64,000 nucleotides of DNA. It comes from Candidatus Iainarchaeum sp. Lineage in GTDB: Archaea > Iainarchaeota > Iainarchaeia > Iainarchaeales > 1-14-0-10-31-34. The position numbers were made by a program, and so were the translations under genes. Shown piece by piece: positions 1 to 64,000 of the stretch. Each line of letters starts with the position of its first letter. The first letter of the stretch is position 1. The stretch is from assembly GCA_017609625.1 (NCBI GenBank), contig JAFCDN010000010.1:9153-73152 (forward strand), written 5' to 3'. Under the pieces are notes generated by a model, which searched no databases, was not told the origin of the DNA, and saw only the letters and a program-made list of their open reading frames with translations.

Positions 1-350
1 TCTTCACTCCTTTAATCCAAAAAACATTTTTTCTTGGAATCTATGTTTTGGATGTTTCCAGAGCAAAAAATTTCTCTGATTCTTTCAGTGTAGCAGTACA
101 GGAATTAAATGCAATGAGCAATGGATCGAAAATTTCCGTTACAGCAGAGCCTTTAACTGAATGGAAAATAAAAACAGAAAAAGAAAAGCTGACAGTAAAA
201 GTTTTTCTTGAAAAATATTCCAAAGAAAAAACTTTTTCGTCTGAACAATTCAACATTATTCCTTTTGAAGAGTTTTCCTTAAAAGAAAAAACCCTTTTTG
301 TTCTGACAAAAACAGAAAAAGGAGTCAAAATAGAAATTCAAAAAGTTTAA
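1..350 (+). CDS. 3' end of a hypothetical protein; the reading frame is open from the window start
   Basis: Frame 3 is open from nt 3 to the stop at 348-350. K/E-rich, no recognisable motif. Confidence 0.3.
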   Translation, partial: FTPLIQKTFFLGIYVLDVSRAKNFSDSFSVAVQELNAMSNGSKISVTAEPLTEWKIKTEKEKLTVKVFLEKYSKEKTFSSEQFNIIPFEEFSLKEKTLFVLTKTEKGVKIEIQKV

Positions 351-359
351 ATCTTTTGG

Positions 360-1475
360 ATGCACAATTTGTGTATGAAAGTATTTTTTGACGGTTTTGA
401 CATCAGGGGAGAAAACTTTAGTTTTCTTGGAGAAACTGAAACAGAAACTTTTTCTATTAAAGAAAAGCCTTCCTTAAGTTTTTCCCGTTACAGCCTTCCT
501 TACCCTTTGCTTCCTTTCTTTAATTTTGCTTATTATCCAAAAAAATTCCTGCAAAAAAATAGGGTTGATTTGATTTATTCTTTCAAGCTTTTTCCTTTAA
601 ATAAAATCCCTTGGATTGCAGATGCAGAAAACTTCCATTATCTGAATTCTTTTTACAGTTATTTTCGCAGAGAAAACTTTTTTTCAAAAAAAATGAATTA
701 TTTAGGGTTAAAAATAATAAAAAAAGCCCTTAATTCAAACTATTGCAGAAAAGTTGTTCCCTGGAGCGAATACGCAAAAAAAACAGTTTTATCTTTTGGA
801 GGAAAACAATTAGAAAAAAAAATAACTGTTTGTTTTCCTGCAGTTAAATGCCCTGAACAGAAAATGAAAAAAGAAAGAGAAAAAATTTCACTGCTTTTTG
901 CTGCAACAAACCCTGTGTATAAAGGAACAGAATTTGTTTTTTCTGCTTTCGGTGAACTCAGAAAAAAATATGATGTTGAGTTAAACTGTTTTGGGAACTT
1001 TTCTGAAAAAACAAAAAAACAGTTTCCTGAAATAAATTTTGATCTTGTTTCTTATAAAAATTTTTCAGAAAAAGTTCTTCCAGAAAATGACATTTTATTA
1101 ATGCCTTCTTTAATGGAGTCTTTTGGTTTTACTGCATTACAGGCTTTTGCCAGTTCACTTCCAGTTATTTCTTCAGACATAATGGCTTTGCCTGAAATAA
1201 ACACAGAAAACAAAACAGGTTTTTTGGTCAACTTTCCAAAACAATATCATGAAAGCCTCTTTAAGAACCCTTTTTCTTTTTTTCATGAATCAAAAAAGCT
1301 TGATAAAGAAAAAATTGTTTCCAAGTTAGTCGAAAAAACTTCTTTGTTGATAGAAGATTCTTCTTTAAGAAAGCAGTTAGGAAGAAATGCTTTCAATGAA
1401 GTGCAAAACAGAAAGTTTTCCGTTGAGAAAAGAAAAAAATCTTTGCTTGAAATTTTTGCTGAAGCAATTAAATAA
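360..1475 (+). CDS. Glycosyltransferase, GT4 family (GT-B fold)
   Basis: C-terminal motif MPSLMESFGFTALQAFASSLPVISSD...GFLV resembles the E-x7-E sugar-donor signature of group 1 glycosyltransferases. The N-terminal half is divergent. Confidence 0.55.
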   Translation: MHNLCMKVFFDGFDIRGENFSFLGETETETFSIKEKPSLSFSRYSLPYPLLPFFNFAYYPKKFLQKNRVDLIYSFKLFPLNKIPWIADAENFHYLNSFYSYFRRENFFSKKMNYLGLKIIKKALNSNYCRKVVPWSEYAKKTVLSFGGKQLEKKITVCFPAVKCPEQKMKKEREKISLLFAATNPVYKGTEFVFSAFGELRKKYDVELNCFGNFSEKTKKQFPEINFDLVSYKNFSEKVLPENDILLMPSLMESFGFTALQAFASSLPVISSDIMALPEINTENKTGFLVNFPKQYHESLFKNPFSFFHESKKLDKEKIVSKLVEKTSLLIEDSSLRKQLGRNAFNEVQNRKFSVEKRKKSLLEIFAEAIK

Positions 1476-1836
1476 AAACTTTAACTGAAATTTCGCTTAT
1501 TTTTCCGTTCTTGTAATAAAAGCCAGAAACTTTTAATTCATCTTTTCCTTCTTTTCCTTTTATTTCAATTTTTTTTCCTTTGATTTCTATTTCTCCTTTC
1601 TGAAAAGGAAACATTTTTTTGAAGTCCTCTTTCAAATTCTTTTCTTCAAAATTTTTTGTTTTAATCCAGATTTTAATCAAATCATGCTCTTTTTGTATTG
1701 AATAAATTTTTTCCAAATCGCTTTTTTCTTTTTGAACAGGAATTGTCAGAATCAAGAGAAGAACACTAAAACTGATTAAAGCTTCCAAGGTAAAACTGAA
1801 GCCTTTTTCATTTGCATGCAGAAACAAACAAAACAC
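1468..1836 (-). CDS. Type IV pilin-like protein (class III signal peptide-like N-terminus)
   Basis: GTG start. N-terminus ...EKG-FSFTLEALISFSVLLLILTIPV is a KG followed by a ~20-aa hydrophobic helix with Glu near +5/+6. 4-nt-style overlaps tie it to a run of similar small ORFs. Confidence 0.4.
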   Translation of the reverse strand: MFCLFLHANEKGFSFTLEALISFSVLLLILTIPVQKEKSDLEKIYSIQKEHDLIKIWIKTKNFEEKNLKEDFKKMFPFQKGEIEIKGKKIEIKGKEGKDELKVSGFYYKNGKISEISVKVFI

Positions 1837-2182
1837 CTTTTTTTTCTTTTACTAAAACAAATCTTCTTGCTTCAAAACAATTCCCTTTCTTCTCTCCTGC
1901 AATTATTTTTTCTCCTTCAAATTCCAGTCTTATTTCCTTTAAATATTCTGGAAAATTTTTTTCTTCAATTTTTTTCAGCAAAGACTGGTCGATTACATTT
2001 TCTTCTACTCTCTTTTTTTCTGGATTATAAAATGCAATTCCTTTTTCTGGTTCTTCTGAATTTGAATTTTTAACAAGAGAATCTGCAAAAAATACTGCTT
2101 TGCTTTTAATGTAATAAAATTCTTCCACTTCCTTGTTTTTGTTTACAGTTTCTTCCAGTGCAGCCAGCATTAAAAAAAGCAT
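1808..2182 (-). CDS. Hypothetical small protein; an upstream in-frame extension encodes a pilin-like signal (DKG-LIGTDTLTAFLAALLMLFLML) with no canonical start
   Basis: The in-frame sequence upstream of the annotated Met reads *EWKNITDKGLIGTD... with no ATG/GTG/TTG. That frame is +1 relative to the upstream ORF. Confidence 0.3.
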   Translation of the reverse strand: MLFLMLAALEETVNKNKEVEEFYYIKSKAVFFADSLVKNSNSEEPEKGIAFYNPEKKRVEENVIDQSLLKKIEEKNFPEYLKEIRLEFEGEKIIAGEKKGNCFEARRFVLVKEKKGVLFVSACK

Positions 2183-2231
2183 TAGTAAAGCCGCAAGAAA
2201 AGCAGTCAGAGTATCAGTTCCAATTAATCCT

Positions 2232-2573
2232 TTATCTGTAATGTTCTTCCACTCCTACTTCAATTCCTTTTTCTGAATTGGCTATTTTTTTTGTAATTGT
2301 TTCTTCTTCCGCAATTTCTTTTTTTACTTTACTTTTTATTTTTCCTTTGTCAAAAAAGCAGTTTTCTTTTATTTCAATTTTTCCTCCTGAATTGGAGTAA
2401 ATTGAATCTGCAAGCACTGCGCATTTAACTGCGTCAGATTTTGCCAAGAGAAAATCCTTTTTTTCTTCCATCAGACTATTTGCGTTTTGCAGTGAATTCA
2501 AAAAAATTCCAATCAGCAAAAAGTAGGCCAGAAAAAAAACTGCGGCTTCAAGATTCAGCATTCCTTTCATCAA
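2232..2573 (-). CDS. Type IV pilin-like protein
   Basis: N-terminus MMKG-MLNLEAAVFFLAYFLLIGIF is the classic prepilin pattern: a basic residue, Gly, a hydrophobic stretch, and Glu at +5. Confidence 0.5.
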   Translation of the reverse strand: MMKGMLNLEAAVFFLAYFLLIGIFLNSLQNANSLMEEKKDFLLAKSDAVKCAVLADSIYSNSGGKIEIKENCFFDKGKIKSKVKKEIAEEETITKKIANSEKGIEVGVEEHYR

Positions 2574-3130
2574 ATCCCTTTTACTGCAACCTGTTTTACT
2601 GAATAATTAAATGGAATGAAAAAATTTCTGTTGGAATTTTTTTCTTTTATTTCCGCCCCAATCAAGTTGTTTTTTTCCAGTCCTCCGGTGTAAATAAACT
2701 CTACAAGGTAAACTGTTTCCTTTAAATTGATTACAATTGTTTTGCTGTTTTTTTCCAGAAACTCCTTTTCAACTTTTTTTCCTCTTATTTTTATTTTGCT
2801 GTATTTTTTGCCTGAATTCGCTTCTTTGAATTCAATTTCTTTTTCTTCGAGAACTGAAAATACTTCAATCAGTTTTTCTGAAATTTTTTCATTTAGTTTT
2901 TTTGGTTCTGTTGTTCCAAAAGCAATTTCTTTTTTTATTTCTTCTTCTATAACAGAATCTATTGTGTTTTCTAACAAATTTCTTTTGAATGAAGTGTTTT
3001 CTATTTCAATTAATTTTGCTTCAGCAAAATTTTTCTCTGAATTAAAAGAGCTTAAAGAATAAACCAGATTGAAATAGATTAAAATAAAGAAAAAAACCAG
3101 AACAAAAGCAATTAACCCCTTGTGTTGCAT
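2570..3130 (-). CDS. Type IV pilin-like / secreted protein with prepilin-like N-terminus
   Basis: N-terminus MQHKG-LIAFVLVFFFILIYF. It overlaps the downstream ORF by 4 nt. Confidence 0.4.
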   Translation of the reverse strand: MQHKGLIAFVLVFFFILIYFNLVYSLSSFNSEKNFAEAKLIEIENTSFKRNLLENTIDSVIEEEIKKEIAFGTTEPKKLNEKISEKLIEVFSVLEEKEIEFKEANSGKKYSKIKIRGKKVEKEFLEKNSKTIVINLKETVYLVEFIYTGGLEKNNLIGAEIKEKNSNRNFFIPFNYSVKQVAVKGI

Positions 3131-3184
3131 TCCAGAATTTGCTTTAGAAGCAGTTAAATAGTTTTTCTAACGTTGATTGTCGAA

Positions 3185-3796
3185 CTAAACCTTTACTTTC
3201 TTTTCGCTTGCTTTTGCTGCAAGGAATCCTGCAATTAATGCAAAAGCAACCAATAGTGTAATTAAATACGCCTGCTCTTTTATTCCTGTTTCTTTTTGTT
3301 CAGTTTCTTTTGTTTCATCTGTTGTTTCAGTATCCCCAACTTTATCTTCTTCTGGAGCTTTATAGCTTCCTGCAATTTTTGCTTCAGAATCTCTTAAATC
3401 ATTTTTGACTTCAGTTGTTGGTGCAGTAAACTGCATTTCAGAGCCTGCAAGTGCTCCCGTTCCGGTTCCAAAAATAATGTAAACCAAAAAAAGCATTCCA
3501 ACAATACTTGCCGCAAGCAGAATCATTATTTTTGGCTCGTTTTCCGGCTCCACTAATTTTTTTCCTTTTCTTGTCAAACAATAGTATTTCCATTTCCTTC
3601 CCTCATCTTTTTGCTGGATTAAATCAGATTTCAGCAGTGTTTCAATATGTTGTTTTATTGTGGGAGAACTCATATCAAGCTTTGCTGAAATCTCGCTTAA
3701 AGTATGATTTCTTTCATGCAAGAGTTTTATTATGTTGATTCTTGTATCTGAACTCAATGCTTTAAACTCTTCTCTGCCTATTTTCAGTTCATCCAT
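3185..3796 (-). CDS. ArsR/SmtB-type winged-helix transcriptional regulator fused to a C-terminal membrane anchor
   Basis: ALSSDTRINIIKLLHERNHTLSEISAKLDMSSPTIKQHIETL is an ArsR-type HTH. Two hydrophobic helices follow (MILLAASIVGMLFLVYIIF; LITLLVAFALIAGFLAA). Confidence 0.55.
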   Translation of the reverse strand: MDELKIGREEFKALSSDTRINIIKLLHERNHTLSEISAKLDMSSPTIKQHIETLLKSDLIQQKDEGRKWKYYCLTRKGKKLVEPENEPKIMILLAASIVGMLFLVYIIFGTGTGALAGSEMQFTAPTTEVKNDLRDSEAKIAGSYKAPEEDKVGDTETTDETKETEQKETGIKEQAYLITLLVAFALIAGFLAAKASEKKVKV

Positions 3797-4044
3797 TCTT
3801 TATATTTCGGTTTAAAGCCCTTTAAATAGCTTTCATTTTTTTAAGGCAAAATATTAAATATTCGAAAACGGGTTTTATTGTTTGTTTTTTATGAATTCAT
3901 AGTATTTTGAATCAGTTGTCCGTCAAGTTTTTTATTTCCAATGCTTAAACTTTTTTCCCATTCTTTTAGCATAAACTTTCCTAAGCTGATTTTTATTATA
4001 TAAATAAGGACAAGAGTTAAATACTTATTTAGCTTATTTAGCTT
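3797..4044. promoter_or_regulatory. Divergent intergenic region with a direct repeat TTATTTAGC x2 (4026-4043) abutting the ATG of the 4045 gene, and a palindrome AAAAC-GG-GTTTT (3865-3876)
   Basis: Read directly. It lies between the divergently transcribed ArsR-like gene and a membrane-protein gene. Confidence 0.35.
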
Positions 4045-5361
4045 ATGGCTTTATACTTTTCAAAAGCTTTAAGGGTTTTTGTTGAAACAGCTTCTTTTGT
4101 TTTTGCCAGAGTCATAGCTAATGCGTATTTTATTCTGTTTTCAGTAATTCTTGTATTCTTTTTTGTTTTTGTTCCGGATTTTCTGGGTTTAAGCTCCTTC
4201 CTGGTTGAAGTTTCCCTTGCAGCAGGTCTTTTTGTTTTTTTAATGTACTGGACTTTTTTCAGAAAAAGAATCATTTATGTTTTGAAGTCAGCGGAAATTG
4301 TTGCGGCAGCTGAATTCATTTCCGGAAGAAATGTTCCGATTACAAGACAGGCAAGCTTTGGTTATAATCTTATTAAAAAAAGCTTTTCTTCAATTTCAAA
4401 CTTCCGTAAATTTGAATTTCTGCCGCAAAAAGTTATAAAAAAGTTTTATGGAGCAGTAGGTTTTATTTCTTTCATTCCAAATCTGAATTCTGCAGTTTTT
4501 TCCTGTATTCTTTCTTATGTTTTTGCAGACCCTTCTGTTGACAAATACACTTCTCTAAGAGACGGGCTTGTTTTGTTCTACCAGAAAAAGAATTCTCTTT
4601 TATTTCAGATTTTTGCAATGCAGATATTTTCTTATATTATTTTTATTTTATCTTATTTTGTTCTGTTCATGATTTTTAATCCAACAATTCTCGCTTTTTC
4701 TTATCCTTTCAATTTAATGCTTTATTTTTCCCTTTTCCTTTTTGTTTTATTTTTTTATTCTTCTTTTTTGTCTCATTTCCTTATCTGCTGGCAAAGCGTT
4801 TTTTTCACTGAAACAGTAAAAAATGATGTTCCCATGAAAAAAACCAGAGCTTTAATTGAAAACTATTCTTTAGAGTTCAATGAAATTTCTTCCAAAGCAA
4901 AAGTTTTTGTTCCTTTGAAAAGCCTTTCTGCAAGGCACCTTCTTTCTGCTTTGGAAAAAACAAAAAAAGGTTCTTTTTTGGATGCACTTGACGGGGCAAT
5001 AAAAGACAGGGAAACCTTTGAAAAAGAAAGAAAAGGAGGGGAAGCATTAACAGATCTTGTTTCAAAAGTAACTGAAATAAAAACTTCTTCAAAAAAACAA
5101 AAGAACAAAAAAAGAGAAGAAAAACATAAGAAAAAAATGCAGGAGCGCTATAAAAAAGAAAGAGAATACAACAAAATCTTCAATTTACTGCTGGATTTTT
5201 TAGGAGAAGAATTAGGAAAAAAAGATTCTTATAAAATAACTTCAATGGAAAAGAAAGGAAAAGGCTGGACTGCAATTGTATTAATAAACGGGGAAAAGTT
5301 CAGGTTTGCTTTGGATTCAGAAGGCGAAGTAATAGATTTCAAAGAAATAAAAGAGATTTAA
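4045..5361 (+). CDS. Polytopic membrane protein with a charged C-terminal cytoplasmic domain (hypothetical)
   Basis: About 6 hydrophobic helices in the N-terminal 250 aa, then a K/E-rich tail. No recognisable motif. Confidence 0.35.
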   Translation: MALYFSKALRVFVETASFVFARVIANAYFILFSVILVFFFVFVPDFLGLSSFLVEVSLAAGLFVFLMYWTFFRKRIIYVLKSAEIVAAAEFISGRNVPITRQASFGYNLIKKSFSSISNFRKFEFLPQKVIKKFYGAVGFISFIPNLNSAVFSCILSYVFADPSVDKYTSLRDGLVLFYQKKNSLLFQIFAMQIFSYIIFILSYFVLFMIFNPTILAFSYPFNLMLYFSLFLFVLFFYSSFLSHFLICWQSVFFTETVKNDVPMKKTRALIENYSLEFNEISSKAKVFVPLKSLSARHLLSALEKTKKGSFLDALDGAIKDRETFEKERKGGEALTDLVSKVTEIKTSSKKQKNKKREEKHKKKMQERYKKEREYNKIFNLLLDFLGEELGKKDSYKITSMEKKGKGWTAIVLINGEKFRFALDSEGEVIDFKEIKEI

Positions 5362-5507
5362 CTGATATAAATAGTATATATTTTCTATATACCTCTGCCC
5401 TTTTCTTTCACAAAGAAAAATGCAAGTTGCCCAAAAGAAAGGTTTTCGTTTCACGAAAACGCGCATAGCGCCTATAATTTTAAGGAGTATTTGTATTTAC
5501 TTTTTCT
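5362..5507. promoter_or_regulatory. Candidate origin/ORB-like element and promoter upstream of orc1/cdc6
   Basis: Perfect dyad GTTTTCG-TTTCA-CGAAAAC at 5442-5460, flanked by an AT-rich stretch (atataaatagtatatattttctatata), immediately 5' of orc1/cdc6. Confidence 0.3.
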
Positions 5508-6635
5508 ATGCAAAACATTTTTTCCAAATCTTCCAGAATAAATGAAATCTTTAAGGATGAAAGAGTATTGTATCCTGAATTTCTTCCGGAAAATCTTCCG
5601 CACAGGGAAAAAGAAATTGAATCCTTGGCTTTTTGTTTCAAGCCAATTGTTTCTGGAAAAAAACCTTTTAATGCTATTGTTGTTGGAACTCCTGGAACAG
5701 GAAAAACTGTTTCAGCTAGATTTATGTTGTCACAATTGCAGGAATTTTCCGGCAGAGCAAAAAGTCTATATGTAAACTGCTTTGAATTCAATACAAGAAA
5801 TTCTGTTTTGTTTTTAATCTCAAATTTTGTTGGAGCAGCAATTCCCCGGAGAGGCCTTGCAACAGATGAAATATATTCAAAAATGCTTGATTACCTTAAA
5901 AAAATTGATTTTGTTCCAATAATTGTTTTGGATGAAGCCGACCAGTTAATTGCAAGAGAAGAAGGTTCAAAGCTTTTGTATGACCTTTTAAGAATAATTG
6001 AATTTGAAAAAATCCATTTTGGAATTATTTTGATTTCAAATGATTTCTTTCTTTCCTCTAAATTGGATTCAAGAGTCAAAAGCAGTTTAGCTGAAGAGTC
6101 AATTGTTTTTGAAAAATATTCTCCTGAACAGTTAAAAAATATTTTGAAAGAAAGGGCTTCTTTTGCTTTTTTTTCAAATGCACTGGAAAAAGATGTAATT
6201 AATGTTGCTGCAGCCCGTGCAGGGAAACTTGGAGGGGATGCAAGGATTGGAATTGAGTCTCTTTTAAAAGCAGGAAGAATTGCAGAAAAAGAAAACGCAA
6301 AAAAAGTTTCTTTAACTCATTTAAAAAAAGCTTTTTCTTCTATGGATTCTTCTTTGCTGAAAAAAGCTTTTCCTTTCCTGAGCAAACAGGAAAAAAGTAT
6401 TCTTGAATTAATTTCTTCTTTTGACGGGGTTTTTTCAGGAGAATTATTTGAAAAATACTCTAAAGTTAAAAATCATCTTGAATTAAGGCAGTTCCGTGCG
6501 ACAATTTCCAAGCTGGAAAATATGAACCTGATTTCCGCGCCTTTAGTGGAATTCAAGCCAAAAGGAAAAAGCAAATTCATTTCTTTAAAGGTTCCAAAAG
6601 AAGCTCTGCAAAAATTCCTCAAGGAAAAGAGTTAA
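5508..6635 (+). CDS. cdc6: Orc1/Cdc6 replication initiator (AAA+ plus winged helix)
   Basis: Walker A VVGTPGTGKT, Walker B IIVLDEADQL, and an ~375-aa length with a C-terminal wH typical of archaeal Orc1/Cdc6. Confidence 0.9.
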   Translation: MQNIFSKSSRINEIFKDERVLYPEFLPENLPHREKEIESLAFCFKPIVSGKKPFNAIVVGTPGTGKTVSARFMLSQLQEFSGRAKSLYVNCFEFNTRNSVLFLISNFVGAAIPRRGLATDEIYSKMLDYLKKIDFVPIIVLDEADQLIAREEGSKLLYDLLRIIEFEKIHFGIILISNDFFLSSKLDSRVKSSLAEESIVFEKYSPEQLKNILKERASFAFFSNALEKDVINVAAARAGKLGGDARIGIESLLKAGRIAEKENAKKVSLTHLKKAFSSMDSSLLKKAFPFLSKQEKSILELISSFDGVFSGELFEKYSKVKNHLELRQFRATISKLENMNLISAPLVEFKPKGKSKFISLKVPKEALQKFLKEKS

Positions 6636-6669
6636 ATATTACTGTTGCTTTATTTATTCAGGTGATGCA

Positions 6670-6966
6670 ATGGCAAAAAAGAAAACAAAAAAAGTTTCAG
6701 TTAAAAAATCTTTAAAGAATTCTTTTTCAATTCCTGATGAGGAAATGGCTTTCAGGATGGTTAAACTGTATTTTGAGGAAATTGCAAGGCTTGGCTTCAA
6801 AAGAACCTTGGATTTGGATGCAATAATCAATGCATACTTTTATTCTTTAACAAGACTGCAAAGAAAAGATACTGAAATGAAATTAATAAAAGAAAAAGTC
6901 CTGAAAGAAGAATCCGAGTTGGCAGAAGAAACAAAAGAAGAACTTTTCCCAGAGCCAGAGAAATAA
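6670..6966 (+). CDS. Small basic/acidic hypothetical protein
   Basis: ORF with a K-rich N-terminus and E-rich C-terminus. No motif recognised. Confidence 0.3.
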   Translation: MAKKKTKKVSVKKSLKNSFSIPDEEMAFRMVKLYFEEIARLGFKRTLDLDAIINAYFYSLTRLQRKDTEMKLIKEKVLKEESELAEETKEELFPEPEK

Positions 6967-6982
6967 TTTATTTTTTTCTTTT

Positions 6983-8620
6983 TTATATTTCTATTTCAAT
7001 TACTGAAACCTTTGTTTCTAACCCAAAGTTTTCCAGAACTTTTTGATTGACTTCTCCTAAAAAACCTTTTTTTCCGTTTTCAAACTGAATCAAAGCGCTT
7101 TTTCCCTGTTCTAAAAAAGAAATTGTTTCTTCTTTGAGCTTAAACTTCATGTTCAGTTCTTTTCCTATTGCTTCAAGAATGGATTTCACTTCATTGAAAT
7201 TTGTTTTTGCATGTGCTATGCAGACACATGCTTTCCATTTTTCTTCCACTCCAGTTTCTTTTTCTGGATTAAATTCAACTGTTCTTCCGACTTCAAAAAT
7301 CTTCTGCGGATAACTGCAATGCTTGTTTTTGCTTAAAAAACTCAAACTTTCTGGAAGCAGTTTTTTCCTGAATATTTCCCAGTTTAATGAAACAGGATTT
7401 GCAATCTGAACAAATTCTTCTTTTAGGTTCATTTTTTCTCCTTGAATTTCTTTTGAAGTCAAATGGTTTGAGGCAATCTCTTGCAATCCAAAACCAATAC
7501 ATAATTCCCTTACCTCATTTGTTTCCTTGCTTTTTTCTTCCAAACTTCCTAAAGTAAAAACATTCATTTCTTCTGGTTCAAGTTTATTGTAATCTGCTGC
7601 AATCGCAATATCTTCTATTACATCCCATACATGGATAATGTCTTTTCTGTAATCCCCAAACTTCACTTCCAAATTTTTTCCCTTAATTTTTCCTCTCATT
7701 CTTTTTTTCTCCAAAAGCTTCGGAATTTCTTTTATTTTGAATTCTGTTCCAAGCAATTCATTAACTTCTTTTAATGGAAAAATAATTTTTTCTTCTTTAA
7801 ACTCTGGAGAAACAATTTTTTTGTTTTTGTAATTCAGTTCAACTGAATAAATTTTTCCTCCTCTGTCTGCCAAAGCCATGCACATTATTTTTAATGCAAT
7901 GTCAATCAGTTCCTGGTTGAATCCTGTTACATCGACAAACAGATTTTTTGTTTTTGTGGTAATTTTTCCCGAGCTTTCTGAATTTATTATTGGAGGCATT
8001 GAAAGAACTTCATTTTTTTCGTCTGTTAGTAAAGGAAATTTCTCAAACTTTTCTATTAATTTTCCGTATTCTTTTCCTTTCTGATGTTTTATCAGAATTT
8101 CCCTTAAGCTCATGCTTTCAGAAAAACCAAGTGGAACAAATTCCATTGAAGGCTCTGCTGCAAAATATTTTACATTTCCTTTCACTTTATCAGAATCAAA
8201 CACTCCGATTGCAATCTGTTCTCTTTTTTTTCCAAAGCTCTGGCAGATTTTTTCCTGCAATTGAATTATCTGCAGTAAAACCTCTTCAGTGATTTTTACA
8301 TTTCTTACTTCAGCATAAGCTGCTTTAGGCCTTATTCCCTCTAATTTTTCATCAATAAACGCTTTTCTTTTTCCTTTTAATACTTTGTATTCTGGAATCC
8401 CTTTTTCTTTTCCAATAAAAGCTTTAATCTCTCTGGCAATCCCTTCTGTAGACCATAAATCCGGTCTGTTGGTATCCTTAATATCAATTTTTAGCGCATC
8501 ATCTTCTATTGCGTCTAATTCCCCTTTAGCGCAAAGAACTATTTCTTCTAATTCTTCTTTTGAAAATTTTTTTCCAATAAGTTCTTCTAAATCTTTTTTT
8601 GACGCTTCAATTGTAGGCAT
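6983..8620 (-). CDS. pheT: Phenylalanine--tRNA ligase beta subunit (archaeal type)
   Basis: N-terminus MPTIEASKKDLEELIGKKFSKEELEEIVLCAKGELD... is typical of archaeal PheT. It overlaps the stop of pheS by 1 nt (TAATG). Confidence 0.88.
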   Translation of the reverse strand: MPTIEASKKDLEELIGKKFSKEELEEIVLCAKGELDAIEDDALKIDIKDTNRPDLWSTEGIAREIKAFIGKEKGIPEYKVLKGKRKAFIDEKLEGIRPKAAYAEVRNVKITEEVLLQIIQLQEKICQSFGKKREQIAIGVFDSDKVKGNVKYFAAEPSMEFVPLGFSESMSLREILIKHQKGKEYGKLIEKFEKFPLLTDEKNEVLSMPPIINSESSGKITTKTKNLFVDVTGFNQELIDIALKIMCMALADRGGKIYSVELNYKNKKIVSPEFKEEKIIFPLKEVNELLGTEFKIKEIPKLLEKKRMRGKIKGKNLEVKFGDYRKDIIHVWDVIEDIAIAADYNKLEPEEMNVFTLGSLEEKSKETNEVRELCIGFGLQEIASNHLTSKEIQGEKMNLKEEFVQIANPVSLNWEIFRKKLLPESLSFLSKNKHCSYPQKIFEVGRTVEFNPEKETGVEEKWKACVCIAHAKTNFNEVKSILEAIGKELNMKFKLKEETISFLEQGKSALIQFENGKKGFLGEVNQKVLENFGLETKVSVIEIEI

Positions 8621-10374
8621 TAAACTACCTTCCTTAACCAGTTTAAATTCTGGGAAAACAATTCTCTTACGTCATTTAACCCTAGCTTAAACATTGCAAG
8701 CCTGTCAATTCCCAAGCCCCAGGCAAGGGCTTTTCCTTTTATTCCAAGATTTTCTGTAATCTCTGCTCTGAAAATTCCTGCTCCGCCAAATTCAACCCAT
8801 CCAAGTTTTGGATGCAATGCATTCAACTGAACACTTGGCTCGGTAAAAGGATAATAATCGGGCAAAAACTTTACTTTTTTTGCTCCAGCAATTTCTATTG
8901 CAAATCCTTTCAATAATCCTAATAATTTTCTGAAAGTAAAATCTTCTCCTACGACAAAACCTTCAAGCTGATTAAATTCAATCAAGTGTGTTGTATCAAC
9001 TACATCTGGACGGAAGCATCTTGCAGTAGTAAAATATTTTCCTGGAACTTCAACTCCTTTAACAAATTGCCTTGCAGAATGAGCTGTTCCATGAGCTGAA
9101 GGCATTAATTGAGAAGCTATTCTTGTATTCCATTTATATCTCCATCCTTTTGATTTTGCTTTTCCTCCATTTTCATGCGCTGATTTTACTGCAGAAACAA
9201 TTTTTTTGTCTGGAAGCTTTCCATATTCTGGTTTTTTTAGTCTATAAGTGTCAGTCCAAGTCCTTGCCGGATGGTTTTGCGGCTGAAATAATACATCAAA
9301 GTTGTAAAATTCTTGTGTAATCAAAGGATTTTCCATTTCTTTAAATCCTAAGTTAACTAACCTTTGCTTTACTTCATCCTGAAACTTAAAATAAGGCTGT
9401 TTTTTTCCAGGAAAAACTGCTTCAACCGGATCCATAATATTGTATTTTCTTTCCCCTGTTTTTCCGAGAACAGAAACTGCTTCAAGGCCTTTTTGTGTAA
9501 CCTGAATAAATTCATTTCCTTTTTCTTTGTGCTTCAGAAACCTTTTTCTAAAACCAAGAAATTTCAAAACAGATTTTTCTTTTTCACTCAAAGAGCTTTC
9601 TTCTATTTCTTTTTCACTGAGTTTTTCCAGCATTAATTCTTCTTCTGTTTTTTTCTCTAAAAATTCTTTTCCTTTTCCTGTTCTCTTAATCAACAGCTCT
9701 TTTTCTTTTTTTAATTCAACCAATCCTTTCTTTTTTGCATTTCCTAAAGCAATGTTTATTTCCTGTTTTTGAATTGTTTTTATTTCAGAAATTTTTTTCC
9801 ATTCTATTCCAAGTTCTTTCAAAAAATTCTTTTCCGGCAGCCCTTTCTTTAATGCATTTGCTCCTTCTTCTCCTAAAGAAACAAAAACAGATTTTTGAAT
9901 CCTTGCTTTTCCCAGTCCTTTTTCATTCAGCCACTGAATGCTTCTTCTGGCAGAATCCAAATCAATTCCTGCGTTCTCTGAGAGTTCCTGAACGCTTAAT
10001 TCTTTTTTTTCTATTGCAATTGCTTTTAATGCATTTCTTTCAATTTCGCTTAACTCTGAAACAATTTTTTCTGTCTGCTCATCTAATTTAATTTCTCCCA
10101 TTTCAGCTTCTTTTTTTATTTCTTCCATTTTTTCAACTTTTATTTCTTTTTCTTGGCCAGTGATTTGAATCCATTCAACTTTTCCTTCTTCATTCAGCCT
10201 GATTTTTTTTGCCTCTATAAGATGTTCTAAAACAGTTGCAAAAGTCTGGTACATCATTTTTTTCGGCAGTTTTTTCCATAACTCTGTTTTACTGAGATTT
10301 TCTTTGCTTTTTTTGATGGTTTTTTCAACCATTGCAACTGTATCCAGTCTTGGAGAATGAATTTTTTGAACCAT
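8620..10374 (-). CDS. pheS: Phenylalanine--tRNA ligase alpha subunit (archaeal type, with N-terminal wH repeats)
   Basis: Class II aaRS motifs FRPDVVDTTHLIEFNQLEGFVVGEDF and GLGIDRLAMF, and SAHGTAHSARQF. Confidence 0.9.
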   Translation of the reverse strand: MVQKIHSPRLDTVAMVEKTIKKSKENLSKTELWKKLPKKMMYQTFATVLEHLIEAKKIRLNEEGKVEWIQITGQEKEIKVEKMEEIKKEAEMGEIKLDEQTEKIVSELSEIERNALKAIAIEKKELSVQELSENAGIDLDSARRSIQWLNEKGLGKARIQKSVFVSLGEEGANALKKGLPEKNFLKELGIEWKKISEIKTIQKQEINIALGNAKKKGLVELKKEKELLIKRTGKGKEFLEKKTEEELMLEKLSEKEIEESSLSEKEKSVLKFLGFRKRFLKHKEKGNEFIQVTQKGLEAVSVLGKTGERKYNIMDPVEAVFPGKKQPYFKFQDEVKQRLVNLGFKEMENPLITQEFYNFDVLFQPQNHPARTWTDTYRLKKPEYGKLPDKKIVSAVKSAHENGGKAKSKGWRYKWNTRIASQLMPSAHGTAHSARQFVKGVEVPGKYFTTARCFRPDVVDTTHLIEFNQLEGFVVGEDFTFRKLLGLLKGFAIEIAGAKKVKFLPDYYPFTEPSVQLNALHPKLGWVEFGGAGIFRAEITENLGIKGKALAWGLGIDRLAMFKLGLNDVRELFSQNLNWLRKVV

Positions 10375-10436
10375 AAAAATCGATTATATAAATTTATATA
10401 ATAAGGTTTTTATATGTTTGCCTTTACTTTTCTTTA

Positions 10437-10814
10437 ATGCAAAAGTTTGTAATGGATTCTGCAGTTATTCTAAACAACTTTAATTTCTCTTTTTCTGAAA
10501 ATGAAGTGTATTTCACTACAAATGAAATTCTGGTTGAAATAATTGACCTTAGGTCAAGACAGCTGGTTGAAACCGGCTTAAAGCAAGGCAAAATTAAAAT
10601 TAAAGAGCCTTCAAAAAAATCTCTTTTTGTTGCAAAAAAAGCTGCAAAGGAATTAAACATTTTTCACAAACTTTCTCCAGCAGATTTTTCAATTCTTGCC
10701 CTTGCTTTAGAAATAAAACTTCCTTTGCTTTCTGACGACTATCAAATCCAAAAAGTCTGCTTAAAGCTTGAATTAGATTTTGAGCCTGTTTTCAGGGAAA
10801 AGATTAAAGAGTAA
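10437..10814 (+). CDS. PIN-domain protein (putative ribonuclease)
   Basis: N-terminal VMDSAVIL (first acidic residue) and C-terminal SPADFSILALALEIKLPLLSDDYQI (conserved D/T-D-D region), in a 125-aa protein. Confidence 0.5.
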   Translation: MQKFVMDSAVILNNFNFSFSENEVYFTTNEILVEIIDLRSRQLVETGLKQGKIKIKEPSKKSLFVAKKAAKELNIFHKLSPADFSILALALEIKLPLLSDDYQIQKVCLKLELDFEPVFREKIKE

Positions 10815-10816
10815 AA

Positions 10817-11155
10817 TTAGCGTGGTCTTTTTCTTACTGGTTTCCCTATTTTAGGTTTAGACTTTTTTGGTCTGGAACGTCTATTGTTTTTAACATTTAG
10901 TCGTTTGCATAGTCTTGATATTTTTTCCAGTGGAAGCAATTCTCCAGGCTTTCCAGGTTTTCTTTCCCGCCATTTTTTGTATCCTTCCCAACCAAGATTA
11001 TAAACATGAAATAGTTCCCTGCCTTCTTGCTGGTTAATACCAGAAAGTTTTGTGTTTAAATCTGCTCTAAACTCTGCTAGTCTAATAAAAAAAGCTTTAG
11101 TGGAATCAAATACAGGAATTCCTTTTCCCCTTCCATAAGGACGAAATTTTGTCAT
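10817..11155 (-). CDS. Hypothetical protein with a very basic C-terminal tail
   Basis: ORF MTKFRPYGRGKGIPVF...YNLGWEGYKKW... ending RRSRPKKSKPKIGKPVRKRPR. No family recognised. Confidence 0.3.
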   Translation of the reverse strand: MTKFRPYGRGKGIPVFDSTKAFFIRLAEFRADLNTKLSGINQQEGRELFHVYNLGWEGYKKWRERKPGKPGELLPLEKISRLCKRLNVKNNRRSRPKKSKPKIGKPVRKRPR

Positions 11156-11228
11156 TCTTCTCAGTATATATTAATCGTCAACCTACTATTTAAGCAATTT
11201 GTTTTATTTCTTCTTTTTTGTTTTCTTT

Positions 11229-12431
11229 TCATTTCTTGTTAAAAATTATTTCTATTACATCCCCTGATTTCAGTTTGTGTTCTTTTCCAATCATCTGTTC
11301 TGTTTTTCTGTCAACTGCTCGAATGAAATTTTCTCCAATGTCTGTATGAAGTTTGAAAGCCAAATCCAGTGCATTAGAACCTTCTGGCAAAAGCAGACAA
11401 TCTGGCAAAACATCACCGTCTTCATTTGTTAATTTTTTTGTTGCAACAGGAAAAACAGGAATGAACTTAAGAAGTTCAAACACTGCCTTATCTAATATTT
11501 CTTGTACGCCTGTTGAACCAAACTTTTCCAGAACATTTTTTTGAATATACCCCAAACCTTTTTCCTGCTTTTCATTTAACTCTTTTACTTTTTTGAATTC
11601 TTTTTCTCCTGCAATATACTCTAAACTTTTTTCTTTTGCTGCTTTCTTTAAGGTCAGTTCACTTACTGCAGAGCATGGAACAATAATTTTTTCCGGAAAC
11701 TTTTTCCTTAATTTTTCAATCTGTTCTTCTGAAGCAATGTCTGCTTTGTTTGCTGCAATAATCATTGGCTTGCTTTCTTCTCTAACGGCTTTAGAGAAAG
11801 CTTCAAAGTTCTCTTCATTCCATTCAATAAAAGTTTTTTTCCATAATCCAAGTTTTGATACCGCCTTGTCTATCTGTAATGCGTTTGCTCCAATTCCGCT
11901 TAGATTTTGTGCCATTACTTCCAGTTTTTTATTTTTTTCTTTTGCTGGAATCTTTGCAAATTTGCTCCAGTTTTTTTTGATTATCCCCAGAAACCATAAT
12001 TCAATTTCTTTTTCCAGAAACAAAATATCTTCTTCTGGATTAAAACTTCCTTTTTCCGCCGGCTCTCCTTTTTCATTTGTGCTTCCAGACAAATCAATTA
12101 CATGAATTAAAATATCAGCCTGTCTTAAATCATCTAAAAATTTATTGCCTAATCCTTTTCCTTCTGATGCTCCAGGAACTAATCCTGCAACATCAATTAA
12201 TTCCACTCCGACAAATCTTGTCCCATTAATGCAGTATCCTGTTTTTGGATTGCATTTTACATTGAATTCTTTTTCTGCACACTCTACTCTTACAAAACCC
12301 ATTCCTTTATTTGCCTCTATTGTAGTAAAAGGATAATTTTGTATTTCCACGTCAACCAGTGTTGCTGCGGAAAAAAAAGTGCTTTTTCCCACATTAGGCT
12401 TTCCTACTACGCCAATCTGCATGTAAATCAA
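11229..12431 (-). CDS. Obg-like GTPase/ATPase of the YchF/OLA1 family (G domain plus C-terminal TGS-like)
   Basis: G1 GVVGKPNVGKST, G2 YPFTTIEAN, DVAGLV, NKAD, and a C-terminal SGDVIEIIF beta-grasp region. Confidence 0.7.
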   Translation of the reverse strand: MIYMQIGVVGKPNVGKSTFFSAATLVDVEIQNYPFTTIEANKGMGFVRVECAEKEFNVKCNPKTGYCINGTRFVGVELIDVAGLVPGASEGKGLGNKFLDDLRQADILIHVIDLSGSTNEKGEPAEKGSFNPEEDILFLEKEIELWFLGIIKKNWSKFAKIPAKEKNKKLEVMAQNLSGIGANALQIDKAVSKLGLWKKTFIEWNEENFEAFSKAVREESKPMIIAANKADIASEEQIEKLRKKFPEKIIVPCSAVSELTLKKAAKEKSLEYIAGEKEFKKVKELNEKQEKGLGYIQKNVLEKFGSTGVQEILDKAVFELLKFIPVFPVATKKLTNEDGDVLPDCLLLPEGSNALDLAFKLHTDIGENFIRAVDRKTEQMIGKEHKLKSGDVIEIIFNKK

Positions 12432-12466
12432 ATAATCTTTTATGCACTAACTTATTTAATCATATT

Positions 12467-13861
12467 ATGGCAGAATTGTGGACTGAAAAGTTTTCTCCAA
12501 AAAATTTGGAGGAATTTATCGGCAATACTGATATAGTGCAGAAGTCTTTGCTTTGGAGCAAGGAATGGAACAAAAACAAACTGCAAAAACCGCTGCTTTT
12601 TTTCGGCCAGACCGGAGCAGGAAAAACAGCTTTAGCTTATCTTTTAGCAAAAATCAACGGCTGGAGTGTTTTTGAATTAAATGCAAGCGATTTCAGAAAC
12701 AAGGATGTAATTGAAAGAGTTGTTTCTGCTTCTGCAATGAATGCCTCTTTTTCTGGAGAAAAAAGATTAATCCTTTTGGATGAAATTGACGGCTTGAATT
12801 CTTATGATAGAGGGGCAGTTGGAGCAATAAACAAAATTATGAAAGAAACTCAGAATCCAGTAATCTTAACAGCAAACGAAGTCTATGGAAACAAAAAATT
12901 AGTTCCTTTGCGCAGCACAACAACTTTTATGCAGTTCAAAAAGATTAATTACCTTTCAATGGCTAAACGATTAAAAGAAATCTGCAAAAATGAAGAAATT
13001 GAATTTGAAGAAGATTCAATTGAACTGCTTTCAAAAAACTCTGCTGGAGATATGAGAAGCGCGTTAACTGATTTGCAAAACATTTGTTATAATAAAAAAG
13101 TTTCAAAAAAAGATGTAGAATCTTTAGGCTACAGGGAAAAACAAGAAGATGTTTTTAAGGTTTTGAGAAAAATTTTTACTGCAGAAAATTTTTCTGATGC
13201 AAGAAAAGCAAGGGTTTCTGCTGATGTGGATTCAGATTTTTTAATGAAATGGATTGAAGAAAACATTCCAAGGCACTTCAAAAGCGTTAATGAAATTTCA
13301 GATGCATTTGATGAATTAAGCAAAGCAGACATTTTTAAAGGGAGAATCCGGAAAAGACAGCATTATGGTTTCTTAAGATATAGCTCTGAATTAATGACTG
13401 TTGGGGTAAGTTTGGCAAAAGAAAAACCAGACAAAAGCTTTGTAATGTATCAGTTTCCTAAAGTTTTAAGCAAGCTAAGCAAAACAGTTTCAACAAGAGA
13501 AACAAAAAAATCTATTGCATCAAAAATGAATAAAGAAGTCCATGCTTCTTCTAAGGCAATTTTTTCTAAAGACATGCCTTTTATCAGACAAAGTTTTTCA
13601 AACAAGGATTTTGCAGTTGATTTTTCTGCAAGATTTGATTTAAATGAAAAAGAAATTGCCTTTCTTTTGAACACCAAACCTGAAACAAAAAAAGTGGCTT
13701 CAATTTTTGAGTCAGCCCAGATAAAGAAAAAATCCCTTTTTGCTGGAAGAAAACCTTTAGAGCCTGTAACAGAAAGCCTGCTAAAAGACATCCAAAAAGA
13801 AGAAAAGAAAACAGAACCAGAGAAAGAAAAACAATCTTCTTTAGGGCACTATTTTTCCTAA
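12467..13861 (+). CDS. rfcL: Replication factor C large subunit
   Basis: MAELWTEKFSPKNLEEFIGN...LLFFGQTGAGKTALAYLLA, Walker B LILLDEIDGL, a sensor region, and a long K/E-rich C-terminus typical of archaeal RfcL. Confidence 0.85.
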   Translation: MAELWTEKFSPKNLEEFIGNTDIVQKSLLWSKEWNKNKLQKPLLFFGQTGAGKTALAYLLAKINGWSVFELNASDFRNKDVIERVVSASAMNASFSGEKRLILLDEIDGLNSYDRGAVGAINKIMKETQNPVILTANEVYGNKKLVPLRSTTTFMQFKKINYLSMAKRLKEICKNEEIEFEEDSIELLSKNSAGDMRSALTDLQNICYNKKVSKKDVESLGYREKQEDVFKVLRKIFTAENFSDARKARVSADVDSDFLMKWIEENIPRHFKSVNEISDAFDELSKADIFKGRIRKRQHYGFLRYSSELMTVGVSLAKEKPDKSFVMYQFPKVLSKLSKTVSTRETKKSIASKMNKEVHASSKAIFSKDMPFIRQSFSNKDFAVDFSARFDLNEKEIAFLLNTKPETKKVASIFESAQIKKKSLFAGRKPLEPVTESLLKDIQKEEKKTEPEKEKQSSLGHYFS

Positions 13862-15159
13862 CCTTCAATTTCTATTTCAGTTTTTTCTGCTTCTTCTATT
13901 TTTGAATTTTTCAGAATAAAGTTTTCTATTTTGCCGCCTATAGAATCTCTTTTTACATAAAGAACTAACCCAACAACAACCAAAACAACAAACAGAACAG
14001 TTAGTGTTTCTTTGTTGGATAAAATTCCCTGAATTGCTGCAGAAAGATTAAATGTAGGCGCGATGTTTTCTTTTATTAAGTAAACAACATTTATTTTGCT
14101 TGTTGTTTTGTATCCTTCCCACAAGATTTTTCCTTTTTTAATTTCCATGTCGCTTTGAAGTATTTCTGCATTTGCAGGCAAAGTAATTTCCAGCAGAGTG
14201 TTTTCAGGAAGGATTATTACTCCTCCAAAAACCATTGGAGTCAGCTTTTTTGAATTAAAAACCCATTCAACAAACCTTCCGCTTTTTTCTTTTTGTTCAA
14301 TAAAAATCGGACTCTCATTTTCATAGATAATGTTCAAAAAACTGTTTTCTAATCCGTCTTCAACAAATTCCACTGAAGCGTTTTTTGTGTCAAAATCGTT
14401 TTCTGCTATATGGACAAAAATCCTGTTGTCAAAAGTATTCCAGCTCAACAGGCTTGAACCGTTTTTTTGTGCGTTTTCAACAAAAAATTCCAGTTCTTCC
14501 TGGCTTTTGAACTTAAATAAATATTTTTCTGAAACAACCCCAAAACCGTTTTTCTGAACTTCGATTTCAATTATTGTTTCTTTTATTTCAATTGGTTCAG
14601 GAGTTTTATCCATAGAAAAAGTCAATGCAAGCTTGTTTGTTATTATTGGCCCGGTCCATTCCACTGTATTTGAAAAAACCCTTGCTGTTGGAACAACTTC
14701 TTTTACTTTTGTTTCCCTTGGAACAACAAACCTTAAAGAAAAGTTTTCCGGGAAAATAATTTCCTCGTCTGATTTCAGAAAAGAAAATTTTGCTTCTGAC
14801 AGTGAAAATTCAGTTGAAGTTATTTTTTCATTTATTAAAAAAAGAGAGTCAGAAAGATAACTGGTTTTTATTATTTTGTTTTCTCCCTGTTCTTCAAAAG
14901 AAATTACAGCCTCTTTTTTTTCAAGTTTTGGTATGATTTCAACAAACTCTTTTACTATTTCGGCTGAAATATTTTCTTCTATTTTTTCTTTGAAAGAATT
15001 ATATTCGTTTTGGTCTGAAAAAGAAATAAAATATGTTTCTTCAATCAGAGAGTTTCCTTCGCTGTCAACAATAACATTTATGCTTGTCTCATCTATTTTT
15101 GCACTAAAACTAAATGAAACTAAAAAAACAAAGAAAACTAGCCAAACTGTTTTTTTCAT
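13858..15159 (-). CDS. Secreted/surface protein with an N-terminal signal peptide and a C-terminal TM anchor (hypothetical)
   Basis: N-terminus MKKTVWLVFFVFLVSFSFSA. C-terminal TLTVLFVVLVVVGLVLYV followed by a KR tail. Confidence 0.35.
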   Translation of the reverse strand: MKKTVWLVFFVFLVSFSFSAKIDETSINVIVDSEGNSLIEETYFISFSDQNEYNSFKEKIEENISAEIVKEFVEIIPKLEKKEAVISFEEQGENKIIKTSYLSDSLFLINEKITSTEFSLSEAKFSFLKSDEEIIFPENFSLRFVVPRETKVKEVVPTARVFSNTVEWTGPIITNKLALTFSMDKTPEPIEIKETIIEIEVQKNGFGVVSEKYLFKFKSQEELEFFVENAQKNGSSLLSWNTFDNRIFVHIAENDFDTKNASVEFVEDGLENSFLNIIYENESPIFIEQKEKSGRFVEWVFNSKKLTPMVFGGVIILPENTLLEITLPANAEILQSDMEIKKGKILWEGYKTTSKINVVYLIKENIAPTFNLSAAIQGILSNKETLTVLFVVLVVVGLVLYVKRDSIGGKIENFILKNSKIEEAEKTEIEIEG

Positions 15160-15271
15160 AAAAAACCTATTACTTTATTGAAGAAAGGCTATTTATTGCT
15201 TACTTTTTTCTGTTTTTTTCAGTGACTAATAGTACTGATTTATATTTAACAATTACCTATTCATTGCTGGT

Positions 15272-15964
15272 GTGAGATTGGTTGAAATAACTTTTTTTGG
15301 GCATTCATTTTTTAAAGTAAATTTTGAAGGCACAAAAGTTTTGTTTGACCCTTTTATTAACAATACTTGTTCAGACGCTGCATTTAAAAGAATTCTTCCC
15401 TGCACAGCAAAAAAATGCCATTTAAATGACATTGACATGATTCTTGTTTCGCACGAACACTTTGACCATTTTGATAAGAAAACAATTGAATGTTTAGTTA
15501 AACAAAACAATTGTTTTGTTTTGTCTCATGACAGCATATTAAATAAATTAGAAATAGAAAAGCGTTTTCTGTTTCCTTTATCTCTTGATCAGAAAATAAA
15601 TCTAAGAAACTTAACAATAGAATGTGTTACTGCGCATCACCCTGAATCATTTTATCCTGTTGGCTTTATTGTTTCTTCAAAAGGAAAAAGCGTTTATTTT
15701 TCCGGAGACACTTCTTTGATTGATGCTTTCTCTAAAATAAAAGCAGATGTTGCACTGCTTCCGATTGGCGGGACTTATACAATGGACTGCGTTGACGGAG
15801 TCAAGGCAACAAAATTAATGAAACCAAAATATGTTATTCCGATGCATTACAATACTTTTGAAATGATTAAAGCAGACCCAAACGAATTCAAAAGAAAAAT
15901 AGAAAAAAGCGTTTTAACAACCCAGCCAATTTTATTAAAGCCCGGAGAAACATTCAAGTTTTAA
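15272..15964 (+). CDS. Metallo-beta-lactamase-fold metal-dependent hydrolase (UPF0173-like)
   Basis: ITFFGHSFFKV...ILVSHEHFDHFD (HxHxDH motif), then downstream His/Asp ligands. Confidence 0.75.
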   Translation: MRLVEITFFGHSFFKVNFEGTKVLFDPFINNTCSDAAFKRILPCTAKKCHLNDIDMILVSHEHFDHFDKKTIECLVKQNNCFVLSHDSILNKLEIEKRFLFPLSLDQKINLRNLTIECVTAHHPESFYPVGFIVSSKGKSVYFSGDTSLIDAFSKIKADVALLPIGGTYTMDCVDGVKATKLMKPKYVIPMHYNTFEMIKADPNEFKRKIEKSVLTTQPILLKPGETFKF

Positions 15965-16652
15965 TCTCTTTTTCTGCTTTTTCCAGTTCTTTTATTGTTC
16001 CTACATCAAAAAATTTTCCTTTAACAGGAATCCAAAAAACCTTGTCTTTTTCTGCCAGCAGTTTGATTGCATCAGTCAGCTCTAATTCATTTCTTTTGCT
16101 GAAAGAAATTTTTTCTATCGCAGAAAAAATTTCAGGAGTAAATCTGTAAATCCCGCAGTTCACCAACTTTTTTTCAGTTCCTTTTTTTTCTTCTGAAGGT
16201 TTTTCAATTAAATCAATTACTTTTTCACCTTTTGTTTTGACCAGCCCGAAATTTTCTGCATTTTTTACTTTTCTTAATACAAGCACATTGTCTTTTTTTT
16301 CTTTCAGTGTTTCAATCAATGTGCTTTTAAAAATCAAATCCCCGTTTACCTGTAAAAAATCTTCCTTCAAAAAATCTTTCACGCAAAGTAGTGCATGGGC
16401 AGTTCCTTTTTGTTCTTTCTGCTCAACGAACTGAATTTTCACGCCGTTAAATTCTTCTCCAAATTTTTCAATAATTTTTTCCTGTAAAAATCCTGCAACA
16501 ATTATAACTTCTTGTATTCCTGCTTTTTCCAGCTCTTCCAACTGCCTTTCAAAAAAGCTTTTTCCTTTAACTTCAACCAAAACTTTTGGAGTGTTTTCGG
16601 TTAAAGGCTTCATTCTTAAGCCTTTCCCTGCTGCCAGAATAACTGCTTTCAT
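15954..16652 (-). CDS. Sugar-phosphate nucleotidyltransferase (glucose-1-phosphate thymidylyl/uridylyltransferase-like)
   Basis: N-terminus MKAVILAAGKGLRMKPLTENTPKVLV (G-x-G-T-R-x-x-P-x-T-x-x-x-PK NTP-transferase signature). Confidence 0.75.
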   Translation of the reverse strand: MKAVILAAGKGLRMKPLTENTPKVLVEVKGKSFFERQLEELEKAGIQEVIIVAGFLQEKIIEKFGEEFNGVKIQFVEQKEQKGTAHALLCVKDFLKEDFLQVNGDLIFKSTLIETLKEKKDNVLVLRKVKNAENFGLVKTKGEKVIDLIEKPSEEKKGTEKKLVNCGIYRFTPEIFSAIEKISFSKRNELELTDAIKLLAEKDKVFWIPVKGKFFDVGTIKELEKAEKEIKT

Positions 16653-16714
16653 TTAAATCAAGAATCCACAATACTTTTTTTAAATCAACGCACCAAATTT
16701 TTTTTAGGGATTAA

Positions 16715-17617
16715 ATGAAAGACGTAATAATAATCGGAGGTTCAGCTGCAGGAGCCACTGCAGGAATCTATTGTGCAAGAAGCGGGCTGAAAACAATGCT
16801 TTTAACAAAAGATTTTGGCGGCCAGCTTTTGCTTACAGAAAATATTGAAAACTACACTGGATTCAAAAGTATTTTTGGCTTTGATTTGGCAATGAAATTC
16901 AAAGAGCATTTAACTTCTTATAAAGAAATTGAAGCAGAAGATGGGGTTGAAGTAACTGGAATAGAAAAAAAAGGGGAAAACTTTCTGGTTAAAACAAAAA
17001 ACAAGGAATTTGAATCAAAAGCAGTAATTATTGCTACAGGAAAAAGGCCGAAAAAAATACAAGTTAAGGGCGCAGAAAAATTAGAGCATAAAGGAATCCA
17101 TTACTGTGCAGTATGTGACGGCCCTTTGTATAAAGGAAAAACTGTTGTAGTGATTGGAGGAGGCTATTCTGGAATAGAAGAAGCATTGTTTTTGAGCAAT
17201 ATAGTAGAAAAAGTTTTTATTCTGGAATACGGCAAAGAATTAGGCGGAGAAGAAATCACAAGAAAACAGCTTTTAGAGAAAAAAAACATTGAAGTTCTCA
17301 CAGAAGTTGAAGTAACAGAAATTTCAGGGGAAAAAACAGTTGAAGGATTAAAGTTTAAAGGAAAAGAAGGTGAAAAAGAAATTAAAGTTCAGGCAGTTTT
17401 TGTTAATATTGGTGAAATTCCAAATTCAGATTTTATTGATTTAGTTGAAAAAACCGAATCCAATGAAATAAAAATAAATGAAAAAAACGAAACAAGCGTT
17501 AAAGGGATTTTTGCTGCAGGAGATGTTTCAAATATTCCAGTGCGTCAACTGATTGTTGCTGCAGCAGAAGGATGCAAAACAGCAATTTATGCAAACCAAT
17601 ATATTCGAGAAAAATAA
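16715..17617 (+). CDS. trxB: Thioredoxin-disulfide reductase
   Basis: FAD site VIIIGGSAAGATAG, redox-active CAVCD, NAD(P) site VVVIGGGYSG, and C-terminal FAAGDV. Confidence 0.85.
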   Translation: MKDVIIIGGSAAGATAGIYCARSGLKTMLLTKDFGGQLLLTENIENYTGFKSIFGFDLAMKFKEHLTSYKEIEAEDGVEVTGIEKKGENFLVKTKNKEFESKAVIIATGKRPKKIQVKGAEKLEHKGIHYCAVCDGPLYKGKTVVVIGGGYSGIEEALFLSNIVEKVFILEYGKELGGEEITRKQLLEKKNIEVLTEVEVTEISGEKTVEGLKFKGKEGEKEIKVQAVFVNIGEIPNSDFIDLVEKTESNEIKINEKNETSVKGIFAAGDVSNIPVRQLIVAAAEGCKTAIYANQYIREK

Positions 17618-17631
17618 CCAGAGGAAATTTT

Positions 17632-18870
17632 ATGGATTCAAAATTTGATGTTATTGTAGTTGGTGCAGGGCCATCAGGAAGCACTTGCGCCTCTTTTCTG
17701 GCAAAAGGAAACGCAAGAGTTTTGCTTTTGGATAAAGCAGTTTTTCCCCGCGACAAAACCTGTGGTGATGCAATAAGCGGAAAATCCTTGAAAGTGTTAA
17801 GAGAATTGGGCTGGGAAAAAGGAGTGGAAAAATTAGAGCACGGAAAAGTTTTTGGGATAACATTTTCTTCTCCTAATGGAACAACAATAAAAATTCCTTT
17901 CCCTAAGAAAGCAGAAAAAGGTTCTTATGCGGCAGAAGGCGGAAAAGGTTATGCTTTGAAAAGAGAAGTCTATGATAACTTTCTCTTCCAAAATACAAAA
18001 AAACTTTGCAGCACAATTGAAGGGTTTACTGTAACCGATTTATTAAAAGACGGGAAAAGAGTTTTTGGAGTAAAAGGAACTGATTCAAAAGGAAACCAAA
18101 AAGAATTCAAGGCAAAAATTATTGTTGGAGCAGACGGTTCCACTTCAACTGTTGCAACAAAACTCGGACTAAACAAGATTGATGTTAATCATCATATTAC
18201 TGCTTTAAGGCTTTATTATAAAGGAGTAAAAAACTGTGATGAAAAAATTGAAATCCATTTCATTAATTCGATGCTGCCGGGCTATTTTTGGATTTTCCCT
18301 ATAGGAAACAATTTGGTGAATGTCGGTGCAGGAATTATCACAAAAGATTTGAAAAACAAAAAAATCAATCTGCAGAAATCAATGTTTAATGCAATAGAAA
18401 AAGATGAATTATTCAAAGAACGATTCAAAAATGCAGAAAAAGTTTCTGAAGTTAAAGGCTGGACTCTTCCTTTAGGAAGTACGCATAGAAAAGCACATGG
18501 AAATGGTTTTGTTTTATTAGGAGATGCAGCTTCTTTAATTGACCCTTTTAGCGGAGAAGGAGTTGGAAATGCAATGACTAGTGCAAAATTTGCTTCGCAA
18601 ACAATCCTCAAAGCTTTAAAGGAAAAAAATTATTCGGCTGAATTTCTGAAAGAATATGAAGAAAATCTCTGGAATGAAATTGGTCAGGAATTAAAAACAA
18701 GCTATCTTTTGCAGAGAATTGGAAGAATTAAATTTCTTTTGAATTTTATTATAGGCAAGGCTGAAAGAAAAAAAGAAGTGCAGGAAGTGATTTCCGGAAT
18801 GCTTGCAAATGAGGAATCAAAAAAAGAATTTGTTTCGCCTTGGTTTTATTTAAAACTTTTATTCACTTAA
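17632..18870 (+). CDS. Geranylgeranyl reductase family flavoprotein (digeranylgeranylglycerophospholipid reductase-like)
   Basis: FDVIVVGAGPSGSTCASFLAKGNARVLLLDKAVFPRDKTCGDAIS. The likely true start is 17632, after GAGGA; the track start 17572 would overlap trxB. Confidence 0.8.
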   Translation: MDSKFDVIVVGAGPSGSTCASFLAKGNARVLLLDKAVFPRDKTCGDAISGKSLKVLRELGWEKGVEKLEHGKVFGITFSSPNGTTIKIPFPKKAEKGSYAAEGGKGYALKREVYDNFLFQNTKKLCSTIEGFTVTDLLKDGKRVFGVKGTDSKGNQKEFKAKIIVGADGSTSTVATKLGLNKIDVNHHITALRLYYKGVKNCDEKIEIHFINSMLPGYFWIFPIGNNLVNVGAGIITKDLKNKKINLQKSMFNAIEKDELFKERFKNAEKVSEVKGWTLPLGSTHRKAHGNGFVLLGDAASLIDPFSGEGVGNAMTSAKFASQTILKALKEKNYSAEFLKEYEENLWNEIGQELKTSYLLQRIGRIKFLLNFIIGKAERKKEVQEVISGMLANEESKKEFVSPWFYLKLLFT

Positions 18871-20298
18871 AACAGAATGCACTGCATTTTTTTTTGTTTC
18901 AGGAAAATCTGTCCTAAAATGGCATCCGCGGGATTCTTCTCTATTCAAAGCAGATTCAATAATTTTTTCAGCCAAAAAAGTTGAATTATTTTCCTGCATT
19001 TTCCTGATTTCTTGCAGAGCTTTCTTTAATCCATTTTCATTTCTTTGAATTCCAACAAAATTCCGCATGAGCTCTTTTAAATTATTCAAATTAAAATCTG
19101 AATTTGATTCTTTTGTTTTTAATTCAATTTTTGTTTTACTTTTTTCATTTTTTTCCTTCAAAGAATTCCTGCCCGCAATCGAACCAAAAACCATTGCTTC
19201 TAATAAAGAATTGCTTGCCAGCCTGTTTGCTCCGTGCAGGCCGGAACAAGAGCATTCCCCTGCAGCAAAAATGTTTCTAATGTTGGTTCTTGCATTTTCA
19301 TCTATTTTTATTCCTCCAATGGAATAATGCGCTGCAGGTTCTATTTCAATTGCCTTTTCTTCTATTTTTAATCCAAGTTCCCTTGTTTTCTTATAGATGC
19401 TTGGAAACCTTTGTTTTAAATTCTCTATTTTGGTGCAGTCCAAAAAAACTTTTCTTCCGGAATTAATCTGCAAAAAAATTTCCTGCGAAACAATGTCTCT
19501 TGTGGCTAAGTCTTTTCCTTCAAATTTTCTCATAAATTTTTCATTTAAATCATTTACCAAAAAAGCGCCTTCTCCTCTCAAAGTTTCTGAAAGCAGAAAA
19601 TTGTTTCCTTTAATTGTGGTTGGATGGAACTGTTCAAACTCCAAATCCATTAAATGAACCCCTGCTTTAAGTGCAATAGAATTTGCTTCTCCTAAGTTTC
19701 CTTTAGGATTAGTGCTTTTGCCGTAAAGAGAAGAATATCCGCCGGAAGCAAAAACCAGTGAATTAAATTTTGCAGTGAAATCTTCAAACACTGCGGCTTT
19801 TCCAGAATTATTTTCAATTATCACTTCTTTTAGTGTTTGTTCAGGAAAAAAATGAATATTTTTTTCTTTTGCGAGTTTAAAATAAAATTTTGTTATTTCT
19901 CTCCCTATGTTGTCCCCGTCTGCATGCAATACCCTGTTTTTTGAATGCCCTGCTTCTAATCCAAGGCTTATTCCTTTTTCATTTTCATCAAATTCAAATC
20001 CTTGTTCAATCAATTCCAGAACTTTTTCTTTTCCTTTTTCTACAAGAATTTTAACGATTTTTTCTTCGCATAATCCTGCACCTGCTCTAACTGTATCATT
20101 AAAGTGTTCTTTAACCAGATCGTTTTTTGCTATTGCGGCAGAGATTCCTCCCTGTGCATTAAAGCTGCTTGATTCAAAACTTTTTTTTTCTTCGGAAAAA
20201 AAGACTGCGGTATTTTTTTCTTTTGTTGTTTCGATTGCAGTGCTTAACCCTGCAAGCCCTCTTCCTATAATTACTGAATCAAAAAATTCTTCTTCCAT
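18859..20298 (-). CDS. nadB: L-aspartate oxidase-like FAD flavoprotein (NadB / fumarate-reductase flavoprotein family)
   Basis: DSVIIGRGLAGLSTA, FHPTT, RGEGAFL, HYSIGGIKID, and AAGECSCSGLHGANRLASNSLLE. The 479-aa length fits NadB better than SdhA. Confidence 0.6.
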   Translation of the reverse strand: MEEEFFDSVIIGRGLAGLSTAIETTKEKNTAVFFSEEKKSFESSSFNAQGGISAAIAKNDLVKEHFNDTVRAGAGLCEEKIVKILVEKGKEKVLELIEQGFEFDENEKGISLGLEAGHSKNRVLHADGDNIGREITKFYFKLAKEKNIHFFPEQTLKEVIIENNSGKAAVFEDFTAKFNSLVFASGGYSSLYGKSTNPKGNLGEANSIALKAGVHLMDLEFEQFHPTTIKGNNFLLSETLRGEGAFLVNDLNEKFMRKFEGKDLATRDIVSQEIFLQINSGRKVFLDCTKIENLKQRFPSIYKKTRELGLKIEEKAIEIEPAAHYSIGGIKIDENARTNIRNIFAAGECSCSGLHGANRLASNSLLEAMVFGSIAGRNSLKEKNEKSKTKIELKTKESNSDFNLNNLKELMRNFVGIQRNENGLKKALQEIRKMQENNSTFLAEKIIESALNREESRGCHFRTDFPETKKNAVHSVLSE

Positions 20299-20307
20299 TT
20301 AAATCAG

Positions 20308-21210
20308 TTAAACTTCAATTTCATCCAAATCTTTTGCTGCAATAACATTTCCAAAAAATTCCCTTGTTTCAATTTCAAACTTTTCTGTTTCCTTGTGCCT
20401 TGGGCTGAAATGAAACAACACCAATTTCTTAACTTTAGCTTTTTCTGCAATCTTTCCAGCATCTTTTGCTGTAGAATGCATTGTTTCTTTTGCTCTTTCT
20501 TTCATTTTTTCAATAAAAGTGCTTTCATGAAACAAAACATCTGATTCCTTTACTTTGCTTATGTAAGAATTGTTTGCTAAAGTATCAAAAACAAAAGAAA
20601 TTTTTTTCCCAGTCTTTTTTTTGCTTTCATCCAAAACATCTTTTGGATAAAAAGTTTTTTTCCCAACTTTAACTTTTTTTCCTTTCTGTAAAGCGCTCCA
20701 TAAAGGGCCTTCCGGAATCTTTAATTTCAATGCAGTTTCTCTGCTGAATTTTCCTAAAGAATCTTTTTCCTTAAAAACAAATCCAAAGCAGGGAATATCG
20801 TGTTTTAGCTTGAATGCTTCAATAAAAAAGTTTTCTTCTTCTAAAATCTTTCCTGCTTTTAATTCAACTGTTTTAATCTCAAAATTAACTTTTAATAGGC
20901 TTAACTCCATTGATTTTTTTATTGTTTCTTTGATTCCTTTTGGCCCAAACACATATAATGGATAATCCCTTTGATGCATTGACATTGTTGCAATCAATCC
21001 CGGCAATCCAAGAATATGGTCCCCATGCAGATGCGAAAGAAAGATTGAATGGATTTTCATATAAGAAAGCTTTGCTTTCATTAACTGTCTTTGAGTTCCT
21101 TCTGGACAGTCAAACAAATAATTTAATCCGTCAAAGTTCAGTAAAATTGAACTTAAATTCCTTTCTTTGGAGGGAGTTGATGCGCTGGTTCCCAATACAA
21201 AAAGCTTCAT
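20308..21210 (-). CDS. rnz: Ribonuclease Z (tRNA 3' endonuclease)
   Basis: MKLFVLGTSASTPSKERNLSSILL...FLSHLHGDHILGLPGLIATM (HxHxDH), with a C-terminal His motif. Confidence 0.85.
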   Translation of the reverse strand: MKLFVLGTSASTPSKERNLSSILLNFDGLNYLFDCPEGTQRQLMKAKLSYMKIHSIFLSHLHGDHILGLPGLIATMSMHQRDYPLYVFGPKGIKETIKKSMELSLLKVNFEIKTVELKAGKILEEENFFIEAFKLKHDIPCFGFVFKEKDSLGKFSRETALKLKIPEGPLWSALQKGKKVKVGKKTFYPKDVLDESKKKTGKKISFVFDTLANNSYISKVKESDVLFHESTFIEKMKERAKETMHSTAKDAGKIAEKAKVKKLVLFHFSPRHKETEKFEIETREFFGNVIAAKDLDEIEV

Positions 21211-21338
21211 ATTAACACTTTCCTTTTTATTTTTATTATTATTTTTTGGTTCATTCTTCGATTGAATTCATTATGATTTTAATACCCAATGCAGTATTAT
21301 TTTTTTATAAAGAGAGTTTTTAAAAGAGCGTTTTTTTT

Positions 21339-23270
21339 ATGCAAAAAAAGCAACAAAAAGAAACAAAGGATTTGCAGTTTAAATCCACAAAAGAAATTGA
21401 AGTTCCAAAGAAATTAGTAGCACAGGTTATAGGCCAGGAAAAGTCGGTTGAAATAATAAAAAAAGCAGCTGCACAAAAAAGAAATGTTTTGCTGGTTGGA
21501 AAACCAGGAACAGGAAAATCAATGCTTGCACAGGCAATGTCTGAAATAATTCCAATAGGAAAACTAACTGATATTTTAGTGTATCCAAACAAACCTGATC
21601 CAAATAATCCAAAAATCAGGGTTGTAAGAGCAGGAGAAGGAAAAAAAATTGTGGAACAGGCAAAATTAAACCAAATGCAAAAAGACAATGGCTCAAGAAT
21701 GCTTGGTTTTATTCTTCCAATTGGTTGGTTTATTTTAGCTTCAATTTTGTTTCATTTTGGTTTTATTGGAGAAATTACCTTTGCCGCCTTGCTTATTTTA
21801 GGCGGATTTATTTTAATAGGTTTTGCTTTAGGTTCCCAAATCAGAACAAAAGGCGAAAACGATGTTCCAAAGTTATTGGTAGATAATTCAGCAAAAAAGA
21901 TTGCTCCTTTTTTTGAAGCAACAGGAGCAAGAGCAGGAGCACTTCTTGGGGATGTAAGACATGATCCTTTGCAAAGCGGGGGCCTTGGAACCCCCCCTCA
22001 CTTAAGAGTTGAACCTGGATATATTCACAGAACAAACAACGGAGTATTGTTTGTTGATGAAATTGCAACTCTTACACCAAAATCTCAGCAGGAACTTTTA
22101 ACTGCAATGCAGGAAAAAAAATATTCTATTACAGGCCAAAGCGAATTAAGTTCTGGTGCAATGACCAGAACAGAAGCAATCCCGACAGATTTTGTTTTGG
22201 TTGCAGCAGGAAACTATGAAGATTTGGAAAAAGTCCACCCCGCATTACGCTCCAGAATCCGCGGTTACGGCTATGAACTTTATATGAACCTTGACATGCC
22301 TGATACCTCAGAAAACAGGAATAAAATTGTGCAGTTTGTTGCACAAGAAATAAAAAAAGACAAAAAAATCCCTCATTTTTCAAAGAACGCAGTTGACTTG
22401 ATTATTTTTGAAGCAAAAAGAAGAGCAGGAAAAAAAAACAATTTAACCTTAAAACTAAGAGATTTAGGCGGCCTAGTAAGGGCTGCAGGAGATATTGCAA
22501 TAGAAAAAAGCCATTCTTTAGTTGAAGAACAAGATGTATTGGAAGCAAAAACTAATGCCAAAACTTTAGAGCAGCAGATAGTAACCCAATTAATTGAAGA
22601 AAGAAAAGGATATGATGTTTTCCTGAATGAAGGTTTTGCAGTTGGAAGAGTAAATGGATTAGCTGTTTCTGGAGACGGAGACGCTGGAATGATTCTGCCG
22701 ATTGAAGCTGAAATTGCTCCGGCTCAAAGCTCTTCTGAAGGAAAAATTATTGCTACAGGAAAGCTTGGAGAAATTGCAAGAGAAGCAGTGCAGAATGTTT
22801 CTGCAATAACTAAAAGAATCAGCGGAAAAGATATTTCAAAATATGATCTGCATATTCAGTTTTTGCAGACATATTCTGGAGTAGAAGGGGATTCTGCTTC
22901 AATTTCTGTTGCAACAGCAATAATTTCTGCTTTAGAAAAAGTTCCGATTAAACAGTCTCTTGCAATGACCGGCTCTTTAAGTGTCAGAGGAGAAGTTCTG
23001 CCGGTTGGAGGAGTTACAGCAAAAGTTTCTGCCGCAATTACTGCTGAATTTAAACAAGTTATAGTTCCAAAATCAAATGTTCCGGATATTATTTTAACAA
23101 AAAAAGAAAGACAAAAAATTGAAATAATTCCAGTTTCAACTTTAAGTGATGTATTGAATAATGCGTTTGAAAAAACCAGTGGAAAAACCAAATTATTAAA
23201 GGATTTAGAGAGGCTTCTAAATATTGACTTTCCAAGTGTCATAAAAAAAGTATCGCATAAAATGAAATGA
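21339..23270 (+). CDS. lonB: Archaeal membrane-bound Lon protease (LonB)
   Basis: Walker [14 protein letters not shown], two TM helices inserted in the AAA+ module, Walker B VLFVDEI, and a protease domain [24 protein letters not shown] (Ser-Lys dyad). Confidence 0.9.
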
Positions 23271-23318
23271 TTTTTCAGGAAACCATTTTGCATTCACAAA
23301 ATAAAGTATTGGTAAATT

Positions 23319-24539
23319 TCACGAAACTATGATTTTTCCTTTATGCACTTTAAATTTTGTTTTTGTAAGCTTTGTCAGTGGTTTTGCTTTTCCTTTGAAT
23401 AAAATACTTTTCTCTTTTTTGTTTATTTTTTCTACTTCTCCGATCATTTTTCCTTTAGAATAAACAGGCAGACCTACAAGCAGTTCTGTTACTCTTTTTC
23501 TTACATCAAACACTTCGCTTAATTTATAAGAAATTATCAAAACAACAAAGCTTGAAATCATGCTTCCAATAAACCACAACAAATCAGCCTGGCCGATTAA
23601 AACTAGAGTTCCTGCATCCAGAATAAACCATAAAAGCAAGGTAGAGATTGCATACATTACATAATTCCTTAAATGAAATGCTTTTTTGAAGTGAAATGCA
23701 TCAATACTTTTTCCTATTAGAAAAGAGATTGGAACCAAAAACAATAAAACAAAATAAACTTCCTGTAAAGCAGAAAAGCTTCTTAATAAAATATCTGTTT
23801 CCAGGCTTTCAGTGAATGCAGTGTAAACCTGATAAAATCCAAAAACAAAAATAAACAGGCTTCCAACATAAAAAATAAAGCTTGACCTTGAAATAGAAAT
23901 ATGCTGGAAAAAATCTCTGCTTGTGGAAATAATTTTTTCTTCTATTCCAAATCCTTTTAACAATAAATAAATTCCTAAAACCAGTGAAACTAACTGCAAG
24001 CTTAACGCGCCAAAAATGTAATATAAAATCAGGATTACTCCTGGAACCCCAAAAACAATTCTTGCTAAATAAGGGTCTTTCAAAGCTTCTTTTATTGTAT
24101 AATAAGTGCTTTCAACTTCTGAAGCCTGTTTTACTATTATTGTTTCTTTTGACAAAATAATTGCCCTGGATTGTAAAATCGGAATAACCTGGTCGTCTTC
24201 TGCGCCGTCAGTAACCAAAACAAAAGCATCTGTCTGAAACTTTTCCAAAACCTGGTCTAATTGTTCGTTTATTTCTTTGTCTGATTCAAACTCTTTTTTT
24301 CCCACTCCTGTTAAAGTTGCGATTTCCACATTAGAATAGTATTTTTTTACTTCGTCAAACTTTCTCACTGCGCCGAAAATGCAGTTTACATCGCTTTCTC
24401 CTGGATCTGCAATTCCAAGCTTTGCTGCTGCATTTAGATTTTCTTTTCTTCCGATTATCGGCCCTGAAACATTTGCTTTTCTGCCTAAATCATTGTCTCT
24501 GTCAACGCACACAATCAAAACGTTCTTTGCTTCTTTCAT
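23319..24539 (-). CDS. Conserved archaeal integral membrane protein with an N-terminal cytoplasmic domain (possibly the DUF373 family)
   Basis: A soluble N-terminal ~130 aa (VLIVCVDRDNDLGRK...), then about 6 TM helices. The family name is from memory and uncertain. Confidence 0.35.
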   Translation of the reverse strand: MKEAKNVLIVCVDRDNDLGRKANVSGPIIGRKENLNAAAKLGIADPGESDVNCIFGAVRKFDEVKKYYSNVEIATLTGVGKKEFESDKEINEQLDQVLEKFQTDAFVLVTDGAEDDQVIPILQSRAIILSKETIIVKQASEVESTYYTIKEALKDPYLARIVFGVPGVILILYYIFGALSLQLVSLVLGIYLLLKGFGIEEKIISTSRDFFQHISISRSSFIFYVGSLFIFVFGFYQVYTAFTESLETDILLRSFSALQEVYFVLLFLVPISFLIGKSIDAFHFKKAFHLRNYVMYAISTLLLWFILDAGTLVLIGQADLLWFIGSMISSFVVLIISYKLSEVFDVRKRVTELLVGLPVYSKGKMIGEVEKINKKEKSILFKGKAKPLTKLTKTKFKVHKGKIIVS

Positions 24540-24651
24540 AATCTCATTTCTCTTTTGTTTTATTTAAATTTAATGCCTAGCTTTAAATACATCTTTACAA
24601 TTTATATTATATATAAAAACAATATTTTATTAAACAATTTAAGGTTATAAA

Positions 24652-25638
24652 ATGGTCAAGAGATTCGGCAAAACTGAAAGCTATAAAGTAAAGCAATACA
24701 TCTTTATTTTTGTTTTTATTATTTTAATTGCTGTTACATGGCTTGCATGGAACAGCAGGGATGAATTTGCAGTCTGGCTTGCAGTGGTTTTTGCTTTTTT
24801 TGCAGTGGCTTTTTTAATCCGCCAGTATGATTTTTTGTTAACACTAAAAGAATATGAAAGAGCAGTAATATTTACTTTAGGCAGAGTTACAAGAGTTGGA
24901 GGTCCTGGATGGACTTTTGTTATTCCAATAATCCAGTCTTATGTGCTGGTTGATTTGCGAACCAAGACTATTGATGTTCCTCCGCAGGAAGTGATTACTA
25001 CAGATAAAATAAAGCTTCAGATTAATGCAGTAATTTATTTGTATGTTGATAAAACAAAAAATTCTGTAATCAATTCAGTAATTGAAATAGATAATTATGT
25101 TACTGCTACAAGGCTTTATGTCAGGTCTACTGTCAGGGATGTAGTTGGTTCAATGGATTTATCCAGTGTTATTTCAAACATTGCTTTATTAAATGCTGAA
25201 GTTAAAAGAAAACTGGAAGAAGTTGCAATTCAATGGGGAGTTAAAATTGAAGCAGTTGAAATAACTAATGTAACTATTCCAGAAGAAGTTTTAGTTGCAA
25301 TGCACGAGCAAAAAGCAGCAGAGCAAAGAAAGCTTGCAGTATTTGAAGAAGCAGAAGGCAAAAAATATGAAATTGAAGCAATTAAAGCTGCCTCTGATTC
25401 TTTAAGTGACAAAACAATTGCATATTATTACATTAATGCCCTTGAAAAAATGGCTGACGGAAAAAGCACTAAAATTGTTTTTCCAATGGAACTCTCAAGG
25501 TTTGCTCAATCTTTAAGCGAGCGCGTAGGAAGAAAAGGCGGAGGATTAGATTTAGCTTCAATTGGCATTACTCCGGAAATGGTAAAAGAATATTTAGAAA
25601 TGAAAAAAAAGAAAAAGAAAAAAACTGATGAAGAATAA
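24652..25638 (+). CDS. SPFH/band-7 (stomatin-like) membrane protein
   Basis: N-terminal TM helices, then YERAVIFTLGRVTRVGGPGWTFVIPIIQSYVLVDLRTKTIDVPPQEVITTD (stomatin signature). Confidence 0.85.
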   Translation: MVKRFGKTESYKVKQYIFIFVFIILIAVTWLAWNSRDEFAVWLAVVFAFFAVAFLIRQYDFLLTLKEYERAVIFTLGRVTRVGGPGWTFVIPIIQSYVLVDLRTKTIDVPPQEVITTDKIKLQINAVIYLYVDKTKNSVINSVIEIDNYVTATRLYVRSTVRDVVGSMDLSSVISNIALLNAEVKRKLEEVAIQWGVKIEAVEITNVTIPEEVLVAMHEQKAAEQRKLAVFEEAEGKKYEIEAIKAASDSLSDKTIAYYYINALEKMADGKSTKIVFPMELSRFAQSLSERVGRKGGGLDLASIGITPEMVKEYLEMKKKKKKKTDEE

Positions 25639-25706
25639 TTAACCCGCTATCAGCATTGCTTTAATCAACACCCAAACAAAAACCACGCACTCTATTTTGT
25701 TGTTGT
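25639..25706 (-). pseudogene. Remnant of the C-terminal coding end of a membrane-protein gene related to 28092..28970
   Basis: The minus strand translates *NNNKIECVVFVWVLIKAMLIAG*, matching the end of the 28092..28970 ORF (...FLLIGALIEAMLIAG*). The differences are mostly at synonymous positions. Confidence 0.4.
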
Positions 25707-25778
25707 TTTAGGGTTTTACAGCTGAACAGCAAGGGAATATTTATAAGATTTTACTGTCTTTTAGGTTTAGGTGGTTAA

Positions 25779-26210
25779 ATGAAAGTCAGGGATGTTTATG
25801 AAAAAAATTCCGGTTTTGTAGATAAAGTTTTTGAAAATGATTCAATTGAAAAAGTCATTGAAGTAATGGCAGAAAATAAATCCACCAGAACAGTTTTTGT
25901 GATTGATAAAAAAATGAATTTAGTCGGAGTAATAACAATCCGTGAAATTTTCGGCCAGATATTTGATAAAATGAAACCCAAAATACTAAAAATATTCAAC
26001 AAAAAAAAGAATTTAAAAGCAAGGGATGTAATGAAATTTGGGATATCTGTTTCATTAGATGACAGCTTAGATGATGCTTTTCGTGCAGCTATTGTATCTA
26101 ACCTGCAGGATCTTCCTGTTTGTGAAAAAGGAAAAATTGCAGGCGAGCTGGACTGCTTTGAGCTTTTAGATGGTTTGATTGCAGAAAACAAGAATTACTT
26201 CAAAGAATAA
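25779..26210 (+). CDS. CBS-domain pair protein
   Basis: Two CBS-like modules (VMAENKSTRTVFVIDKKMNLVGVITIREIF; LQDLPVCEKGKIAGELDCFELL) in a 143-aa protein. Confidence 0.7.
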   Translation: MKVRDVYEKNSGFVDKVFENDSIEKVIEVMAENKSTRTVFVIDKKMNLVGVITIREIFGQIFDKMKPKILKIFNKKKNLKARDVMKFGISVSLDDSLDDAFRAAIVSNLQDLPVCEKGKIAGELDCFELLDGLIAENKNYFKE

Positions 26211-26215
26211 TATCA

Positions 26216-27886
26216 TTAATAATTAAATTCCTTGTTTTTCAGCCAGTTTAATTCAAAATTTCTTCCTTTATTAATGTCCTGCAGAATAGTTTTCACTTTG
26301 TCTGCTGCAATAATTGAAGGCACTAAAACAAATTCAATGCCTTCTGCATAAAGTTTTCTTGCATTATGTTTGTTTTGAGCCAGAACAATAAGTTTTGTTT
26401 CACTGTTTTTTTGAAGGAGTTTTTTTGCAAGAACAATATTTGAATTAATATCCATTATAGTTGAAACAACCACTTTTGGTTTTACTTTCAGAATAAAATT
26501 GATTGTTTCTAAATCAGATACATCTCCATAAAAAGTATGAAAGTTTAATTTGCCTGCTTCTTTTAATGCTCTTGGATCAAAATCAACAACTAAAATATTT
26601 TTTTCTTTCACTTGTTTTTCAATAAAAATTCTTTTTCCTGCTTTTCCAAAGCCAAGGCAGACAATAGAGTATTCTTTTTCTTCAGCCATGTGCAAGGAAT
26701 CTTCAAAAAATCTTTTGCTTTGCAAAAAAGGCAAAAAGTCAGATAATATATTGTAAATCCTGTTATTGTAAATAATAAGATAAGTGGAAACGCTGATTGT
26801 TGCAACTGCCACTAAAGTAATCATTGAAACAACTTCTTTGGAAACATGCCCTGCTTTTTCCCCTAAAAAAATTAATATCAATGAAAATTCACTTATTTGT
26901 GCAACCGTCAGGCTTGAAAGAAAACTTGTCCTGCCTTTATAACCCAGCTTAGCCATTAAAATAAAAACTATTATCGGGTTTCCTATAAGGACAAAAATTG
27001 AAAATATTATTGCAGGGGTAAAAATTATGTTTGATGCAGTAAACACCAAATTTGAGCCTAAGACCACAAAAAACAATACAATGAAAAAATCCCTTAAATA
27101 TTTTAGTTTCCCTAATACTTCATAAGTGTATGGAAGGGCTGCTATTGAAACTCCTGCAAGAAAAGCCCCAATTTCTTTGGAAAAACCAAGAAAAATAGCC
27201 GCCGCAGAAAAAACAAAACACCAGGAAATAGCTCCAAGGAAAAGAAGTTCCTGGTTTGTGGAAAGAGCATCAAATACTTTTTTAACCAGAAACTTTGAAA
27301 CAATAAAAAACAACAAAAACAATGCAATCAGGCTTAAAGCAAACTGGGAAAGCTGGTCGGTTAAGTTAGTTGAAAAAGAAAAAGAAGAAATCAAAACAAG
27401 AGCCACAATTGCAACAAAATCCTGCACAAGCAAAAAACCAATTGATATTTTTCCATATAATGAATTCAGTTCGTTTTTGTCAGACAATAGTTTTACAATT
27501 ATAATAGTGCTGCTGAAAGTTAATGCAATTGCTATATACAAGGATTCTAAAAAACCAAAACCCAAAAGCGTTGCAATCCCAAACCCGCCAATAGTGGTAA
27601 AAACAATCTGCCCTATTCCTGTTATGACTGATATTTTTCCGATTTCTCTGAAAATCCTTAAATCAAGATTCATTCCGACAAGGAACAGCAGAAAAGCCAC
27701 GCCAAGTTCTGAAAAAACATGCAGAAGTTCCTTGTAGGTGATTACATTCAAGAAAGAAGAGCCAAGAAGAATTCCTGCAAAAATAAAAGCAAGCAGAATA
27801 GGCTGTTTTAGTTTTCTGAACAAGAATCCAAGTAAAGTGGCAACCACAATTACTGCTGCAAGCTCTAAAAAGAAATTCTCTAACAC
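26216..27886 (-). CDS. Monovalent cation:proton antiporter (CPA2/Kef-type) with a C-terminal RCK/TrkA-N domain
   Basis: About 12 TM helices, then the Rossmann motif IVCLGFGKAGKRI and an RCK-like C-terminus. Confidence 0.8.
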   Translation of the reverse strand: MLENFFLELAAVIVVATLLGFLFRKLKQPILLAFIFAGILLGSSFLNVITYKELLHVFSELGVAFLLFLVGMNLDLRIFREIGKISVITGIGQIVFTTIGGFGIATLLGFGFLESLYIAIALTFSSTIIIVKLLSDKNELNSLYGKISIGFLLVQDFVAIVALVLISSFSFSTNLTDQLSQFALSLIALFLLFFIVSKFLVKKVFDALSTNQELLFLGAISWCFVFSAAAIFLGFSKEIGAFLAGVSIAALPYTYEVLGKLKYLRDFFIVLFFVVLGSNLVFTASNIIFTPAIIFSIFVLIGNPIIVFILMAKLGYKGRTSFLSSLTVAQISEFSLILIFLGEKAGHVSKEVVSMITLVAVATISVSTYLIIYNNRIYNILSDFLPFLQSKRFFEDSLHMAEEKEYSIVCLGFGKAGKRIFIEKQVKEKNILVVDFDPRALKEAGKLNFHTFYGDVSDLETINFILKVKPKVVVSTIMDINSNIVLAKKLLQKNSETKLIVLAQNKHNARKLYAEGIEFVLVPSIIAADKVKTILQDINKGRNFELNWLKNKEFNY

Positions 27887-28091
27887 AAATCAAAACCTTT
27901 TTTTCTGTTAATAACAAATTTTATTGTTTCAGCAAATTTTTCCATTTAGGCACGCCTTAAATTATTGAGTGCTATTAATACTTATAAATAGTTTTATAAT
28001 TATGCAGGCAGAGAACTCAAAAAACGCAGTTTATTGCACTGTTATTATTTAAAGACTTTAAATTAGGCAAACACTTAAAATATTAAAAGAG

Positions 28092-28970
28092 TCAGCCTGC
28101 AATCAGCATTGCTTCAATTAATGCTCCGATTAAAAGGAAAATTACTGCAAGCAAAATTAATCCAAGAGAATCTTTTACTAACTGTTTAATCTCGTGTTTT
28201 CTGTAATGCCCTTTTGTTACTACAATTGAAATCAATGCCCCGGCAATTGCTCCGACAAAATAACCTAAAACTTCAAATATTCCGTGGGGAACTAAACCCA
28301 AAGCTTTAATTAAACCATGAAAATAAGCTGCAATTGGAGCAAAAGCACCTAAAGAAGCATATTCAGGCAAAAGCATTAAAGCGTCTTTTCCTATTACTGC
28401 GCCGATAACTGAAGCATTCCATGCAATCAAAAACATTGCTCCTACTCCATAAACAAAAGACAAAATTATTGCCAAAAAAAGCACTCTTAAATTGTTTTGC
28501 AGTATTACATCAAACCAGCACCATAAATTTTCCCCGCACACTCCACTACTTCCAGAAAGTTGTCCAGTTAATTCTGTTCTTAATTCTCCTATTCCTTGAA
28601 TTACAGTATTTTGTTCAGCAAAAACAACACTGGAAACTTCTGTCGGCAAAACAACATACCATATGCTGTAACTTAAAATCAAGCCAATAAAAAACCAAGA
28701 ATAAATTGAAACAATATCAAAATGCCTTGAAATAAAAGAATGCCATTTCCCGCCTTTAGAAGCTTCTTCTGCTTCTTCTAAAATAAAGATAGTGTACAGA
28801 ATTGGAACTATTCCTATTGTAATAAATCCAATGCTTAAAACACTTGCACTCTCTGGAAAAGTATAATAGCTGGTCCAGATCCCCAAAGAAGAAAGTATTG
28901 CAGCCAAAAACATCATTACTAAAGGGTGTCTTCTTACTTCAATCCCGCTTACAATTGACTCTAAAACCAT
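28092..28970 (-). CDS. Polytopic membrane protein (possibly SpoIIM/DUF95-like)
   Basis: Multiple TM helices. The family assignment is tentative, and no catalytic motif was recognised. Confidence 0.3.
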   Translation of the reverse strand: MVLESIVSGIEVRRHPLVMMFLAAILSSLGIWTSYYTFPESASVLSIGFITIGIVPILYTIFILEEAEEASKGGKWHSFISRHFDIVSIYSWFFIGLILSYSIWYVVLPTEVSSVVFAEQNTVIQGIGELRTELTGQLSGSSGVCGENLWCWFDVILQNNLRVLFLAIILSFVYGVGAMFLIAWNASVIGAVIGKDALMLLPEYASLGAFAPIAAYFHGLIKALGLVPHGIFEVLGYFVGAIAGALISIVVTKGHYRKHEIKQLVKDSLGLILLAVIFLLIGALIEAMLIAG

Positions 28971-29042
28971 TTTTTTCGCCTTTTATTACTGTTTTAAATA
29001 TGTTTTCTTTCCTTATTAATATTATCTATTTTTATTTTTAGA

Positions 29043-29609
29043 GTGATTTTTTTGGGTAAAGAATTTGTTGTGCCAGGAGAATTTTTAACTGTAGAAGAAG
29101 AGTATTCTCCGGGAAAAAATACTTTTGAAGATGAAGAAGGAAACATTTATTCAACTAAAGTTGGAGAAAAAGACTTTGATAATAAAGAAAGAGAGGTTTC
29201 AATTAAAGAAAAAAATGCTGTAAATGACTTGATTGAAGTTGGAAGCATTGTAATAGGAAAAGTTGTTTTAATGAAAGACTCCTTTATGTTATTAGAGATT
29301 TTAAATATAGAAAAAAACGGAAAAAAACAGATTTCAGTTTTTAATTCAGCAAGATTAAGAATTTCAAATGTCTGCAGAAGTCATGTAAATGAATTAAGAG
29401 ACGAATTCAGGCGGGGAGATCTTGTAAAAGCAAAAGTAGTTGAAAAAAACAAGTTTGGAATAGAGGTTTCAACTGTAGAAAGAGAATTTGGAGTAATAAA
29501 AGCTTTTTGTTCAAAATGCAGGCAGTCTTTAAGTTTATTTGGAGAAACACTTAAGTGTTCTAAATGCGGTTCAATCGAAAAAAGAAAGCTTTCAGCTGAA
29601 TTCAAATGA
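29043..29609 (+). CDS. csl4: Exosome complex RNA-binding subunit Csl4 (S1 plus Zn-ribbon)
   Basis: N-terminal VPGEFLTVEEEYSPGKNT, S1-like GSIVIGKVVLMKDSFMLLEIL...RISNV, and a C-terminal Zn-ribbon CSKCRQ...CSKCGS. Adjacent to rpoL. Confidence 0.7.
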   Translation: MIFLGKEFVVPGEFLTVEEEYSPGKNTFEDEEGNIYSTKVGEKDFDNKEREVSIKEKNAVNDLIEVGSIVIGKVVLMKDSFMLLEILNIEKNGKKQISVFNSARLRISNVCRSHVNELRDEFRRGDLVKAKVVEKNKFGIEVSTVEREFGVIKAFCSKCRQSLSLFGETLKCSKCGSIEKRKLSAEFK

Positions 29610-29618
29610 GGTGTTATA

Positions 29619-29894
29619 GTGGAAATAGAAGTAATAAAAAAAGAAAAAAACCTTTTAGAATTTAAAATTAAAGGAGAAAGACATGCTTTATCTAATCTGC
29701 TTAAGACCAAATTACTGGAAGAAAAAGAAGCAGAATTTGTTGCATATAAATTAGAGCATCCAATGGACGAAGATTCAGTTTTTGTTTTAAGAACAAAAAC
29801 AAAAGACCCGAAAAAAGTTTTATCAGATGCTTTAACTGACCTTCAAAAAGATTTAAATGAATTTTCAAAAGAGTTAAAAAAGAATTTCAAGTAA
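29619..29894 (+). CDS. rpoL: DNA-directed RNA polymerase subunit L (Rpo11)
   Basis: MEIEVIKKEKNLLEFKIKGERHALSNLLKTKLLEEKEAEFVAYKLEHPMDEDSVFVLRTKT matches the RpoL/Rpb11 pattern (E...GEDHTLGNLL...V.FA.Y...HP). Confidence 0.75.
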   Translation: MEIEVIKKEKNLLEFKIKGERHALSNLLKTKLLEEKEAEFVAYKLEHPMDEDSVFVLRTKTKDPKKVLSDALTDLQKDLNEFSKELKKNFK

Positions 29895-29909
29895 AATTTA
29901 CTGGTTTGA

Positions 29910-30731
29910 ATGGATATAAAAAAAGAATATGATTCTTTCAGAAAAAAACTCTCTTTTTTGAAGTGGCTTGATCCGTTTACTTATATTGAAATTCTTCTTA
30001 GAAAATTTCATCCAGAAAAAGAAAACCCTTCAAACACAGATAAATTAATTGACAACGTAGTTTATATTGTTTCAGCTTTAATTCTGGCTTTTCTTTTATA
30101 CACTCTTTTAGGCCTTCTGCTTAACACAAGTTCCCCTATGGTGATTGTTTCTAGTTCTTCAATGGTTCCGGAAATGTACAGAGGAGACATTATTGTATTA
30201 TATGGAGAAAAAAACCTTAAAGCAAAAGAAGTAAATTTTGACGGAAGCATTTCAGATAAAATGTATTTAGAGTACGGAAAAACTTTTCCTGATCCAGTGG
30301 AAAAATTCATTGATACTTCCACCGGACAAATTATAGTTAAATTAAATACTGCAGAAGAAATACAGATTGGAGAAGAAAAATTTCCTGTAACAAAAGACGG
30401 AGACACAATAGTTTATTTTTCTCAGTATTCCCAGAAAGACATTATTCACAGGGCTGTAGCAAAAATTAATGCAACAGACGGTGTTTTTTTCTTAACAAAA
30501 GGAGCTGCAAACCCCTCTCTTGATCAGGAATGCGTTAAAGAAACAACTGCAACAGGACAAACAGTTTATTTAGCCTGTATTTCAAAGAAAGCAGTATCAG
30601 AAGAAGAAGTTAAAGGAAAAGCAGTTTTTAGAATTCCTTTAGTCGGCTGTATTAAAATCTGGGTTTTTGACAATATCCCTGCTTTTTTTGCAACAGGAAA
30701 ACTTCCTTCAGATTTTTATGGTGTCTGCTAA
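29910..30731 (+). CDS. Signal peptidase I (archaeal Sec11/S26-type)
   Basis: N-terminal TM, catalytic Ser box IVSSSSMVPEMYRGDIIVL, and His box DIIHRAVAKI, with a long insertion between them. Confidence 0.65.
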   Translation: MDIKKEYDSFRKKLSFLKWLDPFTYIEILLRKFHPEKENPSNTDKLIDNVVYIVSALILAFLLYTLLGLLLNTSSPMVIVSSSSMVPEMYRGDIIVLYGEKNLKAKEVNFDGSISDKMYLEYGKTFPDPVEKFIDTSTGQIIVKLNTAEEIQIGEEKFPVTKDGDTIVYFSQYSQKDIIHRAVAKINATDGVFFLTKGAANPSLDQECVKETTATGQTVYLACISKKAVSEEEVKGKAVFRIPLVGCIKIWVFDNIPAFFATGKLPSDFYGVC

Positions 30732-30878
30732 AACCTTTTAGAAAAAGGTTTATCAAAAACTGCTTCGCAGAAACCTTTTAGAAAAAGGTTTATCAAAAAC
30801 TGCTTCGCAGAAACCTTTTAGAAAAAGGTTTATCAAAATGCTTCGCAGAAACCTTTTAGAAAAAGGTTTATCAAAATG
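30731..30878. repeat. Tandem array of 3.6 x ~40-bp units, each containing a perfect hairpin AAACCTTTT-aga-AAAAGGTTT
   Basis: Units at 30731-30770, 30771-30810 and 30811-30848 (2-nt deletion), plus a partial unit 30849-30878. A further hairpin GTCCAGC-gcaag-GCTGGAC is at 30878-30896. The array starts at the signal-peptidase stop codon. Confidence 0.85.
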
Positions 30879-30977
30879 TCCAGCGCAAGGCTGGACTGCT
30901 GTTCTAAAGAAATACTCTTTAAATTACTTCTACTGATTATTTCTTATTGTAAAAGAAAAAACAAAAAAGGTGAATAA

Positions 30978-31724
30978 ATGAAATTAGTTTTAGATGATGC
31001 AACTCAATTCAAGAAAGCAATTGATGCAATCTCTGTTTTAATTGATGAAGCAGAAGTAATTGTTTCAAAAGACGGATTAAAAGTTAAGGCAACAGACCCT
31101 TCTCAGATTTCAATGATTGATTTTAAAATGCCAAAAAGTGCTTTCTCTGAATATACAATAGAAAACGAAACAAAGCTTGGAATAGATTTGAATTATTTAA
31201 GCCAGGTATTAAACAGAAGCAAAGCAAAAGAAAAATTAATCCTGGAACTGCAGGAAAAAGAATCAAGGTTAAAGGTTCAGTTGAAAGGAAATTCTGTCAG
31301 GACTTTTTCTGTTCCGCTTATAGATATTTCTTCTGCTGACCTTCCAACTCCAAAAGTTGAGTTTGATGCAGTAATAAAAGCAAAAGCAAACTTAATTCGA
31401 GACGGATTAAAAGATTCTTCTTTGGTTAGCACGCATGTAACTTTAGGAATCACTTCAAAAAACTTTTTTATTAAAGCAAGCTCTTCTAAAGGAGAAACAG
31501 TAAATGAAATAACAAAAGAAGACAAAGACTTAAAGGAATTAAATGCAAAAAAAGAATGCTATGCAATGTTTCCTTTGGATTATCTGCAGGACATGCTTAA
31601 AGCAACTGAAGCAGATACAATAGTTGAATTGTCTTTGAAAAGCAATGCTCCAGTGAAAATAAACTATTTAGTAGGAAAAGCAGAATTAGAATACTTTTTG
31701 GCTCCAAGAATAGAGTCATCCTAA
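30978..31724 (+). CDS. pcn: DNA polymerase sliding clamp PCNA (paralog 1)
   Basis: MKLVLDDATQFKKAIDAISVLIDEAEVIVSKDGLKVKATDPSQISMIDF..., a ~248-aa length, and a C-terminal ...FLAPRIE. RBS aaaggtga. Confidence 0.85.
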   Translation: MKLVLDDATQFKKAIDAISVLIDEAEVIVSKDGLKVKATDPSQISMIDFKMPKSAFSEYTIENETKLGIDLNYLSQVLNRSKAKEKLILELQEKESRLKVQLKGNSVRTFSVPLIDISSADLPTPKVEFDAVIKAKANLIRDGLKDSSLVSTHVTLGITSKNFFIKASSSKGETVNEITKEDKDLKELNAKKECYAMFPLDYLQDMLKATEADTIVELSLKSNAPVKINYLVGKAELEYFLAPRIESS

Positions 31725-31775
31725 ATCTGTCTTTGACACAATCCTTTTATTTCACTTACTCTGTTATTTTAGTGC

Positions 31776-32759
31776 ATGATAGAGTTTTTTGCTTTCTTTA
31801 TTTTAGGAATCTTTTTGTTAGTTAAAGGCAGTGACTTGTTTGTTGTTTCTGCTTCTCGTTTGGCAAAAGTTCTTGGAGTGTCAGAATTAGTTATCGGCTT
31901 GACTGTTGTTGCAATCGGAACTTCTTTGCCGGAACTTGCTTCTTCTTTAATGGCTTCTTTTTATGGTAATTCAGGTTTGGTTGTAGGAAACATTATCGGC
32001 AGCAATATTGCAAATTTAGCTTTGATTTTAGGTGTTGCAGGATTTTTTCACACTCTAAGAATAGAAAAAAGATTGTTTGAAAGGGAATGCTATATTCTGA
32101 TTGGAGTTACACTTCTTTTTTATATTCTGATGATGGATTTTATTATTTCTTTTGCTGATGCAATTCTGCTTGTTTTTTTGTTTTTTGCTTACATGTTTTT
32201 TATGTTCAAATTCAGGGCACAGTTTCATGAAATATTTAAAGTGAATTTATACATTGAACATCTTGCAAGCTTTAGAAAATTTCTGTACCTGCTAAAAGAC
32301 AATTTCAAAAAAATTCTGGTAGGAGAAACTTTGGTTTTGATTGTTTCTCTTGCAGGGCTGCTTGTTGGCGCTTATTTTGTGGTTGATTCTGCAACAAACC
32401 TTGCAAAAGCTTTTTCTTTATCTGACACTTTTATTGGTTTGACTTTAGTTGCTTTGGGAACTTCTCTTCCTGAACTGGCAGTAGCTTTGGTTTCTTTAAG
32501 CAAGGGATTCCATAACATGCTTATAGGAAACATTGTCGGAAGCAATATATTCAATATTCTTTTAGTTGGAGGTTTTGCTTCTCTTATAAGGCCTATAGCT
32601 ATAGATGAATTTATTTTAGCTGTTTTAGGGCCTTTTTTGATTGCAGTTTCTGCAGTATTCCTGTTGTTTGCCTGGAGTGATTTGCAGATAAAAAAAACCG
32701 AAGGAATTGTATTATTTATTCTTTACCTGCTTTTCCTGGCAATGGTTCTTCCGAAATGA
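31776..32759 (+). CDS. Ca2+/cation antiporter, CaCA family (YrbG-like)
   Basis: Two alpha-repeats, GTSLPELASSLMAS and GTSLPELAVALVS, each followed by GNIIGSNI / GNIVGSNIFNI. Confidence 0.85.
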   Translation: MIEFFAFFILGIFLLVKGSDLFVVSASRLAKVLGVSELVIGLTVVAIGTSLPELASSLMASFYGNSGLVVGNIIGSNIANLALILGVAGFFHTLRIEKRLFERECYILIGVTLLFYILMMDFIISFADAILLVFLFFAYMFFMFKFRAQFHEIFKVNLYIEHLASFRKFLYLLKDNFKKILVGETLVLIVSLAGLLVGAYFVVDSATNLAKAFSLSDTFIGLTLVALGTSLPELAVALVSLSKGFHNMLIGNIVGSNIFNILLVGGFASLIRPIAIDEFILAVLGPFLIAVSAVFLLFAWSDLQIKKTEGIVLFILYLLFLAMVLPK

Positions 32760-32777
32760 TTAGCTTAATATACTACT

Positions 32778-32972
32778 TTGCCCTTATTTTTTAGAATGGA
32801 TTTTATTAGAAAAAACTATGAGAAAAGAACTGCAGCGTTAAGTGTAATCTGGCTGGCAGCTTTTACTGCATTTTATTTCAATGGAAACCAGTTTATGGAA
32901 ATGACTTTAGTGTTTATTGTAGGCTGGTTTTTTTCTCTGGTTATATTAAATAAACCAAAAAAAGATGAATAA
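32778..32972 (+). CDS. Small membrane protein (hypothetical)
   Basis: 64-aa ORF with two hydrophobic segments. Weak support. Confidence 0.2.
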   Translation: MPLFFRMDFIRKNYEKRTAALSVIWLAAFTAFYFNGNQFMEMTLVFIVGWFFSLVILNKPKKDE

Positions 32973-32974
32973 AA

Positions 32975-33157
32975 ATGTCTTTTTCAAATGTAATTGCAGG
33001 TGTGCTGGCAGGAGCAATAGCTTTTCTTTCAAACTCTTTAGTTCAGTTTCTGTTAAATCAAAAAGTAGATTTTCTGGAAGCATTTCTTACAGCTTTAATT
33101 ATTGCAGTAATTTTTTTTCTTATTACTTTCCGTTTTTCCAAAAATAAGAGCCTTTAA
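32975..33157 (+). CDS. Small membrane protein (hypothetical)
   Basis: 60-aa ORF with two hydrophobic helices. Weak support. Confidence 0.2.
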   Translation: MSFSNVIAGVLAGAIAFLSNSLVQFLLNQKVDFLEAFLTALIIAVIFFLITFRFSKNKSL

Positions 33158-34004
33158 ACGGGTCAATGTGAATAAACGCTCTGTCGATTTCTTCCATTGA
33201 TTCAATTGAGTATTGAACATTTTTTCCAATTGAATGTGCTTTCTGCACTGAAATGCTTTCATCTACAACAACATGAATTTCAACCTGAACCAAAACCCCT
33301 AAATGCTGTGCTTTAATGTCATGAACTGATTTAATTCCTTCAACTTTTGTTGCTTTTCTTTTAATTTCTTCTATTAATTTTTTTGAAGGGGCTTTTCCGA
33401 TTAATTGATTAGAACTTTCTAATGAAATTTTCACTCCGCTCCACACAATATAAAAAGAAATCAACAAAGCCATTAATGGATCCAAAAAAGAATAGTTATT
33501 CATTGCTCCAAAGATTCCGATTAAAGCTGCAACAGAAATTAATACATCAACTTTGCTGTCTTTTGCTATTGCAATTAAAGCAGTGCTTTTTGTTTTCTTT
33601 CCGACTTTTTTAGTGTAGACTGCCAAAATCACTTTTACTATAATGCTAATAAACAAAACTACAAGTGCGAGAAACCCAAATTTTATTGTGGTTCCAGAAA
33701 TCAACTTTAAAATTCCTTCTTTTGCTAATTCAATTCCAATCACTGCAACCAGCACTCCAATAACCAGTCCTGCAATGGATTCTGCTCTTTCATGCCCAAA
33801 TGGATGGCATAAATCAGGCTTTTTGCATGCAACCCTTACAGCAATTAAAGTAATTGCAGAAGAAAGAATATCTGAAAGAGAATTCAATGAATCTGCAATC
33901 AAAGAAAAGCTTCCTGAAAGAATCCCAATAAAAATTTTAATTAAAAAAAGAAAAATATTTCCTGAGAGATTCAGCAATGAAACAAACTTTTTTTCTTTTT
34001 CCAT
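33123..34004 (-). CDS. Cation diffusion facilitator (CDF) family metal efflux transporter
   Basis: IKIFIGILSGSFSLIADSLNSLSDILSS...HPFGHERAESIAGL, six TM helices, and a C-terminal cytoplasmic domain. Confidence 0.85.
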   Translation of the reverse strand: MEKEKKFVSLLNLSGNIFLFLIKIFIGILSGSFSLIADSLNSLSDILSSAITLIAVRVACKKPDLCHPFGHERAESIAGLVIGVLVAVIGIELAKEGILKLISGTTIKFGFLALVVLFISIIVKVILAVYTKKVGKKTKSTALIAIAKDSKVDVLISVAALIGIFGAMNNYSFLDPLMALLISFYIVWSGVKISLESSNQLIGKAPSKKLIEEIKRKATKVEGIKSVHDIKAQHLGVLVQVEIHVVVDESISVQKAHSIGKNVQYSIESMEEIDRAFIHIDPFKGSYFWKNGK

Positions 34005-34093
34005 TTAACCAACAACTTTTTGCTTAAATATTTTATTTGTCCAGCTTATTTAATCTTTCCATCTTTTTTTATTAACATTCTTTTTATTTAAAT

Positions 34094-34705
34094 ATGATTT
34101 TTATGTTTGAAGTTAATTTAATTGAAGTTTTTATTTTAGGCCTGTTATTTGGTTTTGGTCCCTGCACTGTGTTCTGTGCCCCAATTTTGACTCCAATGGT
34201 TTTATCCAGCGCAAAATCAGCAAAAGAAGGACTTTTCGAAGGAATTTCTTTTAGTTTAGGCAGGCTTTTAAGTTATTCTGTTTTAGGAGCTGCAGCAGCT
34301 TTTATCGGAAGCAAGATTAGCACTATAATGCCTCCTTGGTTTTTTGGATTGTTTATAATTGTTTTAGGAATTCTAATTTTATTGAAAAAAACCCCAAAAC
34401 TTTGTGGGGTTTTCTCTAAATACAAAGGAGTTCACGCTGCATTTGTTACAGGAGTTTTTGTAGGGTTTGCTCCGTGCTATCCTTTGGTTGCGGCATTATC
34501 GCTTGCAGCAGTTTCTGGGTCAGTTTTTTTAGGTGCATTAATTGGATTTGTTTTTGGTTTGGGAACAATGCTTTCGCCTTTGCTGTTAATCAGCCTTGCC
34601 GCAGGAAAATGGGCTTCTTTTTCAATACAGTTCCAAAAAACAAACACAATAATCAGCGGGCTATTCCTGATTTTTTTGGGCGCAATAACTTTGCTTGCAG
34701 TCTAG
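34094..34705 (+). CDS. CcdA/DsbD-family thiol:disulfide transmembrane electron-transfer protein (DsbD_2-like)
   Basis: Two G-x-x-PC motifs in TM helices (LLFGFGPCTVFCAPILTP and FVGFAPCYPLVAAL), with about 6 TM helices. Confidence 0.45.
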   Translation: MIFMFEVNLIEVFILGLLFGFGPCTVFCAPILTPMVLSSAKSAKEGLFEGISFSLGRLLSYSVLGAAAAFIGSKISTIMPPWFFGLFIIVLGILILLKKTPKLCGVFSKYKGVHAAFVTGVFVGFAPCYPLVAALSLAAVSGSVFLGALIGFVFGLGTMLSPLLLISLAAGKWASFSIQFQKTNTIISGLFLIFLGAITLLAV

Positions 34706-34706
34706 T

Positions 34707-35090
34707 TTAAGATTCTTCTAAAAGGCTGTCAATTTTCCAGGCTTTTTCTTCTTTTACAAAAAAGATGTTTCCTTTTGAAGTGTTTAAAATCATTTCTTCA
34801 TTTTGAACCACAACTATTTCTGAAACATATTCAGCTGAAACCAGTTCTTCAAATTCATTGCTTTCTACAGCCCATTTTTTGAATAAATCAAAAGAGTTTT
34901 TGAATTTGTTTTCCTTAAACTCAGAAGAAAAACAGTTCCAAGCGAAATCCAAATCATTTCCTGCAGCTGCTTTTTTTAAATTCTCAAAAGTGTAAATCGG
35001 TGCAACAGGATCTTTATATTCTGCTTTTTGAGTGCAGCCAAAAGAAAAAAATAAAACAAAAAGCAAAATCAATGCAAAAACTTTTTTCAT
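34707..35090 (-). CDS. Putative lipoprotein / secreted protein
   Basis: Signal peptide with a lipobox-like LFFSFGC. Confidence 0.35.
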   Translation of the reverse strand: MKKVFALILLFVLFFSFGCTQKAEYKDPVAPIYTFENLKKAAAGNDLDFAWNCFSSEFKENKFKNSFDLFKKWAVESNEFEELVSAEYVSEIVVVQNEEMILNTSKGNIFFVKEEKAWKIDSLLEES

Positions 35091-35158
35091 ACTCTCATTT
35101 AATTTTTTAGAACAAATCCTTAATAAATAAGCTTTGGTTATTATATAAGGTTTTTTCT

Positions 35159-36169
35159 TTGAAGAGAATCACTTTGTTGAGAAGAACTTTTCAGATAATT
35201 TCATTCATTTTGATAGTATATCTTGGGGTAATTGTATCACAATTGATTGCAATGGAAGTATTGCCTCCTGCTTTAAGTGCAGCTGAATTCAAGGATGCAA
35301 CAGGCCCGGCATTAGAAAAAGACACTACAGGAAAAGTTGAATTGACAGGAGGTCTTTATGGGCCGGTAAAAACATGCAGATATGCCCAAGGAGATGCAGA
35401 ACTCTTTCAGGGCTGTGCATTATATTTCATATCCAGAAGTTTAACTTATCTGCCTCCAATCGAATTCATTTTGCCTTTTATTGTTTTTTTGCTTTTAGCT
35501 TTTTTTATTTTTGGTAGGGCGTGGTGCGGCTGGATTTGCCCTATTGGATTTTTTTCTGAAATAATCAACAGCATTAGAAGGGTTTTAGGAATAGGTTATC
35601 TTACTTTTTCTCCGCGAACTAATAATTTTCTTTTAAACGTGCGCTATGGCATGCTTACTTTGATTGTTTTGATTTCACTTGCAATTTTTTTCCCTGCAAT
35701 GGTTCCTTTCCAAAAAGATTTGTTAGTGTCTAGTTGTCAGCTCTGTCCTGTGCGATTTATTTTTCAGTTCCTGGCAGGACAGATTCCAATATTTTTCTCT
35801 TTTGATTCAATAATAGTAACTTTGTTTTCAATAGTGGGAATGATTTTATTTTTGTTTTTAATTTCTGGTGTGTTATTCAGAAAACCTTGGTGCAGAATCT
35901 GCCCTTCAGGTGCAATAGCTTCTTTTTTCAACAAAACCAGTTTGCTAACAAAAGAAAAAGATGTAAAAAAATGCACTAAATGCGGAATCTGCAAAAGAAT
36001 CTGTCTGGTTCAGAACACTCATGTTTATGATGAAAAAGAAAGCAAGGAATTAAACAATGCAAACTGCATCCGTTGTTTTAGGTGTGTAGAACACTGCCCT
36101 GAAAAAGACTGCCTAAAAGTAAAGTTTTTGGGAAAAACTCTTTACAGCAGCAACATTAAAAACAGGTGA
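35159..36169 (+). CDS. NapH/MauN-like membrane polyferredoxin (CGWICP motif plus 2x[4Fe-4S])
   Basis: TM helices with GRAWCGWICPIG and KPWCRICPSG, and a C-terminal CTKCGICKRIC...NCIRCFRCVEHCP ferredoxin-type domain. Confidence 0.7.
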   Translation: MKRITLLRRTFQIISFILIVYLGVIVSQLIAMEVLPPALSAAEFKDATGPALEKDTTGKVELTGGLYGPVKTCRYAQGDAELFQGCALYFISRSLTYLPPIEFILPFIVFLLLAFFIFGRAWCGWICPIGFFSEIINSIRRVLGIGYLTFSPRTNNFLLNVRYGMLTLIVLISLAIFFPAMVPFQKDLLVSSCQLCPVRFIFQFLAGQIPIFFSFDSIIVTLFSIVGMILFLFLISGVLFRKPWCRICPSGAIASFFNKTSLLTKEKDVKKCTKCGICKRICLVQNTHVYDEKESKELNNANCIRCFRCVEHCPEKDCLKVKFLGKTLYSSNIKNR

Positions 36170-36173
36170 ATTA

Positions 36174-37073
36174 ATGAAAAAGATTTTCTTTCTTCTATCA
36201 ATTTTTTTATTATTTTTTCCTTTTTGTTCAGCCCATGCATGGGAAGAACTAAATCAGATTTTTAAATGTGAACAGCCGGCAAAAATAAGCATTGGAGAAG
36301 TAAAAGAAACAAAAGACGGTTTTTATTTTTCTGTTTTTGTTTCAAACAATTCTTTAACTGCAACAAAAGAATGTGCTCCTTGGAGAAACAAAATCCAGAA
36401 CTCTAAAATTGTTTTATTTAACGGAAATGAAGAAAATCTTTTTGAAGTTTTAGTTGAGCCGGAAAAGCAGACAATAAAAATAGATGAAGAAAGTGCTTTC
36501 AAAATAACAGTAAAAAGAATCAAACCAGTTTATTATGAAACACTTTTGGATTTCAGGTTTTTTTCTGACCAGATTAATTTAGTTAAACCTATTTTTGTTA
36601 AAATTCCAAATGATGTTTCCTCAAAAAAAGCAGGGGTTTTTCTTGGAGAAGATTTTCCTATAGTTTTTGCCAGTGCAACAGAGCCTGATGAAATAACTTT
36701 TCAGAGAGGAAAAGAAGGAGAATTTAAACTCTTTTTGAGAAACGCAAGCAAAATTGATTTGCATAATGTAAAACTGAAAATAATTGAAAGTGATTTTGAA
36801 GTTGAAATTTTTCCGGAAGAATTTGAGGAAATGAAAGCAAATGAAATAAGAAGCTTTACTATTTCAGCAAAAGAAACAACAGATAAGCCTGTCGGGCAGT
36901 ACAAGATTTTGTTTGAAATTACTGCAGAAGAGTTCCCTTATTCTTTGACAAAAAACATCTGGATAACTGTTGTTTTAGAAGACCTTTTTGTTTACCTTTT
37001 TGCAGGAATAATAATTTTATTAATCGCTTTGGTTTTGTTCAGATACAAAAAGTTTTTTTCAGCAAAAAACTAG
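36174..37073 (+). CDS. Secreted protein with a C-terminal membrane anchor (hypothetical)
   Basis: Signal peptide MKKIFFLLSIFLLFFPFCSAHA and a C-terminal TM LFVYLFAGIIILLIALVLF followed by a basic tail. Confidence 0.35.
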   Translation: MKKIFFLLSIFLLFFPFCSAHAWEELNQIFKCEQPAKISIGEVKETKDGFYFSVFVSNNSLTATKECAPWRNKIQNSKIVLFNGNEENLFEVLVEPEKQTIKIDEESAFKITVKRIKPVYYETLLDFRFFSDQINLVKPIFVKIPNDVSSKKAGVFLGEDFPIVFASATEPDEITFQRGKEGEFKLFLRNASKIDLHNVKLKIIESDFEVEIFPEEFEEMKANEIRSFTISAKETTDKPVGQYKILFEITAEEFPYSLTKNIWITVVLEDLFVYLFAGIIILLIALVLFRYKKFFSAKN

Positions 37074-37616
37074 TCAGCATTTCGGCTGAATTTCTTTTTT
37101 CTTGCATGTCTGATAAAAAAAGATTTCTTCGCTGAAAGTTCCAATCAACACCTGAAACTTTTGTGCGATATCATATGTTTCTACTCCGCAGCACACTTCA
37201 AATTCATGTGTTTTTGTTGCATCAGCGTAATCAAATGATTCTAATTTTCCTTCAGTTACTCCAAAATAGCTTTCTTCTTTATCGTAGTAATTTACTCCAT
37301 CAATTATTTTCACGCAATGGAATTCTCTTTCAAAAAGCCATTGATTCCATTCATCTATTTTTGGCAGTTCAACTTCAAAATAAAGTTTTAGATCACAGTT
37401 TTCTTCTTTGCATTCTTCGCAGAACTCCTGCATGTCTTCAATTTTTCCTTTGCTGTTTTCTTCTTTCCATTCAAGTTTATTAAGAGAAACATCTTCTGCA
37501 GAGAATGCCTGAAATGAACCAATGCTTCCGATTATCAAAAACACTCCAAGCAATATAAGACAAAAAATAAATGCAATTTTTTTTCTTCCAAGTTTTTTCA
37601 AATCTTCTTTAAGCAT
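37074..37616 (-). CDS. Membrane-anchored extracytoplasmic Cys-containing protein (hypothetical)
   Basis: N-terminal TM IAFIFCLILLGVFLIIGSIG, and 8 Cys in the extracellular part (CEECKEENC...CC...C). Confidence 0.3.
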   Translation of the reverse strand: MLKEDLKKLGRKKIAFIFCLILLGVFLIIGSIGSFQAFSAEDVSLNKLEWKEENSKGKIEDMQEFCEECKEENCDLKLYFEVELPKIDEWNQWLFEREFHCVKIIDGVNYYDKEESYFGVTEGKLESFDYADATKTHEFEVCCGVETYDIAQKFQVLIGTFSEEIFFYQTCKKKEIQPKC

Positions 37617-37896
37617 TCTTAATTACCTTTTTTGAGTAAAAAAATATACAGAGAGCTGTTAATATAAGTATTGCAGTGCTCCATGGAGTAAAAGTACAAT
37701 GAGAATAATAACCTAAAAGATTTTCTTTGCTTGCAGGCAAAGGAAGCACAGTTGAAACTGCTGAGATTAAAAGCAGTGCAATAAGAATTTTTTTAAAGTC
37801 TATTTTCATCAACATCCTAAAAAAATAACTCCCAAATGTTTTTAACTTTCTTGCACTTATTTTTAAACAGATGAAACTTTTTACCTTATCCAACAC
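37609..37896 (-). CDS. Small two-TM membrane protein (hypothetical)
   Basis: 95-aa ORF overlapping the downstream gene by 8 nt, with two hydrophobic helices. Confidence 0.25.
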   Translation of the reverse strand: MLDKVKSFICLKISARKLKTFGSYFFRMLMKIDFKKILIALLLISAVSTVLPLPASKENLLGYYSHCTFTPWSTAILILTALCIFFYSKKVIKNA

Positions 37897-38905
37897 AAGG
37901 CGTGCAGTGCAGATAATTGCTTTTTTTCTTTTAGTTTACACTTCTATTTTTTTAACCACAGGAATAGATATTGAAGGTCTGCCTTTTGTAAGTGTGCCAA
38001 AAGATGTTGTAAGACCTGAATGGTATGCTCCGGAAAAAGGCTATACTGAAGTTTTTGATACTTATCTTCCAATAAAAAGCTGCAGGTTTATTGCAGATGA
38101 AAACAGGGCTTTTAGAGCATGTTTTATGCATTTTGCAAATGAAAGCATTGTCTGGAATTCCCCTCCAGAAGAATGGATACCTCATTTACTGTTATTTCTT
38201 TTCGCTGCATTAATTTTTGCACGAGCCTGGTGCGGCTGGATTTGCCCTTTAGGTTTTATTTCTGAAAGCGCTTTTTGGATTAGAAAAAAACTCGGTTTTA
38301 AGGAAAGGAAAATTCCTGAAAAAATAAAACAATATATTCCTGCATTTAAATATGGTTTTCTTTCTTTTGTGTTTCTACTTTCGCTTTTAGTGATTCTTCC
38401 AATTGGTCTTTCAGCTTTTCAGGGAGAATTTTCAATTGTAAACTGTGCGACCTGCCCTGCAAGAACAATCTTTCCTTTGTTTGCAGGAAAATTTTCACTG
38501 GATTTTTCTTTCAGCAATCCGGTTTACTTTTTGTTTTCAATAATTGGAATAGCTTTTTTGCTTGTTTTTATTTCTAGTTTTTTCTTTTCCCGCCCTTGGT
38601 GCAGGATCTGTCCTTCTGGAGCGCTGCTATCTCTTTTAAATCCGGTTTCTTTCCTTAGAAAAGAAAAAGAAAAAGAGAAATGCACTTCATGCGGAATCTG
38701 CGAGAGAATCTGCCCGATGGATAACACTACAATCCAGGAAAAGAAAGGAGATTCAATTAACACAGGAAACTGCATCCGTTGTTTTAGGTGTGTAGAACAT
38801 TGTCCTGAAGAAGACTGCCTTAAAGTAAAGTTTTTTGGAAAAACAATTTATAAATCAAAATATAAAGAGAAAACTGAATCGCTTTTGGATTCAACTAAAA
38901 AATAA
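37871..38905 (+). CDS. NapH/MauN-like membrane polyferredoxin, paralog 2
   Basis: ARAWCGWICPLG, RPWCRICPSG, and CTSCGICERICP...NCIRCFRCVEHCP. Its 3' ~85 nt are nearly identical to those of the 35159..36169 paralog. Confidence 0.7.
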   Translation: MKLFTLSNTRRAVQIIAFFLLVYTSIFLTTGIDIEGLPFVSVPKDVVRPEWYAPEKGYTEVFDTYLPIKSCRFIADENRAFRACFMHFANESIVWNSPPEEWIPHLLLFLFAALIFARAWCGWICPLGFISESAFWIRKKLGFKERKIPEKIKQYIPAFKYGFLSFVFLLSLLVILPIGLSAFQGEFSIVNCATCPARTIFPLFAGKFSLDFSFSNPVYFLFSIIGIAFLLVFISSFFFSRPWCRICPSGALLSLLNPVSFLRKEKEKEKCTSCGICERICPMDNTTIQEKKGDSINTGNCIRCFRCVEHCPEEDCLKVKFFGKTIYKSKYKEKTESLLDSTKK

Positions 38906-38949
38906 AGTTTATTAAATGTAAATGTCTTAATAATTCAAGAAGTGTTTTT

Positions 38950-40299
38950 ATGCAGGTTTTGAACAATGTAAAAAGAGCATTGCTTGGAGATGTTACACAA
39001 GAAAAAGAAAACCCGATTTTAGAGAGAAGATATGAAGAGGAACCTTATTCAGAGCCTGGAAAAACAGAAGAATTCAGAAAAAAAATCCTTAACGCCTCAA
39101 TGCAAAACCTGAAATCAATGCAAAGCAAAAAAAACAGGCCAAAAGCAATGGCTTACTTTGACAAGATTGTAACAGGTTCCAGAGAAGAAGAAATAAAAAA
39201 ATCAGGAAAAAAAGTTTTAGGTTATTTTTGTTCTTTTATTCCAGAAGAAATCCTTTATGCAGCAGATGTGATTCCAATAAGATTATGTGCTGGCTCTTTT
39301 GATACAATGGATGTTGCAGAAGGAATACTGCCAAGAGATGTCTGCCCTATGGTGAAATCTTCTTTTGGATTCAAAGTTTTGGGTTTGCCTTTGATGGAGT
39401 TATGCGAGATTGCAGTTGTTCCAACTTCTTGTGATGCAAAAAAGAAAATGGGTTATTATTTAGCAGATTACATGCCTGTCTGGATGCTGCATTTGCCTCA
39501 TAAAAAAGACAGCGATAAGTCAGTTAAATTATGGCTTGAAGAAATGTATGACTTTAAGGATGCTGTTGAAAAATTTGCTGGAAAAAAGATTTCAAAGAAA
39601 GCGCTTGAAGATTCAACTAAACTCTTAAGAAAAAGAACAGATGCTTTCAGAAGATTCTTAGAACTTCGTAAAGCAAAGCTTATTCCAATTTCAGAAAAAG
39701 ATTTTTTGCTTGTAGTTTATGTAAGCTTTTTTGATGATGCAGAAAGATGGACAAAAAATGTTTCTTTATTGTGCGATGAAATTGAAAAAAACATTGAACG
39801 CGGAATTGGAGTTCATTCAAAAGACACTATAAGATTATTATTAACCGGCTCTGCAACAATCTGGCCAAACTTCAAGATTTTAGATATTATAGAAAAAGCA
39901 GGAATGGCAATTGCAGTTGACCAGAGCTGTGTTGGAACATGGCACTTGTATGAACCAGTTGAAGTAGAAGAATACTCTTTGCCTGGGTTAATGCAAGCAA
40001 TAGCTGAACGCTATCTTTCTCCAAGCATCTGCCCCTGCTTTACAGTAAATGATGACAGGTTTGATAATTTAACTGAATTAATCAAAGCCTATGAAGTTGA
40101 CGGAGTCATTTACCATATTTTAAGATTGTGCCAGCTTTTTGATATGGAAGCAGAAACAGTAAAAAAAATCCTTGAAAAAGAAAACATTCCAATGCTAAAA
40201 GTTGTGACAGACTACAGCAAAGAAGATGTAGGCCAGCTGTCTACTAGAATTGAAGCATTCAAAGAAATGATTTTGATTAGAGAGGAAGGAGAAAAATGA
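38950..40299 (+). CDS. 2-hydroxyacyl-CoA dehydratase / benzoyl-CoA reductase (HgdB/BcrB-like) family protein
   Basis: GYFCSFIPEEILYAADVIPIRLCAG plus C-terminal Cys ligands (CPCF...; ILRLCQ). It overlaps the activase gene by 4 nt (ATGA). Confidence 0.65.
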   Translation: MQVLNNVKRALLGDVTQEKENPILERRYEEEPYSEPGKTEEFRKKILNASMQNLKSMQSKKNRPKAMAYFDKIVTGSREEEIKKSGKKVLGYFCSFIPEEILYAADVIPIRLCAGSFDTMDVAEGILPRDVCPMVKSSFGFKVLGLPLMELCEIAVVPTSCDAKKKMGYYLADYMPVWMLHLPHKKDSDKSVKLWLEEMYDFKDAVEKFAGKKISKKALEDSTKLLRKRTDAFRRFLELRKAKLIPISEKDFLLVVYVSFFDDAERWTKNVSLLCDEIEKNIERGIGVHSKDTIRLLLTGSATIWPNFKILDIIEKAGMAIAVDQSCVGTWHLYEPVEVEEYSLPGLMQAIAERYLSPSICPCFTVNDDRFDNLTELIKAYEVDGVIYHILRLCQLFDMEAETVKKILEKENIPMLKVVTDYSKEDVGQLSTRIEAFKEMILIREEGEK

Positions 40300-41090
40300 T
40301 TACTGCAGGAATTGATGTTGGAAGCGTTACAACAAAATGCGTTTTATTTGATGGAAAAAAAGTTTTAGGAAAAGCTTTAACCCAGACAAAAGCAGATCCA
40401 AATCTTGCAGCAGAATTTGTATACAAAAAAGCTTTGGAAGAAAACAAGATTTCAAAAGAAAAGATTTCTTTTATTGTTTCAACAGGCTATGGAAGAAGAG
40501 CAATAGATTATGGAAATACCAGTGTAACAGAAATAATGGCTAATGCAACCGGAGCTTACTGGGTTGGATGCCCTAAAGGAGAAATCAAAACAATAATTGA
40601 TTTAGGAGGCCAAGACAGCAAAGTGATTGCTTTAGAGAAAGGCGGGCATATAAGAAATTTTGTTATGAACGATAAATGCAGTGCAGGCACAGGCAGATTC
40701 CTTGAAAACATGGCTAATGTTTTAGGAGTTTCATTAGAAGAACTTGGAAGTTTTTCCTTGAAATCAAAAAATCCTATTGCAATCAACAGCACCTGCACTG
40801 TTTTTGCAGAATCAGAAATAATTTCTTTGATTTCCAAGAGAGCAAAAAAAGAAGACATTATTGCAGGGCTTCATATTTCTATAAGCAAAAAAATTGTTCA
40901 CATGGCCAGGGAATTAGGGGTAAGAGAACCTGTTTTTTTTGACGGCGGGGGAAGCAAAAACATTGGAATAAAGAAAGCTCTTGAAAATGCGCTTGGAGTA
41001 GAAATTTATGTTCCGGAAAACTCGCAGTTTATTATTGCTTTAGGTGCAGCAATAGTTGCATTTAAACTAGCAACAAAACAGCAGAAATAA
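40296..41090 (+). CDS. CoA-substrate-specific enzyme activase (HgdC/BadF/BcrA-like ASKHA ATPase with a bridging [4Fe-4S])
   Basis: MITAGIDVGSVTTKCVLFDG..., IDLGGQDSKVIAL, and MNDKCSAGTGRFLENMA. Confidence 0.85.
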   Translation: MITAGIDVGSVTTKCVLFDGKKVLGKALTQTKADPNLAAEFVYKKALEENKISKEKISFIVSTGYGRRAIDYGNTSVTEIMANATGAYWVGCPKGEIKTIIDLGGQDSKVIALEKGGHIRNFVMNDKCSAGTGRFLENMANVLGVSLEELGSFSLKSKNPIAINSTCTVFAESEIISLISKRAKKEDIIAGLHISISKKIVHMARELGVREPVFFDGGGSKNIGIKKALENALGVEIYVPENSQFIIALGAAIVAFKLATKQQK

Positions 41091-41093
41091 AAT

Positions 41094-43757
41094 TTATGCT
41101 CCGCCAAATATTTTGAATGCAATTGAGCCAATGATTGCAATTACAATCACTGCATAAACAAAAATCATTAAATCAGATGGTTCACTTACAACAAGAGTGG
41201 TTGTTACAATCCTGCTTCTAGTGAATTCTCTTGCTTCAACTTCAAAGCTTAATTCAGTGCTTCCAAGCTCTGCATCTTCTGCAGTGGTTAAAGTTGCAAC
41301 AAAACTTTTTATTTCATTTGGCTTTAATTCATCAATTATTTCTGGTTCAATCTTTTTTACTATTTCAGTGTTATCTGCATTCACTTTCAAATTATGCAGC
41401 CCTTCTGTATGACCATTTCTAACAAAAATTCTTACTTCAATTGTTTCTCCAGGGCGCATTTCAATTTTATCTCTGTCTCCTATGCTTACAGCAAAAGGAA
41501 TTGAATCTGGATCTAAAATCTTTATTTCTACTCCTTCTTTTGCAAAAACATCAATTGAAGATGTTTTAAATCCTATTTTTTCTGCAGTGAGTTTTAGAGT
41601 TCCTTTTCTTGCGGTTAAAACAGCTTCTCCGTTTGAGTTAGTAGTTGCAGTTTGATTCAAATAAGCTATTTTCACTCCAGAAACTGGCTTTGAATCTTTA
41701 TCAACAACTTTTGCAGTAAAAGATTGTTTGTCAACAATAGTTTGAGGAAGAATTACAGACATTTCTTTTAAATCAGGTGCAGTATTATGCTTGCATTCAG
41801 AATTGCATTTCCCTGGGTTTTCACAAACATCTTCAGTTAAAGAATCATTATCATTACATTCAGCATCATTTTTACATGCAGTTTCTGCACAAGAACCATT
41901 ACAGCAAATTTTTTCTCCAACACAACCACAATCTTTCTGGCAGGTAGAACAATTTTCTGTTCCAGTACATTGCCCGTCCCCGCAAGTCAAACTGCAATCA
42001 TTGTCATTTTCATTAGTGCATCCAGCCGGACAGCAGCCATCATTGTCTGCACATTCTTTTGGTGCATAAGAACAAGATGCACTGCAAGAGTTTGGATTAT
42101 TACAAGAATCTGTAGTGCATGCATCTGAATCATTACAAGCAGAATTATCTGCACAAGCCGGAGTAATACAAGAACCATCACAGCATAATCCTGTACCACA
42201 ACTGCAGTCTTCTGAACAGCTTGAACAATTTTCTCCTACTCCTGAATTACATTGTGAATTTCCACAGCAATCACTTACTTCACAATCAGAACAACCAGAA
42301 CTGCATTCCCCTGTTTCACAAACTTCATTCCCGCAAATCAAACCACAATCATTATCATTTGCTGTAGTGCATCCTGAAGGACAGCAGGAATCTGAATTTA
42401 CACAAGAAGTAATTGCAGGATTAGAACAAGATGAACTGCATGTTCCTGCATTATTGCAGGAATCATTTGTACAAGAATCTGAATCATCGCAGCCAGAATT
42501 ATTTGAACAGGTTGGTTCTTCGCAAGAGCCAGAACAGCAAATTCCGGTTGTACAACTACAATCAGCAGAGCAACTTTCACAATTTTCTGCTCCATTGCAT
42601 GTTCCGTCCCCGCATTCTGCACTGCAGTCATTATCGTTTCCTGTTGTACATCCGCTTGGACAGCACCCGTCAGAGTTTACACAGAAAGTTATTTCAGGAA
42701 AAGTGCATTCTGCACTGCAAGTTCCTGCATTACTGCAAGTGTTTGTAGTGCATGCATCTGAATCATCACATTCAGAGTTTTGTGAACAATCTGCTTCAAC
42801 GCAGGAGCCTGAGCAACAGATGTCATCTCCTATACAACTACAATCTTGTGCACAAGTAGAACAGTTTTCTGTTCCATTACAGCTTCCATCCCCGCATACT
42901 GCTTCGCAATCATTATCATTTAATATTGTGCATCCGCCAGGGCAACACCCGTCAGAGTTAATGCAGGAAGTTATTGGAGGATTAGAACAAGATGAACTGC
43001 ATGTTCCTGGATTATTGCATGTGTCTGTAGTACATGAATCTCCGTCAGAACAGTCTGGGTTGCTTATGCAGGTTGGTGCAATGCAAGATCCAGAACAACA
43101 GATATCCCCTCCATTACAACCACAATCTTGTGCACAGCTTGAACATGTTTCTCCTGGATTGCAGGTTGAATCCCCGCAGCAACCAGATAAACCACAGTCC
43201 GGGTCTTCTCCTTCTTCACAATATGCAGGGCAGTTTCCATTGCATCCGTCTGGAGTGCAGCTTCCACTAGTCACTTGGATATTTGTTGCATCAACATATC
43301 TGCTTGAGTAACTGTCTGGTTTTACTTTAAAACGCATACTGTAAGTTCCTGGAGCAGCATTTTTGATGGTTATTGTTACATCAAAGTCTCTTGACTGGTG
43401 AATTGGAATTCCCTGGCTTGAAGGGTTAATGTTTATTTCAAAATCACAGTTTGGGCATCCAGTGTAAGTGCAGGTTGTACAGCTGTAAACTGAAACAACT
43501 ACATTAGAAAAATTTGAGCTCCATGGGTTGCACTTCCCACTGGCATTCTGGAAAGTTTGTCTGTTTTCAACATTTATTGTAAACGATATTTGGTTTCCAT
43601 TATAATTTGGGCCGTCAGTAATCGTTATTACAACCGGATCAAGACAGCCATACCCTGCCTGGCTTCCTCCTGGAAGAACATCACTACACACGTGAGCAAA
43701 AGCATTAGAAAAAAAGAACAGAAGAAAAACTAAAACTAAAAAAATCTTTTTACTCAT
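41094..43757 (-). CDS. Giant cysteine-rich cell-surface protein with about six ~90-aa tandem slime-mold-type (Dictyostelium CxDxxxCTxDxC) repeats, an Ig/CarboxypepD_reg-like domain and a C-terminal TM anchor
   Basis: Signal peptide MSKKIFLVLVFLLFFFSNAFA. Repeats of ...CGDGSCNGTENCSTCAQDCSC...CCSGSC...C..NS.CDDSDACTTNTCSNAGTCS..C..P.IT.C.NSDGCCP.GCT..NDNDC. C-terminal LMIFVYAVIVIAIIGSIAF. Confidence 0.6.
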   Translation of the reverse strand: MSKKIFLVLVFLLFFFSNAFAHVCSDVLPGGSQAGYGCLDPVVITITDGPNYNGNQISFTINVENRQTFQNASGKCNPWSSNFSNVVVSVYSCTTCTYTGCPNCDFEININPSSQGIPIHQSRDFDVTITIKNAAPGTYSMRFKVKPDSYSSRYVDATNIQVTSGSCTPDGCNGNCPAYCEEGEDPDCGLSGCCGDSTCNPGETCSSCAQDCGCNGGDICCSGSCIAPTCISNPDCSDGDSCTTDTCNNPGTCSSSCSNPPITSCINSDGCCPGGCTILNDNDCEAVCGDGSCNGTENCSTCAQDCSCIGDDICCSGSCVEADCSQNSECDDSDACTTNTCSNAGTCSAECTFPEITFCVNSDGCCPSGCTTGNDNDCSAECGDGTCNGAENCESCSADCSCTTGICCSGSCEEPTCSNNSGCDDSDSCTNDSCNNAGTCSSSCSNPAITSCVNSDSCCPSGCTTANDNDCGLICGNEVCETGECSSGCSDCEVSDCCGNSQCNSGVGENCSSCSEDCSCGTGLCCDGSCITPACADNSACNDSDACTTDSCNNPNSCSASCSYAPKECADNDGCCPAGCTNENDNDCSLTCGDGQCTGTENCSTCQKDCGCVGEKICCNGSCAETACKNDAECNDNDSLTEDVCENPGKCNSECKHNTAPDLKEMSVILPQTIVDKQSFTAKVVDKDSKPVSGVKIAYLNQTATTNSNGEAVLTARKGTLKLTAEKIGFKTSSIDVFAKEGVEIKILDPDSIPFAVSIGDRDKIEMRPGETIEVRIFVRNGHTEGLHNLKVNADNTEIVKKIEPEIIDELKPNEIKSFVATLTTAEDAELGSTELSFEVEAREFTRSRIVTTTLVVSEPSDLMIFVYAVIVIAIIGSIAFKIFGGA

Positions 43758-43826
43758 AAAAAACCTTTTTCTATTTTTAATATTATAAGGAGTTTCAATT
43801 ATTAAAGATTTTCTGTTTTGTGGTTT

Positions 43827-44366
43827 CTATTTTTTTCGACTTAGCAGAACTTTTCCTCCGACTCTTCTAAAAGTCCCGCCAGTTTCATGCATTAAATAAT
43901 TCATCTCATCAATATCCAATACTCCGTCTTTTTCAGCAGCCTTTACTGAAACAACTCTTCCAACTACAATGCAATGGTCTGCTTCTTTTAATTCCAAAAC
44001 CTCGTTTAATTTGCATTCTAAAACTGCTTTGCTTTCTTTTATCCTTGGAACAGAAACTTTTTCTGAATCCTCTAAATGAAGTTGATTTTTTTCAATCCTT
44101 TTGTAGAACTCAATCTTTTCTTCACAGTTTACAGCCTGCTGTGCAAAATCTTCTGAAACAATATTTACAGTGAATTCTTTTGTTTCTTTAATGTTTTTAA
44201 AAGTCATTTTATGCTTTCCAACTCCGACTCCTATCAGCGCAGGCTCAAAACTAAAAGGATAAACAAAAGAATACGGGGCAGCATTAATTTTTCCCTCTGA
44301 ATTTTTTGAAACAATCAGTGTTGTAACTCTTGGGCTTAAAAGTTTAACAAAATTTTTTTCTTCCAT
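43827..44366 (-). CDS. Flavin reductase-like FMN-binding split-barrel protein
   Basis: LSPRVTTLIVSKNSEGKINAAPYSFVYPFSFEPALIGVGVG matches the flavin reductase domain pattern. Confidence 0.65.
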   Translation of the reverse strand: MEEKNFVKLLSPRVTTLIVSKNSEGKINAAPYSFVYPFSFEPALIGVGVGKHKMTFKNIKETKEFTVNIVSEDFAQQAVNCEEKIEFYKRIEKNQLHLEDSEKVSVPRIKESKAVLECKLNEVLELKEADHCIVVGRVVSVKAAEKDGVLDIDEMNYLMHETGGTFRRVGGKVLLSRKK

Positions 44367-44370
44367 TCTC

Positions 44371-45012
44371 TCACTCTAAAAACTTTTTTAGTTCTTCAAA
44401 TGATTCAATCACTTCGTTTTCTGCTCCTTTAACTTTTTCCTGGAAATAAATCATTTTAACTTTTGCCTGTTCTCCTGCTTTCATGTCTGCAATTGTATCT
44501 CCGATATAAATCACTTCTTCTGCTTTAACTTGAAATTTTTCAATTGCTTTTAGTATTCCTTCAGGAGAAGGTTTTGGTTCCTGCACATCGCTTGCGGTTA
44601 CAATAAAATCAAAAAACTGAATTAATTCAAAGTGTTCTAATACTGTTGTTTTTGTTCTGTTTGTAATTATTGCAAGCTTGAATTTTTTTTCCTTCAAAAA
44701 TTCAAGGATTTCTCTTATCCCTGGATTCAGATTAATGTATTCCATATATTTTTGGTATTTTTCCGACCATTCTTCCCGTATTTTTTCTCTTTCTTTTATT
44801 GGAGTTTCTGGCATAAACTTTTCCAGAACCTGTTTTATAGTAAAAAACTTTATTTCCAGATATTCTTTTTTGCTTAACTTTTTTTTTCCGTGCTCCCCAA
44901 ACAAGTCATTTAGAAATCTTCTGTTTGCTTCTTTTGAGTTAATTATTACTCCGTCTATATCAAAAAAAACTGCTTTAATCATTTTTTCCCTCTGTGTTTT
45001 AATTGAATTCAA
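44371..45012 (-). CDS. HAD-superfamily hydrolase (beta-phosphoglucomutase-like subfamily IA)
   Basis: Motif I IKAVFFDIDGVIINS, motif II ITNR, and motif IV YIGDTIADMKAG. The likely start is the Met at 44982. Confidence 0.8.
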   Translation of the reverse strand: MNSIKTQREKMIKAVFFDIDGVIINSKEANRRFLNDLFGEHGKKKLSKKEYLEIKFFTIKQVLEKFMPETPIKEREKIREEWSEKYQKYMEYINLNPGIREILEFLKEKKFKLAIITNRTKTTVLEHFELIQFFDFIVTASDVQEPKPSPEGILKAIEKFQVKAEEVIYIGDTIADMKAGEQAKVKMIYFQEKVKGAENEVIESFEELKKFLE

Positions 45013-45076
45013 AGAAATGATTTAAAAGCATTAATGAGCATAATGTAATTAAATAGAATCAGTGGGAGAGTTTTGT

Positions 45077-45802
45077 ATGGCAATAGAATTAAAGAAAGCA
45101 GAATCTTGGGCAAGAGCAATTAATGCAATTTCAACTTTTATTTCTGAAGGAAACTTTCGTTTTAATGATTCAGGAATAAGTTTTAAGGCAATTGACCCAA
45201 GCCAGATTGTTTTAGTTGATTATTCTGTTGCAAAAAGCTCTTTTGACAAATACTCTATTGAACCAACTTATGTTGGAGTAGATTTGGTTGAATTAAACAA
45301 AATAATGTCCAGAATCCTTCAGCATGACAAAATGACTCTGGATTTAACTGAAAACGAAATGTCAATCCATTTTACTGGAGAGCTTTCAAGAAGTTTCAGA
45401 CTTCCCTTAATTGATGTTTCAGAACAGGAAATCAATGTTCCTACAACAAAATTTGACACTACAATTCAAATCAATGCAAGAATGTTTAAAGAAGCATTAA
45501 AAGACGCTTCTTTGTTTGGCAGTTCAGTTGTTTTAAGAGCAAAAGGAAACCAGTTTATGATTGAAGCAAGAGGTTCTTCCGGCACTTTAAAGACTGTTGC
45601 AAAAGAAGCAAAAAATGTTTTAGTTAAAACTTCTTCAGAGGTTGTAAGCAAATACTCTTTGAACTTCCTTTCAAATATCATAAAAGAAGCAGACTCTGAT
45701 TCAATGATTAAATTAGAATTAAAAGGCGATGCCCCCATGAAAGTTTCTTATTCAATCGGAGACAACAAAATCAACTTCCATTTAGCGCATATGATCCTCT
45801 GA
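45077..45802 (+). CDS. DNA polymerase sliding clamp PCNA (paralog 2)
   Basis: MAIELKKAESWARAINAISTFISEGNFRFNDSGISFKAIDPSQIVLVDY...RLPLIDVSEQE... Low identity to PCNA-1, but it shares the AIDPSQI and PLIDxS blocks. Confidence 0.8.
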   Translation: MAIELKKAESWARAINAISTFISEGNFRFNDSGISFKAIDPSQIVLVDYSVAKSSFDKYSIEPTYVGVDLVELNKIMSRILQHDKMTLDLTENEMSIHFTGELSRSFRLPLIDVSEQEINVPTTKFDTTIQINARMFKEALKDASLFGSSVVLRAKGNQFMIEARGSSGTLKTVAKEAKNVLVKTSSEVVSKYSLNFLSNIIKEADSDSMIKLELKGDAPMKVSYSIGDNKINFHLAHMIL

Positions 45803-45857
45803 TTGCCGGCAGTCTGCTTGCCTTCTATTTTTATTTCTTTTAATTCAATATTCTAGT

Positions 45858-46898
45858 ATGCCTTCGAAAGAAGAATTGATTTTTGCCCAGATGTTTCCGT
45901 TTTCAGATAAAGCAAAAAACTTAATAAAAAAAGAAAAATTCCTTTTAGAAGATGTTTCAGAAGAAGTAATGGCAAGAGCAAAAATAATGCTTTTAAATGC
46001 TTTCAGAAAAAAGCCTTATTCAGTAAACGGAATATCTTTTTCAAATGAATTAATGTTAAATGAAATCTATGCTTTTCCTGTAGCAAAAATCCTTTTGTCT
46101 GAAATGAGTTCTTTTGATTTGAACAGGAAATTTGCTTTAACTTTTTCTTTAAACACTTTTGGTTTTTTAGAAAAAGAAAAAAACAACGACAAACTCCTCC
46201 GGCTCTTTGACGATTTTAAAATAAAATTCTCTTTGTCTGAAAACAAAGCTTTTTTTCTTTCAGTTTCGCTGAAAGAATTTCTTTCAATGCCTTCTTTTAG
46301 GGAACTGAAATTAGTAAACCAAAGCATTTCAAATGGTAGGGTTTTTCTGACAAAAAACGATTCAATAAGGTTTATTTCAAATTTAAGCTATAAAAAAATA
46401 AATTCTTCTCTGCCAATTGAAACAAAAGGAATCCCAAAAAAGTTCAAAGAAAATGCCAATGTATTAAAACAGGAATTTTTTTCCCTCAAAAAAACTCTGC
46501 CGGAATTCAAGTTTGCAGGAAACTTAAAAACAGAATTTATTCCTCCGTGCATGAGCTTTTTATATGGAAAGCTTTCTTCTGGTTCAAAACTAACTCATAT
46601 TGCAAACTTTGATTTAGCTTGTTTTTTAATCAATTCAAGAACCTCAAAAGAAGATTTTCTAAAACTCTATTCTCGCGCTTCAAACTTCAAGGAAAAGCTT
46701 GTTTTATATCATTACAGCAATATTAAAGGAAAAGAAGCAAAACCAAAATATTCCAGTCCTTCCTGCAATAAAGTAGTAGAACACAGCTTGTGTTTGAGGA
46801 ATGAAACATGTGAAGGAATCAAAAGTCCGCTGGGATATTACATCAGAAACCTGAAAAACCTGAAAAAAAGCAAAAAACCCCAAACCGAAAGTAAATAA
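45858..46898 (+). CDS. priL: DNA primase large subunit PriL (Fe-S domain)
   Basis: C-terminal PPCM...H..NFDLACFL...YSSPSCNKVVEHSLC...ETCEGIKSPLGYY (the four Cys of the PriL [4Fe-4S] domain, with the PPCM motif), in a 346-aa protein. Confidence 0.75.
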   Translation: MPSKEELIFAQMFPFSDKAKNLIKKEKFLLEDVSEEVMARAKIMLLNAFRKKPYSVNGISFSNELMLNEIYAFPVAKILLSEMSSFDLNRKFALTFSLNTFGFLEKEKNNDKLLRLFDDFKIKFSLSENKAFFLSVSLKEFLSMPSFRELKLVNQSISNGRVFLTKNDSIRFISNLSYKKINSSLPIETKGIPKKFKENANVLKQEFFSLKKTLPEFKFAGNLKTEFIPPCMSFLYGKLSSGSKLTHIANFDLACFLINSRTSKEDFLKLYSRASNFKEKLVLYHYSNIKGKEAKPKYSSPSCNKVVEHSLCLRNETCEGIKSPLGYYIRNLKNLKKSKKPQTESK

Positions 46899-46946
46899 AT
46901 ACTTTATGTTTTTCCTTTAATTTAAAACTTGAAGGAGGCCAATAAA

Positions 46947-47054
46947 ATGGTTGATAAATTTAAGTTACAAGAAGAAGATGGAGAAACAGAGGATTTTCCT
47001 CCAGAAGATAAACCAGCAGAAGAAGAGGAACCGGTTGAAGAAGAAAGTTTCTGA
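46947..47054 (+). CDS. Micro-ORF encoding a 35-aa highly acidic peptide (MVDKFKLQEEDGETEDFPPEDKPAEEEEPVEEESF)
   Basis: Strong SD GGAGG 8 nt upstream of the ATG, and a T-rich tract (47055-47140) after it. Below the 60-aa cutoff of the ORF track. Confidence 0.3.
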   Translation: MVDKFKLQEEDGETEDFPPEDKPAEEEEPVEEESF

Positions 47055-47142
47055 TTATTTTTATTCCTTTATTTTTTTCTTCCTTTTTTTCTTTTTTTTA
47101 TTCCAATTTCTTATTTTAATTATTTCCTTTTAAGAGGTATTT

Positions 47143-48360
47143 ATGAAGGAAAGTAATGAAATTTTTTTGAAGAAAAAATTTCGCTCTTATTATAAGTCAG
47201 GTTTTATTGATTCAGTTCCAGAGCTGGAAAAAAGAGAATTCGGTTACGGGGTTTTTGGAAAAAAAATTATTGCAAGACACCTTTCTTTTTCCACTGCAAA
47301 GGAATTCAACTCTTTTTTAAGGGAAGACACTCCTTTTTTTGTTTCTTATTCCCCTGCTTTCTATGAATTCCCTGACAAAAGGCCAATGGAAAGGAAAATC
47401 TACTTAAAATCTGACTTGATTTATGAATTTGATGCAGATGATTTGAAAACAGACTGCAAACAAAAACATGATTCCTGGAAATGCAAAGAATGCAAATCAA
47501 AAGGAAAAGGTTTGGTTGAAAAATGTCCTTCCTGCGGTTCAAACACTGAAACAGAAGAATGGGTTTGCGAAGAATGCTTAAACGAAACAAAAAAACAGTC
47601 TTTAAAACTGATTAATTTCCTTGAAAAAGATTTCAGTTTCTCTGAAGGAATTTCAGTTAATTTTTCCGGAGCAAAAGGATTTCATATTCATTTAAGAAGC
47701 GAAGAAATCCAGAATTTAAGTGCAGCCGCAAGAATTGAACTGCTGGATTACCTTACAGCAAATGATTTAGAGTTAAAAAAATTGGGTTTTGTTTATTCAA
47801 AAAACAAAATGCTCTGCCCAAAAGAATCTGAAGCGTTTGGCTGGAGCAAAAAAGTCCTTTTTTCTCTGAAAGAATTAATAGAAAAAGAAGATGCAGAAAA
47901 AATCTCTGCTTTAGGAAACTCTAGAACCTCTGTAATAAAAAAGTTTCTTGAAAAAAAAGAACTGATTTTAAAGGGAATGAAAAACGGTTTTTTGTTTCCA
48001 AAACCTTCTGCTTCAGAAAAATTCTGGACTTCTCTTCTTTCAGCTCTTGTTGAAAAAGAAAAGCTTTTTTTGGACAGGCAGACTTCAATGGATCTGGCAA
48101 AAATAATCAGGGTTCCTGATTCAATTCATGGCTCTACAGGACTGCAGGCAAAAAGCTTTTCCATGGAAGAATTCAAGAATTTTAAGCCTTTAGAGCAAGG
48201 CATAATCTTTTCAAATAATCCTTTAAGAGTTTTTATTAAAAGTACTCCTAAATTCAGTTTAAAGGGAGAAAACTTTGGACCGTTTAATTTAGAGGAAACA
48301 GAATTGCCTGAATTTGCTGCAGTTTATCTGCTTGCAAGGAATTCAGCCAAGCTGGTGTAA
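47143..48360 (+). CDS. priS: DNA primase small (catalytic) subunit PriS
   Basis: Catalytic LIYEFDADDL, GAKGFHIHL, and a Zn-binding CKQKHDSWKCKECKS...CPSCGS...CEEC. RBS aagaggt. Confidence 0.85.
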   Translation: MKESNEIFLKKKFRSYYKSGFIDSVPELEKREFGYGVFGKKIIARHLSFSTAKEFNSFLREDTPFFVSYSPAFYEFPDKRPMERKIYLKSDLIYEFDADDLKTDCKQKHDSWKCKECKSKGKGLVEKCPSCGSNTETEEWVCEECLNETKKQSLKLINFLEKDFSFSEGISVNFSGAKGFHIHLRSEEIQNLSAAARIELLDYLTANDLELKKLGFVYSKNKMLCPKESEAFGWSKKVLFSLKELIEKEDAEKISALGNSRTSVIKKFLEKKELILKGMKNGFLFPKPSASEKFWTSLLSALVEKEKLFLDRQTSMDLAKIIRVPDSIHGSTGLQAKSFSMEEFKNFKPLEQGIIFSNNPLRVFIKSTPKFSLKGENFGPFNLEETELPEFAAVYLLARNSAKLV

Positions 48361-48363
48361 AAA

Positions 48364-48912
48364 ATGGAATTAAATTATGATGAAATAAGAAGGATTTATC
48401 GTCTGGAGAAGAACACTTCAAAGTTAGTGGAAGTGCCGGAAGATTTTTTCTATTCTCTTGCAGATTTTATTGTGCAGGAAAAAGAAAACTATTTTGATTC
48501 AATGAAAGACCTTAATTTTGGGAAAGCCCGCGGTTTTACTAATTTAAAAAAAATGGTTGAAGAAATTTTAAGTTTGCGCCAGAAAAAAATTTTAAGCAAG
48601 GCTTTAGTTGCATCAAAGACTTCTGAAGAAAACGAAGAAATAATGTCTTCAGAAGAAAAAAAATTATTCGATGAAATGCTGAAAGTTTTAAATTCACATA
48701 ATTCTTTGATTGAATCTGTTTTTGTAGGAAAAAAGAAAACAGTAAAAGAAAAGGATTTAAATAAGGTTTTAGTTAGAATTCTTTCTGATGTTCCTTCTTT
48801 CATTGGAACTGATATGAAAGAATACGGCCCTTATAAGAAAAACGAAAAAGTTAAATTGCCTCCGAAAATTGCAAAACTTTTTGTTTCAAGAAAAATCGGA
48901 GAAAAAGTATAG
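48364..48912 (+). CDS. GINS complex subunit Gins51 (Sld5/Psf1-like)
   Basis: N-terminal MELNYDEIRRIYRLEKNTSKLVEVPEDFFYSL... is a typical archaeal GINS A-domain start. It lies immediately downstream of priS, as in many archaea. Confidence 0.6.
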   Translation: MELNYDEIRRIYRLEKNTSKLVEVPEDFFYSLADFIVQEKENYFDSMKDLNFGKARGFTNLKKMVEEILSLRQKKILSKALVASKTSEENEEIMSSEEKKLFDEMLKVLNSHNSLIESVFVGKKKTVKEKDLNKVLVRILSDVPSFIGTDMKEYGPYKKNEKVKLPPKIAKLFVSRKIGEKV

Positions 48913-48920
48913 GTGATATA

Positions 48921-49109
48921 ATGGCAGGACCAAGCATTCCAAAAACAAGAACAAGGTTTTTGGAAATAAAATGCATTAAATGCGGGAAAGAAAGAAAAGT
49001 TTTTTCTGCTTCAAACAGGGAAATAAAATGCAAAGGGTGCGATGAAGTTTTAGTTTATCCTTCAGCTTCAAGAGCAGCAATCCAGGCAAAAGTAATTAAA
49101 GTTTTATAA
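48921..49109 (+). CDS. rps27e: Ribosomal protein eS27 (S27e), C4 zinc finger
   Basis: FLEIKCIKCGKERKVFSASNREIKCKGCDEVLVYPSASRA matches S27e (C-x2-C...VFSHA...C-x2-C). It precedes aIF2-alpha, as in the conserved archaeal order. Confidence 0.75.
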   Translation: MAGPSIPKTRTRFLEIKCIKCGKERKVFSASNREIKCKGCDEVLVYPSASRAAIQAKVIKVL

Positions 49110-49118
49110 AGGATTTTT

Positions 49119-49889
49119 ATGGAAAAAGAACTTCCAGCAGTAAATGAAATTGTAGTGGTGCGTGTAACAAAAGTACTGAATTACGGTGCTTTTGTTGAAT
49201 TATTAGAGTATAACAATGAAAAAGGCTTTGTGCATATTTCTCAGGTAACTTCTGGCTGGATTAAAAACATAAGGAATTTTGTAAAAGAAAACCAGATTCG
49301 CGCTGCACAGGTTCTTGCAATAGACCAGTACAAAAACCAGATTGATTTGAGTTTAAATAAAGTTTCTTCCGGCATTCAAAGAAGAAAAATAGAAGAATAC
49401 AGCAGATTAGTAAGAGCAAAAAAACTTATTGAAGTTTTGGCTAAAGCAAAAAAAGTTTCTTTTGATGAAGCATGGGAAAACACTGCAGATCCTTTGCTTA
49501 ATGAATTTCCTTCTCTTTCTGAAGCATTTAATGAAATTTCCCTTTCAGGAAAAGTTTCTGTTTTAGTAAAAGAACCCTGGAATTCTGAATTATTAGAATT
49601 GGTGAAGAAAAATGTTTCTGTCCCGAAAAAAACAGTGAAAGGAATTCTTGAATTAATCTGTTTTGAACCAAACGGGGTTGAAATAATAAAAAAAGCTTTG
49701 AGTGAAGCAGAAAAACTTGCAGGAAAAGACTCTGAATTAATTTATTTAGGTTCAGGAAAATATCAGATTGAAGTTGTTTCTGCTGACTACAAGTCAGCTG
49801 AAAAAAAATTAAATAATTCAGTTGAAAAGGCAACTGAAATAATTGCTAAAGTAAAAGGAAAAGTAGAATTCAAAAAAATTGAAGAGTAA
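49119..49889 (+). CDS. eif2a: Translation initiation factor 2 alpha subunit (aIF2-alpha)
   Basis: S1 domain LPAVNEIVVVRVTKVLNYGAFVELLEYNNEKGFVHISQVTSGWIKNIRNF. Confidence 0.9.
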   Translation: MEKELPAVNEIVVVRVTKVLNYGAFVELLEYNNEKGFVHISQVTSGWIKNIRNFVKENQIRAAQVLAIDQYKNQIDLSLNKVSSGIQRRKIEEYSRLVRAKKLIEVLAKAKKVSFDEAWENTADPLLNEFPSLSEAFNEISLSGKVSVLVKEPWNSELLELVKKNVSVPKKTVKGILELICFEPNGVEIIKKALSEAEKLAGKDSELIYLGSGKYQIEVVSADYKSAEKKLNNSVEKATEIIAKVKGKVEFKKIEE

Positions 49890-49908
49890 TGTAACAAATA
49901 AAAAACCT

Positions 49909-50700
49909 ATGATAAGTGATTTGTTTATGACTAAAGTAAAATTTCTGAAAAAGAAAAAATTCAAGAACGCAGTAATGTTTTCAGGTCTGCCTGGAATTGG
50001 TTTGGTTGGAAAGATTGCAGTAGACTATATGTTAAAACATTTTAAGGCAGAAAAAATCGCTGAAATAACTTCTGATGCTTTTCCTCCTAGCGTTCACACA
50101 AAACATTCAGTTATTGAATTAATTCAGGATGAATTATGCCACTATAATTTCAAAGGAAAAGATTATGTTTTTCTTGCAGGTCCTGTACAGCCTGCTTTAG
50201 ATGCTTCTTTGGCTTCAGCAAAAGAACACTATGAATTTGCTCAGGAAGTTGTTGCTGCAGCAAAACAAATTGGAGTAAAAGAAATTTACACTCTTGCAGG
50301 AATAAATGTAGGAGAAAAAAGAATGAATTCAGAACCAAGAGTTGTTGTAGCAGCAACAGACAAAAAAATGATTGCAGAATTCAAGAAACTAAATGCAATT
50401 GAAGGCCATGAAGAAGGCTTAATTTCTGGCGCAGCAGGACTGATAGTAGGCCTTGCAATAGAAGAAAAAATTAAAGGCGCGTGTTTAATGGGGGAAACAA
50501 ATGCAAGACTGATTTATGGCGACAACGGAGCAGCAAAAAAAATAATTGAAATTCTTTCAAAAAAATTTGGCTTTAAATTAAACATGAACCAGATAGAAAA
50601 AGACTCAAAAGAAATAGAAAAAGCCTTTCAGCAGTTAAGCAAGCAGTTGGAAAACAGAGACGATGAACTTCCGGAAAAAGGCCTTTCATATGTTAGATAA
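49909..50700 (+). CDS. PAC2-family proteasome assembly chaperone-like protein (COG1938)
   Basis: SGLPGIGLVGKIAVDYML is the PAC2 signature. The track start 49879 is a TTG overlapping the eif2a stop; ATG 49909 is more plausible. Confidence 0.55.
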   Translation: MISDLFMTKVKFLKKKKFKNAVMFSGLPGIGLVGKIAVDYMLKHFKAEKIAEITSDAFPPSVHTKHSVIELIQDELCHYNFKGKDYVFLAGPVQPALDASLASAKEHYEFAQEVVAAAKQIGVKEIYTLAGINVGEKRMNSEPRVVVAATDKKMIAEFKKLNAIEGHEEGLISGAAGLIVGLAIEEKIKGACLMGETNARLIYGDNGAAKKIIEILSKKFGFKLNMNQIEKDSKEIEKAFQQLSKQLENRDDELPEKGLSYVR

Positions 50701-51972
50701 TTAAAACTCAAACAATTTTTTCTGCTGGGCAGAAAACTGTTTTTTTTCTTTCTGCTCTAATTCAAACTTTTTCTTTTCAAAATCTTTTTTGTTTTCACAG
50801 ATTATTGGTTTGCCGTACTGCCCTCCGCCGCCTTCTTCAAACAAAACCAGTCCTTTTCTAAAACAGTCAATCTTTTTTGCAATCCCTGCATCAACTTTCA
50901 TCAGCTCTTCAATCGGCTCGTCAACCAAAACATTTATTTCAGAGCCAAACTTTTCAACAAAATTTTTCCACAAAAACTGAATCTTCTGTGAAGTGATTAA
51001 TTTGATTTTCAGTTTGCTTTGGATTATTTCCTGCAATGGAAGCAAATGCAAATAATCAGGCCTGAAATCAGGCTTTTCATTTTTTCCGTCTGAAAGCATT
51101 TCAATTCTTTCCACTACCCCTCGTTTGATTTCTTTTTTGCATTCAATGCATTTCCATTTTAATTTTTCTGCTTCCTGCAGAGTATATTTTGTATAACAGC
51201 TCTGACAGGCTGTTCTATGATATTTTCCTTCTTTTGGATTTAATCCGACATTTAATACAATTCTTTTCTCTTCTTTTTCACTCAAAGCTTTTTGCAGTTC
51301 CTTAAAAGAAGGGTCTTTTAATTTGATTCTGTTGAATTCTCTTCCCAAACGAAAAGGCCAGGGAGAATGCGAATCAGAGTTTGAAAGAAAAATAAATTCC
51401 CTGTCTTCTTTAATTTTGTCTGCCAAAAAAGAATCTGCGCTTAACCCTAGTTCTAAAAAAGAAATTTTTTTTCCTTGCTCTCCATAAGCTTTTCTTATTG
51501 AATCAAAAAAAGCATAAACTCCAAAATACGGAGTAAAAGCATGTGCTGGACCAATCATTCCTCCTGCATCAAAAACTATTTCTGAGATTTGTTCCCCGTT
51601 TAATTTCATTCTTGGACGCCCGCCCATAATTGAATCCAGTTCATTAGTGTAGTTTCTGAATTTTTTCCTAATCTCTTCTATTGCATTAAAATCCGGCAGA
51701 AAAATAATATGGTGAACTTTATTTTTGCATTGCACTTCTGTTCCCAACACAAAAGAAATTTCATTGTTTTTTGCCTTAAATATTCCATTTTCTTCTTCAA
51801 CTAAATTTTCTTTTAAATGAGAAATCCAGTGTCTGTTTAAACAGTCTGCAGAGCTTAAAAAATTCAGGCCTTTTAGTTCAGCTTGTTCTGCTATAATCGG
51901 AATAAGCATATTTTTGCTTACTCCTACAGAGTAAGGGCTGTGGTAATGCAAATCAGAGTCAAATTCTTTCAT
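50701..51972 (-). CDS. PHP-domain protein, endonuclease Q-like (EndoQ/TIGR00375 family)
   Basis: N-terminal DLHYHSPYSVGVSKNMLIPIIAEQAELKGLNFLSSADCLNRHW is a PHP motif. C-terminal Zn-ribbon CQSCY...CIECKKE, in a ~423-aa protein. Family recalled from memory. Confidence 0.5.
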   Translation of the reverse strand: MKEFDSDLHYHSPYSVGVSKNMLIPIIAEQAELKGLNFLSSADCLNRHWISHLKENLVEEENGIFKAKNNEISFVLGTEVQCKNKVHHIIFLPDFNAIEEIRKKFRNYTNELDSIMGGRPRMKLNGEQISEIVFDAGGMIGPAHAFTPYFGVYAFFDSIRKAYGEQGKKISFLELGLSADSFLADKIKEDREFIFLSNSDSHSPWPFRLGREFNRIKLKDPSFKELQKALSEKEEKRIVLNVGLNPKEGKYHRTACQSCYTKYTLQEAEKLKWKCIECKKEIKRGVVERIEMLSDGKNEKPDFRPDYLHLLPLQEIIQSKLKIKLITSQKIQFLWKNFVEKFGSEINVLVDEPIEELMKVDAGIAKKIDCFRKGLVLFEEGGGGQYGKPIICENKKDFEKKKFELEQKEKKQFSAQQKKLFEF

Positions 51973-51998
51973 AAATAGAAAAAATAAAAGAAATGATT

Positions 51999-52484
51999 TT
52001 AAGTTGATTTTTCGAGTTTTTTGACTTCTTTTAGTATTTCCCTAAGTTCAGCAGTATATTCGCGAGTGATTTTTATTACGCGCTTCAATCCTTCCGCATC
52101 AATAACTTTGACGTTCTTTTTTTTCTCTGGAACCTTTTTGAGCAGCAGACTCTTTTTGGCTAAATTAGTGACTTGTATTAATCTATTTATTTCTCTTTCA
52201 ATAAATCTTGTTTTGCCTACAAACGCTTTTGGTCCTTTTAATGAGTACTCCATTACAATAGAGAAATATTTCGCTTTGCGTATTCTTATAGTTGCTATAC
52301 TTGCTCTAAATTGGCTTAGGGTTTCTTTTTCATTTAAAATTCTATTTAAAACTTTTTTTTCTGCTCTTTTTCTAGCGCTTTGACCTCTTTTAATTTTTGA
52401 CTTAGGGTGCTTAACATAGTCAAACAAAGTTTTTTTGGCTCCAAGTCCTTTAGATTTTTTAGGCATACTATTTTGCTGAAACAA
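51999..52484 (-). CDS. Basic hypothetical protein (possible nucleic-acid-binding)
   Basis: K/R-rich 161-aa ORF with no recognised family. The likely start is MPKKSKG at 52466. Confidence 0.3.
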   Translation of the reverse strand: MFQQNSMPKKSKGLGAKKTLFDYVKHPKSKIKRGQSARKRAEKKVLNRILNEKETLSQFRASIATIRIRKAKYFSIVMEYSLKGPKAFVGKTRFIEREINRLIQVTNLAKKSLLLKKVPEKKKNVKVIDAEGLKRVIKITREYTAELREILKEVKKLEKST

Positions 52485-52518
52485 AATAGTTTTAACCTGT
52501 TACCTGCTTTTTTTAATA

Positions 52519-53529
52519 ATGAAAGAAGCAAAATTCTGGAAAAAAGAAAAAGATTCTGTTAGATGTTTTGCATGCAAAAGAAACTGTTTAGTTGCAAAAG
52601 GAAAAACAGGCTTTTGCGGAGTAAGAAAAAATCTGGATGGAAAATTGTTTTCTTTGGTTTACGGAAAAAACCTGACTTTAGAAATTGATCCAATAGAAAA
52701 AAAACCTTTGTTTCATTTTCATCCAGCTTCAAATGTTTTAGGAGTAAGCACTTTTGGCTGTAATTTTGCCTGCCAGCACTGCCAGAATTTTCATATCTCA
52801 AAAGAATTCAATGAAAAAGCAATTGATGCTTTACCTTTTGTTTCTCCTGAAAAAGTGATTGAAGAGGCTTTAAGGGAAAATGTTGAAGGAATTGCATACA
52901 CTTATACTGAACCAACTATTTTCATTGAATATGCTTTGGATATAATGAAATTAGCAAAAGAAAACGGGTTGTTTAATGTTTTTGTTTCAAACGGATATAT
53001 GAGTACAGAAGTTTTAGCTGAGACAAAAAAATATTTGGATGCAATAAACATTGATTTAAAAGGAAATTCAGAATTCTATAAAAAAATCTGCGGAAATGTT
53101 GAAATCAAAGGAGTAAAAGAAAATATTAAATGGCTGTATAAAAACAAAATCCACACAGAAGCAACCTATTTAATTATCCCTTCTTTTAATGACAAAAAAG
53201 AATTTTTTGAAGAAGTTTCAGATTTTATTTTATCTCTTTCAGATAAAATTCCGCTGCATTTCACTGCATTTTATCCAACCTATAAATTAGATTATCTGCC
53301 CAGAACTTCTCCTTTAACTGTTCAGCAAGCAAAAGAAACCGCAGAAAAAAAAGGATTAAAATATGTGTATGCAGGAAACCTAAGAGAAGAAGAAAATTCT
53401 TTTTGTCCGCACTGCAAAAATCTGCTTGTTTCGCGCATGTATTTTAATGCAGAAATAAAAGGCATTAAAGAAAACAAATGTTCAAAGTGTGGAGCAGAAG
53501 TTGATTTTGTTTTAGGCAAACAAGCCTAA
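52519..53529 (+). CDS. Radical SAM enzyme, PflA-like / AmmeMemoRadiSam-type
   Basis: N-terminal C-x-C ...C..C, DPIEKKPLFHF, and a radical SAM cluster GCNFACQHCQNF, in a 336-aa protein. Confidence 0.8.
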   Translation: MKEAKFWKKEKDSVRCFACKRNCLVAKGKTGFCGVRKNLDGKLFSLVYGKNLTLEIDPIEKKPLFHFHPASNVLGVSTFGCNFACQHCQNFHISKEFNEKAIDALPFVSPEKVIEEALRENVEGIAYTYTEPTIFIEYALDIMKLAKENGLFNVFVSNGYMSTEVLAETKKYLDAINIDLKGNSEFYKKICGNVEIKGVKENIKWLYKNKIHTEATYLIIPSFNDKKEFFEEVSDFILSLSDKIPLHFTAFYPTYKLDYLPRTSPLTVQQAKETAEKKGLKYVYAGNLREEENSFCPHCKNLLVSRMYFNAEIKGIKENKCSKCGAEVDFVLGKQA

Positions 53530-53793
53530 AAAATACAATATAAGCATTACTCCAATTCCAGCCAAACCAAAAATTGCAGTAACTATTAAGGTTGGAACAA
53601 AAGGCAGGTTAACCTGAAAAACAAAGTGAACTATTCCAAAAACAATCAATCCTATAATAGAGTTAACTATAATCTTTTTCAGAACCAAAAAAATTATTAC
53701 TGCCGCGATAATAAGCACTATTCCAATAATTAGAACAGTAGGGTCTCCAATGAAATTCCCTGCAGTTTCTCCTGCTGTATGAGTTAAATCCAT
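53512..53793 (-). CDS. Small integral membrane protein (3 TM, hypothetical)
   Basis: 93-aa hydrophobic ORF. Confidence 0.3.
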   Translation of the reverse strand: MDLTHTAGETAGNFIGDPTVLIIGIVLIIAAVIIFLVLKKIIVNSIIGLIVFGIVHFVFQVNLPFVPTLIVTAIFGLAGIGVMLILYFLGLFA

Positions 53794-53879
53794 ATTCTCT
53801 CTAAAGACTTCTTATTCTTCTATTTAAAACCTTATGCCTGTCCTAAAGCTTTTTAAACAATTTTTTTGCTTTATTTATA

Positions 53880-54515
53880 ATGCCAAGGTTTAATGCGAAC
53901 CAGAAAAAAATTGCTGTTTTGCTTTTGCATGACTCTAAAACAGCAGAAGAATTAAGAGAGCAATTAGACATTCCATATGATAAATTAATGCAGGAATTGC
54001 GGGGAATGCTGAAATTAGAGGTAATTTTAAAAAAAGGTTTTCCTACAAAATTTTCTTTGAAAAAAGAAATTGCTGAGGCTGTGAGGAATAGAAAAATGAT
54101 TGCAGAAACAGACAAAAACAAATTAAGATTAAGGATTACAATAGAAATCCAGGCAATAGAAGAGAATTTACTGAAAAAACAACTAAAAGAAATCCAAGAC
54201 ACATTAAAAAAAGAGGATGTTTTCACTATTTATGACATAATTGAAGCAGAGCCTTTACAGCAAGGAGAACACTATTCTTCTTATTTAGACATAAACCTTT
54301 CAGTTAAAGACTTTCATGCTTTAATGAGATTAATGTTTTTATACGGCCCAAATTCTGTTGAAGTAATTAAGCCTGAAAAAGTAGAGTTTGCTTCAGGCGA
54401 ACTGCAGGACGGCCTGGTTTTAATCTCTGACTTGGTTCATTCTTACACTGAATTTATTGCAACAAGATTAAACAAAGAAGAATTATCAGAATTCAACAGA
54501 AAACTCTATGAATAA
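53880..54515 (+). CDS. Hypothetical protein with a possible N-terminal winged-helix DNA-binding domain
   Basis: NQKKIAVLLLHDSKTAEELREQLDIPYDKLMQELRGM is wHTH-like. The overlapping minus-strand ORF looks like low-complexity antisense. Confidence 0.3.
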   Translation: MPRFNANQKKIAVLLLHDSKTAEELREQLDIPYDKLMQELRGMLKLEVILKKGFPTKFSLKKEIAEAVRNRKMIAETDKNKLRLRITIEIQAIEENLLKKQLKEIQDTLKKEDVFTIYDIIEAEPLQQGEHYSSYLDINLSVKDFHALMRLMFLYGPNSVEVIKPEKVEFASGELQDGLVLISDLVHSYTEFIATRLNKEELSEFNRKLYE

Positions 54516-54768
54516 AGAAAAAAATTCTCAAAAAAATGAATTAAATAAAAAGAAAAATATTCTTTCTTTAAACAAAAAATTGTATGAAAAATTCATAAAA
54601 AATTGTATAAAAAAACAAGTATTTTTTAAGGTGAATCTCTCTGAAAAACACGAAAAAAAGGCTTCGTCAATACACGAAGCAAAATTCAACAATTCCCCAA
54701 AAAAAGCCCTTATTTGGCTGTTTTGGCAGGGTTTCTTTGTTTTTCAAAACAGAAACCTATTTAAATAA
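54508..54768 (+). CDS. Small K/N-rich hypothetical protein
   Basis: ORF only. Confidence 0.15.
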   Translation: MNKEKNSQKNELNKKKNILSLNKKLYEKFIKNCIKKQVFFKVNLSEKHEKKASSIHEAKFNNSPKKALIWLFWQGFFVFQNRNLFK

Positions 54769-54881
54769 AACATTATATTCAATATTAGAGCCTTTAGTTG
54801 TAGGACTGAATCTCTTGTATGGACTTCAGTTTGCATATAATGGTTCTTATTTTTTATTGAAATTGTGAGGTGAAATAAAGT

Positions 54882-57698
54882 ATGAAATTGAATATAAAGA
54901 AGCTCGCAGCAGTTGCAGCAGGAGTAGCCTTAGTTGGTTCAGCTCTAGCTCCAATGGCTTCAGCTATCTCTTTGACAAAGTCAGACTTAATGTCTAGCAC
55001 TGCAGTCAATGTAGATGTTGTTGTTGGAAAAAAAGCAGCTGTAAGCGACGGTGTATGGGCAGGAAACATTGCAGCAGCAATTGGATCTAAAGCCTATGCA
55101 GAAAAAACAGTTGCAGTTGGTGCAGCAGACTGTTCTGGTGGAGCAACTCCTTCAGTAACTGACTTGACTGTTGACTTAAGTGTCGGCGGAACCACAAGTG
55201 TTACAGGAGGAAAAGCTTTCTTTGACTATATGGATTCAACAGCTACTGAAACAAACTTTAATAGTCAGACTGTAACAGAAGCAAGTGTTCCTTCATTGTA
55301 TTACAATGGTGCAAAATCATATACCTGGAATGGATCACAATATACAACTTCAATCCAAGAAAGACTTTACTTTACATCAGACGTAAAGTTTGACAGAGAA
55401 GACAATGACGACTTGATTGCAGAAATATCAGCAAATGGCCTAAAATATAATTTGAATTTAGGAACAGGAGTTCCAGCAGTAGAAGCATTAGGAGGGACAA
55501 CAACTTTTACAGATGACGCAAACGATAATGTAAGAATTCCTTTCTTTGGAACAGACTATTTGTTGAAAACAAGCACACCTACAGCAGGAAGCGAATATGT
55601 TGAATTAATCCAAACATCAGGAGAAACAAGATATTCAGAAGGAGACAGAATAACTGACTTAGAAGGATATGACGGAGAATCATATTACATTGAAGTAGGA
55701 CCCGGAGGGACTGTTGGCTCAACACAAAAGATACAACTTTCTTTGTATAAAGAAGATGGAACTTTAGTGAAAAGCGACAACTTTGGAACAGTAGATGTAA
55801 TATTCTATGGAGATGACACAGGAGAACCAATTTTAAGCACTCTTGTAAACATCAGTGAAATCCTGAAAACAGTTGTTTCAGACGCTGAAGTATACACTCC
55901 AACAATTCTTGTAGGAAGCTCAAGAATAAGGTTATACCATAACAAAGGATATCCTTATGACGCTACAATAGTAGATGCTGACTATGACTGGAAAGTAACT
56001 TTAGGGTTTTCATCAGACAAAAACTACTTGCAGGACATTAACATCAGCAATAAGTCAAAGTATGACTTTATTGGTTTTGATGCCTTAAAGGTAGGAGATA
56101 AAGCAGCATTTCCAGAAGGTCTTGGAACTTTAGAATTCCTTGGACTGCAATTACCAGACTTTACAGGAGTTTCAAAAACAGAGAGAACAACTGTAATTGA
56201 AATAAAAGCCGGAGAACTCTTATACAGAGACAACACATATGAAGCACAACACACTGTTCCTTTGTATATATATGAGTCAGGAATATCTAATAGTGATGGA
56301 TCAGGTTCTTTTGTTGTTGATGGAAAAACCATTTCCTATGCATTTAGCGGAACAGATTTAAATGTGTTTGGAACTAGTGCTGCAGACGGTTCAGGAACAA
56401 GATATTCTTGTATTGGTGACGCAAACTACCTTAACGGAGAACCAGTATCAATAACAGACATAAACTACACTCAAATGGATGGTGCATTACCAAGAGCAAA
56501 CAACGCAATAGTCGCTGGAACTGATGTAAACGTTGGACAGCATGTTGACATTAACGGAATGAACTATAAAATGACCGGAGTTAGTGACAGCAACACTTGC
56601 ATATATTTACAAGCCGATGGAAATGTTACTTTCAGAAAAGGAACTACTACAGGAACATTAATACAGGAAATATACTATGCAGATAACAACTACAGTACAG
56701 GTGACATAATAACCCTTGCAGGTGCAAGCGACATAACCCACAAATATGAGGTTATTGTTGAAGAAGGAAGTTCTACTTCAGAACTATGGTTATTACTTGA
56801 TGCACAAAGCAAAACCACACAATATGGCAAAACTTGGTCTCTTACAGGAACAGACGTACAAGAAGATGTTAGTTTTGATGACTATGGATTCTATTTGCCA
56901 CACACATCAAAAATGCCTTTGTATTTAGATGGAGACACAAACTACAATCAAACAGAATACTTCACAGCAAACTTTGAAATTGACGAAGACGAAGACGGAG
57001 CACCAGTCTATGACATAAATGCTCATGTTGACACAGGAACAGGAAATTTGATGATATTTCCAAACACTCAATTAAGCAGTTCTGGTGTCGGAGCAGAAGC
57101 AGACTATAATGGATTGAAGCAATTGAGTGAAAGCTCAGATGCATCAGTTCCTTCTTGGGCATACACTGATTGGGGTTCAAAGATTGTGGTGTTAAACCAT
57201 GAATTCAAAGTTACAATACCAGAAAACAGACCTAAAGCAGAAGTATTGATTTCTGGAACAGGAACAAGCAAAACAGTTACTGGCGGAGAAGATTTGACAA
57301 TAGCTGAAGGAGAAACAGGAAGCACTACAGGCGGAACAAGAGTTACTGTGACAAAAGTCAACTATAACGCAACATGTGAAGGTGGAATAGGAACAGGAAC
57401 AGGAGAATGTACTGTAACTCCAACAACCTATATGTCACCATTGGCAGTAGGCCAACTTGTAACATATGATGAATCACCGTCATCAGCAACACATATTATT
57501 GTTGGTGGATGGAAAGTCAACAAGTTAGCTGAAGGTGTTACTCTTGCAGACGGAACTCCATTGAAGTCAGCATTGACTAAATCAGGAGACTCTGTTGCTG
57601 AGAGAACAAGCGATGGAGACATAATTGTTGCAGGATACAAGGCAGGCGACACAGGAACCGCTGCACAAGAATTAATCAATGCAATTGACAATCTGTAA
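54882..57698 (+). CDS. Large secreted T/G/D-rich surface-layer-like protein (putative S-layer/surface glycoprotein)
   Basis: Signal peptide MKLNIKKLAAVAAGVALVGSALAPMASA, 938 aa, low Cys, rich in T/G/S/D/N/Y, many N-x-S/T sequons, a strong RBS (tgtgaggtga), a terminator hairpin downstream, and less AT-biased codon usage than its neighbours. Confidence 0.55.
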   Translation: MKLNIKKLAAVAAGVALVGSALAPMASAISLTKSDLMSSTAVNVDVVVGKKAAVSDGVWAGNIAAAIGSKAYAEKTVAVGAADCSGGATPSVTDLTVDLSVGGTTSVTGGKAFFDYMDSTATETNFNSQTVTEASVPSLYYNGAKSYTWNGSQYTTSIQERLYFTSDVKFDREDNDDLIAEISANGLKYNLNLGTGVPAVEALGGTTTFTDDANDNVRIPFFGTDYLLKTSTPTAGSEYVELIQTSGETRYSEGDRITDLEGYDGESYYIEVGPGGTVGSTQKIQLSLYKEDGTLVKSDNFGTVDVIFYGDDTGEPILSTLVNISEILKTVVSDAEVYTPTILVGSSRIRLYHNKGYPYDATIVDADYDWKVTLGFSSDKNYLQDINISNKSKYDFIGFDALKVGDKAAFPEGLGTLEFLGLQLPDFTGVSKTERTTVIEIKAGELLYRDNTYEAQHTVPLYIYESGISNSDGSGSFVVDGKTISYAFSGTDLNVFGTSAADGSGTRYSCIGDANYLNGEPVSITDINYTQMDGALPRANNAIVAGTDVNVGQHVDINGMNYKMTGVSDSNTCIYLQADGNVTFRKGTTTGTLIQEIYYADNNYSTGDIITLAGASDITHKYEVIVEEGSSTSELWLLLDAQSKTTQYGKTWSLTGTDVQEDVSFDDYGFYLPHTSKMPLYLDGDTNYNQTEYFTANFEIDEDEDGAPVYDINAHVDTGTGNLMIFPNTQLSSSGVGAEADYNGLKQLSESSDASVPSWAYTDWGSKIVVLNHEFKVTIPENRPKAEVLISGTGTSKTVTGGEDLTIAEGETGSTTGGTRVTVTKVNYNATCEGGIGTGTGECTVTPTTYMSPLAVGQLVTYDESPSSATHIIVGGWKVNKLAEGVTLADGTPLKSALTKSGDSVAERTSDGDIIVAGYKAGDTGTAAQELINAIDNL

Positions 57699-57707
57699 AT
57701 ACAAATA

Positions 57708-57745
57708 AGTAGGTTTATCCTACTTTTCTTTTTCTTTTTTTTTTA
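57708..57745 (+). terminator. Hairpin GTAGG-tttatc-CCTAC followed by a long T-tract
   Basis: Read directly, 10 nt after the stop of the S-layer-like gene. Confidence 0.5.
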
Positions 57746-57792
57746 TTTTAGAGTTTTTTCCTTTTTAATTATAAGTTTATTTTAAATTTCTT

Positions 57793-58434
57793 TTGTGTGG
57801 TTTTATTCTTATGGAAAGAAACAATTTGATTGCATACTCGCTTATTATTTTAATTTTTATTTTAGCAGGAGTTTATTTATTTTATCCAGAAGAACAGAAA
57901 TTCATTTACTCTGAAGAAATTAATGGAGTAATTTTTTCTTCTAATTCTTTTTCTTCTCCGCAAAAATATTTTTCTGAAACAGTTAAAGAGAGAAGCAGTT
58001 TTATTGTTGTTTCAGAAGTTTTTGAGGATGAATCAAACCTGCCTGAAGCTGCAAGTCATCTGGCTTTAACTTTAGGAGTTTTTTCTGCAGTAGGAAAATC
58101 AGTTTCTTCTGTTATTCTGGTTATGAATGAAGAAGGGGAAACAGATTACTGCCAGACAAATTTTGGGGACACTTCAAAAAATGAGAAAATAACTGCAAGA
58201 CAGTGTGAAAATTTATTGGAAAACTCAACTGACTTCAAGTTTATAGTTAAATTACCGGCAGATGAAAAGCTTCAGAAGCCTGTTGTAGAAATGTACAATA
58301 ATTCTGTTGTATTAAGGCCAAGGGCAAAAGAAGAAGGTCTGCCAATGCTGCAGCAGGTTTTAACTGCAATGTATCACAATTCACAGGAAATTGTTGATAA
58401 AATTAATGAGCTTTTGCATTCTGTTACCGGCTGA
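57793..58434 (+). CDS. Membrane-anchored hypothetical protein
   Basis: N-terminal TM LIAYSLIILIFILAGVYLF, then a soluble domain. The likely start is MERNN at 57811. Confidence 0.3.
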   Translation: MCGFILMERNNLIAYSLIILIFILAGVYLFYPEEQKFIYSEEINGVIFSSNSFSSPQKYFSETVKERSSFIVVSEVFEDESNLPEAASHLALTLGVFSAVGKSVSSVILVMNEEGETDYCQTNFGDTSKNEKITARQCENLLENSTDFKFIVKLPADEKLQKPVVEMYNNSVVLRPRAKEEGLPMLQQVLTAMYHNSQEIVDKINELLHSVTG

Positions 58435-58439
58435 CTCTT

Positions 58440-59417
58440 ATGAAAAATTTAATAAAAAAATCAGTTTTTTCCCTGATTTTTTTTATTGTAGTAATTACAG
58501 TTATACTGTTTTGGACTAATGCACATATTGAATTGCTTCAAATCAACTGGCTTTTTTTTGCTGCAGCTTGTTTTTTCTTTTTGTTTTCTGTTTTTATCTG
58601 GCTTGTTTCATGGGCGTTTCTTATAAGAAAGCGTTCAAGTGTAAGCTATTCCAACTTGTTTATTGTGGGTTTCAGCTCTTTGTATGGAGCCTTAACTCCA
58701 GTTCAGTTTGGTGCAGAAGCACTGCGTTTAATGAAACTAAAAAGTTTTTTTAAAATCCCTTATAATGAATCAATTTCCTCTTCAATGATAGCCAAAGGCA
58801 CTAAATTTCTGATTTTAGGGATTCTTTTCCTTTTTATTCTGATTTTTTTTATTTCTAAAGCAGAACTTGATTCAAGCACTTTTTTTGCTTTGCTTAGCGG
58901 TTTTTTTGTAATAGCTCTTGCAGCACTTTTTTTTGTTTTTCCTTTGAGCAGAAGGCTTACAGGAAAAGTTATTTCTTTTTTTGGTTTTCTTTCAAAAAAC
59001 ATTTCTCTTTTTGCTCATTTGGAAAAATTTTTCATTTCTTACTCTAAAAAGCTAAGACAATTAACTTTCAAGTCTTTTATTATAGTTTTGTTTATTTCAA
59101 TTCTTTCTTATGTTTTTGAATTCCTTGCATTTCAGTTCAGTTTTTTTTCTGTTAAAATACAACTGGATTTTGTTCCATTGCTTGTTTTATTTATAGTAAT
59201 TTCTGTTTTAGAGAGAACCCCTTTTCTTCCCCGCGGAATTGGTTTGGTTGAATTTGCAGGCCTAACTTTGCTTTCAATTCCCTGGTTTGTTAATGAAACC
59301 CTTTCACTTCCAGAGATTGGGGCGGTATTGATTGTGTTTAATTTTGTAAGATTAATTTTTCCTACAATTTTCAGCCTGCTGATTGCAGGAATATTCAAAA
59401 TAGAAATCAAAGAGTAA
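58440..59417 (+). CDS. Polytopic membrane protein, UPF0104/flippase-like (LPG-synthase TM-type)
   Basis: About 8 TM helices. Resembles the family commonly found in archaeal glycosylation loci. Tentative. Confidence 0.4.
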   Translation: MKNLIKKSVFSLIFFIVVITVILFWTNAHIELLQINWLFFAAACFFFLFSVFIWLVSWAFLIRKRSSVSYSNLFIVGFSSLYGALTPVQFGAEALRLMKLKSFFKIPYNESISSSMIAKGTKFLILGILFLFILIFFISKAELDSSTFFALLSGFFVIALAALFFVFPLSRRLTGKVISFFGFLSKNISLFAHLEKFFISYSKKLRQLTFKSFIIVLFISILSYVFEFLAFQFSFFSVKIQLDFVPLLVLFIVISVLERTPFLPRGIGLVEFAGLTLLSIPWFVNETLSLPEIGAVLIVFNFVRLIFPTIFSLLIAGIFKIEIKE

Positions 59418-60363
59418 TTTTCCCAAAAACAAAAAGCCAGAAGAAACAGTTGACTGTAACTATTAACCAGATTATTAAAACAATATTTCTTTCTTTAAGC
59501 TGGCCAAAAATTTTTATTAAGAGCTTTGCAAAATCATACCTTGTTTTTCCTGTATAATCAGGAATCCCGAGCTTTTTATTCTCCAAAATTTTGTATGGTT
59601 TGATTTTTGTTTGAGTAGGGTCTTTTGGGTTTGTAAGCATTTTAAGAAACAAGAAATCAATTAAATGAGGCAGATAAAAGAAAGCCAAAACAATTAAGAG
59701 TTCTTTCTGCATTGTTAATGCAATCAATCCTGTTATTGTGCTTCCCATAAACAATGTTCCGGAATCTCCTGGAAAAACCCTTGCAGGGAAAATATTAAAC
59801 ACGAGCAGACCTAAAATTAAAGCCAAAATAATCGCTGCATAAAGAAAAAATCCTGTTCCAATCAGCAAAAAAGCAGTAAATAATGCAATAATGTAGCTTG
59901 AGCCAACCTCCCAGCCGTTTAACCCTGCAAAACTGTTATGAAAGGAAGAAAACACTCCGACAAAAAACCCAAGCAAAACTGCATTTACAATATTTCCTGA
60001 AACCAGAAAACCAAAAACAAAAGAAGCAATTATTACCGGAAAAGCACGTTCTTTCCAGCTCAATCCTTTTTTCTTCCACTTGCTTGTTGTATCGTCTACA
60101 AAACCCACTAAAGAAAAAACACTAACCAATCCAAGCCAGTAAAAAATTTCTATTCTGAATTCATTCAGAAAACTAACTGCAGAAACAAAAATCCACAAAA
60201 GCACAAGCAAAACAATTCCTGTGGCTTCAGGAGTTTTATTCTGCTCTTTTTTGTTAATGTCAATCCCTAAAGCAAAATTTTTTTTCCTGCTGAATCTGTC
60301 AAACAAGTAAACTCCTGTTCCTGAAAAAACCAGGGCAAAAAAAAAATAAATAATTTCTTCCAT
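59407..60363 (-). CDS. Polyprenyl-phosphate N-acetylhexosamine-1-phosphate transferase (GT4 MraY/WecA/AglH family)
   Basis: Multi-TM, DD-like FVDDTTSKW, and NSFAGLNGWEVGSS (family N-x-x-N/DGL-x-G motif). Confidence 0.55.
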   Translation of the reverse strand: MEEIIYFFFALVFSGTGVYLFDRFSRKKNFALGIDINKKEQNKTPEATGIVLLVLLWIFVSAVSFLNEFRIEIFYWLGLVSVFSLVGFVDDTTSKWKKKGLSWKERAFPVIIASFVFGFLVSGNIVNAVLLGFFVGVFSSFHNSFAGLNGWEVGSSYIIALFTAFLLIGTGFFLYAAIILALILGLLVFNIFPARVFPGDSGTLFMGSTITGLIALTMQKELLIVLAFFYLPHLIDFLFLKMLTNPKDPTQTKIKPYKILENKKLGIPDYTGKTRYDFAKLLIKIFGQLKERNIVLIIWLIVTVNCFFWLFVFGKITL

Positions 60364-60364
60364 A

Positions 60365-61603
60365 TTATTCCTTCATTATTTCTCTTAAAACTGTAGTAGC
60401 ATAATTGCCTTTTGGTAAATAAAAGCTTATCTTTGCTTTTAATTTTCCTTCTTCAAATTCATCTTTACTTATTTCTTCAAGTTTTATTTTTTCAGGAAAC
60501 AATACGATCTCTTTTCTTGAGCCTTTGGAAGACATTTCTTTTATTTCTTTGACATAAAACTCTTTTAATTCAATTCCTTCTTCTTCTAAAGCACTTTTTT
60601 CAATTTTGCCGGCTTTCCCTTCTGTAAAAATTGTTTCAAACCCGATTAATGGTGCAGAAGGCAGGCCGTTAACTAAAACCTCTTCTTTTGTTTTCTCCAA
60701 TCCAATTCCATGTTTTATCCTTTCTTTAATTATTTTATTGAACAAGAAACTCTGATAAGCATGAACAAACATATATCTTAAAGCTTTTGGAAGCACTCTG
60801 AAAGCCCCTACAAAATCTTCGGGTTTTCTGTTTAAGCTGTCAATTATTGCTCTTTCATACCTGAATTTTAAAGGAAACTCTTTCAATGCCTGTTTAAAAT
60901 CTCTTGTTTTTTTCAGATTGTTTCTTGCATTTCTGATTTCTTCTTCTTCCAGTGAATTTGTTTCAGTCAAATAAATCATAACTGCTTTTTCAGGGTTTGC
61001 TTTAACAAATTCTCTTCCAACTAAATGAGTTACCTTTCTAATGCCCCCAAACCTTTGTTCGCCGAAATAATTTGGAATCCCTTTTTTCATTTCTTTAAAA
61101 CAATTTTCTATTCTTTTTTTTGTTTCTTTTTTTTCAAGTTCAATTTTTCTTATGGTTATTTCAAATTTGTTTCCTTTTAGCATGCCAATCCTTAGTTTTT
61201 CTTTTTTCCATTCCGGCTTTTCTAATTTTACGAATTTGCTTTTGAATTCTTTCAGCCTTTCCACATCTGGCTTGAAAAAACAGATTTTTTGCGAGGTTAT
61301 TGCTCTTTTGTCTTTCACTCCTGCATAAGAAACCCTTTTCTTTGAAACCATATTAAATCTTGCAATTCTTCTTATTGCTTCATTTACATCCAAATTGAAT
61401 TTTTGCATTTCCATATGCAAAAATTTGCATTCATTTTTGTTTTCCGGAATTTCCAAAGCATTGTGTTTTTCCAGTGAATCTTCATCCAGCCATAATTCAC
61501 ATTCTTTTCCTTCTTCACTTATTTCCATAACCTTGAAGTCTTTTATTCTTTCTTTTATTCTTCCTTTAACTCCTTTTGTTTTAGTGTAAAAATCAGCCTG
61601 CAT
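60365..61603 (-). CDS. truD: tRNA pseudouridine(13) synthase TruD
   Basis: YAGVKDKRAITSQKICF (catalytic Asp block) and IPNYFGEQRFG. Confidence 0.85.
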   Translation of the reverse strand: MQADFYTKTKGVKGRIKERIKDFKVMEISEEGKECELWLDEDSLEKHNALEIPENKNECKFLHMEMQKFNLDVNEAIRRIARFNMVSKKRVSYAGVKDKRAITSQKICFFKPDVERLKEFKSKFVKLEKPEWKKEKLRIGMLKGNKFEITIRKIELEKKETKKRIENCFKEMKKGIPNYFGEQRFGGIRKVTHLVGREFVKANPEKAVMIYLTETNSLEEEEIRNARNNLKKTRDFKQALKEFPLKFRYERAIIDSLNRKPEDFVGAFRVLPKALRYMFVHAYQSFLFNKIIKERIKHGIGLEKTKEEVLVNGLPSAPLIGFETIFTEGKAGKIEKSALEEEGIELKEFYVKEIKEMSSKGSRKEIVLFPEKIKLEEISKDEFEEGKLKAKISFYLPKGNYATTVLREIMKE

Positions 61604-61622
61604 AAAGATAACCCTTTAGAAA

Positions 61623-64000
61623 TTATTTGTATCTAAGGAAAGCCGCCATTCCGCCGAACCCTTTTAGAAACTGTTCTCCTTCGCTGGTTTCTGTTGAAAT
61701 TATTTTAACTTCTGCGCCGCTGTTTTTTGCTTTTTCTTCCATGAATTCAGCAAACTCTAAATCCTCTAATTCTTCAATTTTTGTTGAACTGCATTTGCTG
61801 CATTTCAGTTTAGGCTTTTCTTTTTTTACAATTATTTCTTCTATGTTTCCGCAGGAAGTGCATTCAAATCTTATTGCAGTCCATTCAATTCCTTCTGAAA
61901 GCAAAATTGTTTCTGCTTTTCCAACCTCTAAAGCTTGCATTACTTCTGTTTCTCCATAAGTTACTAATCCCTCTTTTACTATTTCTTCCATAAATCTATT
62001 AAGCAAAGCTCTTTCTTTCATTAAAGCAGTGTCTTTCAGCAGCTGCTCTGATTTCTGAATCATTTCCCTTATTCCTGATTCATCAGTATAAGAAGTGTCT
62101 AAAGTCCCGATGATTTTTTCTTTTAGCCTGTAATCAAGTTCATCTTTTTCAAGAAATTTGTTTTTTGTTATTCCAGGGCCGCCAATTATTACTCCTTTTA
62201 ATTTCTCTCCATATTCTTTGAAGGTTGAATTAATTTTTTCGCTTGTTCTTTTGAAAAAATCCTGTGTTGCTTCTTCTCTTAATCTTTCAAATCTGTGTGC
62301 GCTGTTATGGACTATTAATCCATTTGCGATAAAATTCTGATTTGAAACACTAATGTCCACTAGTTTTGCTTTTTTATTTACTTTTTCTATTTTGTGGATT
62401 TTTACTGGAATTAAAGGGATTTGCATTATTTTTTCCAGTTTTTCTTTCAACTTTTTATCTTTTACATGTGAAACTATTGAATTTGCAAAAACACTTTTGC
62501 TCATTTTTCTTTCATCTCTGAAAAAATTGTTTACTTTAGGAAATAATTCAAGATTGTATCCTTGTTTTTCAATCATTTTTCTGATTTTTTTTCCTGAAAC
62601 AAACATTTGTCTTACATTGCTTCTAATTTGCTTTCGATTTTTAATTAGTTTTTCCAGCTTTTCTTGTTTTGTTTTCAGGCTAAAACCAATCAGTTTTGAA
62701 AATAATTTTAGTGATTCATTATCTGATATGTCCACTGTATGCCTTGGATTGTCTGAATAAAAATTTCTTCTGTTGTCATATTTATGAAGTGAAGAGATAA
62801 TTCCAAACCTTAGTAATGAAAGGTGAAGTTGTTCAGCCATTTTTTTGTTGTTGATTCCTAATCCAATTCCTCTTTTGTCTGTTGCATATCCTTCTGCATC
62901 ATAAAACCCTTTAATAAAAGCAGCTAGAACATCATTTTTTGATTTCAGTATTTTTAATGGTATTTCGCTGTCTCTTGCTTTTTTTATTTCAGGAAAGTTT
63001 TTTTCAATGAATTTAACAATTGGCTTTCCATAAATTCTTATTTGATGATAACCTTTATTTTCTCTGAATTTTATTACATTATTTGCATTGAAAAAATTAG
63101 AGGTTTTGTTTTTATAGTATTCTGTAAGTTCTTTGCTTTGTTCAGAAAAACTTATTCTTTCTTTTTCAAAACTTCCGTCGCCAGCAAAATAGCCAATTAT
63201 TTTAGCCAGATCTTTTGTTAATTTTTTTGGCATAAATAATTCAGAATTAGCCTTTGTTTTAGTTTTGATAAAATTTTCAAAATTAATATTTAATTCTCTG
63301 CATAGTTTCTTAAGCAAATTTTTTCTTACATTTCTTTTTCCTAATTCAATTACTGAAACCCCTGTTTTGGTTATCCCTAATTTTTTTCCCAGTTTTTTCT
63401 GTGAAAACCCTGCTTTTTTTCTTGCATCAATCAAAGTATTTTTTCCTTTCTTTGTAATATTGTATGAATTAAAGCAGTCAAATGATTCAATGGTTTGTAT
63501 TTTTCCTTTAATTTCCAGTTTTTCAGGCATTAATAATTGGTCTCCGACTTTTAGTTCTTCAGCAGCTTTTTCTTCTATTTCTTCTTCTGCAGTAAAAAAC
63601 AAATGGTCTTTTGAAGAAACAATTTCTGTTCTTGGATTTTTTGTAATTATTTTATAAAAGCTTTTTTTTGTTTCCCATTTATCTTTTATGTCTGAATCAT
63701 CAAAAGAATAATCTTCAAAGTTTATGCTTTTTACTTTAAGAGGGTTGTGTGTTTCTTTGATTGGAATAATTGAACCGTCATTTAACTGTATTAATGTTTC
63801 TGGATGCAGGCATTGCCCTCCTGCACGCGTTTTCCCTGCAACATTGGAAGTAAAATGCCCTACAATTTCATAGCTTTTTCCTTTCAATAATGCAACTGTT
63901 GCTTCTCTTTTATCCAGCACAATTAAGGCATAAATTTCTTTTGTTTCCTGCATTTCATTTAATGGATCTAAATGAAAAGTTGAATCACACCAGTATAATT
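61623..64000 (-). CDS. prf1: Peptide chain release factor aRF1, 5'-truncated by the window edge and interrupted by an intein at the GGQ motif
   Basis: The frame stays open upstream of the annotated Met to the window end (...YYWCDSTFHLDPLNEMQETKEIYALIVLD). The exteins join as ...KTRAGGQ|SAHRFERLREE, the eRF1 GGQ signature. Domain 3 carries a mini Zn-ribbon CTSCG...CSKCS. Confidence 0.8.
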   Translation of the reverse strand, partial: LYWCDSTFHLDPLNEMQETKEIYALIVLDKREATVALLKGKSYEIVGHFTSNVAGKTRAGGQCLHPETLIQLNDGSIIPIKETHNPLKVKSINFEDYSFDDSDIKDKWETKKSFYKIITKNPRTEIVSSKDHLFFTAEEEIEEKAAEELKVGDQLLMPEKLEIKGKIQTIESFDCFNSYNITKKGKNTLIDARKKAGFSQKKLGKKLGITKTGVSVIELGKRNVRKNLLKKLCRELNINFENFIKTKTKANSELFMPKKLTKDLAKIIGYFAGDGSFEKERISFSEQSKELTEYYKNKTSNFFNANNVIKFRENKGYHQIRIYGKPIVKFIEKNFPEIKKARDSEIPLKILKSKNDVLAAFIKGFYDAEGYATDKRGIGLGINNKKMAEQLHLSLLRFGIISSLHKYDNRRNFYSDNPRHTVDISDNESLKLFSKLIGFSLKTKQEKLEKLIKNRKQIRSNVRQMFVSGKKIRKMIEKQGYNLELFPKVNNFFRDERKMSKSVFANSIVSHVKDKKLKEKLEKIMQIPLIPVKIHKIEKVNKKAKLVDISVSNQNFIANGLIVHNSAHRFERLREEATQDFFKRTSEKINSTFKEYGEKLKGVIIGGPGITKNKFLEKDELDYRLKEKIIGTLDTSYTDESGIREMIQKSEQLLKDTALMKERALLNRFMEEIVKEGLVTYGETEVMQALEVGKAETILLSEGIEWTAIRFECTSCGNIEEIIVKKEKPKLKCSKCSSTKIEELEDLEFAEFMEEKAKNSGAEVKIISTETSEGEQFLKGFGGMAAFLRYK
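62304..63812 (-). mobile_element. Intein (503 aa) with a LAGLIDADG homing endonuclease domain and an internal HTH
   Basis: Block A CLHPETLIQLNDGSII, block B SSKDHLFFT, LAGLIDADG motifs IIGYFAGDGSF and LAAFIKGFYDAEGYA, terminal LIVHN|S, and HTH GFSQKKLGKKLGITKTGVSVIELG. Confidence 0.8.

Follow-up and report, generated by a model that had tools for sequence, protein, structure and literature searches.

aRF1 is normally the sole class-I release factor of archaea, and in the 64,000-nucleotide stretch of DNA analysed here (the window) its gene is interrupted, within the sequence for the universal GGQ motif, by a long in-frame insert. This raises the question of what the insert is and whether it is still mobile. 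It is very likely a canonical class 1 intein with a LAGLIDADG homing endonuclease, which splits the GGQS sequence of aRF1 in frame, after Gln and before Ser, and we take it to be a real homing intein that is probably active. Full-text literature searches found no paper describing an aRF1 intein, which is consistent with the remark in an earlier reading of this DNA (the first-pass annotation) that aRF1 is not among the classical intein hosts. Novikova et al. 2016 (PMC4760082) make no mention of aRF1 in the main text and describe inteins as few in core translation components.

The interrupted aRF1 gene and the anatomy of its intein

The minus-strand reading frame at 61623..63998 encodes the last 791 residues of aRF1. 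From the stop codon (61623-61625) the frame is open to the window edge for 791 codons, the first complete codon being at 63998 and positions 63999-64000 holding a partial codon. Since the frame runs off the edge, the gene is truncated and its N-terminal NIKS domain, which recognises stop codons, lies outside the view, as the first-pass annotation had stated; the ATG at 63953, the predicted ORF start, is internal to the gene. In two close relatives, L005 and L006, the gene continues upstream into the NIKS domain (SSNIKSPQTR and SANIKSPQTR, respectively), and it is from these that we infer the upstream integrity of the window's own precursor. The parts of the gene are as follows.

63813..63998, minus strand: N-extein, an aRF1 fragment of 62 codons (last part of domain N, first part of domain M) with the C-terminal sequence ...VAGKTRAGGQ
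62304..63812, minus strand: intein, 503 residues, CLHPETLIQL...FIANGLIVHN, from Cys1 to His502-Asn503, between ...KTRAGGQ and SAHRFERLR...
61623..62303, minus strand: C-extein, 226 codons plus stop, Ser+1 followed by AHRFERLR..., covering the remainder of domain M, then domain C, matched by eRF1_2, eRF1_3 and TIGR03676

The matches to eRF1_2 (E = 8.8e-33) and eRF1_3 (E = 4.8e-23) are above the Pfam gathering cut-offs. The last three codons of the N-extein specify GGQ, and removal of the insert restores GGQS. The extein spliced in silico matched the aRF-1 model TIGR03676 (NCBIfam) with 339 bits (cut-off 234.7) in a single stretch, profile positions 112-402 of 403, whereas the match of the unspliced protein was broken into two stretches. 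The insertion of a LAGLIDADG intein in the GGQ motif, its length of 503 residues and the Ser that follows GGQ, all proposed in the first-pass annotation, were thus borne out to the residue, with exact boundaries. Base composition (GC 27.4% and GC3 0.19 in the intein; GC 34-36% and GC3 0.23-0.26 in the exteins) was set aside as evidence of a foreign origin of the intein, because the difference is too small and too strongly confounded by amino-acid content.

Within the intein, the following elements were located.

63456..63812, minus strand: N-terminal splicing (Hint) lobe, residues 1-119, beta strands in the model, TIGR01445 intein_Nterm 25.7 bits (cut-off 24.5)
63783..63812, minus strand: block A, CLHPETLIQL
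63594..63626, minus strand: block B, EIVSSKDHLFF, with S67 and H70 (S67-K-D-H70)
63255..63455, minus strand: XRE/Cro-C1-type helix-turn-helix (HTH) domain, residues ~120-186, Pfam HTH_3
62679..63224, minus strand: LAGLIDADG (DOD) homing-endonuclease domain, residues ~197-378, LAGLIDADG_3 in two stretches
63168..63209, minus strand: LAGLIDADG motif 1, LAKIIGYFAGDGSF (...YFAGDGS), acidic residue D212
62886..62927, minus strand: LAGLIDADG motif 2, LAAFIKGFYDAEGY (...FYDAEGY), acidic residue E307
62418..62678, minus strand: conserved helical region, residues ~379-465, helices in the model, between the endonuclease and the C-terminal splicing strands
62304..62417, minus strand: C-terminal splicing strands, residues 466-503, TIGR01443 intein_Cterm 22.6 bits (cut-off 15.6)
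62319..62363, minus strand: block F, LVDISVSNQNFIANG, with D486
62304..62318, minus strand: block G, LIVHN

The class 1 signature is complete, with Cys1, the T/S-x-x-H of block B, the Asp of block F, the terminal His-Asn and Ser+1. The consensus residue in block B is Thr, and Ser is a known, tolerated variant; here Ser is invariant across the 81 aligned family sequences. Comparison with intein models, which had been suggested as a check, gave matches to Intein_splicing (Pfam, E = 1.5e-20, 74 bits, cut-off 35.8), to LAGLIDADG_3 (Pfam, E = 1.5e-22, 80 bits, two stretches, above the gathering cut-off) and to HTH_3 (Pfam, E = 3.8e-11, 43.3 bits, cut-off 23), the HTH domain following the N-terminal splicing lobe and preceding the endonuclease domain. 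The first-pass annotation had read blocks A and B, two LAGLIDADG motifs, a C-terminal HN before Ser and an HTH in the insert; each of these was recovered, and blocks F and G can be added. No further intein was found in the ten ORFs of the window that were scanned, including the six longest besides aRF1.

An AlphaFold2 model of the intein (pLDDT 95.5, pTM 0.93) is closest to solved inteins, namely TliVMA (7qss), PI-PfuI, PI-TkoII and PI-SceI. In the model the N- and C-terminal segments are predicted to form the Hint fold, the HTH consists of five helices (121-134, 138-145, 149-157, 164-173 and 178-185), and the helical region at 379-465 may be a further DNA-contact module. The match to 7qss had E = 2.8e-22 and a TM of 0.77 over the target, and Foldseek matched the endonuclease domain to I-DmoI and PI-PfuI. 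PI-PfuI (the Pyrococcus furiosus RIR1 intein, PDB 1dq3) and TliVMA/PhoVMA (7qss, 7qst), the best matches in sequence (E = 1.6e-14) as well as in fold, likewise have a Hint domain with an inserted two-motif LAGLIDADG endonuclease, although they reside in ribonucleotide reductase and V-ATPase rather than aRF1 and share only 12-19% sequence identity with the insert. PI-SceI (the yeast VMA1 intein, fold match E ~1e-11), the textbook example of an intein capable of splicing as well as homing, combines a LAGLIDADG core with an accessory DNA-recognition region; however, that region is a non-HTH structure within the splicing domain, and the superposition on our model is poor (rmsd ~25 A, TM ~0.42). 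None of the solved inteins has a sequence-detectable XRE HTH at the position held by the HTH here, and among solved chains residues ~115-184 matched in sequence only stand-alone XRE proteins (HipB, C.BclI).

Conservation, distribution and empty sites of the aRF1 intein family

The first-pass annotation had suggested that this might be a new intein allele or insertion site. This part of its reading did not hold, as an intein already occupies the same site in at least 120 protein clusters of the databases and in the genomes of at least 89 species representatives (among them P0001-P0120, L006-L085, archaeon GW2011_AR20 and Candidatus Forterrea multitransposorum CP045477.1). This intein allele is widespread among the tiny DPANN archaea of public databases, DPANN lineages making up most of the titles of carrier records. 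The database examples share with the window's copy the host protein, the insertion point (GGQ/C...HN/S, the slash marking the junction) and the order of splicing lobe, HTH, LAGLIDADG domain, helical region and splicing strands; all 120 family proteins split at 'GGQC' and 'HNS'. Over the full length they are 43-56% identical to the window's intein, with 81-83% identity for L006 and L005. Three size classes occur at this one site: inteins of ~500 residues, inteins of ~430 residues without the HTH, in which residues 111-167 are missing, and mini-inteins of ~130 residues, which also lack the helical region at 379-465. Some variation is found at the junctions, in that position +2 may be Ser, the RF motif may read RY, and some members have Cys at -4 (KCGGQ/C) in place of the Ala of the window's copy.

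Most carriers are titled Woesearchaeota, Nanoarchaeota, Pacearchaeota or Aenigmatarchaeota, and their exteins are only 38-46% identical to that of the window, whose clade has exteins nearest to intein-free aRF1s titled Micrarchaeota and Diapherotrites. Some carriers are titled 'uncultured Methanosarcinales', but a host outside DPANN was rejected because these exteins are 60-77% identical to Woesearchaeota-titled ones, and the titles were treated as unreliable. A scan of viral contigs for a transfer vector found no copy of the intein. One candidate for a truncated or decayed intein gene, P0134, proved to be an artefact: in L005 the intein contains a run of N, and this single assembly gap splits the gene into two calls.

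In 81 aligned family sequences, only 43-55% identical to the window's intein, the splicing residues C1, S67, H70, D486, H502 and N503 are invariant (81/81), as are G207, D212, G213, G302, D305, A306 and G308 of the endonuclease and R401 and G407 of the helical region, while E307 is at least 90% conserved. Ser+1 was found in every family member examined. When the window's gene was compared with that of L006, dN/dS was 0.18 for the whole intein, near the 0.14 of the extein, and 0.15 and 0.25 for the endonuclease and HTH domains, respectively. The intein is under purifying selection.

The distribution of the intein is patchy also at short range. Syntenic relatives whose exteins are 81-83% identical to the window's are free of the intein. 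Four loci (L001-L004) have the gene order of the window, aRF1-TruD-GT4-LPG_synthase-205aa-S-layer, and carry intein-free alleles with a contiguous GGQ/S, which reads RAGGQ/S in L001, L003 and L004; the empty-site comparison that had been called for thus places the absence of the insert precisely between GGQ and S. The L001 DNA around the insertion point is ...CGTGCTGGAGGCCAA/AGTGCACTTCGTTTT..., also written GTTGCAGGAAAACAACGTGCTGGAGGCCAA/AGTGCACTTCGTTTTGAAAGATTAAGAGAA. The window's C-extein is 81-83% identical to those of two intein-free proteins, P0121 and P0122, and in the clade defined by exteins of 81-84% identity the intein is present in three members (the window, L005 and L006) and absent in these two.

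Splicing, homing and competing explanations

If the aRF1 intein follows established intein chemistry, a precursor of about 910 residues, a size estimated by analogy with L006, would be translated first and would be non-functional because the 503-residue domain occupies the tip of the GGQ loop. Cys1 would then bring about an N-S acyl shift at the Gln-Cys bond, the thioester would be attacked by Ser+1 (transesterification), His502-assisted cyclisation of Asn503 would release the intein, and an O-N shift would restore ...RAGGQ-SAHRF.... Once released, the intein is probably a site-specific DNA endonuclease. Its target would be the conserved sequence coding for GGQ in aRF1 alleles that lack the intein, and repair of the break from an intein-bearing copy would let the element spread (homing). 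Additional DNA contacts are probably made by the XRE-type HTH.

The intein might instead be splicing-competent, with an endonuclease that no longer homes, and be fixed and vertically inherited in its lineage. The HTH and LAGLIDADG domains would then be kept for a host benefit, for example as a WhiA-like DNA-binding regulator, or as fold support of splicing. We regard this as unlikely, although several observations agree with it. The intein and extein of the window are almost equally diverged from those of L006 (81% and 83% identity, respectively), a pattern that vertical co-inheritance would explain no less well than ongoing homing, and intein and extein identities are positively correlated in pairwise comparisons (Pearson 0.50 across the family); the intein is, however, closer to the window's than the extein is in 32 of 43 full-size relatives, and outliers such as the pair L031/L033, with exteins 56% and inteins 88% identical, point to at least one clear recent transfer. 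This partial decoupling of intein similarity from host similarity indicates mobility. For the window's lineage no recent donor was identified, as the closest intein outside its own clade is only ~55% identical. What keeps the endonuclease domain under purifying selection could be some role besides homing, and the XRE HTH is a typical repressor module. WhiA (PDB 3hyi, 8dy9), a transcription factor that likewise joins a LAGLIDADG fold to a helix-turn-helix, is among the fold matches, but it is free-standing, has its HTH C-terminal to the LAGLIDADG domain instead of N-terminal to the endonuclease, and has lost the catalytic acidic residues. In the aRF1 intein, where the whole unit is intein-internal, D212, E307 and the surrounding glycines, which are lost in such domesticated relatives, are invariant or nearly so. 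Furthermore, presence/absence polymorphism occurs at 81-84% extein identity, and mini-inteins coexist with empty sites, which is what an ongoing homing cycle predicts.

Because the catalytic-loop position would guarantee an inactive precursor, splicing could also act as a post-translational switch, in which redox, temperature or another signal gates active aRF1 and hence global termination. The Cys at -4 of some family members could pair with Cys1 in a disulfide, as in known redox-trapped inteins, but the window's copy has no such Cys. Intein-free close relatives exist, which means that the intein is dispensable, and the choice of target by homing endonucleases fully accounts for insertion at the most conserved site. 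That the family has persisted in many DPANN lineages, with purifying selection acting on it, agrees with a termination switch but does not require one. We therefore think it improbable that splicing is conditional, and give just as little weight to the related proposal that the splicing rate sets the cellular termination capacity in DPANN and that the HTH-endonuclease was co-opted for DNA binding or regulation after excision. It is more improbable still that the copy is non-functional or decaying, either as a pseudogene or as a paralogue of aRF1 that the cell can spare, its working release factor being encoded elsewhere. A second aRF1 or an upstream defect is conceivable, as the view is limited to 64 kb and the gene is truncated, but the frame of 791 codons is open, the extein has a dN/dS of 0.14, synteny places the gene where relatives have their intact aRF1, and L005 and L006 have full-length, intact intein-bearing genes with NIKS. 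A homing intein thus accounts best for this locus.

Host range and annotation

These findings do not change the understanding of how inteins function; they extend the documented host range to a non-NTPase core translation factor, with the insertion inside its universal GGQ motif. Inteins of aIF2/IF-2, listed by Novikova et al. 2016 (PMC4760082), also reside in an essential archaeal translation factor, and the NCBIfam model for intein-containing IF-2 (PRK14845) partially matches the aRF1 intein in its endonuclease region; those inteins, however, are in P-loop GTPase motifs, in contrast to the peptidyl-tRNA-hydrolysis motif of a non-NTPase protein. The aRF1 site is in line with a known rule, namely that homing endonucleases choose the DNA in essential genes that tolerates mutation least. 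With full-length, HTH-less, mini and empty alleles at one site, and at least one clear recent transfer, the family is a small, naturally occurring model in which the homing cycle and the exchange of genes between uncultivated DPANN archaea can be studied. The fusion of an XRE HTH to a LAGLIDADG enzyme might also serve as a module in endonuclease engineering.

Essential aRF1 may look absent or odd in DPANN metagenome-assembled genomes owing to the names given to intein-bearing proteins. Many members are named 'helix-turn-helix domain-containing protein' or 'LAGLIDADG family homing endonuclease' by NCBI, and the automatic product name given by JGI to some of them is 'peptide subunit release factor 1 (eRF1)/intein/homing endonuclease'.

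The aRF1 reading frame and the anatomy of its intein

On the - strand, the frame with the stop codon at 61623-61625 is open up to the window edge, where 63998 is the first complete codon, and aRF1 is therefore truncated by the window, with its NIKS domain outside, as the first-pass annotation had stated. An ATG at 63953, from which the ORF list had a 776-aa ORF begin, was rejected as the start codon and is internal, because the upstream residues LYWCDSTFHLDPLNE extend the aRF1 alignment. In a Pfam search of the visible product, five families exceeded their gathering cut-offs: eRF1_2 (E = 8.8e-33), eRF1_3 (E = 4.8e-23), LAGLIDADG_3 (E = 1.5e-22, two stretches), Intein_splicing (E = 1.5e-20), and HTH_3 (E = 3.8e-11). 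The NCBIfam aRF-1 equivalog, TIGR03676, matched the unspliced protein in two stretches and the in-silico spliced extein in a single stretch (profile positions 112-402 of 403, 339 bits, cut-off 234.7), which bears out aRF1 as the host. The insert aligns to intein splicing models, since the NCBIfam models of the N- and C-terminal splicing regions also both scored above their cut-offs. Its length of 503 aa proved residue-exact on the visible product, and the intein blocks, two LAGLIDADG motifs, HN followed by Ser+1, and HTH claimed from the sequence were all found in it, as follows; the earlier finding is real and was correctly interpreted.

63813..63998, - strand: N-extein fragment, 62 residues, ending ...VAGKTRAGGQ
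62304..63812, - strand: insert, 503 residues, CLHPETLIQL...FIANGLIVHN
63783..63812, - strand: block A with Cys1
63594..63626, - strand: block B, EIVSSKDHLFF, with S67 and H70
intein residues about 120-186: five-helix XRE-type HTH
63168..63209, - strand: LAGLIDADG motif 1, LAKIIGYFAGDGSF, with D212
62886..62927, - strand: LAGLIDADG motif 2, LAAFIKGFYDAEGY, with E307
62418..62678, - strand: conserved helical region, intein residues about 379-465
C-terminal end of the intein: block F (LVDISVSNQNFIANG, containing D486) and block G (LIVHN), next to Ser+1
61626..62303, - strand: C-extein, 226 residues, beginning SAHRFERLRE

The AlphaFold2 model of the intein, built from an 81-sequence alignment, was very confident (mean pLDDT 95.5, pTM 0.93), and its top matches among solved structures were exclusively endonuclease-bearing inteins, namely 7qss (the TliVMA intein; TM over the target 0.77, E = 2.8e-22), PI-PfuI (1dq3), PI-TkoII (2cw7), and PI-SceI, with I-DmoI and other free-standing LAGLIDADG enzymes ranking after them. 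PI-PfuI was also the nearest solved chain by sequence (E = 1.6e-14). The window's copy is the same kind of element as the PI-PfuI/VMA-type LAGLIDADG inteins but has an unusual host site. Among solved chains, the HTH segment matched by sequence only the stand-alone XRE proteins HipB and C.BclI, and thus no solved intein has this HTH at the sequence level; the presence of an XRE HTH inside an intein is structurally somewhat unusual. The helical region at residues 379-465, located after the endonuclease core and before the C-terminal splicing strands, has invariant R401 and G407 and a conserved motif resembling FPKVNNFFRDERKMSK, and may be a second DNA-contact module.

Distribution of the intein and empty sites

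A query with the intein alone gave 174 matches, and the best 120 of these (clustered at 90% identity) were all aRF1 proteins of about 870 aa with eRF1_1/2/3, Intein_splicing, LAGLIDADG_3 and, in most, HTH_3, and with an identical insertion point, GGQ|C...HN|S, in every one of the 120. The source names of these best 120 are Woesearchaeota, Nanoarchaeota, Pacearchaeota, and archaeon GW2011_AR20. At least 89 carriers were found in a set with one genome per GTDB species; the titles in this set extend to Aenigmatarchaeota, Diapherotrites, Iainarchaeum, Micrarchaeota, Nanohaloarchaea, and Candidatus Forterrea multitransposorum, the last being a complete genome. Viral contigs were scanned for relatives of the intein and none were found. 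Six records (L017, L033, L042, L044, L045, and L083) are titled uncultured Methanosarcinales. This host was rejected because the exteins of the five testable records (L045, with no intact junction, was left out) are 60-77% identical to Woesearchaeota-titled ones; the same five have a GC content of 28-38%, and the records are probably DPANN MAGs with wrong taxonomic titles.

At the same site, the inteins are of about 500 aa, of about 430 aa (without residues 111-167, the HTH), or mini-inteins of 130-135 aa (without residues 107-470, and hence lacking the endonuclease domain and helical region as well as the HTH). Outlying lengths, likewise at GGQ|S, were seen in the carrier contigs L067 (572 aa), L070 (522 aa, Asbonarchaeaceae), and L046 (486 aa), whose inteins are just 28-37% identical to the window's and may represent divergent sub-lineages or carry other inserted modules.

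The earlier view that aRF1 is not among the classical intein hosts agrees with the literature, but the suggestion of a new allele or insertion site needs correction. Full-text literature searches turned up no publication on an aRF1 or eRF1 intein, and the wide-ranging survey of Novikova et al. (PMC4760082), in its main text, mentions no aRF1 intein and reports few inteins in core transcription and translation components. However, the GGQ|S allele is abundant in public assemblies and partly recognized by automatic annotation, as in the JGI product name 'peptide subunit release factor 1 (eRF1)/intein/homing endonuclease', and therefore the window's copy is another case of a known type of element and not new in kind. 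NCBI names are mostly 'helix-turn-helix domain-containing protein' or 'LAGLIDADG family homing endonuclease'. Due to such misnaming and to split gene calls, aRF1 may give the impression of being missing or broken up when DPANN MAGs are surveyed. The intein is of moderate interest to the study of inteins and to the annotation of DPANN genomes, and mechanistically not novel.

The spliced extein is closest to P0121 (83% identical) and P0122 (81%), two ordinary aRF1s of 406-407 aa without an intein, and the next tier (55-65% identical; titles mainly Diapherotrites, Iainarchaeum, or Micrarchaeota) likewise has none. In the contigs with intein-free aRF1 (L001-L004), the DNA reads ...GGAGGNCAA|AGT..., uninterrupted, exactly as predicted for the ligation product, and related genes lacking the insert, proposed earlier as an empty-site comparison, thus exist. 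The window and these four contigs share the gene order aRF1, TruD, glycosyltransferase 4, LPG_synthase_TM, 205-aa protein, and S-layer protein. Two close relatives have the intein: L006 (MAG Dive96_bin10.390; intein 81%, extein 83% identical to the window's), with a full-length gene containing SANIKSPQTR, and L005, in which the C-terminal 208 intein residues are 83% and the C-extein 81% identical, and whose gene (526-3122) is split into two calls by an N run inside the intein, P0134 being the 3' half. Within this five-genome clade (all pairwise extein identities 81-84%), the intein is present in the window, L005, and L006, and absent from the genomes of P0121 and P0122.

Three genes upstream of the intein-free aRF1 of L004 (GCA_964608675.1), a PEP-synthase/PPDK gene (190-4128, 1312 aa) has its own intein (Intein_splicing and LAGLIDADG_3); this is a second intein locus of the clade, present independently of the aRF1 intein, and the matching region of the window's genome would fall just past coordinate 64000. 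In addition, domain C of aRF1 contains a CxxC...CxxC zinc-ribbon-like insertion, CTSCGNIEEIIVKKEKPKLKCSKCSS (61773..61868, - strand; residues 711-742 of the 791-aa fragment; Zn_ribbon_8 E = 2.5e-4, below the cut-off), which is also present in the nearest exteins (Diapherotrites or Micrarchaeota by title) and appears to be missing in the shorter Woesearchaeota-type exteins (245 vs 288 aligned columns).

Selection, mobility and proposed mechanism

In 81 sequences just 43-55% identical to the window's intein, 28 positions were invariant, including the splicing residues C1, S67, H70, D486, H502, and N503 and the endonuclease residues G207, D212, G213, G302, D305, A306, and G308, with E307 conserved in at least 90%. 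Between the window and L006, Nei-Gojobori dN/dS came to 0.18 (intein), 0.15 (endonuclease domain), 0.25 (HTH), and 0.14 (extein), and therefore purifying selection acts on the whole element about as strongly as it does on the essential host. Across the best 120 of the 174 matches, identity to the window's intein and identity to its extein were uncorrelated (r = 0.003), and of 43 full-size relatives, 32 have an intein nearer to the window's than their extein is. When the full-size carriers were compared with one another, in all 903 pairs, intein and extein identities correlated only moderately (Pearson 0.50), with striking outliers; in two such pairs, L031/L033 (extein 56%, intein 88% identical) and L016/L028 (59% and 78%), the intein may have passed horizontally between divergent DPANN hosts in the recent past. 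These decoupled identities, together with the coexistence of full, mini, and empty alleles, are the signature of a homing cycle with vertical and horizontal inheritance. For the window lineage, co-inheritance since the common ancestor with L006 fits, because intein and extein are equally diverged; no recent donor was identified among the relatives compared.

Alongside the anatomy, the conserved catalytic residues, the empty alleles, the purifying selection, and the patchy, partly host-decoupled distribution observed here, we propose a route that, by analogy with class-1 intein chemistry, would comprise an N-S acyl shift at Gln(-1)-Cys1, transesterification onto Ser+1, cyclization of Asn503 assisted by His502, and an O-N shift yielding mature aRF1 with an intact GGQS loop. 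The GGQ loop has to reach the peptidyl-transferase center, and thus the precursor is expected to be inactive; because archaea normally have no class-I release factor other than aRF1, efficient splicing would be needed. The excised intein would most likely cleave intein-free aRF1 alleles at the GGQ-coding DNA, which is kept nearly constant by selection on the motif, and the HTH probably extends DNA recognition.

That the insert is a genuine, splicing-competent intein is predicted with high confidence. It is considerably less certain, though still probable, that the endonuclease remains active in homing, and its domestication or simple fixation is rather unlikely. The rest of the genome lies outside the window, which leaves some room for a pseudogene or spare paralogue, but the open frame, the extein dN/dS of 0.14, and the syntenic position make this reading extremely improbable. 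A conditional-splicing switch acting on termination is also quite improbable, as the window's copy does not have the Cys(-4) of some relatives. This residue occurs as GKTKCGGQ|C in P0046, P0050, P0052, P0072, P0075, and L019, the window having Ala, and one might speculate that a Cys(-4)-Cys1 disulfide makes splicing redox-sensitive in those hosts.
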